64,000 nucleotides of DNA from positions 8,744,001 to 8,808,000 of the forward strand of contig NW_024704743.1 in assembly GCF_018977255.1 (NCBI RefSeq), given 5' to 3'. Positions 1 to 64,000 of this stretch are shown here, piece after piece (within the stretch, counting starts at the first letter, position 1; each line of letters opens with the position of its first letter). The stretch comes from Callorhinchus milii (taxonomy: Eukaryota). The notes beneath the pieces were generated by a model. The model was not told the DNA's origin. It ran no database searches and saw only the letters and a list, made by a program, of their open reading frames with translations. The position numbers and the translations under genes are program-made.

Positions 1-439
1 TGTTATGACAGTCATAAAATAGTTAAGACAGCCAATGTTGTAATGTAATATTACATTGTAATTTCAGTTTTCTTGTAAATATTGTCCCTTCCCTGTGCAA
101 TCAAATGAATGTGCAGCTCAGAGGGCTTCTCAGGTCTGTTTTTGCCTATAAAAACAGTCACTGCATTTGACAGTGAGTTAAATGTTTTGAAATGGTTCAA
201 CATAATAATGTGCATGTTCTTTACCTCATTAATGCTGGTTGCTAAGAGGGATGTGAGATGCACTTAATTCCCCCTCCTCTTTTGCTCTTGTTTAGCATCT
301 TGTAGTACTCATTGGGGAACTGATCTACAGTGCTGTCCATCCTTCTCAGTGTACAGGATGTTGCTTTCTAAAGTGCCACTAATTTTTTTAATGTCTTCAA
401 CCAGCAGCTTATATAGTCTTAAAACTGCACTCAGTGAAG

Positions 440-812
440 CTGCACCAAACTCCTCATATCCACCACCCCCGTCCTTGCTAATCTCCACTGTCTCTCAGTG
501 GATTAATTTCAAGGTCCTCACCTACAAATTCATTCTCTCTATGGCATCTCCTTATCTCTCTGATCTTCTCCTACTCCTCCGCTTGGCTTCTCTGCTGTAT
601 GTTCCCTGCCCTCTCTGCACCAGCATCAGTGGCCAAGCCTTCAGTTCCTACAGCCCGACCCTCTGGAATTCCTTCCCTCTACATCTCGCCTCCTCCCTTT
701 CTGTTTGGTCTCAAATCTTTGAAGTGCCTACGTCCACCTCCCCTTCTCCCTTCTCAGTATCCACCCCCGTCTCTGAACGTGCTCCAAGTAGTTACCTTAC
801 GTGAAGTACACT
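440..812 (+). mobile_element. Old L2 3' fragment
   Basis: WINFKVLTYK...SPYLSDLL...GQAFS..PTLWNS remnants. Confidence 0.8.
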
Positions 813-821
813 ACATACATT

Positions 822-1080
822 TTTAGCTGGTTAGACTTCAGCAGTACCCCAAAACACACTATAGGGTCCCCAAGCCTTGGCTGTTGCCAACCTGCGCCTA
901 ATACTTTCCAGAATTAGGTAAGTAGGATGTGTCCCTCCAGGGAGATAGTGCGCATTTCATTCCAACAATCTGTCTCTGCGATTTCCATGTGGAGGTGGGA
1001 TGCATAGTTACAATATCAGTTTAGTTAGGATACTCTTAAGCATGATGATGAGTTTCCGCATGGCAGATACCAGACTGATA
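822..1080 (+). repeat. Unclassified interspersed repeat (3' fragments also at 9300-9390 +, 13630-13725 + and 17935-17985 -)
   Basis: Shared blocks including ggatactcttaagcatg.tgatg.gtttccgcatg. Confidence 0.78.
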
Positions 1081-1238
1081 ACGCCCTCATAAAAAAACAG
1101 TTGTTATTGTTTACTCACCCCGGCTAATGTAAACATAAATATGGTTTTGTGATCTGACCATCAATGACACCACCTGCTTGGGAAGTACCTACAGAGGAGG
1201 ATACGCCACTTTTTTAAAACAGATCTTTTTCCCTTTAG

Positions 1239-1438
1239 GTGAGCTTCAACATACGTATTACAGCAAACACGTGCCTGGGTAAAGGAAAGAAGGCAACTGT
1301 TGAAATCAAACCGATAGGTTTCAGTGAGAGGGTCAAAGTTACCCTGAGGGTTATTTGTGAATGTGGGTGCCAAGAATTGGCTGTTGTTAACAGCCCAGAA
1401 TGTTACGGGAATGGAGCGCTTGAGTGTGGAGCCTGCAG
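1239..1438 (+). CDS. Integrin beta-1-like gene, internal exon (end of hybrid domain + I-EGF1); equivalent to ITGB1 exon 11
   Basis: Polypyrimidine acceptor ccctttAG|GTG and donor AG|GTAGGT; 200 nt. Encodes VSFNIRITANTC...IKPIGFSERVKVTLRVICECGCQ...GNGALECGACR, colinear with ITGB1 VQFEISITSNKC...[23 protein letters not shown]...GNGTFECGACR. Confidence 0.96.
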
Positions 1439-1505
1439 GTAGGTCACTAACCTGGCTACGAAGCAGTAATAGTAAAATTAGCCAGAGCGCTGAAGGAGTA
1501 ATGAA

Positions 1506-1735
1506 TAATAATAATCCTTGTGTTTGATATAGCGCTTTGCCACATCATTGAGACGTTTCAAAGTGCTTCACAGAATATACTGTAAAGTGAATTAACCCTA
1601 TATTTTGTGGACGAAACGCGGCAGTCAATTGCGCACAGATAGTTATGGAATTGAGTAAGGAAATTTGCCTAAGCTTTTGCCCTGTCGGGGAAGGGAACCC
1701 AGGTCCTTTCGCTTGTGAAATGAGTGCTCTAACCA
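1506..1735 (-). mobile_element. Deu-core SINE (internally deleted) in an integrin intron
   Basis: (AAT)n tail, partial core and head. Confidence 0.82.
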
Positions 1736-2274
1736 ATACTGAAATTGTTAATCAAGACAGGAAACCAACCTAGAATATATGCTGACATCACCTAGAGGGT
1801 AATTTGATTCACCGTTCCTTCAGTACGAGCACTTCCGTAATGGTCCCTTCAAAGCTGCAATAAATGGCTCAGTATCATTACAAATAACGTTATTAAAGCT
1901 GTCAGCAATTTAAATGACTTTAAATGAAAACCCGAGACATCTCACCTAGTCTTAGTCTGTAAATCGATTTAGTCTTCAAATTTAAGATCATATTAAAAAT
2001 TGTTAATTTCTTAAATTCAGGCTTAATTTAGAATTTAGTTTTCCACAAAGAACCCGCTTCAAAATTTAGAATGAACTTTAAGACAAATTACAGGTAAGAT
2101 GTGATAGAAGTCATCAATTCCCAAAGGTTGTTCTATTGGGCCTGATATGGTGTAGAGCCAGTCAGCCTTGCTGCTCCACACTGATCTGCTCCTGGAAGCA
2201 AACTGAATGTGTTTTATAAGCGCATAGTCATTGTCAGCAATATGAAAAAACGTGGCTGTTTTTATGAACTTCAG

Positions 2275-2513
2275 ATGTCGTGAGGGACACGTCGGACAGC
2301 ACTGTGAATGCGATATCAGTGACCTGGATAGCGAGGAACTGAATGCTTCCTGCAGGAGAGACCGTACAGCTCCAATTTGTAGTAACATTGGAGATTGCAT
2401 CTGTGGGGAATGTGTCTGCCCAAAGAGGGAAAGTCCTAATGAAATCATCTCAGGCAGATATTGTGAATGTGACAACTTCAGCTGTGAACGATCCAATGGT
2501 TTAATTTGTGGAG
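2275..2513 (+). CDS. Integrin beta-1-like gene, internal exon (I-EGF repeats); equivalent to ITGB1 exon 12
   Basis: ttcAG|A acceptor and GAG|GTATGT donor; 239 nt; phase-compatible with both neighbours. Encodes [12 protein letters not shown]...[14 protein letters not shown]...[22 protein letters not shown]. Confidence 0.97.
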
Positions 2514-2833
2514 GTATGTTTTTTTAATTTGTCGGCAAGAGCAGAAACTCTAATGTGTGTGGATAAAAGACACAATAATAATAATAATCCTTATGTTTCA
2601 TAGACTGCATTTCACTTCAAAAGGATATTTCAAAGTTCTTCAGGGATTCACCATAAAACACGTAGTGACTGTTTATTTTGTAGGAGAATGTAGCAGTGAA
2701 TTTGGGCAATTCACTTTGGGTACTGTGAGATCCAGATAACATCATAACATCACTTTGTTGTTCAAAGCACAACCAAGGTGTGCCAAGAGGGAACTCCTGG
2801 ATCAAAACAACCTTGATCTTTTACTATTCGCAG

Positions 2834-3056
2834 GAAATGGTGTATGCACTTGTGGATGGTGTCAATGCCGTGATAACTTTACTGGCAGTGCCTGTGAGTG
2901 CTCACTGGACCAGTCAACATGTATTTCAAGGAACGGACAGATTTGTAATGGCAGAGGAATATGTCAATGCGGTCGTTGCAAATGCATGGATCATATATAC
3001 GTAGGCCCTACTTGTGACGTATGTCCAACTTGTCTTGGACTTTGTGACGTATACAA
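2834..3056 (+). CDS. Integrin beta-1-like gene, internal exon (I-EGF3/4); equivalent to ITGB1 exon 13
   Basis: ttcgcAG|GA acceptor and AA|GTAGGT donor; 223 nt. Encodes [50 protein letters not shown]...[12 protein letters not shown] with ITGB1 cysteine spacing. Confidence 0.97.
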
Positions 3057-3728
3057 GTAGGTGGACTTCATCATGAGGATATGATTTTTAACTGGAATGT
3101 TTAGTTATAAGCAAAACTAATGTTTTTGAATGAAGAGATATTAGTGCTGGAAAATGTTTCCATTTGGGCATTGGGCTTGTAAAGCTTCTCATGTTTTAGG
3201 CTTAAGAGCATTGCCTTAAAATTCCAGAACTTGCATAATTTCAGAAAATGCTCTTAAATTTGTTCTTAATTTGCAAGCCAATTTTGTACATTCTTTGTAG
3301 GATTTGCAGAAAATTAAGATTTTTTTAATTTATGATTTAATTTGAGATTGTTTTCCAAAATCCTGAACACTCTTAAATTAAACAGTAAATCTTGCATTGG
3401 ATATAGATCATTTCATGTCACAAAGACATTTTAAAGCGGTTCAAGTGATTTACTGTAATGTGTAGTGACTATGTATTTTCGAGGCAAATGAATGTGATGA
3501 ATTATGCCTATGAACATGAAGAATTTCGGACCCCTGATGTTTTGTGTTGACTTGAACAGTAAATTCATTTGTCATTAAATAGAAGCTTCAAGCATCTTAA
3601 AAAAATATTTTAAGGCTGCGAGACATCATGGAACCTTAATTTTAAGGGACCAACCTTAAATGTTGTAATTGGATAGGATATTTTCTTCTTATTTTTGCTC
3701 ATTCTTTGTTCTCTTTTGCAACACTTAG

Positions 3729-3937
3729 GGACTGTGTTCAATGTAAAGCCTTTGGGAAAGGACCTAAGAAAAATACATGTGATCAGTGCGAGTTTGAAGT
3801 GACATTGGTGGAGCAGTTACCAGAATCTGAGTCTACTGTTCCTTGCAAGGCAAGGGACGAGGAGGACTGCTGGTTCATGTACACTTATTCTCTTTTTGAC
3901 CAGAATGTCCCTGTTGTTCACGTCGCTAAAATCCAAG
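3729..3937 (+). CDS. Integrin beta-1-like gene, beta-tail domain exon; equivalent to ITGB1 exon 14 (extends to stop at 3978 if the donor is not used)
   Basis: cttAG|G acceptor and AAG|GTGAGA donor; 209 nt. Encodes DCVQCKAFGKGPKKNTC...CKARDEEDCWFMYTYS...VVHVAKIQ, versus ITGB1 ECVQCRAFNKGEKKDTC...CKEKDVDDCWFYFTYS...MVHVVENP. Confidence 0.95.
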
Positions 3938-4048
3938 GTGAGAATAATTTTCTCAGATCATGTGCCTCAATATTGTAATAACGTTATTTGATTTTATTTG
4001 TAATGTCTTCAGAAAGATAGCATAGCAAATAATGCCTTGTGCTTGACA

Positions 4049-4054
4049 AATAAA
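4049..4054 (+). terminator. Candidate polyadenylation signal for a read-through terminal form of the integrin gene
   Basis: AATAAA 70 nt after the in-frame TAA at 3976-3978. The context is AT-rich, so it could be chance. Confidence 0.3.
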
Positions 4055-7000
4055 AAGGATCAATAATTTATGTTCAGATTGCACTTTCCATGTCGGGAGG
4101 ACATCTGAAAGCACTTCACACAACTGACTGGGAGCCCAAGCTGGGGATGGGGGGAACTGAGAATGGTTAGGAAGAACCCCAGATGGAATTATGCAGAGCA
4201 GGGCAAGATGGTGGAGCAGATCAGGCAGCGACATGAGGATTCAATGAGCAGAGAAAGCGGCCAGGATGGACGGGTTGGAAGAGGGCCTAGATATAGGGGT
4301 GAGCGAGGCCATGGAATCATTTTAATACAAGGACGAGGATCTTTATTTATCTGCTGGAGGATGGGAAGTCAGCACGTTTTAACATTCCAAGATGCCGTCC
4401 AGTGTGAAGGGCGCTATATAAATGCAAGTTGTTGTATTCGGTTGAGGATGTTGGCGATCATGTCATTTTCAAAAGCAAATAGTGAAGGAATTCTGTACAA
4501 GAATATGTGAATATACTAGAATGATTCCAACACGTTCTGTGTTTGTTTTTTTGCCATTCTTCAGGGTTGCAGTGCACTTTATTTTAAAGGCTTGCTTTCC
4601 CATTACTTCCATCTGTTCAGTGTGGTGGAAATCACAGCGACAATTGTGAAATAGAAGACAGGCATTTCCCACAGGGAAGGGGGAGAAAATCAAACCTACA
4701 GGTCCCATTATTGTAACAGAACCCTTTCAGTCACTTGAAGCATGCTGTGGAATCAGCCTGCTTCTTAATAGCATTCTCTTCTCGTATCTATTTGTCAGCT
4801 CCCTACAGCAAAGAAAGAGCTTCCAATCAGACGGATGAGTCAAACAAAGGAAAAATAGCTATTGCCCCAGTGAGAACATGAAAGTTAGGGATGAGTCATG
4901 ACAGCCACTCAATAGATACCTGCAATTACATTTCAATGGGAAAAGAAAAATGATCAGGGATTTTTAAAAAGGTACAATTTACTGTATTTTTATTTAAAAT
5001 TTCAGTAGATGCATGCCACTACTGAATTGTTAATGCCCATAGTGAACACTTTTATGAGTGCATATTGAAGTATTTATATCTCAGATTAATACTGGTGGCA
5101 TTTATGACATATATTAGCATATGTAAGAGTTTTCGCTGTGGGAAATGGCTGTGGTAGTTTCACAAAAGGACATTATTGCATGGTTAAAAACATCTTCCTA
5201 TGTCTGCACACGGCAAAACCTCATTTGTGCTGGAAAACTCGCTGCAGGACAAGTATCACTGAGGATCCAGATGTGTTGGATGATGAGTGATCCAGTGAGC
5301 TCAAAACACTGTCCTCACAGTCAGACCTTATCTATGTCTTCTTCTGAATTATTGATTCAATTAACTCAGTTGATTGAACAAGTGTGTGAATATGCTGTTT
5401 GTTTGATATCTGCGTCTGTCATCTGCCGTTCCTGGTAGAAGTGATAAATGAGTTGAAGGGACATTATTTTCTCAAATGTTAGGCACCGAGAGAAACAACA
5501 GTGCTACCTTTCAGCAATAGCACCTGGGGCATGCAGTCATTATTCATTGTTAACACTGAGTGACGATGTGACATTAATGGATAGAAGTTCTCATGCCTTC
5601 TGAATATTTAACCACTTTACTGTCTAGACTTGTAAGAAAAATGTGTTGTATGGTTTAATACGCAGATTTGTTTCAGGCCCCTACAGTCTGCATAATTTTA
5701 AATAAATGTATGCCGCATATAATATTACCCTTGAAAATGCAGTAGAGAGCTGATTATCTGCACTAATTGGGACTGCCTGTTGTGGATAAGGAAACGATGC
5801 AGATAACTGGTCATCAGTCTAAATACAAATTGGTTCCGTTGCTAACCAAAAAATAATTACATTGGGAGTTGCATATTTTCGTTATAGTACTGCACTGTGT
5901 ATGTCCTTCTCATTTCTTTCGTCATTCTTACTCTCTCGTTATTTCTCCAACTCTTTCTTCTTTTTTCTCTCTCCCTCTCTTTTGAGTCTTTTTCTCTCCA
6001 ACACAGCACCCCCCCCCACCTCCCCGAATCACCAAGTCAATGCTGCACTCTCTCAATGATGGTGAGCATCATGCCAAGTTAGCATTGAATTTTCAGATCA
6101 TAGCCTTTGCTGCTGATTAGCATCATACTTGTCTTTTTACTAAACAAACAAAAACAAGGCAGTCAGTAAAATGACCTCCGGCTCATCCAGGGAACGTTTG
6201 ATGTGATAAACATTGATTTGCTAAATTGACCCTAATGTCTAAACAAAAACATTATTTTGTGAAATCCTTGTGGTCTTCAAGGTAAAGTGTGTCCAGAGTT
6301 GGAAAACAGAACTTGTTTCCATTTGGGGCATTCAGTTTGTCTCACTTGTGTATTGATATACTTTGTTGGAGTTTTAAGTAAGGAAGATGTTGGGCTTCTT
6401 GCAGCCAACGCCACAAGATCGCCAGATTGGTTCTGATGAAAGAGTACCTTTCAGCCCAAACATCTCAAACTTTGACCCATTTGAACTTGGTTTGTTTTGT
6501 GTTTGAAATCTTCCGCATTGCAGCTGGGAGCTCACTCCTTCTAATTCACAGGAAGGACATTTATGCACTTTCATGATGTTTACTGGGAAAATTGAGCAAC
6601 TAGATGAATAAATAAGCAGTGTGGGGTTGGGAGATTTCCTGTGTCTGCAGCATGTGTCTGCAGCATAGATGGTTTTAAAGGGATGATTTTTTTGCAGCTC
6701 AACATAGAAAGATCATTGTGATCCATCTTACTTGCACCAGTAAAATACAAATCGTACAAAACTTTTAAGTCCTCAATGAATTTCTTCGTCAGATAGCTAT
6801 CTAATTCTATCTTTAATTTGCTGACTAAGCATCTTAATCTCTTTGGTGGCTAGTCTATTCCACTAACCCCTGAGGAAACTAATTAAATCTAAACTGTTCA
6901 CATTCTTTCTGGATTTTCTGGGTTCTAATCACCATGTTGTAGAGTTTAACCATGTCAGACATAATAATAATAATCTTTGCCTCTGGAGTAGCAGTTTATC

Positions 7001-10000
7001 ATGTTGTCAAAACTTCTGAAAACACTTCACAAGAATGTATAATGACTTACCGTGAATGTGTAGTGACTGTGTAATGGTAGGTGAATGCGGTAGGTTGGCA
7101 CTGTGTGTGGGGAGACCTGGGCACAGAGAGGAAACGACTTGCATTGTGTGGTCTGAAAGAAGGGCTGGAATTATATAGTGGAGAAGAAGAGCTGGCACTG
7201 TGTGGTGCTCGAGTGACTGCATAACATTTGGTGGAAGCACTAAAGGTCGTACAAGTCAGTGTAAACTATATGGGGTTTTCTGTTGGGGATTACACAAGAG
7301 GATTTATCAGTGAGCAGTGTGCCAGTAAAGCTACTGATCTCCTGAGCAACAACTACTACAAATTACATCTTTATAGCGCCTTTCACATTGGGAGGACATC
7401 CCAAGGCGATGGACAGTCAAGGATTTGCGCTAGAGCTGAGGTTTGGGTTCAGGAAAGGTGGAGGGCAGGAAGGGTGGGAGAAGGAGGGTGAAGAAAGGAG
7501 AATCTTGAGACAGACAAGGGAGCAGTGCTTTTTCAACCCCGTAGTACTCCAGGTGATGACCTGATATCCTCACTGTCTTGATATCCATAATGGATTGGTC
7601 TCCATTAGTGGGGTTGTGGGGCTCCTTACTGTATAAATAAAACACATTGTTTTTTTTCCTTTAACATCGAAATGGCAAAAAAACAACATGCAGAATGAGA
7701 ATATCTAGCCATTCAATAACAAAAGCATTTGATGGTTTCCTTCCAGAAAATTGCTGAACAGGCCACGGTCACACTGGACGATCTAAGCCACAGCAACATC
7801 AGATTGAACACAGCAAAGGACACAGATCATTTCTCAGATGACCAGACTCCATGAATAGGATGTAGCATCAACTCCAACAAGTGTTCCATCCTCAGGCAGT
7901 GATCTGCCACAGAGACCTCAGAACCAATGGATTATATTTCTGATTGCTGTTGCTTTTAGTTAGAATACGTATCCTGGTCGATTTACATGACCTTTTTACA
8001 AAGATGTATTTGATGGATATGTAGCATTGCCAATACTGAGATGGAGTAGTACTGCTCTTTCCTCATCCTCAGATTTGCAATTGCTAAATGTTGCAGATTT
8101 GTTTATGAACTGCAGTGTGTATCCAATTATAACCATGCAGTTTATCTTAACCAGAAATCTATTTATTCTGACAGTGCACATTCCGCACATATATTTTAGA
8201 TTCCTTATTTCTAGTTGTGTCTTTCCAATAGGCAGACAATACGTCAATATTCAGAAGGCATTTTTTTTAACTGAAAGCAGTATGACAAAGCATAATAAAA
8301 CGAAAAGCCTCCTGAGTGTGTCTCTGCAATTTCCTACTTTATCTGTACTGTTATATCATTGCATTTCTTTACCATTTTTTTCTTCAATTTTCTCCCCTTT
8401 CCTGAAAGCTTTTGCCTCCAACTTCTTTCTTCCGGGATCTGTTTCACAGGCTCTGACTGCTGTCCAGTAACTTGCCGAACTGGCCAGATTCTATCCGTGA
8501 GCCTTGATGGTGAGTTTGATAAGCTTTTCAAGGGCTGGAATGTTACAGCTGAGTTTGCTCCTGTCCTCACCTGCTATACACGTGTGGCTAGCTTCCAGCA
8601 GGGCTTTCTGCACAAGGACCAGGAGTAGGAATCCTGATTGGGCTGTTTTTCAGATAGGTTCATTAAATACAACAACAACTTGCATTTATAGAGCACTCTT
8701 CACTTGTGGTAGTGTCACCAGAGAGCAGCCTCCAATATATAAGTGTAGCTTCTTGCACACTAAGTTTGGTTCAAGCTATGGGGCAGAGATAAAATTAACC
8801 ACAGTAAAAATCTTAATTGACCCTTTTTGTAAGGGATATGCTAGGGCTTGACTGACTGGATCAAGTAACACTATTTGACTGGGATGGAGCATTTATTTGC
8901 ATGCACCCTCTGAGGATGAATTTTGCTGTTGTCAGAATGTAAAACAAAAGGAATATCAAAGAGGGTAACGAAAAATCTCTCAAATTCAACCAGAGGTTTT
9001 GAAGATCAAGTCAATCAATGTCTTCAAAAGATCATAAGATTGGTTTGGATGAAGAAGGCCCTTCGGCCAATATGATCTCATTCTTCCCACCCTTCTGATT
9101 ACAGAATCAAGCTGTTTTTCTTTTTAAATGAGCCCATCATTTACCCAATTGGTAAAGAAATTCTTCCAGGTGTCTGTCCTGAAATTTCCCTTTGCAACAC
9201 CAAATTTACATCCTCTTCTACTGTTTCGTGCATCCAAAATATCTGATGTATGCATCCAGGTGTTTCCAGGTGTCTGGTGAGGAAACCCATTACTATGACC
9301 CAACTCTGTTTGGTTTGAATATTCTTAAGCATGGTGATGGGTTTTCACCCAGCCTGGATCGGATAATCATCTTCAGGACACTGGTCAATAATCAGAAGTA
9401 AACAAAGCTTAACGTGTATCTAGCTGTGCAAATTATATGGAGTTTTTATTTAGTTGGATTGTAACAATGGTAAGATTGAATTAAATACAACAACAACAAG
9501 ATTCCATAATAATAGTATAAGCATACTTGGAATAAGATAGCGCTATTTGTCCCATAAAGCAGATTCTATCCGTTGCTCAATGCACCTTAATATTGTCGTT
9601 AAATGCTGATTCATTAAATGGAAAAAGCCCCTTCACTCTTTATCTCCATGGTGATTGAGCAGAAATGGTACTATCCCTATGACCTTCAACCACTTCAACC
9701 CTAGGTATTCTGAAATGCACTGACCCAGAAAACCATGAATGAAGAATCAGAAGGGAAATGGAAGAAAGAATCATAGGAGGCCATTCAGCCCATCGTGTCT
9801 GTGCCGACTCTTTGAAAAAAGCTATCCAATTCGATCCCACTCCCCCACTCTCCCCATATCCCTGCAAACTTGTCCTCCCCAACTAATTATCTACTTCACT
9901 CTTAAAAGTTTTTAGCAAATTGGCTTCCACCACCCTTTCAGATGAGAGAGAGAGATAGATACTTGGGAAGTAAAAATAGTAAAGGATATAGTGAGGGAAG

Positions 10001-11769
10001 CCAAAGAAATGGGATTATAAGAGGTTGTAGCATATGGACCATGGAATGGTCTGTGGTACAGTTAATTGCCTCATGTTCTTAATTTCCCATATTCCTTAAG
10101 TAATCAGTTGATGCAGAATTAAGCATTTGTGTGGAAGCCTATTCTATAATCCGGTGTGGGGGGGAGTGGTGAACTTTTAGCTTTTAAGTCTTGCTCTAAG
10201 TTTGTAATATCTCAGCAAAGTGATAAGTCATGGTATAATACTATAATATAATATAAGTGATATGTGGTAATAACTTAATTAGGCGTTATATCAAATGCAA
10301 GAATTATTATTAGCTTTTCCCACGTAAGAGCACTGCTCTTGTGGATGTTTGTTCTTTTGTCTTTTATTTCCTTGTGTATTTTGTTTTACATTTTATTTAT
10401 GACATGGTTCATAGTTGCTAAGAACACCACATTTATCTCAGGAACTGTTCAAACCTTGCCCAAGGGGTCCTCACTCAAGGTCACCATCCCCAATTGCTGC
10501 AAGGAACACAAACATAATGTGCTCTTGCAGTGCTGGAGACTTCACTTAATGGCATACTCCACAAAACAAGCTCTTTTTTTTTTGGCAGTCGGCAAAATGA
10601 AATAGTTGGGAAGGAGAACAGAAATGTCAACGGGTTTGATGAGAAAATTATTCTAAGGTTAAAGTTCAGGCTGAGATATGTGAGCAATGCTAGTTATGCT
10701 TAGAGTTCCTGCAGTATTGCAGATAGATACATTCTAATGGGATGGGAAGAGCTAATTACAATGTATGTCTGCGAATATCAGAAAGCATTTCATTTGCAAT
10801 ACTTGGGGCAAAGCTGGAATTTAACCAGCTAAAACTATCTGGCAAACATCCCGTTGCTTGTCCAACTAAGAACACCCTATCTGTTAGGGCTTCAGTTTGC
10901 AGTGTTAATAGGAGTAAATGGGAAGAATCCCTGGTCTCAAGTATGCTCTTCAAGTCCAGGCCGGCTGGTCTGCCATTAAAAGAGTGCCCTGGACTCAGCA
11001 ACTGCAATACTGAGACCATCACTGAGAGGATCAACTCCATTCTGCTATTCCACTATCAACCACAACGCTTTGGATTAATATTTGCAAAATGGTTAGTTTT
11101 AAAAAAAAAAGAATGTGAAAAAGGCGGTAGAACAAAACAACACAGGTATTTTTGCTCTCTGGGCATCTTTGGAAAGTGCAACTCTCACAGGTTGCAAACG
11201 GAAGTGGTAATTAGTGCTTCCCATTCTATTGCAAATATTGCAAACTGGATCTTAATGGCAGCTTTATTCACTTCCCACCATTGGAATGCTCTGATCTGAC
11301 CAATTCAAACATTGGTTCTTGATGGTTGGATGACTTAACAGACTTTAATTTGAGGTGTTTATGATTTTGATTCTAATCCCCACAAAAATGAAATTAACTT
11401 GTAAAGCTGGAAATTAGCTTCATACATTAAACTGTGAGAAATGTTGACAAACCACAGTGCTGGAGTTTAAAAAGCCTATGGTTGGCTTTTCTGTGCGAAT
11501 TGTGGGGTTAGTGAGAAATTCACACTCATTTCCTCTTCTAAACAAAACATGTCACCAAATAGCTTCCTGCTTTTCATTTATTGCATTGTGTCTAATTATT
11601 TTAACATAAATTTCAAAATTTACCTTTAAAAGAGCATATTTTAACTTCTGATTATTAGTCTGATATAAAACAGAGCCCCATACATGTTTCTCAGACATTT
11701 ATAACTAACTTGATCCTAAATAATCATAGTGTTTATATAGGATCTTTCATGCCAAGAGGATGTCTCGAA

Positions 11770-13057
11770 GTAATTCACAGTATGAAAACAGCCCTGATCA
11801 AGGAGACAAATTACATTTTGTCCATCTGTGATCAGGGCTCCATCTGTCTCCCCATCCTCCTTGACCTCTCTGCTGCCTTTGACACCGTGGACTACTTTAT
11901 CCTCCTCCACCGCCTCTCCTTGAATGGTTCAGATCCCATCTTTCACACCGGCTCCACTTTGTCTCCACAAATGGCTTCTCCTCCAGCCCCTGCACCATCT
12001 CATGCGGTGTTCCTCAGGGCTCTGTCCTCGGTCCAAATGTGGCATGTACTTCACCCTGTACGTGCTTCCCCTCGGTGACATCATCTGCAGACATGGGTCA
12101 ACTTCCATATGTACGCGGATGAGACCCAACTCTATCTCTGCCTCCATCCTTGACTTTAGGACCACTGTCAGACATCAAGTTCTGGCTGAGAGCCAACTTT
12201 CTACAGTTGAACTTCAGCAAGACCAAGGCTTTTCTGATTGGCTCACGCCAGTGCCTCCACACCTCAGGCACTGGTAGCATCAGCATCCAAAGATGCACAC
12301 TCCACCTCACCAAGCCAGTCAGGAACCTAGGGATTTTGTTCGACCTTCAACTGTCCTTTCTCTCCCACATCCGTACCACGACCTGCTCTGCCTTCCCCTA
12401 CCACCGCAACATTGTCCGACTCCACCACTGCCTCACCCCTCAGGCCACCAAAACCCTCATACATGCCTTCATTACAACCAGGCTTGACTATGCCAATGCC
12501 CTGCTTGTCGGCCTTCCCAACCCTTCCCTCCACAAGCTGTGAATCATCCAGAACTCTGAGGCTCGTGCCCTCTCCTGTACCAGGCTCCGGGACCCTATCA
12601 CACCCACCCTCGCCCAGCTCCACTGGCATTCCATCCCTCAGAGGATCTAGTTCAAAATTCTCGTCATCACCTTCAAGGCCTCTGCCCCCTCCTACCTCTC
12701 CGACCTGCTCACCCCTTATCAACCTGTCTGCTACCTCCACTCATCAGCCTCCAGCCTGCTCCATGTCCCCCGCCCAGCCTGCCCTAAGGTCAGCGGTCGG
12801 GCTTTCAGCCTCTCTGCCCTCACCCTCTAGAACTCCATCCCACATTCCCTTCGCCTTGTTCCCTCGCCTCCATCAAGGCACGCCTCAAGACCTTTCTCTT
12901 CAACCATGCCTTCGGCCACCCTCCAACCCTTTCTGCCCTCCACTCGCCCTAATCCCAACCCCCTCGCCCCCGCGCTTGGGTCCTAATCCCCAACTGTTCA
13001 GTGCCTTGGGATGACCTCCCAACATGAAAGGCGCTTTACAAATGTAGTTTTGAATTG
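11770..13057 (+). mobile_element. Degenerate L2 LINE (RT to 3' end)
   Basis: [21 protein letters not shown] and RLDYANALL in shifting frames with stops; L2 3' tail. Confidence 0.93.
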
Positions 13058-13885
13058 TAATATACTTTGTAGGCAAACGTGGCAGCGAATATGTGTGCAG
13101 CAATTTTGCACAAACAGCCACAAAATGAAGGCCAATTTATCATGGGGATTTTTGGTTAGGACTCCAGAAGAAACAAATGTTCAACATCCACCTGACAGGC
13201 AGGGAGGACATCAGTTTAACGCATCATCTGAAGGACAGCACCTCCGACAATACAACACTTCCCCAGCATTATTATTGGGAGTATTAGCCATAACTGTGTG
13301 ACCTCAAAGCTTAAACCCCAAACCTTCTGACTCAGAGACAAGAGATCACCTGAGCCAAGCTTGGTATTAATTACTCTCCCCACGAGCTCAGTTGTAGCCG
13401 TTTCCCCTATAATTTTCATTGCCCCTTTATTGTGCATTGCATAAAACCTGCATTAAACCTACACATGAAAAACTTGTAAACCAAAAATAGCTTGAAATAC
13501 GTTTCTGGACATTCATCAGCACTGTATTAGGAACCCAGGTGTTAGTCGATTGGTGGATTGTTTTTCTGGGGGTTATACTCCCTTAAAAAAATGAGAAATC
13601 AAAAAAAAATCTGGTCACTCAATCCGCTGTGTAGGCGATGCATGGAACTCTGTTTGGTTTGGACACTCTTAAGCACGGTGATGGGTTTCTGCATGTGTCA
13701 GACACCCGGCTGACCAAAACAAAATGAGCTCACCGTCCGATAGAAGCCAAACACAATTAATATTCTGGCACGTGAATTATGAATGTGCAAAAGTTCTAAG
13801 TCAGCCCCCTTGCAGGGAAGTCAGATACAATTAAAGGGGTCAGTTATAGGATCAAGTATCTGATTGCCAGTCACTAAGTAACAAA

Positions 13886-13918
<33 letters not shown>

Positions 13919-13927
13919 GTCTGTCTA

Positions 13928-13961
<34 letters not shown>
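13886..13961. repeat. Compound microsatellite (ATCT)n(GTCT)n
   Basis: Read directly from the sequence. Confidence 0.95.
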
Positions 13962-14749
13962 CTTGTAACACGATATTTAACAGGCTGGTAATGTGAATGA
14001 GCTATCCTGTTATTTTTATTGTGGGAGACAGGAAGAGAGACTTGTGTGAGTCTTGGCTTGGTGGTTTTGATGCCAGGAAGTTATTTCCAACCTTTGTGAC
14101 ACATGCAACTCAAATTCAGCAGTCACCAGCAGAGGGTAGCCTTGCTGTGTGTGTCTCAGATGGATGTTACCAGGTTTTGCTTTCCCAGAGATGGCATGTT
14201 CGAGGAGCCATCCTGTTTAGATCACATCCAAATCCCAGACCAAGCACTTTATACATGCCACCCTTTATGTTGGTTTAACATTGATTTTGTACTTAAGAAT
14301 ATTGGCAGACTTTTATCTTACACTGAAACAGCCAGAGTTATGCAACTAAGGTTTGTTAACACAGTATGCTTTTTTGATTCACCTTGTCCAGGAGTTTTCC
14401 TTTAACAGATAATGGTGGTTGGTGAACATTCATAATTACATAGCATTGAGTAGTAAATACAGCACTTAAACAGGCCATTTGGCCAGATTAGTCCATGCTT
14501 GTGTTTAATTCCACATGAGTTTCCACCCATTCTAATCCCCTCTTCCACAGCCTCCCCCATACGCTTCTATTCCCTTCATTCTCACTTAATCACTTGTGGA
14601 CAACCTTGAGATGTCACATCACACTTTCTGTGGGATATTGAAAGGTACCATGGTATAACAGAACCTTTGCTTGCCTTGTTCAAATATTTACTGATAGCTT
14701 TGCAAATCTCCAGGCATAGGATCTTAGGTTGGAGAAAGCAAATTACAGG

Positions 14750-15110
14750 CAGCAGATTTCCCAAGAAATAGCAGGAAAATGTCGCTGATCTTGGCTGGGG
14801 CAGCAGCTAAGATGAGATGGAGGGAGAGAGAGGAGGGGAAGAGATGAAGAGATGTCAGGATGGAATTCCAGAGAGTGGAGGGGCTGGATGGTTGAAACTT
14901 GCCTAACGATAGTAGGGCAGTAAGGATAGGGGACATGAAGCAAGCTGGTGCTCTCTGAGTGGAGGGACCGGCAGGTCATTAGATTTGCAGAAGATGGAAG
15001 GGATAGAGTGGGAGTGAGGTTGTGTGTGGAGTTTTGAACGTGGGGTTGAAGATCTTGAGTTTGATCTATTGGGGGAGCTAATGTAGCCAAATAAGCGGGT
15101 GCGTGATAGA
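14750..15110 (-). mobile_element. Old L2 3' fragment
   Basis: Purine-rich strand matching the L2 3' region (ggatggaattccagag, gatcttgagtttgatct). Confidence 0.7.
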
Positions 15111-15130
15111 TTCATTACATGAGTCTAAGG

Positions 15131-15440
15131 GCAGGGTGAAAACTTAGGCAAGTTTCCTTACTCCACACGCCTGTTTACCCAGAAGTAAGTAGGAACCTGG
15201 TTGTTAGTTGATTGATGGATTGCTTTTCCGGGGGTTGTAATCCATCAAATTTTTTAAGATTAATTTGGTCACTCGCTCCACAACTGTTTGTGGGACACTG
15301 CTGTGTGCAATTTGCTGCCATGTTTCGCCCACAAAATATACAGTCAATTCACTTTATATTCTGTGAAGTTCTTTGAGATATCTCGAAGATGTGATAAGGC
15401 GCTATATCAAATGCACGCATTTTTATTGTTATTATTATTA
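15131..15440 (+). mobile_element. Deu-core SINE, long variant, 5'-truncated
   Basis: Extra segment, core and (ATT)n tail. Confidence 0.85.
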
Positions 15441-15939
15441 CATCATGGTATTATATTCAAAAGTTGAATGACACAGAAATGCACCCAGAACAAATTTTAC
15501 TATAGCATGTTGTTGGCATGGGAATGAACTATTGCCACTGGTCCAGACACAAATGACTGAAAGTATTGCTGAACTAGGACCACAGGCCATTGAATGAAAA
15601 ATTCTTTTCTTCAGATGAACAAGCCCTCTGTTGATCTGAATGGTATTTCAATTGTATGAATAAGGGTTTGTCTTCTGAACGAGGGTCTCATTCTATTTAT
15701 AATGTGCACACACTCATGATCCTGAGCATAATGCTGGAGGTCAGCTGAATGCAAATGAGATGTAACTATGTAATTGAAATATTTATTGCAGAAATCTGCT
15801 CGATGCAATCATTTTGATTTGTTAAGATTTTGTCCTTCAAGGCACTCAGCTTGGGAAGCTGGGGTTGCGATGAGAATGTTGTCTGTGGAGAGAAAAAAAA
15901 CCTTTTTCTCTTTGGATATGAATGCAAAGGCATCAATTT

Positions 15940-16700
15940 TGCAACGACTTGTATTTATATAGCGCCCTTCACATAGGGTAATGTCTGGGAGTACTTTACA
16001 GGGATGGGGTTAGCTGCCAAGCAATGGAAAGGTGGGAGGGGTGGACGAGGAGGTGGCCATAGGCATGTTCGAAGAGGTGGCATTTAGGTTGGAAGAGAGA
16101 TAGAGAGATGAAGGGTAGAGGGAGAGAGTTTCAAACGTTAGGGGTGTAAAAATTGAAGGCTTAGCCACCAATGTCGGCGCGGAGAGGGTGGAGCGTATGA
16201 TACAAGCCTGAGTTAGCTGAATGGAGCAACGAGAAGAACAGTGTGGTAGGAAAAGATCAGAGAGATAAAGAGGTGCTAGGGAGTGGAGGGATTTGTCGGT
16301 TAAGCTGAGGATCTTGAAATTGATTCACCTGGCAACAGGGAGCCATAGAGCACCTTTCAAATTGGAAGGATATCTCACAATCCTTCAGACTGATGAATAG
16401 GAGCCTGAGCTGAGGATAGGGGGAGCTGAGGAAGGTGAGACGGAAGGGGGGGAAGGTGACGAAAGCTCAAAAAGAAAGATCTTCAGTCAGGCTTTACAGG
16501 TGAGAGAGAGGGTGAGACAGAGGGACTCTTGAATGCATTTCCAGAGAACGGGACCAGAATGGCTGAAACCTCGCCCACTAATGAGTGGGTGGCAGATCAG
16601 GTGGGTAACATGAAGGAGACCAGTGTTGGCTGAGCAGAGGGAATGGCCAGGCTGGTAGGGCTGCAGGAGGTAACAGAGATATAGTGGGGTAAGACAGTGG
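15940..16700 (-). mobile_element. Two tandem old L2 3' fragments
   Basis: L2 tail motif (caacttgcatttatatagcgcc-like) at ~15940 and a second tail near 16345, each followed by L2 3' sequence. Confidence 0.7.
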
Positions 16701-16716
16701 CTGTATTATTAGTAGC

Positions 16717-17092
16717 ATGGAGTCCTGTAGCATAGTTGTTAGAGCACTCACCTCGCAAGCAAGAGGACTTGGGTTTGATTCCTGGCAGAGCGAAACATTG
16801 GGCAAGTTTCCTTACTCCACATGCCTCTGATTACCAAGCAGTAAGTAGGAACTTGGTTGTTATTCAATTGGCGGATCGCTTTTCTGGCTGTAATAATCCC
16901 TTCAAAAATAATTATAATGATAACTTGGGCACTCAATCCACGACTATTTGTGGGAAACTACTGTGCACAATTGGCGGCTGCATTTCACCCACAAAATACA
17001 GTCGATTCACTTTACAGTATATTCTGTGAAGCGCTTTGAAACGTCTCAACAACGTGATAAGGCACTATATGAAATGCATTATTGTATTATTA
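16717..17092 (+). mobile_element. Deu-core SINE, long variant
   Basis: Same head and tail plus an extra ~65 bp segment (gcctctg..tacc.agcagtaagtaggaac.tggttgtt...). Confidence 0.88.
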
Positions 17093-18886
17093 GATGTATT
17101 ATTCGAACATCTGAACAATATGGAGGGGAGAGAAAGAAAGTGGTGGAGGCCGGCAAATAGCGATGATGTGAGGATAGATCAATATTCTGTCAGTTTTGCT
17201 TGATTACCTCTGATGTTCAGGAAATATCTGTGCTGATTTTTCTTTGGGAGAGTGCTGTCCTTTATAGGGTAGGTTTTGTATGGCCATTCTTAGATGGGCC
17301 AATGGCATTTTCTAGATCTATCGCCTTATGACATCCTTCTATAGTTGTGCATATCCACCAGCAGGGGATGTCATTGCATCTTGTTTGTGTAATATATATT
17401 CTTGGATGAGAAATACAGTCAGCATCCGTGCTGTAAAAAATGCCACAAAGTCTGAATCATAAACAAAATGGATATGTATTATTTCACTGCGGTCTCAAGG
17501 ATGTTGCAATACAGCTAATTTTCTTTTTCTCGGATTACATACTGAAGTTCCCATATCAAGCTCCAAATGTTAGTATTTTCCCAGGACTGTAGTACGGTAC
17601 TGAATGCTACAATATTGGTGAAATACTAATACTTGCAACATGGATACATGGTGGAAGATAAAATCTGTTTCAGATGCTACCCTTTGTGAAGGGAGCAATA
17701 TAAATATAAGTTGTTGTATTTGTACTGTATAAAAATGTTACGCAATTCATATTTTAGGACTAATCTTTCCCACTCACAAGTTTGACATTCTCTTTGACCA
17801 CTGCATAAACATAGTAAAGATTGCACAACACAGAAACAGGCTAATCGTCCCAACCAGTCTGTGCCAGTGTTCAGATTCCACATTCATCTCCACCCACTAC
17901 TTATTCATTCCCATATTTTTCTATATCCTGCTTCTTTTTTTTGGTCAGCCAGGTGTCTGACACATACGGAAACCCATCACCTTCTCCCAAGTGTGAAAGT
18001 CTAGCTTCCTCTTAAATGCATCAATTGTTCACAAGTGCACTCAGCAACATCACAAGAGTAACATGGTCATGGGCTGGGGGAAAAGATCAATCCACCATTT
18101 TACATTTTACTTACACACAAGGCAGCCATTATGGGAAAAGTCCAAACATACAGCTGGAGATAGTTGAAATTTGGGTGGGCACCAACTTCTGGAGGACAGG
18201 CAATGAACATGCCTTGTACAACCTCGTGAGAGGCAGAGCGCAAAGCAACAGACACAGTGCAATTAAAACAAAACAGCAAATTGATCGATTCACTACCTTT
18301 TTTTAAAAAATAATTGTTACATTCGCTTACGTAGCTTTTAAAATGGTCTGAAACTGTCCTGTATTTTCATTTTAAAAAATGTTACAAGAGTATTTCATAA
18401 CATTTTTGGCTGCTATTTGTGAACTTTGCACTTAAAAACTGGAAGGACAGAACTGGGACCAGTAAATCAACCTGATAAATCTCAGCTGTCTTTCCTCCAG
18501 TGCATTGGAGTCTGTGTTCATACCTCCTGCTCTCTTCCTGTTGCCCTCCTCACTGCCTCAGCGAGTGGAAGAGAGCTAGAACAGAAGGTATGAGACAGCA
18601 CAGAAGCGATGGGTGGGCCTGGCTGCTAATTGGGTGGGCCAAGGCCCCCACCCCACCAAGCCCTAGGTGACTATGCCCCTGACTGGAGCACATGGATTCA
18701 GCATCGTTCCCATTTTCATTGCTGTCCAGCTCCATTTCATGCTTATCTCCAACACTTGTAAATGTAGGCGTGATGTAACAAGCAGAGCACCAACAATAAC
18801 AATAACTTGTATTTATATAGCACCTTTCACACAGGATAATGTCTCAAAGAGTGCTTTACAGTGACAGGGTCAGAAACCGAGCAGGG

Positions 18887-19445
18887 GAGAATAATAATAA
18901 TAATTCTTGCATTTGATATAACGCTTTTCAAATCTTCTAAATGTCTCAAAGAGCTTCACAGAATATACTGTAAAGTAAATTGACTGTATTTGCGGATGAA
19001 TCGCGCCAGCCAATTGTATGCAGCAGTATCTCACAAACAGTCGTGAGCAAATTGAGTGACCAGATTATTATTTTGTTTGTTGAGGGATTATTATCTCCGG
19101 AAAAGTGATCTGCCAATCGACTAACAACGGGGTTCCTACTTACTGCTAGGTAAACAGAGGCATGTGGAGTAAAAAAACTTGTCCAACATTTTGCCCTGCT
19201 GGGAATGGAACCCAGGTCTCTCGTTTGCGAGGTGAGTGCTTTGTTTTCAAGACGTCTCAAAACACTTCACAGAATATACTGTAAAGTGAATTGACTGTGT
19301 ATATTGTGGGGGAAACACGGCAGCCAATTCCGCACAGCAGCGTCCCACAAACAGTCGTGGATTGAGTGACCAAATTATTATTATTTTTTGAAGAAATTAT
19401 TACCGCCGGAAAGAGATCTGCTAATCGACTAACAACCAGGTTCCA
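18887..19445 (-). mobile_element. Two adjacent long-variant SINE copies
   Basis: 18887-19240 is near complete; 19245-19445 is core only. Confidence 0.85.
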
Positions 19446-19486
19446 TATTAACCAGAGTGTGAACATTTACACAAACCATCTCCGCG

Positions 19487-19546
19487 CCCCCCAGTGTGCC
19501 CTTTGCCCCCCCCAAGTGTGCCCTTTGCCCCCCCAGCCCCCAGTGT
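19487..19546. repeat. Short C-rich tandem repeat (~20 bp unit CCCCCAGTGTGCCCTTTG)
   Basis: About 2.5 copies, read directly. Confidence 0.75.
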
Positions 19547-19870
19547 GACCTCCAGCTCTGGGTGTGGGGTATGAGTGTGCAATTGTGTCCTGCGAAGGGG
19601 TGAAGGAGATCATAGGTACGGACGAAGAGTTGGTTTTGAGGGGGGAGGCTGAAGACAGATATGGAGGGAGTTCCAGGGGCTGCAATACCTTCCCAGAAGA
19701 CATTGGAACAAAAAGAAGGAAAGGTCACCCCTGGGGGTAAGAAAATGTAATGGTATACACTGGATTTTTCCATTGCACTGCAGATTTTGGTAAACTAGAA
19801 ATTAAATACTTTATTTCTATCCGTGCCACTAAATGTAACAACATTTGAGGTGAGGTAGAGATCGTCTTTC

Positions 19871-20189
19871 ATAATAATAATAATCCTTGCATTTGATATA
19901 GCGCTTTTCACGTCGGGAGGACGTCCCAAAGCGCTTCACAGAACACACTGTAAAGTGAATTGACTGTATATTTGTGGGCGAACACGGCAGCCAATTGCGC
20001 ACAGCAATGTCCCACAAACAGTCGTAGATTGAAAATGACCAATTTATTATTGTTTTTGTTTTTTGGAGGGATTATTATTAGGCTCTGTGTGGAGTAAGGA
20101 AACTTGCCCAAGGTTTCGCCCTGCCTGGAATTGAACTCAGGTCTCTCGCTTGCAAAGCGAGTGCTCTAACCACTGAGCTACAGGACTTC
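19871..20189 (-). mobile_element. tRNA-derived Deu-core SINE, young short variant
   Basis: Head with A box (TAGCTCAGTGG) and B box (GTTCAATTCC), core TGTTTGTGGGACATTGCTGTGCGCAATTGGCTGCCG, L2-like tail and (ATT)n. Confidence 0.92.
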
Positions 20190-20628
20190 ATCAGCCTGTA
20201 TAACTCAGTAATGTTAGTTCTATGAGCACCAGTGGACCTATATATATTTTGTAGCTTTCACAATAATAATATTTGTTCCTATGTTTTTTTAGCTGGTTTT
20301 ATTGAAAACTACAAATAAAGAGAAGATACTTCAACCAGCTGCCAAGACAAGCATTCCATTGGTGATTTTGGCCAACTTGTTGAAAAGATAAATGGTTTAA
20401 TACAATACAATTTTCATTTACATAGTGCTTTTCACATTTGGAGGACATCTCAAAGTGATGACCAAAAGCACCATCAAACAGGTACGTCTTGGTACATACC
20501 TTGAATCAAGCGAGGAAGGGAGCGATTTGGAGAATTCCAAAAAGCAGGGGCGGAATGGGTGAAAGCAGATAGGGTGGGGGACATTAATCAGATTGGTACT
20601 CGCCGAGCGAAATGAGTTCCAAGCCCAA

Positions 20629-20690
20629 TTTTAATATTTTAGTATTTTAAATATTATTTTAATATTTTAATATTTTAAATATTAAATTAA
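20629..20690. repeat. AT-rich simple repeat (TTTTAATA)n
   Basis: Read directly from the sequence. Confidence 0.85.
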
Positions 20691-21497
20691 CTCTGGTTCC
20701 TAACTGGTGCCTTCCTACTGCCCTACTTATTCTTTCTCTCGAGTTTGTGTTTGAAAGTGTTTTTTTGGGTTGTTTTTGGCTTCTTCCAGCTGTTTTTAAT
20801 TCCCTTCAAGTTGCATTTTCTTCCTCCTCATCAGCTCACACATTCAGTTCACCTGAGACCTAAGCCTTCTCTCCAGTTCTCTGACAGTTCTCTGCTGAGA
20901 TTTTGAGGTGTATAACATTTTAAATGGGATTGAAAAGGTGAACCTAGGATAATACTTTATGTTGCACTAAGACAGTAGAACAAGAGGACTATGTTTAGAA
21001 CTGCAATGGGCAATTTTGGGACACCACGGGTGGAGTATTTAGTTTCAGACCATTTTAGATATTTAACAACTGGAACAGGTTGTCAGGAAGGATGGTTGAG
21101 ACCATAACGCTGGATTCATTTAAAAAGCAGTTTGATGTTATGATGGGTGGATGGTAGGGTGAGTGTTCTGAAAGGATGAGATCAGATAGGCCGAAGGGCC
21201 TGCTTCATCCAAACCAATTTTGCGAGCTTGTAAATGTGCATGAATTCAGTCCCCATTCTCCTGAGCTCTCATTTAACAAGGACCTTAGGTTTATTTACTT
21301 CATTTGGGTAATTCTTCTTTTACTTCTGGGACGTCTTTCCAAAGTGAAGGGCGCTATACAAGTGTAATTTGTTGTTGTTGTAATCTCACTTCATCTGCCT
21401 CAATTTCTCAATTTTTCGTTGTTCTGCAAATTTACTCCTCCCCCTTCATGGGTTTGTTTCCCCAGCCACAGACTCCTTCCTTTGTCAAAGGTGTCAG

Positions 21498-23650
21498 AAC
21501 AACAACAACAACAACAAGATTCCATTTATAGAGCGCCTTTCACGTCAGGAGGACGTCCCAAGGCGCTGCACAGTTGGGTCATGACCCGAGCATTGGGGGG
21601 AAATGGTCAGGGTGAGGGGAGGGAGGGAGAGAGGAGGGGGGAAATGGTCAGGGTGAGGGGAGGGAAGGGAGGGAGCGAGGAGGAGGAAGAGAGTCGAGAG
21701 GGGAGCTGAAGGCTCGGTCAAAGAGAAAGGTTTTGAGACCGGCCTTGAAGGAGGAAAGGGAGGAAGCAAGGCGAAGGCACTGGGGGATGGAGTTCCAGAG
21801 CCTCGGGGCTGAGAGGCTGAAGGCCCGACCACCGATAGTAGGGCGGTTGGGGCGGGGGACGTGGAGCAGACCGGAGCCAGAGGAACGGAGGGTACGGGCA
21901 GGTAGGTAGGGGGATAGTAGGTTGGAGAGGTAGGAGGGAGCAAGGCCGTGAATGGCCTTGTAGGTGAGGATGAGGATCTTGAAATCAATCCTCTGGGGGA
22001 TGGGGAGCCAGTGGAGGCGAGCGAGGGTAGGAGTGATGTGGTCCCGAAGCCTGGTGCGGGACAGTACACGAGCTGCAGAGTTCTGAATGACCTGCAGCTT
22101 GTGGAGGGAGGTGGCGGGAAGGCCGGCGAGGAGAGAGTTCCCATAGTCCAGCCTTGAGGTGACAAAGGCGTGAACCAGGGTTTCAGCAGCGTGAGGGGTG
22201 AGGTAGTGCCGTAATCTGGCGATATTCCGGAGGTGATGGAAGGCGGTGCCAGTTGTGGTGCGGATGTGAGGGAGAAAGGACAGCTCAGGGTCAAACAAAA
22301 CGCCGAGGTTCCTGACTGGCTTTGAGAGGTGGAGAGTGCAGCCTTGGATGCTGATGGTGTCAGCGCCTGAGGTGCGGAGGCGCTGACGTGAGCCAATCAG
22401 GAGGGCCTCGGTTTTTCGCACGTTGAGCTGAAGAAAGTTGTCTCTCGTCCAGGACTCGATGTCGGACAGGCAGGCTGTCAGGACATCGGTGGTCGTGGAG
22501 TTGAGAGTAGAGGAGGAAAGGTAGAGTTGGGTGTCATCCGCATACATGTGGAAGTTAACCCCATGTTTGCGGATGATGTCACCGAGGGGGAGCATATAGA
22601 GGGTGAAGAGGAGGGGACCGAGGACAGAGCCCTGAGGGACACCACATGAGACAGTACGGGGGGTGGAGGAGAAGCCATTCGTTGAGACGAAGTGAAGACG
22701 GTGGGAAAGGTAAGAGCTAAACCATTCAAGGACAGTGCCTTGAAGGTTGAGGTGGGAGGACAAGCGGTGGAGTAGGATAGCGTGGTCGACCGTATCGAAT
22801 GCTGCCGATAGGTCAAGGAGGACGAGGAGACAGAGGGAGCCCTGGTCACAGATAGTCAGGATATCATTGGTGACCTTGACCAGGGCAGTTTCTGTGCTAT
22901 GAGCAGCACGGAAACCTGACTGAAGGGGTTCAAAAAGAGAATGGGTGGAGAGGAAAGAGCGCAGTTGGGAGGCGACAACTCTTTCCAAGACCTTGGAGAG
23001 AAAGGGGAGGTTGGAGATGGGCCGGTAGCTTGATAGCTGCGACGCATCAAGGGAGGGTTTTTTCAGGGTGGGCGTGATGATGGCAGTTTTTAAAGGAATG
23101 GGGACAGAGCCAGAGGAGAGGGACAGGTTTATGATGTCAGTGATGTGTGGGGCAAGAAAATGGAGCTGGGAGATAAGGAGTGGAGTGGGGATGGGGTCAA
23201 GGGAGCAGGTGGTTGGTTTTAGGGATAGGATGAGTTCAGTGACAGAGGGTGGGGAAACGGGTACGAAGGTGTGTAGGGGAGGATGGGCAGGAGTCGGAGT
23301 GTGGGAGGGAAGGGGTGGGTGGTGGGTGGAAGTTGGAGGGGAAGTGACCGCGGAGCGGATTCCCTTGATCTTGGATTCAAGGAAATCCAGCATCTCCTCG
23401 CAGTGAAGGTTGGAGGAGATGACCTGCGCGGGGTGGCGGGGGGGACGGAGGAGTCGGGATGTGGTGGAAAACAGTAGCCTGGGGTTGTTCTTCGCCTCCA
23501 GGATTATCCTGGAGTAGAAGGACGACTTGGCCGAGGCTAGAGTGGAGCGGTAAATTTTGAGGAGGTCCAGCCAGATTTGTCGGTGGACCGTTAAGCCGGA
23601 TTTGACAAAGGTGCGCTCAGCAGCCCGCACCTGGCATTTCAGTGAGCGTG
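21498..23650 (-). mobile_element. Young 5'-truncated L2-clade LINE with uninterrupted reverse transcriptase frame
   Basis: Open frame 21648-~23650 with [57 protein letters not shown] and LHWLP. The 3' UTR ends in a (TTG)n tail. No endonuclease domain is present. Confidence 0.96.
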
Positions 23651-23679
23651 CAAGACTTGGGTCTAAATTGATGCTGAAG

Positions 23680-24013
23680 GAACATACCTTGTAAAAGAGA
23701 CTCAGAGGGGAACTCATGGAAGTGTACAACGTTTTAAATGGGATTGAAAAATTAAACCCAGGTCAATACTTTAGGATATATCATGACAGTAGACCAAGTT
23801 GACATAGGTTAAGAGTTGTAAAGGGCAACTTCAGGACAGATATTAGGAAGTTTTTCTTTAGGCAGAGAGTAATCAACAACTGGAACAGGTTGCCAGGGAA
23901 GGCGGTGGGGCCAGGACGCTGGACTCTTCAAAAAGCAGCTTAATGCAGTGAATGGAGGGATGGGCCAAAGGACCTTTTTCATCCTGACCCGTCTTGTGAT
24001 CTTGTTTGATCTT
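23680..24013 (+). mobile_element. Old CR1 3' fragment (related copy at ~20895-21230)
   Basis: [18 protein letters not shown]...FRTDIRKFFFRQRVINNWNRLP remnants; (GATCTTGT)-type tail. Confidence 0.82.
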
Positions 24014-24558
24014 GCCTGAGAAGTAAAAAGAAGTAAAATATCTATATATAAAATTCAAATAAAGCTTTCAAACACCTATGTGGACTGATTGGGCCGAATG
24101 ATCTGTTTCTTTGCTCTACATTCTTTGTAATGCCCATCACCCAGTCTTTGTAACTTTACAATATATATCCTGTGAAGTGTTTTGAGACATCCTCTCGGCA
24201 TAAAAGGCACCATACCAAATGTAAGGATTATGATTAAGATTTATTAATATCCAAATTGACATTTAAAGAAGAGCCAAATGGGGAAATGCTGTGAACAGTT
24301 AGAACACTCGCCTTACAAGTGAAAGGAACCGGGTTTGATTCTAGGGTAGGGCGAAACGTTGAGTAAGTTTCCTTACTCCACATGTCTCGTCCTTCCGACG
24401 TGATAAGGTTCTATACCAAATGCAAGAATTATTATTATGTTGGGACTTTGGAATGGCAGTCTAGGCTGGCACTCCAAAGCAGTCCTGGGGAGTGCTGGTT
24501 TGTCAGAGGTGCCACCCCTCAGGTGAGATGTTTAATCAGGTCCTGTCCTGTTCAGGTG

Positions 24559-24603
24559 AACATTAAAGGCATTAAAAGCATTAAAAACATTAAAAACATT
24601 AAA
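24559..24603. repeat. 9 bp tandem repeat (CATTAAAAA-like, 5 copies) inside an old SINE
   Basis: Read directly from the sequence. Confidence 0.8.
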
Positions 24604-25084
24604 GTTTGTGGTACATTGCTGTGCACTAATTGGTTTCTGTGTTTGCTTACAAATGCATAGCTGCTACTCTGTACAGCAAATTCTGTGAAATGCTTTGAGA
24701 CGCTCGCTCTCCTGATGTGAAAGGTGCTAGATCAAATGCAAGAGCTTTTATTAGAAAGTGAAGTGCCTTAAAGCCAATAAAACGCAGATTCGCTTGTTAC
24801 AATTCTTGATTACTGGATACATTTACCAGATCTGTCTGCCTTGTCTACAGCTGACTTTCATTTCACCTCCCTCCACCCATGCCTAGCAATATAGAGACAG
24901 AATTGATCGTGGACTATTGAATCTTAAGACATTAGGTTTGATCCCTATTAAAAAATTAATTAGCCATTCAATGAAATGGCTCTGGAAGTAGACTTTGAAT
25001 AGTTAATTTTGTGATGGTGTACTCAAAGACTGTCTTACATTAATACAACTGTAATTTTTCACAGCTAAAATTGAGCTTCCTTTT

Positions 25085-25410
25085 AATAATAATAATCCTT
25101 GCATGTGCCTTATCACATCTTCGGGACGTCTCAGAGCGCTTCACAGAATATACTGTAAACTGAATTGATTGTATATTTGGTGGATGAAACCCGGCAGCCA
25201 ATCGCACACAGCAGTGTTTCACAAACAACCTCGGATTGAGTGACCCAATTTTTTTTAAGGGATTATTATCTCCGGAAAAGCGACTAACAACCGGCTTCTC
25301 ACTTACTGCTAGGTAAAAAGAGGCATGCCTAAGGTTTTGTCTCAGGAATTGAATCCAGCTCCTCTCGCTTGCGAGGCAAGTGCTCTAATCAATATGTTAC
25401 AGGATTCCAC
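25085..25410 (-). mobile_element. Deu-core SINE, long variant
   Basis: Head, extra segment, core and tail. Confidence 0.85.
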
Positions 25411-26008
25411 TTCTGAACACTCAATGACAGATGACTTGCAGTCAGTCTCTTTCTGTACTTTGATCTGCCACTATTTAACTACAGTTGTTTCCATATTCTA
25501 ACTTTCTCAGACAAATACCACATATGAACAATGGTTACCCAATACCCAGCTCTTTTAAATTTACTGTCTAGCGCATCATGTAATCTTCCCTGACCACATC
25601 CCCCCAGCCAGAAGCATGAAATAATTTTCTGTGCCATTATATGATGCATTCTCTGTGCATTACTCACTGTCTCTGCTTGGGATCAGTACATTTACGGACA
25701 TCAACACTTATTTTTCTTATAATCTCTCATTGCTAAACGCATCCGCTTTGTTTGTACAATCGTTGTCTCCTTGTAACCATGAGGTAACCAATGTGAAAGG
25801 CCCTATATAAATGTAATTTTGTTCTTGTAACCAGTTATAACCACAGTTATAACCACAGTTTGCAGAAAGTGGTTTGTAAACCAGACCAAACAGTTAAAAA
25901 TTTTCACTGAAGTTGCAGGATTTACAGTGACATTTAAGTACTCTACCCCGCGTGAGGGGCGTTATATAATTTAAGTGTTCTGTTGTTGATCTTGATCCAT
26001 AGATCGCA

Positions 26009-26307
26009 GGCAGGGCGAATTGTTAGGCAAGTTTCCTTATGCCACAGCTCTGTTTACTTAGCAGTAAGTAGGAACCCAGTTGTTAGTCAATTGGCAGATC
26101 ACTTTCCGAGAGTCATAATCCCTTTTTAAAAAAATAATAATTTGGTTACTCAATCCAGGACTGTTTGTGGGGCACTGCTGTGCGCAATTGGCTGCCGTGT
26201 TTCGGCCACAAAATATACAAACAATTCATTTAGCAGTATATTCTGTGAAGCGCTTTGACACGTCTCAACAACATGATAAGGCTATATCAAATGCAAGGAT
26301 TATTATT
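26009..26307 (+). mobile_element. Deu-core SINE, long variant, 5'-truncated
   Basis: Extra segment, core and tail. Confidence 0.85.
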
Positions 26308-27407
26308 TATCAAATTTATATGTTACAATGCAGATTTGATGTTCTGTCCCCTGAGAAAGCACGCTTTCTTCAACACATTTTATTTGCATTTGTGAGGTTT
26401 AAATTGAGCACAAATACATTTCTAATGGATCCAAACCAGTCACATGGAGCTTCATACATGTGACCTCAAAGCTATGATCTATTGGCTAAGTAACAACAAA
26501 AATGTGCACCTTTTGTGTGGGGAGAAGATCTCAAAATGCTTCATAAGGATGAAGTGGGAGCCTGAGCTGGGAGGTAAATGGAGAAGGTAAGGGGTAGGTT
26601 ATCGAAGGTGCAGTTAAATAGATAGGTCTTAAGACAGGTCTTCAAAACGGAGGATGGAGTGAAGTAGAGATTTCAGAAGAGCATTCTAGAGAGCTGGAGG
26701 TGTGGGGGAGGAGAAACGGCTAAAAGCTGATGGTGACAGATATGAAACAATCCAGGATTGGCAGAGGACAGAGAGTGCTGTCACAGGAGATCATAGCAGA
26801 GGTAGTAAAATAAAATAGCAAAGGCACATATACTCACATAGGAATGTGCAGGGCTAGAAACACCCGGGCCATGTGGCTCCAGGTAAATAAAACCCCCTAC
26901 TTGATCTCTCATACACCTCATTCTATTTATTTGCCAAGGAGTGTATCAGTTTAATTTCCTGTTGAATTTGCAGACATAATCTGCCTCCCGGGTAGTTGGT
27001 CTCACATATTCACTACTCTGTTGTGTGAAGTAATGAAACCTAAACTGCACATTTACCTCAGCTCCGATTATGTCTGTGTTCCCATGTTGCACATCTTGAT
27101 GGAGGGAGCTCTAGCAAGCACAGAGTGCTTAAGCAGGAACAAAACTCCTTTTAGTGCAAAGGATATGGACTTCCCTGTATCTGAATTAACCGGTTGCTTT
27201 CTGACAGAAATTGAATCTCATTATAAACATGAGCAGTCAAATGCCTCTCTAGTTCTTACGCTGTGGTTTCACTTAGATTTTGTAGACCTTTAGAGTTTGT
27301 ATATTTTGCCTCTTAACTAAATATTTTTTCACTTTATATTCTCCAGGGATACATAAAGGCTTTGGGCTTTCAGCAGCCCTTAACGTCTGGGAGAAATTGG
27401 TGTAACA

Positions 27408-27724
27408 ATAATAATTGTAATCCTTACATTTGATATACATAGTATAATAATAATAATCCTTGTATTTGTTATAGCACCTTATCAAGTCTGCTAGACATCT
27501 CAAAGCGCTTCACAGAATATATTGTAACATGAATTGCTTGTATATTTGTGGGTGAAACAAAAACAGCCAATTGTGCACAGCAGTGTCCCACAAACAACGT
27601 GGAGGGATTATTATCAAACTTGTGGAGTAAGGAACCTCGCCCAAGGTTTTGCCCTGCCGAGAATCAAACCCAGGTCTCTCGCTTGCGAGGCGAGCGCTCT
27701 AACCACTGAGCTACAGGACTCCAC
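27408..27724 (-). mobile_element. Deu-core SINE with internal deletion and partly duplicated tail
   Basis: Family head, core and tail. Confidence 0.85.
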
Positions 27725-27769
27725 AAAGCTTTCATGGATATAGAAGCTTTCACAAGCTAAAGTCTTAAT

Positions 27770-28082
27770 AGAGGGTGATCCCAGCTGGATAAGCAGTGGG
27801 AAAGCTTGCCAGACAGCGCTATCAATGGCAAGCTCTGCAGTTTTAACTGGTTAGACAGTTACCCCAATGTACACTCTGGGCTCACCAAGCCTTAGCTCTT
27901 GCCTGATACTTTCCAGAATTAGGGAGGCAGGTTCCATCCCTCCGGAGAGAGTGTGCACATTCTAATCCAATAAATGTCTCTGGACTTTCCATGTCTAGGT
28001 GGATCTCTGGTTTGGATACTCTTTAGCATGGTGAAGGGCTTCCGCATGTGTCAAACACCCGGCTGAACCCCAAAAAAGAAAA
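27770..28082 (+). repeat. Unclassified interspersed repeat, copy with A-rich 3' end
   Basis: Same family; ends gcatgtgtcaaacacccggctgaaccccaaaaaagaaaa. Confidence 0.8.
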
Positions 28083-29774
28083 GTCACATCAAACTCCGTA
28101 CAGATACACGAGAGTGGTTGCCAATGGAAGAATTTCTTCAGCAGAGGGCGGTGAGAATGTCAAACTCACTGCTGGAAACTGTGGTTGAAACAAAAAAAAA
28201 TGTATTGAAACTGAAACTTGATGCATAAATGAGGGTGAAAGGAATGATTTTGTATCAGAGAGGAGGGGTTTGTGTGGAGTATAGACACCGGCACAGACTA
28301 GTGGGTCCGAATGGCCTGTTTCTTTGCCATTCAGTGTAACTGTATACAACATCTCCAGTGGCTGCACAATCATTCTTCTGTTTGTCCGCTCATTCCTTTA
28401 GCTCTACAGATGCTTGGAAATCTCAGCTTCATTTGGATACTCCGCATTATCATTATTATTGTCATTGCAGGGGTTAGCAACCTGTGAAGTCTTGTCATGT
28501 TGTGAGGGACACAACAGGGAACAAAATGTTCAATAGAGTCAGGGCCTGTTTTAGGATTTGCTCCCCCCCCTGTGGATTCTCAATATTAAAATATTTTAAA
28601 ATGCTGGATATCTGCTCAGTAATTGTGGTAATTTTAATGTCATTATAGCTGTCTTACAAACAGTTTGAGAATCTGGCACAGGAATCATTTAAATGCTGCA
28701 AAACTGAGAGATTATAACTTCAGTATTCAGAACCGAGAACCGTACAAAGCAAGGAGACACACAAGGGCATCTGACAATCTCCATTTGAAGCACTTGCACG
28801 ACTTTCAATCTGCCCAGAACTTGTTCAGTTTGTGTAGAGCTACGCTTCCTATTTCAGACCTTCTTACCATTACTTTCATTGATTTTGTACCGAAGTTATG
28901 TCAATACTGCAATGTGTTCAAGGTTCGTTCCTATGCCTACAAAGAGGGGCGGGTGATTTTACCATTACCGTTGCTGCTTTTCATTTGTATTCCAAAGCTA
29001 AGTCTGGATGTGTGTAGATTTGAAATAAGGAGTTGCATTTAGAGATGCACTGAAGGGAGTATCATTCACAAGGTCACAAGAGCAGTTTGGATGAAGAATG
29101 CCCTCCAGCTCATTTGATCTCATCCTTCCAGAGCACAAACCATGTGATTTCCCCCATTACAACACTCAGCTGTTTTGTGAATGAATCCAGTGTCCTGCCT
29201 TTTATCACTTTTCCTGGTAACCAGTTCCAGCTGTTAGAACCATAGAAATTTACAGCACAAGAAGGACATTCGTACCTGTGCAGGCTCTTTTAAAGAGCAA
29301 TCCTTTCAGTCCCATTTACCTGCCTTTTCCCCGAACTCCTGTAATTTATATGTTTTTGACGATCTAACCAGCTACCCCCAAGTCGGTGCTCCAGATAATA
29401 ATAATAAACTTTGCATTTGATATGGCGCCTTATCACATCATCGAGACGTCTTAAAGCGCTTTGCAGAATATACTGTAAAGTGGATTGACTGTGTGTTTTG
29501 TGGGCAAAATGCAGCAGCTAGTTTGCTTGCAGCAGTGTCCCACAAACAGCCATTAAGTGAATGATCAATTTTATTTGGAGGATTTGTTGGCCAGGACACT
29601 GGGAGAAACTCACATCACTTTCCGAATCGCACCGAGGAATCTTTAACGTCAACCTGAGCAGGAAGGCGGACCTCAATTAAACGTCTCATCCGAAGGACGG
29701 AAGCCTCTGCATTGCACTGTGCAGCTTGAATATTGTGTCTTGGGATCTGAACTTAACTTATAAGGCAATACAGC

Positions 29775-31457
29775 CCGACACTGAAAACCTACCAAGAATA
29801 GAGGGGAACTAAGAAGTCAATGTTAGCGAGCAACTTGGGAAAATTAATATTAGTAAAGAAATGGTTTTAGGTAAATTGTCAGGTTTTAAAACTGATAAAT
29901 CCCCTACATCCTAGGGTATTAAAAGAGGTGGCTACTGAGATAGTGGATGGCTTGTCTTTGATCTTCCAAAATTCTCTGGATTCTGAAACGGTTCCCATTG
30001 ATTGGAAGATTGCAAACATAACACCACTATTTAAGAAGGGTGGGAAAGAAAAGATGGGGAACTATAGACCAGTTAGTCTGACATCGGTGGTAGGGAAAAT
30101 TCTTGAGTCCTTAATTAAGGATGTCGTTATGGGATTCCTGGAAGACCATAACAAGATTAGGCAGAGTCAACATGGCTTTACAAAAGGGAAGTCATGTTTA
30201 ACTAACCTTTTAGAGTTTTTTTGAAGATGTATCTAGTAGGTTAGATAGGGGGGAACCAGTAGATGTAGTACATTTAGATTTTAAAAAGGCATTTGACAAA
30301 GTGCCACACAAAAGGCTATTGCACAAGGTTAAGGCCCACGGGATTAATGCGAACATATTAGCATGAATTGAAGAGTGGCTAACGAGTAGAAAACAGAGAG
30401 TAGGGATAAACGGGTCATTCTCGAATTGGCAGGATGTGACCAGTGGAGTGCCACAAGGATCGGTGCTTGGGCCTCAGCTATTTACAATTTACATCAATGA
30501 TCTAGACGAGGACATTGAATGTAACGCATCTAAATGCGCTGATGATACTAAACTAGGTGGGAGAGTAAGCTCTGAGGATGATGCAAAAAGATTGCAACGG
30601 GATATAGATAGGCTAGGGGAGTGGGCGAGTAGGTGGCAGATGGATTTTAATGTGGGGAAGTGTGAAGTTATTCACCTAGGTAGAAAAAATAGAAAAACAG
30701 ATTATTTTCTAGAGGGGGAGAGATTAGATAGTGTTAGTGTTCAGAGGGATTTGGGTGTCCTTGTACACCAGTCTCAAAAAGTTAGTTTGCAGGTGCAGCA
30801 AGCAACTAAGAAGGCGAACGGCATGTTAGCGTTCATTGCAAAAGGTTTAGAGTACAAGAGTAGGGAAGGCTTGCTGCAACTGTATATAGCCTTGGTGAGA
30901 CTGCACCTAGAGTATTGTGTGCAGTTTTGGTCTCCTTATTTAAAAAAGGACATACTTGCCTTAGAGGGGGTGCAGCGTAGATTCACTCGGTTAGTTCCTG
31001 GGATGAGGGGACTGACCTATGAGGATAGGCTGAATAAACTAGGGCTGTATTCTCCAGAGTACAGAAGAATTAGGGGAGATCTTATTGAAACATATAAGAT
31101 TCTTAAAGGGCTGGATAAAGTAGGCACTGAGGGACTGTTTCCCCTGGTAGGAGAATCTATAACTAGAGGTCACAGTCTTAAAATTAAGGGTCAGCCTTTT
31201 AGAACAGAGTTGAGGGAACATTTCTTCACTCAGAGGGTAGTGAATTTATGGAATTCACTACCCCAGAAGGCTGTAGATGCTCAGTCCTTGAACATTTTCA
31301 AAGCTGAGACTGATAGATTTTTAAAAAACAGAGGGATTAGGGGATATGGGGATCGGGCAGGTAATTAGAGTTAGGTCAGAAGATCTTATTGAATAGCGGG
31401 GCAGGCTCGAGGGGCCGAATGACCTACTCCTGCTCCTAATTCTTATGTTCTTATGTT
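29775..31457 (+). mobile_element. 5'-truncated CR1-clade LINE (RT region), inactivated
   Basis: [50 protein letters not shown] and HLEYCVQFWSP. Frameshift near 30215-30222 and stop at 30364; (TCTTATGT)n tail. Confidence 0.96.
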
Positions 31458-31569
31458 TATTTATTGCTATCTTTTCAGCAGTGATCTATGAGTCAACAAA
31501 GCCCTTAGATCTCGTTCTAATTGCCCTTTGACAAGTTCTATCCCATCCATGGAGTACTTTGTGTGTTTG

Positions 31570-32000
31570 TGTGGCTCAGGTGGTAGCACTCTTGCCTTTT
31601 AGTCAAGGTTGTGGGTTCCAGTGCCATGTTGGGATTTGGAACTCATACAGTCTAAGCTGACACTGTATTGCAGTGCTGGCAGTGTGCTATATCATTGGAT
31701 GTGTCGTCCTTCAGATGATACGTTCAACTGAGGACTTGTCTACCTAATCAGAAAGATACTAAAGAACCCATTGCACGATTTGAAAAGTGACAGAAGTTTC
31801 TTCCGGTGTCCTTCGGCAACAATCAAATAAAGAATTCCCCAAATAAAATTGGTTAACTTCATGGCTTTTTGTGGGACATTGCTATTTCCAAGTTGGCTGC
31901 CGCATTGACCAACAAAACAGTCGCTACCTTTCAGAGTATATCCTGTGAAGCGTCCTTCTGACGGGAAAGGCACTATGCCAATGTAAGGATTATTATTATT
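31570..32000 (+). mobile_element. Older DeuSINE type (SacSINE1/AmnSINE-like body); other copies on - at ~13065-13355, 29395-29750, 42995-43348, 44280-44550, 54150-54455 and 55824-56175
   Basis: A different tRNA head (ggctcag.tggtagcactct...gagtcagaaggttgtgggttc), a body with tctaggctgacact..agtgc and gtccttcagatgagacgtt, and the same Deu core and tail. Confidence 0.78.
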
Positions 32001-32340
32001 ACACTTGGCCCTTATTTTTACTCCCTAAAGTCATTGTAACTTAGTGGTTAGAGCACTCGCCTCATAAGTGAGAGAACCTGGGTTTGATTCCCCAGCAGGG
32101 TGAAATGTTGGGCAAGTTTCCTTGTTCCACATGCCTCTGTTTACCTAGCATTAAGTAGGAATCTGGTTGTTTGTCGATCGCCAGATCACTTTTCCGGGTG
32201 TAATAATCCCTTCAAAATTAAAAAAAAATAATAATTATTTGGTCACTCAACCCACGACTGTTGCCTACAAAACACATAGTCAATTCACTTTACAGCTATT
32301 TTACGAAACGCTTTGAGACATCTCGAAGACGTGATAAGGC

Positions 32341-32644
32341 GTGGAGTCCTGTAGCTCAGTGGTTAGAGCACTCGCTTTGCAAGCGAGAGACCTGAGTTCA
32401 ATTCCAGGCAGAGGGCGAAACCTTGGGCAAGTTTCCTTACTCCACACACCTAATAATAATCCCTCCAAAACCAAAAACAATAATAAATTGGTCATTTTCA
32501 ATCTACGACTGTTTGTGGGACATTGCTGTGCGCAATTGGCTGCCGCGTTCGCCCACAAATATACAGTCAATTCACTTTACAGTGTGTTCCATGATGCGCT
32601 TTGGGACGTGAAAAGCGCTATATCAAATGCAAGGATTATTATTT
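32341..32644 (+). mobile_element. Deu-core SINE, young short variant, abutting the tail of an older long-variant copy (32033-32340)
   Basis: Nearly identical to the 19871 and 61271 copies. Confidence 0.92.
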
Positions 32645-33937
32645 ATATGTAAGGCACTTCATTTCCATTGATCAGCTCAGTTGCTGACTCTGTCGAGGAC
32701 TCTGTAAAATCTTGGCTGACTCTGAACCATGTCCATGCTTTACCCTTGATACTTATTGATCTAATTTTGGAAAGGAGTCTCTCATGTGATACCTTGTCAA
32801 AAACCTTTTACCTGTTTAGGTACACAACATCATGTTCCTTTCATTTTTAAACATCCTCAAGTTTTAAAGGCAATGATGTTCAGTCTTTGTGGTGTATAGA
32901 TCTGAAACTGATGTAGAATCAGCACTTCAGTGAAATAAAGTATGTGAAGTCAAAGCTAGTTACTCCCCATTGCCACTGTCTCTCCTTGGGCAGCAATCCT
33001 CTTGCCAACGGAAACTAAACCCAGCATAAAGTATTTCAAACGCTTCTGCAGATATTCATTTTAAAGAAATAACTAATTTTCAGGCAGTTCTCTCACTGCA
33101 TTATTCATTGATTCAATCCATATAATTGTGACTCTGGGGAGAATAAGGAAGGTAAGAGTGTGTTGTGTCAGTTATATTACTTGGTGTGCGAAATGTTGGT
33201 GCGGCGACCAAATTGTTTTTTGTTACACAGAGTCAGTGGCTTGGTTTAAATGACTGCAGTTAAAGCATGTTATATTTGGGGGGTAGAGTTCACCACTGAG
33301 CTTTTCACATTAGGATGATGTCTCAAAGCGCTTCACATAAAATTGACTGGGAGCATATGCTGATGGGTGGGGGTTGGAGTGAAGGAAGGGTAGGATTGAG
33401 GTGTATGGGTGGGTAGGGGGGAATTGTAGATTACTGTACAAGATTTGCAGAAGAGCAGGTTTCCTGGTTGGTCTAATAATTTTTTTCTCGTTCCGTGCTT
33501 TATGTTATTTCATGTTGATGTTTCTGTGCAATTTCTTAATGAATGGAAAATAATTAATTGTGATTAATTAAAAATGAATAAAATGAATTTTCATTTATTA
33601 GCTAATGAAAACTAATTTTATACTCAGTCTCTGGGATTAGGTGTGGAGTGTATAAAACTGTAAGGTATATATATTTGTGTCTGAAAATTCATGTGTCGTT
33701 GGTAATGCAAAACTGCTGACGACAAAACCTCAAGGAATAACTCTAATGTTGACCCAAGGGATTCGATCATCAGTGCGTTTCACTCATTAATTCATTTTCT
33801 TTGAATGTGCTGCTGGCAGTGAATACAAAACCATTAGGAAATGGTCTTGTTTCATGTTCAGGAAATCTATCCCATAATCCCTCCAACTAGCCACACTCCC
33901 TCCCCCAATTTTAAAGATTGCCTCAATACACCAATGC

Positions 33938-34337
33938 GTGGTGTCCTGTAGCTCAGTGGTTAGAGCACTCGCCTTGCAAGTGAGAGACCTGGGTTCGATT
34001 CCAGGCAGAGGGCGAAACTTGGGCAAGTTTCCCTACTCCACACGCCTAATAATAATCCCTCAAAAAAAATCAATAATAAATTGGTCACTTCAATCCACGA
34101 CTGTTTGTGGGACACTGCTGTGCACAATTGGCTGCTGCGCTTCACCCACAAATATACAGTCAATGCACTTTACAGTATATTCTGTGAAGCGCTTTGGGAT
34201 GTCCTCCCGACGTGAAAAGCGCTATATCAAATGCAAGGATTATTATTATTATTTACAGTATATTCTGTGAAGCGTTTTGAGACATCTAGAAGACGTGAAA
34301 AGCGCTATATCAAATGCAAGGATTATTATTATTATTA
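33938..34337 (+). mobile_element. Deu-core SINE, short variant with tandemly duplicated 3' tail
   Basis: The tail unit tttacagtatattctgtgaagcg...caaggattattatt occurs twice. Confidence 0.9.
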
Positions 34338-35940
34338 ATACCTCTTTGGTCACATTTTTGGTCATCTTTCTCCTCCCTCCCTCCCCACTGCTGCCTCAGG
34401 TACCCAGCCATCTGCATGAAGATGCTGTCTCAATGTGAAGCTGCAAAATAAATGCCAATTGTATTGTAGTGTATCGTTTCCAGCACTGAGAACACCAGCT
34501 CCCTATGCTCTTGCAGTCCTTGTTAGGGCCAAGATTCGTTTTGGAGGAAAATGTCACAAAAACCTGCTACAAGGATAACACTCTCGAAAATTAGTTTGTC
34601 GCCTTTTTTCTTCCATAGCACATTGCATTTATACAGTGCCTTTCACGTCAGTAGGGAACATCCTCACAGCGTGAAAGGCGCTATATAAATGCAATTTATT
34701 TTTGTTTATTGCTGTAGCCAAGCGACTTGCTCCAAGGCTTCTGGTGAAGCCACATCCACATGAGAACATCCAGTAGGGGGTGCACAGGACAACTGACTTT
34801 TGCATGTTTCTATGTAGGGAAGCACCTGCCGATCGCTGTTTGTCACTTAGCCAGGAAGAAGCAGCTGAGGTCATGAACTCAATAATGTGATATGAATCCA
34901 CTGTCCCTGCTCGATCACAGTGCTTGTGGTCTGCAAAATTATTAAAAGACTCAACCCAAACCCCAGTGTGGTCCCTCCTGATGGATTACTACCGAATGGA
35001 AAGTCTGTTTGCTATCTAGTTTTATACACTTCATTGGCTAAGAGGCCAAAACAAATAATCTTGGGTGGTTGTCCATTTACCGCTCGTAAACTGTGTGAAT
35101 GTGCTCACTGCAGAGAGAATTGTATTCGTGATTTGTAACCATTGTTATCACAAAGTACTCAATTACATGTTTCAATCCTGATCCATCATTCAGAAAAATT
35201 GAGTCGTGAAAATGTTATTGAGTTAAATCAGCAAACAGAGAAAACCCGAAGAGGAAGATACCCATCAATGTACAGTCACACAATTAAACGCAGCAAAATT
35301 TATGAATTCAATGTTGAACATTAGGTCCTCTGTACAGAGAACATAGACACAGTAAACTCTACTTTAAGTGCTCTGGATGCTACCCTGCGTGAAGGTGCTA
35401 TATAAATGCAAGTTGTTGTTGTGAAGGTTCACTGTCATTTTGTGTTGAACAGATCTATGGTCAGTTTGTATTTTGCTCTGCGTGAATTGGTTTTGAGTAT
35501 GTCCTTGCTGTGTGTTCAGCTGGTGCTAGTTCTTACTGATTGGTGCCTCTAGGGTGCCTCAGCCTTGAAAGGAGACATCTCAGTGGGAACATCTTAGTGG
35601 CGTATGGAAAGCAAACCTAAAACAATATTTTCAGATATGACTAAGCAGGAGGGCATGGGAAGTGAAGGGCACTTTTGAGACAGACACTGGGAATTATTCC
35701 TTCACACAGAAGGTAATCAACAGCTTTGATTGTGCCCAACTAACTTACATCCTGTGATATGCTGAGGTGATATTGTCAGACAGCTGCCGTCAGACCTGTT
35801 TACACGGCATCATATGCTTCATTAGTTCCCTGAGGCGCCAACCTGTGTAGAGGTAATGGTGGGTGGGCATTTTCCAAGCTGATGTGTCTCTTCATGTTTA
35901 CCAGATACAAGCCACAAAACTGTCATCCATTTATGAGCTG

Positions 35941-36290
35941 AATCATAGAATCTTACAGCATAGAAGGAGGCCATTTGGCCTATCGTGCCTGTATCAGCTC
36001 TTTGAAAGAGCTATCCAATCAGTCCCACTCCCCAGCTCTTTCCCCATAGCCTTGTATTTCTTTTTCTTTTTAAGTACATATCCAATTCGCTTTTGAAAAC
36101 TACAAATCTGCTTCTATCACTCTTTCAGGCAGTGCATTCCAGTAACAACTCGCTGCGTAGATTTTATTCCCTCATCTCCCCTCTGGTTCTTTTGCCAATT
36201 ATCTTGAATCTGTGTCCTCTGGTTACCGACTCACCAGCCAGTAGAAACAATTTCCCCTTTTTTACTCTTTAATTGTGAACACATCTATCC
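35941..36290 (-). mobile_element. CR1 3' tail fragment (similar pieces at ~9770-9940, 14450-14580, 28110-28330, 29235-29345 and 41415-41810)
   Basis: catagaatc...cagcatagaaggaggccatttggcc...tcagtcccactccccc motif. Confidence 0.78.
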
Positions 36291-36374
36291 TGTGCAGGAT
36301 CATGGACTGCCAGACTTCAGGCTTTCTTATCACTTGACTGCACTGTTCTGAATGTTGGCTAGCAACTTATAGTG

Positions 36375-37170
36375 TCAGTGGGGTCTCCTCCTCATCCCGG
36401 TCCTCTGCTCCACCCTCAGTGGCCGTGCTTTCAACCACTATACCCCGAGATTCTGGAACTGCCTTCCTCACTCCCTTCGTCTCATTCCCTCCCTTCCCAT
36501 TTTCAGATCTCTGCTGAAGACCTTTCTTTTCGACCGCGCCTTTGGTCACCTTCCTCCCCCTCCCCCTGGCTCAGCCCCGGGATCCGTTACTGTAAAGCGC
36601 TCTGAGACGCCGTCCGGCATGGAGGGCGCTATATAAATGCAAGTTGTTGTTGTTCTATTCCTAATGCATTCTTTGTTTGTCACCCTATTTCCACCATTGA
36701 CCCGCATCCTCATCCGCACTAAACTCTGTACCGCACATCACCCCATTCTTCGTCAAAATTTATCAGCTCACCGTCTCCCTGTAGATTGATTTCAAACTCC
36801 CCATCCTCAATTATAAATCACTCGGTGTCCTTGCATTATTTCCTATCTCTCTGATCTTCTCCTACCCTACTCCTTGGCTGCTCCCTTTCCACTTGGCAAG
36901 CTTGGGCTTGCTATAAATCCCCACCTCCCACCTTCCCACCATTGATGGCTGAGTCTTCCACCCCTAATGTCTAAAACTCCCTTCCTCTACCTGTATCTAG
37001 CCCTCCACTCTATCTGTCTTTGTATTAAAAATTACCTCTTACAAAACGCCTATGGTTACCTCCCCGATTACCCCTCTCCCTTACTCAGCATCTGATCCCA
37101 TCCTTGTGAAGTGCAACAAGACATTCCCCTATGTGAAGGCCGCTATATAAATGCAGGTTTTAGTTGTTGT
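36375..37170 (+). mobile_element. Two tandem L2 3' fragments
   Basis: Both end in ggcgctatataaatgca...gttgttgtt (36653 and 37170). Confidence 0.8.
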
Positions 37171-37998
37171 TCCCACTTCTCTTTATTCAACTCCCAAGCC
37201 AGTAAAAATGTCTTCCAAATTTTCAGTTGTAGTTTTGGATGTACGTCTTTGCATATCACCTGTGGAGATATGAAAGTCTGAATTGTGATTATATGACTCT
37301 GAACTCAAAACTATCTGCTATTTTTCAAGAAAAAAGTTTCTTGCATGAGACATTGTATGATACATCTTCTTTTGAAATATCACAGGAGGAGAAGAAACAC
37401 ATCAAACATAGTGCACTTAAATTTAGTCTCAACTTTAATTTAACTTTAATGAAAGCTGGTTTCCTTAAAAAGATGAATGAAGAATGAATTTTAAGAATTT
37501 TTACACAATTCTGTACAATTTTACTTTTAAGACAAAATGGTGTTAAAAGCTAGGTGAATTTTGAACCTTGGCGATTATAATCCTGGACCATCAGTTACAA
37601 AATGGGAAATGGTTTTACTAACTGAATCATTGGGGCATCCCGTGATATAATGTGTGTCATCAAAACATAATTTGTTAGTATCAGTGCTGCTACAACTAGT
37701 TTCATAGTCATCAACTCCCTCCTAGGACTACATGGAAATGCGGGCAGGGACTAACCTACCATCTGGCACTAAAGCTGCCTGATAAGAGTAAATGGAGTCA
37801 CTCAGTCCCCCAGTGCAGTGCAAGCAGGGGGAAAGGAGGAGGGTGATGATCAGGGATAAATGTTAGGCAATTAGTGGACAGTGGCTGCTGAAGGGATTGA
37901 GACGTGGGAGGGTCAGAGATCCAAATGACTGGAAATGCTGTATAATAAAGAGCTGCCAGTAAGCCAGTAATTCAATCAACTAATACCATAAACTATGA

Positions 37999-38082
37999 CC
38001 GAGCGAGAGAGCAGGCAAGCAAGAGACAGAGAGAGACACAGAGAGAGACAGCGAGAGACAGACAGAGACAGAGGGAGACAGA
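37999..38082. repeat. GA/GACA-rich simple repeat
   Basis: Read directly from the sequence. Confidence 0.85.
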
Positions 38083-39478
38083 GCGGCTTGACCAATTTAT
38101 ACATGTTTGAATTGAATCTTTATCCTCAGAGCCAACTATTTTATATTCATATAAAATATTGAATAATGGATAGTTTATGAATATAAAATGATGTGAGATG
38201 GGTGTTATGGAATTACATCTGGGAACAGAATTGGAGACATGCCTAGAATTTGACACAAAGTGTGTGGGAGAAACTTGGACACAGGGCAACATATTGGAGG
38301 AGTTGGAAATTGTGTTTGTGTGTGTACGTGCACGTGTATGAAAGGGTGGAGTAAAGAAGATGGGAGAGTAGACTGATGTGGCCAGGGGACCTGGGAGATA
38401 TGGAGTCGGCAGGAGGTATTGGAGATATGGGGTGGGGAGATGGCTTTAAAATTAAGTTCACATCATTCTCGACATTATAAACATTTTTCTCCTGGGGAAT
38501 CACAGAATATTTATTGTAGTTACTCAACAAATAGTGGGTTGCCATGGCAAGGATTACTTATCTTCTGATCATCTCTACTCTGTTGCTGCTCATTGAATGT
38601 CTGAGACAAACACATATTGTACGTGAATGCCTCGCTACATAACATTCAGAGTGATTCAAAATAATTCTCTTTGTTAAGTGTTTTTAGATATTTCAACACA
38701 TTTAATGCCAGTATTAATAAGTATTATTTATGTATTCTAGATTGTCATCTGTTTCTTGAATGAACCTTTAAACCGAGGTCTCTTGAGCCTTGTGATTCAG
38801 TGAAACATTAAAAGATCCCATGTTGCGATCTCAAAGAGTCAGGAGTTTCTCCTGGGCATTAACCTTCCTCATCCAAATGCACCAACTCAAAAATAGTTCA
38901 GCTTCGTTTCATTGCTATTTGTGGGATGTTGCTTGGCGCGTATTAGCAACATTTGCATCCGTAATAATACTCATGGTATTCTAAATTTGTGAAGTGTTCC
39001 ATAGTATCCTTATATGGTGATGGGCAATATAGAATGTAAGCTGTGTGTGTGTGTGTTTGTGCATACAAGAGAAAGACTGGTGAAGTAAACACTGTGTACA
39101 GTAGAGAGAGGGAGACATTAAGGAGAGATGCCGCATTTCGCCTACAAAATACATTGTTAATCCACTTTACAGTTGAGGTGTCTCGATGACGTGATAAGGC
39201 GCTATATCAAATGCAAGGGTTATTATTTATTATTAAGGAGAGAGTGGAGTGTCGATGCAGAAAGAAAGAGATTGAGGAAAACAAATAAAGCTATGAAAGG
39301 ATGAGAACAACAACAAATTACATTTGTATAACGCCTTTCACGTCAGGAGGATGACCCAAAGCGCTGGACAGTCAAGAATGTGTACTCGAGCTAGGAGCTG
39401 GGATCAGGGGGCTGGAAGGCAGGGAAGGTGAGGGTAGGTGGATGACAGAAGGCTTGGTCAAAGAAGAAGGTCTTGAGA

Positions 39479-40082
39479 CGTGCTGAGGCCCTTATCCACG
39501 TATTCGTCACATCCAGGCTCGACTACACAAACTCTCTGCTTGTCAGCCTCTCTAAATACCTATCCCACAGGCTGCAGACCATTCAGAACTCTGCAGCACG
39601 TGTCCTCTCCCGCACCAGGCTCCGCGAACCTATCACCCTCATCCTCATCTGGTTCTACTGGCTCCCCATCACTCAGAGGATATAGTTCAAGATCCTGATC
39701 CTCACCTTCAGAGCTCTTCATGCCCTTGTTCTTCCCTACCTCTGGGACCTCCTAACTGCCTGCCAACCTGTCCGCTCCCTCCGCTCAGCGGGCTCCGGCC
39801 TGCTTCATGTCCTCCGCCTCGCCTACCCTACCGTTGGTGGGCAGGCCTTTAACCTCTCTGAAGCCACCCTCTGGAACATCATGCCACAGTCCTCACTCCC
39901 TCCCTTGCCTCCTTCAAGACCTGTCTCAAGACCCTTCGACCGTGCCTTTGGTCATCCTCCTTCCTGCTCTCCACCTCTCCTGATCCCAACCACCAACTTG
40001 AGTTCGGATCCCTGATTGTCCAGTACCTTGGGTGACCTCCTGACGTGAAAGGCGCTGTACAAATGCAATTTGTTGTTGTTGT
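39479..40082 (+). mobile_element. L2 3' fragment inserted antisense into another L2 (39306-39478 and 40082-40270, - strand)
   Basis: [15 protein letters not shown]...WLPITQRI and a (TTG)n tail; the flanks join into a contiguous - strand L2 3' end. Confidence 0.87.
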
Positions 40083-40609
40083 TGAAGGAGGCAAGGGAGG
40101 GAGTGAGGTGAAGTGGGATGAAGTTCTAAAGAGTGAGGGCAGATAGGCTGAAGGCCCAACTGTTGATGGTGGGGCGGGTAGGGTGCGGGACATGGAGCAG
40201 ACCAGAGCAAACGGAGCGGACAGGCCGATATGGATTTAGCAGGTCACAGGGGTAGGGAGTAGCAAGGCCCTGGAGCTGGAAATGCACAGAAAGATTCTAA
40301 TATCTGGCTTGTTTAGGAGGAACATATTTTTATTTGACGTAGAAAACAACAGATGGCTGGGAGTATGTTACTGGGCTTGTTCATTTACTAAATGAAAAGC
40401 TCCAGGCATTTGCAGATGCCATATGAACCACAGAAATGAAGCGTGAGGAGATTTCATCTCTCACCGAACCCAAGAGTATGTTACAACCTTGAACAAACTT
40501 TAAACATGCTCTCATTATTGCGAAGATTATAGAGTTCTTAAATCATGTTCAGTCGGAGTTTTACAGCTGTTCTTGGAACCTCTTTGATACATTGTTTACT
40601 ATCTTTCCC

Positions 40610-40950
40610 ATGTCCCATTCCTCAGAAAATCAAGTACAAAACTCTCATTCTTACCTTCAAGGCCCTCCACGGTCTTGCTCCCCCCTACCTCTCCGACTTC
40701 ATAACCCCATCTCAGCCTGTCTGCTCCCTCCGCTCGGCGGACACAATCCTGCTTCAGGTCCCCCGTACTTCCCGCCCCACTACTGGCGATCGGGCATTCA
40801 GCATCTCTGCCCCCACACTCTGGAACTCTATCCCGCAATCCCTCCGCCTCAACCCCTCTCTCGCCTCCTTGAAGTCCTGTCTGAAGACCTTCCTCTTCGA
40901 CCGTGCCTTTGGACACCCTCCCATCCCTACCCTCCCTGCCCTCCTCCTCA
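40610..40950 (+). mobile_element. L2 3' fragment
   Basis: IPQKIKYKTLILTFKALHGLAPPYLSD...[10 protein letters not shown]. Confidence 0.9.
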
Positions 40951-41621
40951 ACCAACTTATATTGGTTCAGTTGGTAGCAATCTCACCTCTGAGTCAGAAG
41001 GTTATGGATTCAACCCCCATATTGGGTCTTGAACTCACAACCTTCCAACCAGGAAGCAAAAGTGCTACCAATTGTGCCAGGATGACACCTTTTTGTTTGC
41101 TCTTATAAAGGCAGATTTCTTCTCAATTCACAATTGGTCGATTCCTCTTATTGATGAATCAACAAATGGTTCAATTCGAACAGTGTTGAGTAAAAGGAGT
41201 GGAACCAGTACTTTGGTGTTTGGGCTGCGGAGTTTTCTGTATTCAAATACAACCCGGCGTAAACAACTTCATGTCAGTCTGCATAGACCTACTGTGGGTA
41301 AACTCTGGAACGCAGTGACATCACAAGGTACATGTGCGCTTTGTATCTCTGAATGGAAAGACGCTGGATGACCTGTGATTTAAAGTGCAACTTGAGACCA
41401 ACTGTAATAAAACCATAAGATCATAGAAATTCACAGCCGTTCAGCCCATCATATCTGTGCTTGCTCTTGTAAGAGCATTCCTTTCAGTCCCATTCACTTA
41501 ACCTCTCCCTGTCCCCTTGTCATTTACTCCTTTTTAGGTATTTATCTAGTTCCCTTTTGAAAGCTAATATGGATCCTGTCTCAACCACTGCTCCTGGCAG
41601 GGCAGTCCATATCCTAGCTAC

Positions 41622-41771
41622 AACAACAACAACAACAACAAGATTCCATTTATAGAGTGCCTTTCACGTCGGGAGGACGTCCCAAGGCGCTGTACAGTTG
41701 GGTCAGGACTCGAGCAAAGGGGAAATGGTCAGGGTGAGGGGAGGAGGGGGAGGGGGGGGTAGAGAGTCGAG
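41622..41771 (-). mobile_element. Extremely 5'-truncated young L2 copy with target-site duplication, nested in a CR1 3' fragment
   Basis: Tail nearly identical to 21498-21700; AGCTAC flanks both sides (41616-41621 and 41772-41777). Confidence 0.88.
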
Positions 41772-44763
41772 AGCTACTCTGTGTGTGAACAAAATTCTCC
41801 TAACTTTACTAGTGAGCTCCATGCCACTCCATGCCACTTGTCACTACCATGGTCTGTCGAGGAGACAGGTCAGACCGCACATAGGCGAGGAAGGATGAAA
41901 TAGAATTGCACTGCAGCAGAGCTCCCAAATTAACATAGATACAAGGTGTTGGCACTTGGGACTCTGTGCTTAATAAGGCAAAGTACATTATCATTGGCAA
42001 ATTGAACCCATTCCACTTCAGGCATCTGTTGTGAATGCCAAGCATTCACAGATCAGGTACAGTAGAGCTATTAATAATAATAGATAATAATAAATAATAA
42101 ATCTTACTCCCAACCTCAGAGGAGTATTATCTACTGCTCTAGCCTCATGTCTTTTGTTTCTTCCAACAGCTATCTTTGTGGGCTCTCTGAGAACGTTTTG
42201 CATCAGTTTTGTGGCTTGGGTTTACACTCATTAGGAACTGTATTTTGTGGAGTCATTAGAATGGGGCAAAGCAAGGACATTATCCAAAACTACAGTACTA
42301 CACTGGTTAGAAACACAAATAAAAACACTTATTCACATAAAGGGTTGTGAGACAGAGGGAGGTTTGTTCACACTATACAGTAAATCTTGAGAATTGTTTT
42401 AAGATATCCTCCCAACATAATAGGCATTATATCATATGCAAGAATTTACGTGTGATATTCCCACTAGCCTGACTGGTCTCCTGTTCCTCTGTTCCTAGGA
42501 GGAGATCAATTGGAATCAATTAGTTTAATTGGAAATGAACTCAGGTGAAAAGCTCACTCACTGCTCAATGTGGTTCTTTCTCCCATTGTCTTTCATTTTA
42601 AAAGGTTGCAAATAATAAAATGTGCAGCATTTGAATCCTATTAGCAGTTGGGATTCTATACTGGAGATCTTACTGTAGTCAACCTGGTTGTGTCATTCAA
42701 TGCAACCTGTTTAATTTTCACTTGAAATAGAAAGGAATTCTGATCAAGGAGTTCCCAGGTTTGAAGTGTGGTCTGTGTAGCGTAATGTGAGCTAATGTAA
42801 AGCCAGACAACAATAACAACAACAAATTACATTTGTATAGGGTCTTTCACGTTAGGAGGACTTCCCAAGGTGCTGGGGCAGTAAGCAAGCTATAATTAGG
42901 GTCACTGTGCCTTGGAAGGAAAAAAATCATTCAGGTTTCCTGTTCCTGATCACTATTCAATAACCCTACAGCAACAACAATTCCCATAGCAGCTTATTTT
43001 ACACGCAGCAATACCCCACAAACAGCCAATATATGAATGATCAATTTTATTTGGGGGATTGTTGGCCAGGCCACCGGGAGAAACTTCCTTCTCTTTACGA
43101 ATAGGGCCAAGGGATCTTTAACCTCCACTTGAACAGGCAGGTGGGACCTCCGTATATCAGAACAGCTGAAGGACAGTGTCTCCACTCCAAGAAGGTTGTT
43201 GGTTTATACTTTGGGACTCCAAATCCAAAAAGCAACGTACCCAGGCACCTCACTGGACTGTCAGCCTAGACTATACAAATTCTGTCCCAAAGTATGAACC
43301 AACAACCTTCTTACTCAGAGGTGAGCATCCTATCAACTGAGCCAGGCTGAGGGACCTGGTGTTACACACGAAACACGAGTGCCTTTCACATAGGGAGAAC
43401 ATCTCAAAGCACTTTACAAAACGCTTGCTGGCAAGTGAGTGGAATGTGGACATTAGAGAATAGGATTGGGCTTGAGTAATGACTGTTCCATGATTTAGTA
43501 GCCTCTTGAATCTCGGAGCCTCGGCTCCCACATGTGAAATGGTTACTTGAGCAAGCTATCAGAGGGCAATAATAGGATTTAGATCTATGCTATTATTTTA
43601 GTAAACCTTATGCCTTATTGCGTCGTTGAATCATCTCAAAGAGCCCATAGAGCAGTATCTCAGTGGGAAGCCGATTGAGGGGAAAATGTGCTTTTTAAAA
43701 AAATCTTCACACAAGGATGATTTGACTGAAGCAATGTTAATGACTAAAGCACATGCCTTTTGAGTTTTCATTAAACATCCTGGGAGAGTCTGAGGCTTTT
43801 TGCACAATGAAGGAAAACATCTGTTGGGAAGATATCCAGTTCTCCTGATCACAACAAGGCCAGGCTTTAAAGAATCCAATGGAGAAAAAGGGAAGAGAAA
43901 AAGAGGAAATGAGGGCTAACATTGCCAAGAAATTCCAAGATTCCCACCATCTAAACTTTACATTTCCAGCACCAGATGTCACACACATAAGCATCTTTTT
44001 CGCCAGGCTGCAAAGCGGTTGTGTATTTTTTTTCCCACGTTTGTATTTCTGTTACTCATCGCCCACTGTTGGGCTAGCTTGGCTGGGTTTGTTGAATTCC
44101 CGCTTATGGGTTAGAGAATTGTGGGTTCCAGGCCCACAACCGAATCTAAGCTCATAATCTAGGTATGACAATTCTGTGTAGTACTGAGGGGTTCCATGTC
44201 CCCACCACTTTTATCCTACAGCACAGACTTTAAAACCAATGTTCAAGTACAAGTTATCGATCTGTGGTTTAACATGGTTTAACCTTGCCTTATCACATCG
44301 TTGAACCATGTCAAAGAGCTTCACAGAATTTATTGTAGAGTATTGTGACTGTACTTTATAGTCGAATGAGGCAGCCAAGTTACACACAACAATGTCCCAC
44401 AAACAGCAATGAAGCAAATTATTTTTTTATCTGGGGTATTGTTGGCCAGGACATTGGGAGAAGCTCCTTACCATTTTTAAATAGTGCCATGGGATCTTCA
44501 GCATCCATCTCAAAAGTAACGTTGGTTTAACCTCTTATCCGAAGAATGGACTATTTTGCACAACAGGCCATTCTGTATCCTTCTTCATGCTAAGACAATG
44601 TACATACCTTGCTTACCCAGCCCCACTCCCCAGAAAGATAGTGTATGGTGGCCTACATAATACATACTACAACCTCTCCTAAAGCGAATACTAGCTATAG
44701 AACGAAATACCTTCTGAAAACAATTGTTTAACCTTCGGCTTGTTACTGCTGAAACTCATCCTA

Positions 44764-45290
44764 CAACAACAGCAATTTACATTTATACCGTGCCTTTCAC
44801 GTCCAAAACACCGTGCTTCACATCTCAAAGTGCTTCTGATCGCAAGCTGTGGGGGCACCTGAAGAGGGTTGGGGGGGTTAAATGCATGGTTGAAAAGATA
44901 GATCTTAAGTAAGGCAAGCTTTAAAAGTGGAAAGGGAGGAGCGAGATGGAGGGACTCCAGGATGGAATTTCAGAGAGGGGTGGGGGAGCCAGAAAGGCTG
45001 AAAGCTTGCCCATTGATTGTGGGTAGGGTCAGGTGGGAAACATGAAGCAGACCAGTGTTTGCTGAGCGAAAGGAGAGGCTGAGGCAATAAGGCTGTAGGA
45101 GGTCGCAAGGGCAAGACTGTGGAGGGGTTTGAACAAAACTTGAATTCTATCTGCTGGGAAATGGGGAGTCACGGAAACTGAGTGTGGATGGAGAAGACTT
45201 GAGGAGCCTGGTATTGTAGCGGGCATGGGGTGCAGAGTTCTGGACTACAACTTGTGTAGGGAGGAGCTGGGGTATCTGGTGAGTAACATG
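44764..45290 (-). mobile_element. Old L2 3' fragment
   Basis: (AAC)n tail followed by L2 3' UTR and ORF-end sequence. Confidence 0.72.
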
Positions 45291-45643
45291 CACCAGGTCT
45301 AATTGACCAACGTAATGTTCAGTGCATGAGGCGGAACATGGCTATGTTAAAGAATTAAGTTTATCAGGTTCATTATTGCCTCTCTTCCAAAAAACATAAC
45401 ACATTCCACTGGTGGAACACCTGCTCACTTTGGGAAGGAATGTGTGGCTGAGCTGTGGGTAGGCAGATGGTGTCAATGCTTTCATGCAATTCATGCTCAA
45501 TCCCTAGTGACTATCCTTCGGGGGGCACGGGTGGTGGTGGGAAGCAAGGTCATGTGTAACATGTTTGGCAATGGAGTGCCAGAATCAAGCCGTCCCTGTG
45601 TACTAGTACCACCTGAGCTGGACCGGTCTGCAGTACTCCAAGG

Positions 45644-46012
45644 ATAATAATAATCCAGCCAACCTGGATCATCAGCAGGACTTGGAAAGGCAGACCAGTT
45701 ACTGGGGGCAGAAACTCTTCCCAGTTAGCATCTGTTAACTCTGCAAACCCATATCCTAATGGGTGGTCCAAGCTGGATAAGCAGCGGGAAAGGCAGACAA
45801 GTGTTTTCAATGGTACGCTATATGGTTTTAGCTGGTTAGACTCCAGCAATATCCCAACACACACTCTGGGGTCCCCAAGCCTTAGCTCTTGCCTAACAGT
45901 CTCCAGAATTAGGCAAGCAGGATGCATCCCTCCAGGGAGAGAGTGTGCATCCCATTCCAATAAATATTTCTGGAGTTTCCATGTCTGGTGGTGTGCATGG
46001 AACTGCCTCAGG
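45644..46012 (+). repeat. Unclassified interspersed repeat, 5'-most copy
   Basis: Aligns by eye with 822-1080 and 27770-28080 (ttttagctggttagac...ccccaagcctt...ccagaattagg...ccctccaggga). Confidence 0.8.
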
Positions 46013-46364
46013 AACTGGATTACTGAGACCTCCACAGAGAGTTAGCTCGATTCTGACATTCCTTTGACAAACATGTCACCTTGGAACCAGTTCAGCTCTA
46101 AGGAGACCCTGCTTGCTTCCCCCCTCCCCAAAGAGGATAGCCACTAGTTGGTCATTTGACATCCAACAAGCGCAAGGTTTGAGTCCTCACTAGGTGGATG
46201 GCAGGTTACAGGAACTTCGTGAGATTTACTTCACAGAAAAGCTTTGTGAAGATCTTGGAGATATAAGGCACCATGTCAAATGTGTAGCAAATGTGGGGGA
46301 ATGAGTTAATATAGGGAGCTCGGGGCACTGCAACTTACGAGGTCCCAGAATAAGAAACCACAAA

Positions 46365-47527
46365 TTGAGTACTGTAGGAAAAGATTTAATTTAATTGAAT
46401 CTTTGGAAGGCAGTAGTCATAGATTCGAGTACAAGATATAACACAACAGTGTGAATTGTCTAGGCTTTCTGTGTGTCAAGAATACAAACATTTGAGTTAA
46501 GGCTTTTTTTCTTCCATTTTGAAAGCAACAATTTACACAAGCATCAATGTCATAAAAAGTTTAGAAAAAAATCAAAAAACTCTTACAGAATACAAAACAT
46601 GAAACAACGTACAAGAAAAGAAATTGACCATATAATTATAGATATCTTTAATTTTTTTCAATAACAAAAAACATTTTTTTCATTTTTTTTCTCGTTTAAA
46701 GTGATATTACACAAAGAGAAATAATACTATAAAAGAAAAATGTCTCTTTAACACTGCTTTTACAACACGTGAGGGGGATAAAAACCAACTTTGTAGCGTA
46801 TGTTTCAGTGCAAGCAATTGTTAATTCAGGCCACTGGCCTGAAGCCAATTGCAATGTTAATTTCATCAGTGTCCAGACAGCTGTCCTGTGTAGCAGTTAA
46901 CAGATCCTATCATTTCCCTCATCATAAAGGTCATGACTGCCTCAGTGTTCATTGAGGCTTGATGCTATTCTTTTCCAGATAGGGGAACTCAGAGATGGGG
47001 GAGAGGAGGGCAAAAAGAAAATCAAAGCACTGTATACTCAAAGTATAAAATCTGGACCAATATACAAAAAACATAGGTATTTTAAGCCCTTTCGAAACAC
47101 TCTTATGAAGCTGAAATAGTCATTATACAAATAGAATGATACAAATTTATAACTCTTTACAGAAAATGATAAATACTTGTAAAATGATCTCACTTGGTCT
47201 CAATACCAGCATTTGTTTATTTAAACCTTTAATTTAAAAATCAAAAAGCAGACTGTACATAATTCCTTTTTTTTACATAGCATCCTGTTTGATTTCTTTA
47301 ACAGTTGCTCCTACGAAAAGCTTGGCTCAGTCACAGACCAGCAATACCCAAAGCTCTTCTCCGACCTTCCCAAGACTGACCGCTACAAAAATTGAAATCC
47401 ACAGTTTTCTGGGTGGGATTTTCCTCAAGTCATCCTAATGTTCCTTCCTCCCCCAGAGCTTCCCTTTCCACCACACTCCTCACTCATCGCCCTCCCCCCC
47501 CACCACCCCCCACCAAGCAGTGTACTC
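46365..47527 (-). other. NRP1: Probable NRP1 3' UTR
   Basis: About 1.15 kb of repeat-free, U-rich sequence (- strand) after the stop codon. It ends at tandem ATTAAA (46385-46395) followed by a GU/U-rich element (TTTGTGGTTTCTT). A proximal AATAAA lies near 47216-47221. Confidence 0.6.
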
Positions 47528-47814
47528 TCAGGCCTCGGAGTATGAATTTTGTGTGCTAAGTTTGTCCTTTTTCAGTTTCACTCCATCTACGAGTTCAAAG
47601 TTGTAGTTCTCCAAAGCTGAAAGATTTCTGTCAGACAGTGCGCTGTGCCAGCAGGCACAGTACAGGACCACTCCGCAGATGGCCCCCAGAATGACTCCCA
47701 GCGCGCTCATGGCTATAATAGTGATGAGAATGGGGTCAAGGGTCTTCAGTACATTGCCAGGACCCCCAGAGCTCCCACCAACGGAGTCATTAGTGGGATC
47801 CTCAGGGTCATCGA
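47528..47814 (-). CDS. NRP1: Neuropilin-1, terminal coding exon (TM + cytoplasmic tail)
   Basis: tttttcAG acceptor. Encodes PGNVLKTLDPILITIIAMSALGVILGAICGVVLYCACWH...RNLSALENYNFELVDGVKLKKDKLSTQNSYSEA*, with the GxxxGxxxG TM motif and the C-terminal SEA PDZ-binding motif diagnostic of NRP1. Confidence 0.98.
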
Positions 47815-48514
47815 CTGAAAAATAAAATACATTAATATAGTATTAGCCTTTTAAAAGCTTAGTCTAGGACTGCATTTCTTTATGCATCAATTTTGAACAG
47901 TAAAGTAGGATAAGATCATTTAATTCTCTACATATATTTTCTACATCCAGTAAAAGATTACCAGGCAGCTCATTTGCCAAAGGACAGTTGAGCAACACAT
48001 TTATCAACAATACAATTTGCAAATGAGTAGTGTTGCGACAGTATATTACAAATCTACAGTTATATAGCGCATTTCACATTGCTAGGATGTCTCAAGGCAC
48101 TTGATAGTTCTGGTTTGGCACCTGGGGGTGGGAAAGCTCTCCGGGACACTACCCTGCGTGAAAGGTGTTATATAAGTGAAAGTTGTAAAAAAATGTTGTT
48201 CTTGAAAGATAACCAAAGGTGCAGTCAAACAGAAAGGTCTTGATGCGGGGAAATGGAAGATGTTCCTATTTCAAGCACCCAGTTATTATTCCCAGCGAGC
48301 ACTCCAAATTGGGTATGGCAAAAATGTGATGTCGAGTCAATTTCTCTCTACTCCAACATTGAGTACGATTTCAAATTACTGTTATCACACTAGGCATCTT
48401 GTGGCCTCCCTGTATAGGGCAATATTTGAAGCAGTTTGTGTTTTGGGCGCATGTTGATGAGGATTTAGGTTGAGTCTGTCGAAACTCATTTCATGCTGGA
48501 TCCCGGAAGTGAAA

Positions 48515-48870
48515 TAACAATTTGCATCTACATGATGCTTTTCATGTAAATTAATTCATGTAAGAAGTCAAAGTGGTATGTAATTAGGATTTTTCTGAAG
48601 ACAGGGAGAGAGGAATCAAGGCAAAGTGGAAGAGAGTTGCAGATGACTGAATTATTGGGCACTGATGGAAGAGTGATAGGAGTGAGGAACAAGCATTAAA
48701 TCTAAAGTTGTCAGAGCAGAAGGTATGGCTGGAATTGAGGGCTGAGATAATTGCATAGGTAGAATGGGGAGAGACAGTGGAGGGATTTGAAGACCATGAC
48801 AAGGGTTTAAAACTCCACCCCCTGAGAACCAATGGAGCTTGTTAAGGATGGCGGTATGAAGCCTTGAGCA
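48515..48870 (-). mobile_element. Old L2 3' fragment in the last NRP1 intron
   Basis: L2 tail motif and a gagaaccaatggagc (LHWF) remnant. Confidence 0.65.
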
Positions 48871-49153
48871 GAGGGGCCCTGCAAAGTACTGGATCTGCTG
48901 ATATTTGTGGCAAGTGGAGCTAGGAAGGGCATAATTTATTTCTCTTTTATGTATTTTGGTGATTGACAAGCTAGAGAAATGTAACAAATTCTAACTGGCT
49001 GAGCGATAACTAACATTTTCCAGCAACAAGGCTTCAGATGTTCAGATCTTCATTGTCTGATGCCTCTGTTGCCTGTGGTTATTATCTCCATTACTTGGGA
49101 TATACGTAAAAATATTTCATGTACTATTCATAACAACTGAAAATAGAACTCAC

Positions 49154-49210
49154 CAGTGGGAAAGACTGATGTGGGACCATCTACCAGACCTGGAAAAGCA
49201 TTCCTAGGAG
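49154..49210 (-). CDS. NRP1: Neuropilin-1, short juxtamembrane linker exon (not in the ORF track)
   Basis: ttttatttAG acceptor and G|GTGAGT donor; 57 nt, phase 1-1, open (APRNAFPGLVDGPTSVFPT). Its position matches the short penultimate NRP1 exon, but there is no recognisable amino-acid similarity. Confidence 0.7.
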
Positions 49211-49842
49211 CTAAATAAAATGAAACAAACAGTCAGTAAAGCACCATCGAGTTTGCTTCAATGAAAACCTACAAGTCCTCGAACTTGCAGAACATTCCTG
49301 CAAATAGCCTTAAGCACATTTTAATGTAAAACATAATTCACATGCTAATAGTTTGTGCATTTGGAATTCAAACCATTAGGTCAGCTGCTATACACTGGGC
49401 CCCAGCGTTATGTCTATCTCTTAAGATCTGCTATGATCACATAAACCGACGGATCAGACAAAGGGCTGAATGATTTCCCTTGCCTGTTCCTATGGTTCTC
49501 TTAAAAATAGACCTACCTGAGACTGCACTATCACTTAAGCTAAATACAGCATTTTATTCGAATACAATGGGAGTTTTTTCAGGCTTGATGAGTGTCCCCC
49601 ACACTCTTGGTGCTCCATCAATGGTCGAGCTTTCAGTTCCTAACCTCTGGACGCTCCCTCTACCACTGCATCTCACCCCTCTCTCTGTCTTCAACTCCAA
49701 CCTCAAATCCGACCTCTTTGAATGTGCCTATCTCCCCCTCCCTCTCCTGCTCGGTGTCCAACTCAGACCTTGTAAAGCACTCTGAGCCGTTACCCTATGT
49801 GAAGGGCACTAAATGAATGCAAGTTTTACATCTGTCCTAAAA

Positions 49843-50120
49843 GTAATAATAATCCTTGCATTTGATATAGCATTTTTCACATCTTCTCGACATCTCAAAG
49901 CGCTTCACAGAATAGACTGTAAAGTGAATTGCACACAGCAGCATCCCACAAATAGTCGTGGATTGAAAATTACCAATTTTTTATTATTGTTTTTGTTTTG
50001 GAGGGATTATTATTAGGTGGGTGGAGTAAGGAAATTTGCCCAAGTTTCGCCCTGCCTGGAATTGAACCCAGGTGTCTTGCTTGCAAGGCGAGTGCTCTAA
50101 CCACTGAGCTACAGGATTCA
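49843..50120 (-). mobile_element. Deu-core SINE, short variant with internal deletion
   Basis: Head, partial core and tail match the family. Confidence 0.88.
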
Positions 50121-50960
50121 CAAAGTGACATTGTAGAAACAGCTGTGGGTGAAACACTTGGCTCTGTAAAAATCCCTTAACCATCTTGAAGCCCAAAATT
50201 CCATCTCAACCTGTAAGACGGTTTTGTTTCTAAATCTAACATCGGGCAAAATTCTGGAAAATTTGTAAATTCAGTTTTAATTTGGAAGTTGTTTTTCTGC
50301 TGTCCAAATTGAGACTGAATTTAAGAATTTTCCACATTCCTTGTGCGACCTTCAATTTGAATCAAAATAGTCTTACAGGCTGGGTAAAATTGGAAGCTTC
50401 AGATCTTTCACCGCCATTAAGATTTTTTTTTCTGGTATCACCAGGTATAATTTCCAATGCACGCTCGGGCTGTCTTGCATAGGATGATAAGGTTTCACTG
50501 TGAACTGCTATGCTATCTCTGCAGTGTCACATAGCAGCGCTATTAACTGTCATTGGTATTATATCAGGGAATCTAGCAATATGCACTAGTTTCAATGATA
50601 AAGATAATATTATATAATAATCCTTGCATCTGATAATGCCCTATCATGTCATTGAGACATCTCAAAATGCTTCACTAAATTTTACTAGGAAGTGTACTGA
50701 CTGTGTATTTGTAGGCAAATGTGGCAGACAATTTACACACAGCAATGTGACCTTTTTTTATTTGGAGGGATTGTTAGCCAGGCTAGGACACTGAGAGAAA
50801 CACCCTTCTTTTTTCAAATACTGCTATGGGAATAGTTAATGTCCACCTGAACAAGCAGACAGGACCTCCACTTAACGTTTCATCCGAAGGACACCACCTC
50901 AATGAATACCTCAATGAATACAGAGTTCCCCCAGCACTACACTGGAGTGTCACCCTAGAC

Positions 50961-53219
<2,259 letters not shown>

Positions 53220-55099
53220 GTCTTGACTGTGAGTTATACCTGGTGATATCAGCAAAAAAAATTCTTAATGGCATAGAAATATCTGAAGCTTCCAATTTTA
53301 TCCAGTCTGTAAGACTATTTTGATTAAAATTGAAGGTTGCAAAATGGTGGACTTGAATCCACAACCTTTTGATTCAAGAGGTGAAAGTGCTACCAATTGA
53401 CCCAGGCTGACATACAAAGATGCGAACACAATGCACAGCACTTTTTCGTGTGAGCAAGTCAATTAAACTGAATGTTTTCTGTGCGGGGTCTTCAAAGGTA
53501 ACTAATAATGGATCTTATATTTTTACAGTTTCTGAGAACCTGCATTTTTAATACTCAGAATTCCTTCTATACACGTTTGTACATGGTAGACAAAACCAAT
53601 AAATTCGGCTTTCCCAGTGTGCTTTTAAGGTGTGTCAGCTTTTAGCTTTATAGGTATTTTCTTCATGACATCCAGCTTTTATTGTCAGAATCTGTGTGTG
53701 CCGACAGTGGAATTGCAATGCTATTGTCAGTCATTACTACATTTTATACCAAACACAGCTTGAGGTCCTCTGCCCACTGGAGCAAATAGCAGCAACTGCT
53801 GCCAGTTTCGTTTTTGAGTAATCTCAAGCAATCGAGCACCTAAACATATTCAGCAATTTATTTTCAGTCTGCAAATAGATTGGCAATTGGATGAATTAGC
53901 ATCCAGATCTTCGGCAATCGTCTTTTTGGGCTCCTGCACATTCCTACTCATTCCTACATAGAGCAGACTTGAGCAATGCAGAGCAGTTTGATTCTTTGAT
54001 ACTGATACTTCAGCTACCTCTTTGCACCAGGCTACAGGGTATCTCCTGAACTCCGCTGAATTGTAATTGTGTAGATTTCAGGTAGGGACAGGTTTTGTTA
54101 TAATATTGGAGTCTAACTTAAAATAATTTAAAAAAAATGTTTGATGTGGGCACGTTTCACATAAGGAGGACTTACTTTCACATCAGGATTTACTGTAAAG
54201 TGTTTGTAGGTGAATGTAGCCGTCAATTTGCTCACAGCAATGGCCCACAAACTGCTATTAAGTGAAAGACCAATTTTATATGGGTGTTGCTGACTGGAAT
54301 ACCAGGAGAAACTCCTTACTCTTTCTGAGTTGAGCTTGAGATCTTTAACGTCCACCTGAACAGGCAGCGGGACCTCACTTTAACATCTCATCTGAAGGAC
54401 GGCAGCTCAAACAATGCAGCGCATCCCCAGCACTGCACTGGAGTGTCAGCCTAGAGAGTTGTCTGGTGCCTTTGGAACTGAGGCCCGGCACGAAACACCA
54501 GGAGGAAATTGGGGGGAAAATAAGAAGAATAAATGCTTGAGAATGGATGTTGATATTGGACTTTGTGTGTGTTCAACTTCCTCTGGTATAAACACCACCA
54601 GGGTCAGCAAAGCAAGGTTACTTTCATTTGATCTTGAACGCAGAGACTTATCCTAGATTGATCAACATCATCCAGTCCACATGTCGTCATATGTATTGGG
54701 CAATAAGAGATCACCTCTCCTTAAAGGTAATGGGTAACATGCACTCATATAAATAACAATCACCACACCTGGCCCAGTACTTTCAGTCTCAGGCTTTTAC
54801 AGCCACCTCCCAAATGTTTCAATGGAAACAGGGAAGATGTTTTTCCTGGTGTTTGGAATTGTTGTCAAAGCGTATCGCTGCCAACTAATAAGGGAAAAGA
54901 GGCAAGTCTCTCTGGGCTTGAACTAGCACTGCTGTGATTTTTCTTATAAAGGTCAGCATTAACCCAAGATGGACGTAAGATCTGTCCTTAGCCCTGCTAG
55001 TCAGACCCTGTCTAGATAAATACCTCTCTTTGCACTTTCCCTAAAAAGCTTGCAGCTTATTAAAATTCAAGCCAAATTAAAACAAATGCTTATTCTTAC

Positions 55100-55196
55100 C
55101 CATGCACTCATTGGCATTTCTGTTGCTCACGACCTCCACATCATGCACAGCCACTTCGCCCTGTTTTCCCTTTCTAACCATTACTTCGAAGCCCAC
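55100..55196 (-). CDS. NRP1: Neuropilin-1, MAM C-terminal exon (not in the ORF track)
   Basis: ctctttcAG acceptor and G|GTAAGA donor; 97 nt, phase 0-1. Encodes VGFEVMVRKGKQGEVAVHDVEVVSNRNANECM, aligning gap-free with human VIFEGEIGKGNLGGIAVDDISINNHISQEDCA. Confidence 0.92.
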
Positions 55197-56307
55197 CTGA
55201 AAGAGAAGACAACATTTACAATGGCCAAACAACAAGCTTTTGCTCCTTTATAAAATCAAATGTTTAAATTCAAACTGCAATACGTTTTCATTGTTATCAA
55301 AAACTCTGGTGAAATGTCTCCTGAACTTCAAGACAATCAGGCCCAGACTTCCAAGACATCAATCAATTTTACAGCTTGTATTGTTAACCGTGAGCAGTTG
55401 TGCTCCACACATGACATTCTCAGTGACTAAAGAGAATCTGAGTACTGGTGCCACAGTGTACGTGCAATATTTAATCTTCTCTGTCTGTACTTATCCTTGT
55501 AATCTTCGATCCTCTGGTTAATGATAAAAATGTAATGAATACATTGCTATTTTTAGCGATCAGCAAAAAAAAATGCCTCTGTGCTCCTGTCCTTTGTAAT
55601 TTGAACTTTCGTACTTTTTCCAACTGCAATATAACCTTGTCCAACTTTTTGGTTCAATGCTTTTTAGATTTAAAATCTGTAATTTCCCTTTATTAATCTC
55701 CCTTTAGCTGAAAAGGTGCAAACAAAAGATTATAAAATTGTTCATTATTACTCAAAATGTACATTAAACATTTATTTTTAACAAAGCTAATCTGATGTTT
55801 GAGCAGTTTAATTACTCTCACATTAATAATAACAATCCTAGCATTTGATGTAGCACCTTATTGTGTCTCTGAGATGCTCAAAGCACTTTACAGCACAGAT
55901 TGTGTAGTTTGTAGGCAAATGCAACAGCCAATCTTTGCACAGTAATATCCTACAAACAGTCATGAAGTTAATGACCGATTATATTTTGGGGATTTTTGGC
56001 CAGGGCACCAGGAGAATCTCCCTCCTCTTATCAAATAGGATCTTTAATGTTCTCCATCTAAAAGATGGCACCTGTGATAATGTTGTGCTCCCCCATCAGT
56101 GCCCTGGAATGCCAGGCCTAGACTGTGGGCTCAAAGTCCCAATGTGGTGCTTGAACCCACAAACTTCCGATTGTTTTCAGTATCACTGTGATTGAGATGA
56201 AAACGTACAGAAATGGTTGGCTTTGGAAGACACAAGTCAACCCTGATGGCAGACAAAGCTTCTAAGTTTTAGTTTCCGTGCTCCAGTTTAATATTGTTTG
56301 TGGTTAC

Positions 56308-56579
56308 CTGATACATGCTTGGAGATTGAGGGAGCAACACTCGACCTTCTTGCCAACGGTTCTCTTGTGGTCCATTCAAGCTCCAAAGTACATCATTCAT
56401 GAAACCATCTGATATCTTCCTCTGGATCACATTCAAACGGCTCCCATGAGTTCCTCGTATCTGATACCAGAAGACCAGGCAGTGGCCATGATGAACAGGT
56501 AGCAATGGAGGGCTGAGCAACCGAGCAACCTGTCCGTCCTCTTGGCCAATTATTTCAGTGAAAATAAAATGGTCTTTTT
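56308..56579 (-). CDS. NRP1: Neuropilin-1, MAM core exon
   Basis: gttacAG acceptor and CAG|GTAACC donor; 272 nt. Encodes HFIFTE...GQVARLLSP...HCLVFWYQIRG...WQEGRVLLPQSPSMYQ, colinear with human VARLVSP...HCMTFWYHMSG...WKEGRVLLHKSLKLYQ. Confidence 0.95.
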
Positions 56580-57211
56580 CTGTAACAAGGGACAAGAGTG
56601 AAATTTTCAGCTGTAAGATATAAAAAACAGGCAGAACTAGAACAAGCATTCTCTTCTTCAAAAATGACATTCACTGACATTACATAAACACTTGGGAAAA
56701 CATAAACCGAGAAAGGCTTGATGCCACCAAGGTAAGAGGAGGGATTAACTCTATTGAAAACATTAACAGATGCATCAATTGTCTTTGTTAGGACGACGCA
56801 CAGTTTCCCTCCCCAGCAGATCAAAGATGGGAAATAAACATTCACTGAAATAAACAAATCTGGAAATTATTATCAAACAAAAAATGGTAGGTCCAAAATA
56901 AAAAAATGGTGGTCAATAGGACATTAAAAGAAAACACTTACCTGGAAGGTGGGTGCTGCCACTTAGTGGGCTGTTGTTAACCCAACAATGGTTTAGGAAA
57001 GCCAAAATATGTCCTTTACTGTAATTACTGTTAAGCGAAGTGACTGTGTAATTGTGGGTGAATTCGACGATCAAATTGCATACATGCCCCACAAACATCC
57101 GTGGAGCAAATGATTCAACTTTACTGCAAGGTATGTTAGATTAAATATAGTGTAAAGAGTGTTAGTTATTTCACACTTATAAGAGGCGGTTGTTTATCTT
57201 GCCCATTTTAC

Positions 57212-57373
57212 CTAAATTGGGTACTCTACTGTCGGCTTCACCTTCCCTCGAATTCACTTTCCACAGAAAATTGGTGGCCTTGTCATGACGCCAGTTGCAG
57301 AAGTTCTTCCCTACGCCACTTCCAAACTTACAGTTGAAACCATTCAGGTTATCTTCGTAGGGGAAGATGGCAT
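57212..57373 (-). CDS. NRP1: Neuropilin-1, first MAM-domain exon
   Basis: ttttcAG acceptor and G|GTAAAA donor; 162 nt, phase 1-1. Encodes GFNCKFGSGVGKNFCNWRHDKATNFLWKV, versus human GFNCEFGWGSHKTFCHWEHDNHVQLKWSV. Confidence 0.93.
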
Positions 57374-60158
57374 CTGAAAACACAAGACAAGTCTTCAGTC
57401 CCGGCCACAAAAGAAAATAAAATAAGATGTACTCATCATCCTCTCAACACCTAAGGTCACGCAACAAGGCATGGGATGGAAAGAAAGGTGCTACTTGGTC
57501 CCTTGTCTAAAGTGAAGCTATGGTCTCACTGGTTCCTAGATGTTTACTGATCTGATTCTTTAGACACATTTCTGCCACTCATACTTTGTGCCCAAATGTT
57601 TGTGAACATGTATAGTTTTAACAATAGATTTTCAATGCTGCCAAAGTACTTTCTTCTGAAAATCCAATGTGACCGTTTCCTTGTGTTGGTGCAATATTTC
57701 ACCAAGTTACTGCATAATATTATATTATAAATTACAAGGTTGTGACTGGGATATTTTAAGGTGTCTTTCCTTAAATAATGGCAACTGTGCTATATATCAG
57801 TACTTTACAAACCTCTTGTAAGTAAGTTTTCATAGTATTCGACTCGCAAAGAATCATCCACCCAAAAGGGCTTTGGCTTTAGGATATCTTGAGGATATGC
57901 CCATTATGTGAAGTTGAGTCAACCATCAACAATTCCTTGGATTGCTGCACATGTGCTTTGGTTGGTTAGAAATCTCTCTTGAATTCAGTAAAATCCTTAG
58001 ATTCCACTCACAAGAAGGATATTTTAGACATCGTACTCATTTTATAATTATGATCCTTGTGTTTGATATAGTGCATAACGCATCCCTAAGCACCTTTTAT
58101 GTTATTGACCTCGAAAGCTGTATGGACCATTCCTACACTCATACATTCATAAAGCAAGTACCATCTAGTCCCAAGTCTGGTGCTTAACAGCTTTAACTAT
58201 ATCCAAGCTGCTTTCCCCCCCATTAACACAGTCAAAGCGAGTGGATGGGATAATTGCAGCATTGAATCATACAGATGACTGTTAAATGCAGACATTGAAC
58301 CCATTGCTGCACTTAAAACAACCAGAATACAATTCGTAAAGTACACAGAACCTTTCTTTCTGAGGTGGTTTGCAAATGTACTGTCCACTCATTAAAAGAA
58401 AGCCACAATTCTCGATCTGTAATGATTTAAAATAGGAAGCAAAAACCTTGCAGCTCTGCAACACAAGACGTCCCCTGCAGCATGCGATAATTGAAAGGTA
58501 CGTGTGTAACATCAATTGTAGCAAATTGAAGGTAATTCAGTGAAAGGATGATTTAATAGTTTCCCTTAATGTAGTCCAGTAAAATCGAAACCAGTCATCT
58601 GAGGGACCACCAAGAAAATAGTCCCTATAAAGCCTCTTCTTAATCCTCTACTGCTGAGACTGATGTATATTGGCAGTTATATATTAGTAGGCTGTCGAGC
58701 ATGCTTAATGAGGCAATAAGGAATGAGAAGGTGCAATGGGTTTTAACACAGGAGAAGTTGAGCGTCCTGGAACCTGGTGAAAGAGCACACTTTTGTGTTT
58801 TGTGTTGCCATTACATACAGGTGTGCATAGCTGTTCAAATGGAAATGATTTTGAAATTATTTTGAATTGCTATTTGTGCAATTTCACAGCAGAGGACTAA
58901 GATGCATTCAGAGAGAAACTGAATGAGGATCTGTATTAGGGGAATTAGCTAAAGAACAGATTGCCACTGACCAGGAATCTCTCTTATCTTTACCCACAGC
59001 CTAATGCTTTTTTTCTTGACTCAGTGCAGTGTTGTTCATTTCCCATCCAAGGAATTTCTGGAACTTTTAGGATGGTAAAGAGATAAAGGTTTCGTTGGGA
59101 AAGCTGCTGCAAGTGACATATTGTCTGAATAGAAGGCTGTCTGACGTTATCTACATTTTAGTCATTGGGTTTGACAAAAATAAGCAGGGCCTGACACTGG
59201 AAAAAGCACCTCAAGATATAAGATATTCCAAGGAATTCCGCGTAAGTCACAGCGAACTGTGAGAACACGCAGCTTCAGCTTGATATCTCATCTGAGCTTT
59301 TAGGTCAGGCTGACACACGAGGTTCCCTGAGGAAATAATTTGATGTCCCAGCTTTTATTCTGGCGTTACGCACCATTTAAACTGTTGTTTGCTTTATGAG
59401 TATTTTTTACAACTACACACGTGATTGTTTCTTTTAATGTGAACAAATGATAAAAGACACTTATTTATAATGTCTTGCATTTATATAGCGCTTTTCCATA
59501 TAGATACTGTCTTGGAGGGCTGTAAAGTGGCGGGATTGGGCATTGAGCAAAGGAGGAGGGGAAAGTGACCATAGCCGCGGTCGAAGGGATAGGTTTTCTG
59601 GTCAGATTTAAAGATAGATAAAGGTAGAGGTGGAGGGATTCAGACAGGAGTTACAGAGATTAAGGATGAAGTGGCTGAAGGCATGGTCACTGATGTGGCA
59701 CATCAGGGGTTGGGGATGCACAGTACACTGATTCAATAAAGTATTAATGCAACATGCATTTTCAGAGGCTTCCCTGCATATTCTGTCCTTCATAGATGTT
59801 GTCTTCAATGTAGCTCCACAGCAAATTTACACTATGAAATACCCAGACTTATTGACTGAGCTGATTGTATGTGTAGCAGCAAAAGAACTCCTGCAATGTT
59901 TGTAATAGTTTTAGAATCAGGCTTCACTGTGATGTCTAATATCCTTCTAATATTCCCCGGCACTGATGCACCACCAGTACAAAGAAAAAGGAGTCGATAT
60001 TCGTCTTCAGGGAAGGAGTCTGCAGAAGAGGAGAAGTGCAGTGAGGAGAAACAATTGGAGATTTTTGGGGCTGGGCGGGTGTCTAACCCAAGTGGAACTT
60101 ATCATCGTGCTTATCAGTAACCATACCAGACTGAGAGTTCCACATATATATATCCTTA

Positions 60159-60267
60159 CTCTGTGTGGAGTAAGGAAACTTGCCCAAGGTTTCGCTCTGC
60201 CTGGAATTGAACCCAGGTCTCTCACTTGCAAAGCGAGTGCTCTAACTACTGAGCTACAGGACTCCAC
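60159..60267 (-). mobile_element. SINE head-only fragment (tRNA-like region)
   Basis: Matches the first ~110 nt of the young SINE and has no core or tail. Confidence 0.85.
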
Positions 60268-61270
60268 TCTCTCTCTCCATGAAGGGATACATGATTGTGC
60301 TAACCTAATTCCGAAATCTATCAGGTGCAGTTTGGAAGGAGCCGAGACTTGGGGATCCCAGAGCTTGGGTTGGGGATATCCCTGGAGTGAAGAAGGGATT
60401 AGGAAGGGTGGAGGCTCTTGTGGAGTATAAACATGAGCGTACACTAGTGCGGCCAAATAAGTCTGTTTTGATGCTGTATATCTATGCAATTCTATGTAAC
60501 AGAGGGAAAAAAACATAATATCTCATTGATGCCCCAGGTGAAAACATAGCACTTTTTCATCCACTTGGGGGCAAGAGAGAGCTTGAATCCAAGGCTCAGT
60601 TTTAGCTCTGTTGTATTCTGGTAAATGAATATGAATTGATTTAAAGGAATACTCCAGATTATAGCATTAATCATATGGGGAGAACTTCAGAGACTTTTTT
60701 ACGTCACTGTCATGTTCGATGTATTGATGTTTTTGACAGTGTCTGCTGTTGTCCTTTTTCTGATTCTGACTGACGCGTGAGTAAGTAATGGAGAAGATCA
60801 AAGCCAATATTTGGTGGATTGCATGAAACTGAAGATTAGCTATAAACCCTTGAACACGGTTATACGTTGACCTGCAGGAAGGCGGGTTCTCATGTCAGGA
60901 AGCTGTTTTCAGTCCGAGTTATTCAGAATTATTAAAGTTAAACAGAATTATTCAGTGGCTCCTCTGAGTTCACTTTAAGCAGCTTTCTGATCCTCTCAAG
61001 GCTTTTGATCATCGTCTAACCCAAGATCACACAAATCCTTTGGCTCCTATTGCGACACTTTGAAAAATACCCCCAAAGGTTCACTTCTTGCAACACATGA
61101 CCTCAAGGACCAGACACACTTGGCAAAGAGCCTCCAGAAATAAATATTAGCTGTAACTTGCTGAATGCCAGACATATGGCCTGTCTTGAAACACTTTAAA
61201 AGGAGCACTGTCATCGCGGTACTCGGTACGCAGACAAAAGGCGCACACAGCGTGATGCGATGCCGCCAAT

Positions 61271-61597
61271 TAATAATAATAATAATAATCCTTGCATTTG
61301 ATATAGCGCTTTTCACGTCGGGAGGACGTCCCAAAGCGCTTCACAGAACACACTGTAAAGTGAATTGACTGTATATTTGTGGGCGAACGCGGCAGCCAAT
61401 TGCGGACAGCAATGTCCCACAAACAATCGTAGATTGAAAATGACCAATTTGTTATTGTTTTTGGTTTTGGAGAGATTATTATTAGGCTCTGTGTGGAGTA
61501 AGGAAACTTGCCCAAGGTTTCGCCCTCTTCCTGGAATTGAACTCAGGTCTCTCACTTGCAAAGTGAGTGCTCTAACCACTGAGCTACAGGACTCCAC
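61271..61597 (-). mobile_element. Deu-core SINE, young short variant, in an NRP1 intron
   Basis: Full-length; possible short TSD (c)aatta on both sides. Confidence 0.92.
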
Positions 61598-61831
61598 AAT
61601 TAGATTTCTGCTCGAGTGTTGTACTATATTAGCAGCAGATAAAATGGTCACTCAGTGGCTAATGGGTAACAAAACTGCTCTGTGCTGAGTTAGCTGATAT
61701 CACCTGTGCAACAATTGGCTTCAGCCAGATAATAATAATAATTATAATAACCTTTGTATTTGATATAGCATATTATCACATCTTTGAGATGTTTCAAAGT
61801 GCTTTACAGAATATACTGTAAAGTGAATTGG

Positions 61832-62780
61832 TCACCTGTGGGGTATCCCAGGGCTCCATCCTTGTCCCTCTTCCTTATCTATATGCTCCCTCTGGGTGAT
61901 GTCATCTGCAGACATGGGATAAACTTCCACATGTATGTGGATGACACACAAATCTACTTTGCCTCCTCCAGTACTAACTCCAGGCTTGTCTGGCAGACAT
62001 CAGGGCCTGGACGAGTGCAAACTTCCTGCAGCTGAATATGGACAAGATAGAAGCCATACTCCTTGGCTCCCGTCAACGTCTTCACTCCTGCGGATCTAAA
62101 CTCCTCAACCTCCCTGGGCTCTCCCTCAGATTCACCGATCCAGTATGCAATCTAGGCGTCCGGTTCGACCCCCAGCTATCCTTCCTCCTTCACATCCGGT
62201 CCCTGACCAAGACCACCTTCTTCCACCTCCACCACATTGCCTGCCTCCGACCGTACCACAAATGCAGCTGAAACCCTTGTGCTTGCATTTGTGACCTCCT
62301 CCTCGATTACTCAAACGCATTCCTCGCCGGTCTCTCCAGGTCCACTATTCAAAATATCCAGTTCATTCAAAACTCTGCCGCCACATAACTGACATGAACC
62401 AAACTCTGTACCCACCTCACCAGCTCTGGCCAGGCTCCACTGGCTCCCCATCACCAAACGCATTGACTTCAAGATCCTCACATTCGTGTTCAAATTCCTT
62501 CACTCTCTGGCACTTCCCGACCTCTCTGACCTCCTCACTCCCCAATCCATCACCCGACAACTCCATTTGACTGGCACCGGCCTCCTGCTCAACCCTGACA
62601 CCCACTGTCCCACCTTCGGAGGTTGCACTTCCAGCCATTACGTCCTGAAACTCGGGAACACTCTCCCTCAATCCCTCTGCTTTGCCTCATCTCTTCCCTT
62701 TGTGAAGTCCCGCCTGAAAACCTTCCTCTTCGACTATGCTTATGGCCATCTCCCCACCCACCCAGTCAGGCTCCACTACT
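61832..62780 (+). mobile_element. Degenerate L2 LINE nested antisense in a SINE (SINE tail 61729-61830, SINE head 62790-62912)
   Basis: YMLPLGDVICRHGINFHMYVDDTQIY and RLKTFLFDYAY; complementary SINE halves lie on either side. Confidence 0.9.
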
Positions 62781-64000
62781 GGCAAATCCTATTTACTGTT
62801 AGGTAAATAGAGGCATTTGGAGTAAGGAAAATTGCCTAAGATTTTGGTGTTCCCGGGAATCAAACCTAGGTCCCCCTGTTTGCGAGGCACTAATCACTAA
62901 GCTACAGGACTGCATGATTAGCTTCAGCATGGGGCAATGGTTGGGGTAAAGTCCGCCAGGGTTGTGCATCATTGTTCAGCTTGTTGGTAAGTATGTGCTT
63001 GTGAATAGTTAGTTAAGACTAGGGTCAGTCTTGGCTATGAGGACACTTCATGGTCCAATAGCTTTGTGATATTGGCTGTCAGGTCAAAAATGGCTGTTCT
63101 GGTCAGGAGCCAGGGAACAAATGCCAGCAAGAGCTAGCACCTTCAGGATTGGAGATAAGAGGGGAAAACTGGCCAAAGAAGAAAGAAAATAAATACGACT
63201 TGCACCTTTATGGCGCCTTTTATCATATCAAAAGTCTCAAAGTCCCCGCAAGTAATCACTGGCAAGTGTAGTGTTTTTGTAGGCAAACGTGGCAGCCATT
63301 TTCACTGCTGTGCACACTTAGCTACTGCATTTCTCCTACAATATACAGTCAATCCACTTATATTCTATTATATATAGTATATTCTGTGAAGCACTTTGAG
63401 ACGTCTTATTGACATGATAAGGCGCTATATCAAATGCAAGTATTAGTATTATTATAGTAAGGTGCTGTAAGCGGCAATTGAATGAATGAACAATTTATCT
63501 GGAGGACTCCTGGCCTGAATATTGGGAGAAACTCATTATTCTTTTTGAATAATAATAATCCTTGCATTTGATATAGCACCTTGTTATAGATTTGTGACGT
63601 TTCAAAGTGCTTCACAAAATATATTGTAAAGTGAATTGACTGTATATTTTGTAGGAGAAACTTGGAAATGTTATGGGTTCTTTACTGTCCAAATTGAGGA
63701 CAGGCAAGATGGGTCAACATCTCATCTGGAGGAAATCAGTCATGTGGGAGCCGTGTCAAGAGTATTTGTGATTCATATCCCCTTGGAGCACAGCACTCAC
63801 ACAAATGGCAATTTCAGAACAGAATGTTCCAGGAACATAGCCAATCCTAAACTCTATCAGACCCCAATAATGCCCTTCATTGACCCGGTCTAAATTAACA
63901 AGAGATTGGAGGGGTGAGGAAGAGCTTCATATTACAACAACTTGCATTTGTATAGCCTCCTTCACACAGTGCTACAGAGTAATCATAAACAGATCCTTTC

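What the first reader, a model, noticed from the sequence alone, without database searches (positions are those of the whole stretch)
1239..4054. Intact integrin beta-1 paralog with no detectable transmembrane/cytoplasmic exons: candidate soluble, full-ectodomain integrin beta
Seen: four exons (200/239/223/209 nt) with canonical splice sites, consistent phases, no stops and a full cysteine pattern, so the gene looks maintained. After the beta-tail exon, ITGB1 needs a phase-1 exon (ECP..IIPIVAGVV..LIWKLL..HDRREF) and an NPxY/NxxY exon. I found neither on the + strand before the convergent NRP1 3' end at ~46.4 kb, which is the likely outer bound of the gene. Ignoring the donor at 3938 gives ...VAKIQGENNFLRSCASIL* (TAA 3976-3978). 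That tail supplies a Cys that could replace the missing ECP cysteine of the beta-tail disulfide, and AATAAA follows at 4049. Known: secreted truncated beta-1 paralogs are described in zebrafish, but as I recall they lose the EGF/beta-tail leg as well. Inference: this may be a soluble or alpha-tethered, non-signalling beta subunit that keeps the whole leg and could act as a decoy or modulator.
Basis: partly seen in the sequence, partly recalled or inferred. Interest (0 to 1): 0.75.

Follow-up and report, generated by a model that had tools for sequence, protein, structure and literature searches.

The report
Anchorless integrin beta of cartilaginous fishes
Chimaeras, sharks and rays keep an old, expressed second copy of the integrin beta-1 gene whose protein has the whole outer part but no membrane anchor and a remodelled binding head, so it is probably released from cells instead of acting as a receptor.

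Summary
The donor at 3938 is used: 3 of 3 RNA-type runs laid (2 studies) splice it to a terminal exon at 7747 that reads E-N-C-stop; the DNA run does not. The gene is an intact 14-exon inverted duplicate about 43 kb from full-length ITGB1, with a signal peptide, all 56 ectodomain cysteines and dN/dS 0.28 against ITGB1. Orthologues without a membrane anchor occur in 20 named chondrichthyan species plus 2 unnamed records. They form one clade and share a 15-residue deletion in the specificity-determining loop; the SyMBS metal site is lost throughout. Carps appear to have evolved a similar anchorless full ectodomain independently. Zebrafish truncated beta-1 paralogs are the published precedent. 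Best reading: a secreted, non-signalling, probably alpha-free beta ectodomain acting as a decoy or soluble binder. Secretion, alpha pairing and ligand are untested. New variant of a known kind; I found no paper on it.

The parts
1239..1438 (+). Coding exon 10 of 14 (end of hybrid domain, EGF1). Coding exons 1-9 (signal peptide, PSI, hybrid, betaI) lie upstream of the window at G000:C2:8723920-8738414
   Evidence: spliced joint 1438->2275 in X1, X8, X4
2275..2513 (+). Coding exon 11 (EGF2 and part of EGF3)
2834..3056 (+). Coding exon 12 (EGF3/EGF4); included in X1 and X4, skipped in X8
3729..3937 (+). Coding exon 13 (beta-tail domain)
3938..7746 (+). Last intron (GT..AG, phase 1).
   Evidence: joint in 3 of 3 RNA-type runs and 0 of 1 DNA-type run
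7747..7757 (+). Coding part of the terminal exon: completes Glu, then Asn, Cys, TGA. Stands where ITGB1 has its 167-nt transmembrane exon
7758..8308 (+). 3' untranslated region; AATAAA at 8294-8299 is the likely main poly(A) signal (one X8 contig ends at 8308; an X1 contig runs on to 8994; contigs cannot prove an end)
47531..47764 (-). NRP1 transmembrane/cytoplasmic exon (convergent neighbour, not part of the gene)
   Evidence: PF11980 E 1e-43; translation ends in SEA-stop

Best explanation
An inverted duplicate of ITGB1, at least as old as the split of chimaeras from sharks and rays, lost its transmembrane and cytoplasmic exons and now ends at the last beta-tail cysteine (shown). It encodes a signal peptide plus PSI, hybrid, betaI, four EGF and beta-tail domains, about 680 residues mature, with no membrane or GPI-type hydrophobic segment (shown from sequence). 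It therefore enters the secretory pathway and cannot signal through talin/kindlin (follows from integrin biology). A normal beta-1 head folds only with an alpha subunit, helped by TM pairing, and is otherwise degraded in the ER. This protein has shed part of the specificity-determining loop, the SyMBS site and, in this species, the lysine finger, which I read as a head remodelled to fold and leave the ER without alpha (inferred). Outside the cell it most likely acts as a soluble beta-1 mimic: a decoy or carrier for proteins that bind the beta-1 head, hybrid or leg surfaces, not a cation-dependent matrix receptor (inferred, untested).
For: Spliced ENC-stop end in 3 of 3 RNA-type runs, one X4 contig spanning all five exons 1237-7927. 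Fourteen coding exons with AG/GT ends, same positions as ITGB1. 56 of 56 ectodomain cysteines kept. dN/dS 0.28 overall, 0.15 in the beta-tail, 0.24 in betaI against ITGB1. Best 19-residue hydropathy in the C-terminal half is under 1.5 in 21 of 22 orthologue records, against 3.05 in 3 of 3 full-length controls. One clade, 97/95 support, with two shared deletions (15 aa and 1 aa) in 14 of 14 truncated and 0 of 19 full-length rows. SyMBS E169 and N224 are lost in 22 of 22; MIDAS D259 is kept in 1 of 22, E229 in 11 of 22; both ADMIDAS aspartates in 4 of 22 (site roles partly recalled, partly from PMC1538996). BetaI falls from the most conserved domain (95% between species in ITGB1) to 59% in the paralog. 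The last beta-tail cysteine pair is kept here, shifted in 10 shark records and lost on both sides in 10 ray records, as expected if unpaired cysteines are selected against. AlphaFold model pLDDT 80 with a complete ectodomain fold, best match alpha5beta1 beta chain. ER folding rule: bioRxiv 10.64898/2026.10.25.761699.
Against: No protein-level evidence of secretion was found: two shark proteomics papers gave no integrin hit in what I could read and the nurse-shark protein table was too large to open. The lysine/arginine finger residue is still K or R in 14 of 22 records, so alpha pairing may survive in many sharks and rays. The same preprint notes that the SDL disulfide loop is not needed for alpha5beta1 assembly. 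This species keeps all five MIDAS residues, so metal-dependent binding is not excluded here. All domains drift faster than in ITGB1 (48-65% against 71-95%) and no domain stands out as a preserved binding surface, which also fits relaxed selection. In run X8 a frameshifting skip of exon 2834-3056 dominates. The AlphaFold alignment was mostly full-length beta-1 sequences, so the model does not show that the head folds alone.
Confidence: 0.5

Rival explanations
1. The protein still pairs with alpha subunits through its head and reaches the surface tethered by the alpha TM segment, making non-signalling heterodimers or titrating alpha subunits away from ITGB1 (dominant-negative modulator).
For: K/R finger residue kept in 14 of 22 records; C251-C290 (C261-C301 of human beta-1) invariant; whole leg kept, as would suit packing against an alpha leg. 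Engineered TM-less alpha/beta ectodomains exist as solved structures.
Against: 15-residue loop deletion and a 1-residue deletion next to the finger in all rows; finger is Asp here, Glu in 2 and Thr in 5 other records; TM pairing is reported to drive assembly.
Confidence: 0.25
2. The protein works inside the ER, or is mostly degraded there: a luminal partner or buffer for nascent alpha subunits and folding enzymes, never a stable extracellular species.
For: Unpaired beta-1 is an ERAD-L substrate with a misfolded betaI domain. No secretion evidence was found.
Against: No KDEL-type ending (ENC, xxC or KP/KL ends); tidy pairing of beta-tail cysteines in three lineages and 4-8 N-glycan sequons suggest a finished, exported fold.
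Confidence: 0.15
3. A slowly decaying transcribed duplicate with little function, held in shape by gene conversion from the neighbouring ITGB1.
For: A 386-bp conversion tract at 91% identity including intron 8; long branches (0.46 against 0.09); an NMD-type skipped isoform dominant in X8; one orthologue is flagged low quality and a few models are irregular.
Against: Open frames of about 690-705 aa in most of 20 named species; dN/dS 0.15-0.41 in every domain; most flanking introns show no similarity, so conversion is local; lineage-specific conserved residues such as N269 (21 of 22) and F209 (22 of 22) differ from ITGB1.
Confidence: 0.07
4. A membrane-anchored isoform exists through an undetected exon, or the loss is an assembly artefact.
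For: Three UniRef (homology-built) models place a weakly hydrophobic stretch at 4680-4898 (hydropathy 1.95). One sawshark model ends in a hydrophobic stretch (2.15). No single DNA contig of X11 spans the whole intron.
Against: That stretch lies inside the spliced-out intron with RNA depth 0-3; RNA contigs join 3937 to 7747; no N in the window; no orphan TM or cytoplasmic exon in the genome.
Confidence: 0.03

Closest known systems
Zebrafish truncated beta-1 paralogs beta1tr-1/-2/-3 (Mould et al. 2006, PMC1538996; read parts 1-4 of 7)
   Same: Local duplicates of a beta-1 gene, expressed, no TM or cytoplasmic domain, cysteines kept, deletion in the specificity-determining loop, loss of LIMBS/SyMBS E169, altered DGKL loop, MIDAS kept; secreted antagonist proposed by the authors.
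   Different: They stop four residues after EGF-4 and lack the beta-tail; loop deletion is 9 aa, here 15; they arose recently within teleosts per that paper, whereas this gene spans all sampled cartilaginous fishes. I had no zebrafish beta1tr sequence, so its place in my tree is untested.
Carp 'integrin beta-1-like' predictions of 706-730 aa (Chanodichthys, Megalobrama, Ctenopharyngodon, Culter) and milkfish 736-747 aa
   Same: Full ectodomain, no TM segment; carp forms end just after the last beta-tail cysteine and carry a 10-aa deletion in the same loop.
   Different: Nest among teleost full-length beta-1 genes; a joint clade with the chondrichthyan gene is rejected (p-AU 2e-10). Metal sites are less eroded. 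Database predictions only; not checked with transcripts.
Canonical integrin beta-1 (ITGB1)
   Same: 68% ectodomain identity, same 13 ectodomain exons and phases, 56 cysteines, same fold.
   Different: No TM exon, HDRRE or NPxY motifs; loop deletion; SyMBS lost; ADMIDAS D138N; finger K269D.
Soluble beta-3 splice form in leukaemia (PMC4053493; abstract and outline only)
   Same: A secreted integrin beta chain reported to have activity on its own.
   Different: A splice variant of the receptor gene in disease, not a separate conserved gene.
ITGBL1/TIED (recalled, not tested here)
   Same: Secreted, integrin-beta-derived, no TM segment.
   Different: Made of integrin-type EGF repeats only; no PSI, hybrid, betaI or beta-tail.

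Membership tests
Integrin beta-1 subunit (receptor) | Signal peptide, PSI, hybrid, betaI, 4 I-EGF, beta-tail with 56 cysteines | tested here: met
Integrin beta-1 subunit (receptor) | Single TM helix and cytoplasmic tail with HDRRE and NPxY | tested here: not met
Integrin beta-1 subunit (receptor) | MIDAS residues D130, S132, S134, E229, D259 | tested here: met
   5 of 5 in this protein; complete in only 1 of 22 orthologue records
Integrin beta-1 subunit (receptor) | ADMIDAS (D137, D138) and SyMBS/LIMBS (E169, N224, D226, P228) | tested here: not met
   D138N; E169 deleted, N224S, P228A
Integrin beta-1 subunit (receptor) | Alpha-contact elements: full specificity-determining loop and DGK(L) lysine finger | tested here: not met
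   15-aa deletion; DGKLGGIV reads GGDIGSV. Finger K/R survives in 14 of 22 records
Integrin beta-1 subunit (receptor) | Forms an alpha/beta heterodimer and binds ligand | not testable with these tools
Zebrafish-type truncated beta-1 (beta1tr) | Expressed beta-1 duplicate without TM/cytoplasmic domains, with loop deletion and LIMBS loss | tested here: met
Zebrafish-type truncated beta-1 (beta1tr) | Ends after EGF-4, no beta-tail; ADMIDAS DD to SN | tested here: not met
   beta-tail present; ADMIDAS reads DN; paper text
Zebrafish-type truncated beta-1 (beta1tr) | Descent from the teleost beta1-2/beta1-3 tandem array | tested here: inconclusive
   Zebrafish sequences not in hand. The gene groups with chondrichthyan ITGB1 (96/97) and not with carp TM-less forms; an origin before the bony/cartilaginous split is not rejected (p-AU 0.23)
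Secreted protein | Detected outside cells | not testable with these tools
   Only sequence features; proteomics look-ups blank or unreadable

The most novel reading that the evidence does not exclude
Cartilaginous fishes have kept for over 400 million years (date recalled) a natural alpha-free integrin beta: a secreted ectodomain whose betaI head folds on its own after deleting the specificity-determining loop. The same solution, anchor loss plus deletion in that loop, arose again in carps and zebrafish. That would make soluble beta-1 decoys a repeatedly evolved class of fish extracellular proteins with a ligand of their own, and give a natural blueprint for an autonomously folding betaI domain.
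Probability: 0.35. Interest if true: 0.78.

Novelty: new variant of a known kind. Interest (0 to 1): 0.55.

Why it matters
Integrin beta chains are taken to be obligate membrane partners of alpha chains, and unpaired beta-1 is reported to misfold in its betaI domain and be degraded in the ER (bioRxiv 10.64898/2026.10.25.761699). A separate gene for an anchorless full ectodomain, kept in chimaeras, sharks and rays and paralleled in carps, gives a direct natural test of whether and how a betaI domain can fold and be exported without alpha, and which loop changes allow it. It also points to an unstudied soluble regulator or decoy of beta-1 biology in the oldest jawed-vertebrate lineage. Databases label it only 'integrin beta-1(-like)', so it is easily mistaken for the receptor.

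Tried and rejected
Read-through tail to TAA 3978 and AATAAA 4049: found only in UniRef models; no listed RNA contig runs from the beta-tail exon into the intron, but that table was cut, so a minor form is not excluded. UniRef pseudo-TM stretch at 4680-4898: intronic, rejected. Terminal exon as a decayed TM exon: same position and phase, but DNA similarity is not above shuffles (z -0.5; local score 101 against shuffled maximum 103), so its origin is open. Independent duplication in the chimaera lineage: not rejected on the whole ectodomain (p-AU 0.16), rejected once exon 2 and the converted exons 8-9 were left out of a 21-row subset (p-AU 0.026); the shared indels are the stronger evidence. No listed sequencing run is on record as RNA; ten are guessed RNA and I laid 3 of those 10 plus 1 of 4 others; their spliced contigs are the evidence of transcription, and contig depth does not measure expression level. 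The 50%-cluster search found no further orthologue group outside chondrichthyans among its best 150, but close relatives are collapsed there. ESM Atlas gave only hits under 0.8. No earlier scan findings matched. No complex prediction was run, since no alpha chain was in hand. Codon tests across species were not possible (proteins only). Literature searches that gave no description of this gene: (open-licence PMC and bioRxiv only); the catshark genome paper PMC11979771 has no 'integrin' in its main text.

Full report
Observation. The four exons are at the stated coordinates with AG/GT ends and splice into one open, cysteine-rich frame. The last matches the human beta-1 beta-tail. The window has no N and lies at G000:C2:8744001-8808000. 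Nine genomic clusters carry betaI exons; six carry a TM exon and PF08725, none of them near this gene. tblastn with three full-length TM-plus-tail peptides over 194 kb finds only the exons of the neighbouring full-length ITGB1. NRP1 ends convergently, with its last coding exon at 47531-47764.

The real 3' end. The only AG followed by the needed codons is at 7747. Laying four public runs on 1000-14000 shows the joint 3937 to 7747 in X1 and X8 (study P1) and X4 (study P2), and not in X11; one X4 contig covers all five exons. These runs are only guessed to be RNA, but their contigs skip GT..AG introns. So the donor is used, the last cysteine is supplied by a short terminal exon, and the stop follows at once. 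AATAAA at 8294 is the likely poly(A) signal. The terminal exon has the position and phase of the TM exon but no significant DNA similarity to it.

The whole gene. It has 14 coding exons on the plus strand (C2:8723920-8751757), head to head with full-length ITGB1 on the minus strand (C2:8680441-8659449). Exon sizes match except a 45-nt and a 3-nt deletion in betaI and small changes in the hybrid and beta-tail exons. A signal peptide and all 56 ectodomain cysteines are present. Pairwise dN/dS against ITGB1 is 0.28 (dN 0.195, dS 0.70), 0.15-0.41 by domain. This averages both branches; if all replacements fell on the paralog branch the value would still be about 0.55 (my arithmetic). A 386-bp tract over exon 8, intron 8 and exon 9 is 91% identical between the two genes, a sign of local gene conversion. 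AlphaFold2 gives a full ectodomain (pLDDT 80, pTM 0.62), weakest at residues 276-286, the alpha-contact finger region, and its best structural match is the beta chain of alpha5beta1.

Orthologues. Searches returned anchorless 'integrin beta-1-like' proteins from 19 other named sharks and rays and two unnamed assembled records. Of 22 records examined (one per species; two extra isoforms left out of the counts), 21 have no hydrophobic segment above 1.5; a sawshark model with an aberrant tail reaches 2.15; controls reach 3.05. Carcharodon, Amblyraja and Pristiophorus models have irregular ends, and some species also have shorter isoforms. In several species the truncated and full-length proteins sit on contigs of the same length and have adjacent RefSeq numbers, which suggests the same linkage; I could not read those loci. 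All 14 truncated rows share the 15-aa loop deletion and the 1-aa deletion; none of 19 full-length rows does. They form one clade (97/95), sister to chondrichthyan ITGB1 (99/98). A chimaera-only origin is not rejected on the full alignment (p 0.16) but is once converted exons are dropped (p 0.026); an origin before bony and cartilaginous fishes split is not rejected (p 0.23). The branch to this protein is long, so its place is less sure than the indels.

The head. With beta-1 numbering (roles partly recalled, partly from PMC1538996): this protein keeps all five MIDAS residues but has D138N, no E169, N224S, P228A and an aspartate in place of the finger lysine K269. Across 22 records E169 and N224 are lost in all, D259 is kept in 1, E229 in 11, both ADMIDAS aspartates in 4, and the finger is K or R in 14. 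Between four species, betaI is 95% identical in ITGB1 and 59% in the paralog; the other domains fall from 71-90% to 48-65%. The last beta-tail cysteine pair (pairing recalled from beta-3 structures) is ancestral here, shifted by three residues in 10 shark records and absent on both sides in 10 ray records. These are three lineage states, not twenty events.

How it most likely works. Shown: an expressed, constrained gene for a signal-peptide-bearing ectodomain without anchor or tail. Known: unpaired beta-1 misfolds in betaI and is degraded, TM pairing drives assembly, and the lysine finger inserts into the alpha propeller (bioRxiv 10.64898/2026.10.25.761699; abstract, passages and part 1 of 2 of the discussion read, supplements closed). 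Inferred: a TM-less beta-1 can persist only if its head no longer depends on alpha, and the deletions fall in the alpha-facing loops. I therefore favour a secreted, alpha-free, non-signalling decoy or carrier (0.5) over an alpha-tethered modulator (0.25), an ER-resident or degraded form (0.15), slow decay (0.07) or a hidden TM isoform (0.03). Against the favoured reading: the finger residue survives in most sharks, the preprint says the SDL disulfide loop is not needed for alpha5beta1 assembly, no secretion data were found, and one run is dominated by a frameshifted isoform whose stop lies 135 nt before the last junction.

Comparison with what is known. Zebrafish beta1tr paralogs are the precedent: TM-less, loop deletion of nine residues, E169 lost, DGKL altered, expressed mainly in liver and kidney; they keep EGF1-4 and lack the beta-tail (PMC1538996, parts 1-4 of 7 read). 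Carp predictions of 706-730 aa also keep the whole ectodomain, end just after the last cysteine and delete ten residues of the same loop, yet nest among teleost beta-1 genes; a common clade with the chondrichthyan gene is rejected. So the whole-leg form is not unique to this gene, and anchor loss with loop deletion seems to have arisen more than once. A trout plasma proteome lists an 'integrin beta-1-like' protein (PMC10623068, one passage); I could not check whether it is anchorless. A soluble beta-3 splice form has reported activity (PMC4053493, abstract). Nine searches of the held library gave no description of the chondrichthyan gene; subscription papers and one unread proteomics table could hold one.

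Verdict. [quoted passage not shown] It works like a soluble beta-1 ectodomain; it is not a member of the receptor class. Interest 0.55.

Noticed in passing
G000:C2:8738034-8738419 against C2:8671024-8670639 (upstream of the window): Gene-conversion tract between the paralog and ITGB1: 91% identity over exon 8, intron 8 and exon 9; weaker signs at exon 2.
   Followed up: yes
window 2834-3056: Run X8 almost lacks this exon and joins 2513 to 3729, giving the frameshifted 583-aa RefSeq isoform with a stop 135 nt before the last junction; X1 and X4 include the exon. Tissue- or individual-specific switch?
   Followed up: partly
proteins P0077, P0316-P0319, P0074, P0314: Carp and milkfish beta-1-like predictions with a full ectodomain and no TM segment; the carp forms have a 10-aa deletion in the same loop; independent origin.
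   Followed up: partly
PMC10623068, section 3.3: [quoted passage not shown]
   Followed up: no
G000:C2:8662472-8662398 and 8659514-8659449: Full-length ITGB1 here has two alternative last exons, of the beta-1D type and the beta-1A type (type names recalled).
   Followed up: no
window 1500-1750, 4070-4440, 6950-7400, 8660-10320, 11850-14000: Abundant interspersed repeats in the introns and downstream, seen as depth spikes in all runs.
   Followed up: no
window 8260-8878: Several single-base differences and a 1-base insertion in the 3' untranslated region are shared by RNA-type and DNA-type runs, so they are alleles rather than editing.
   Followed up: no
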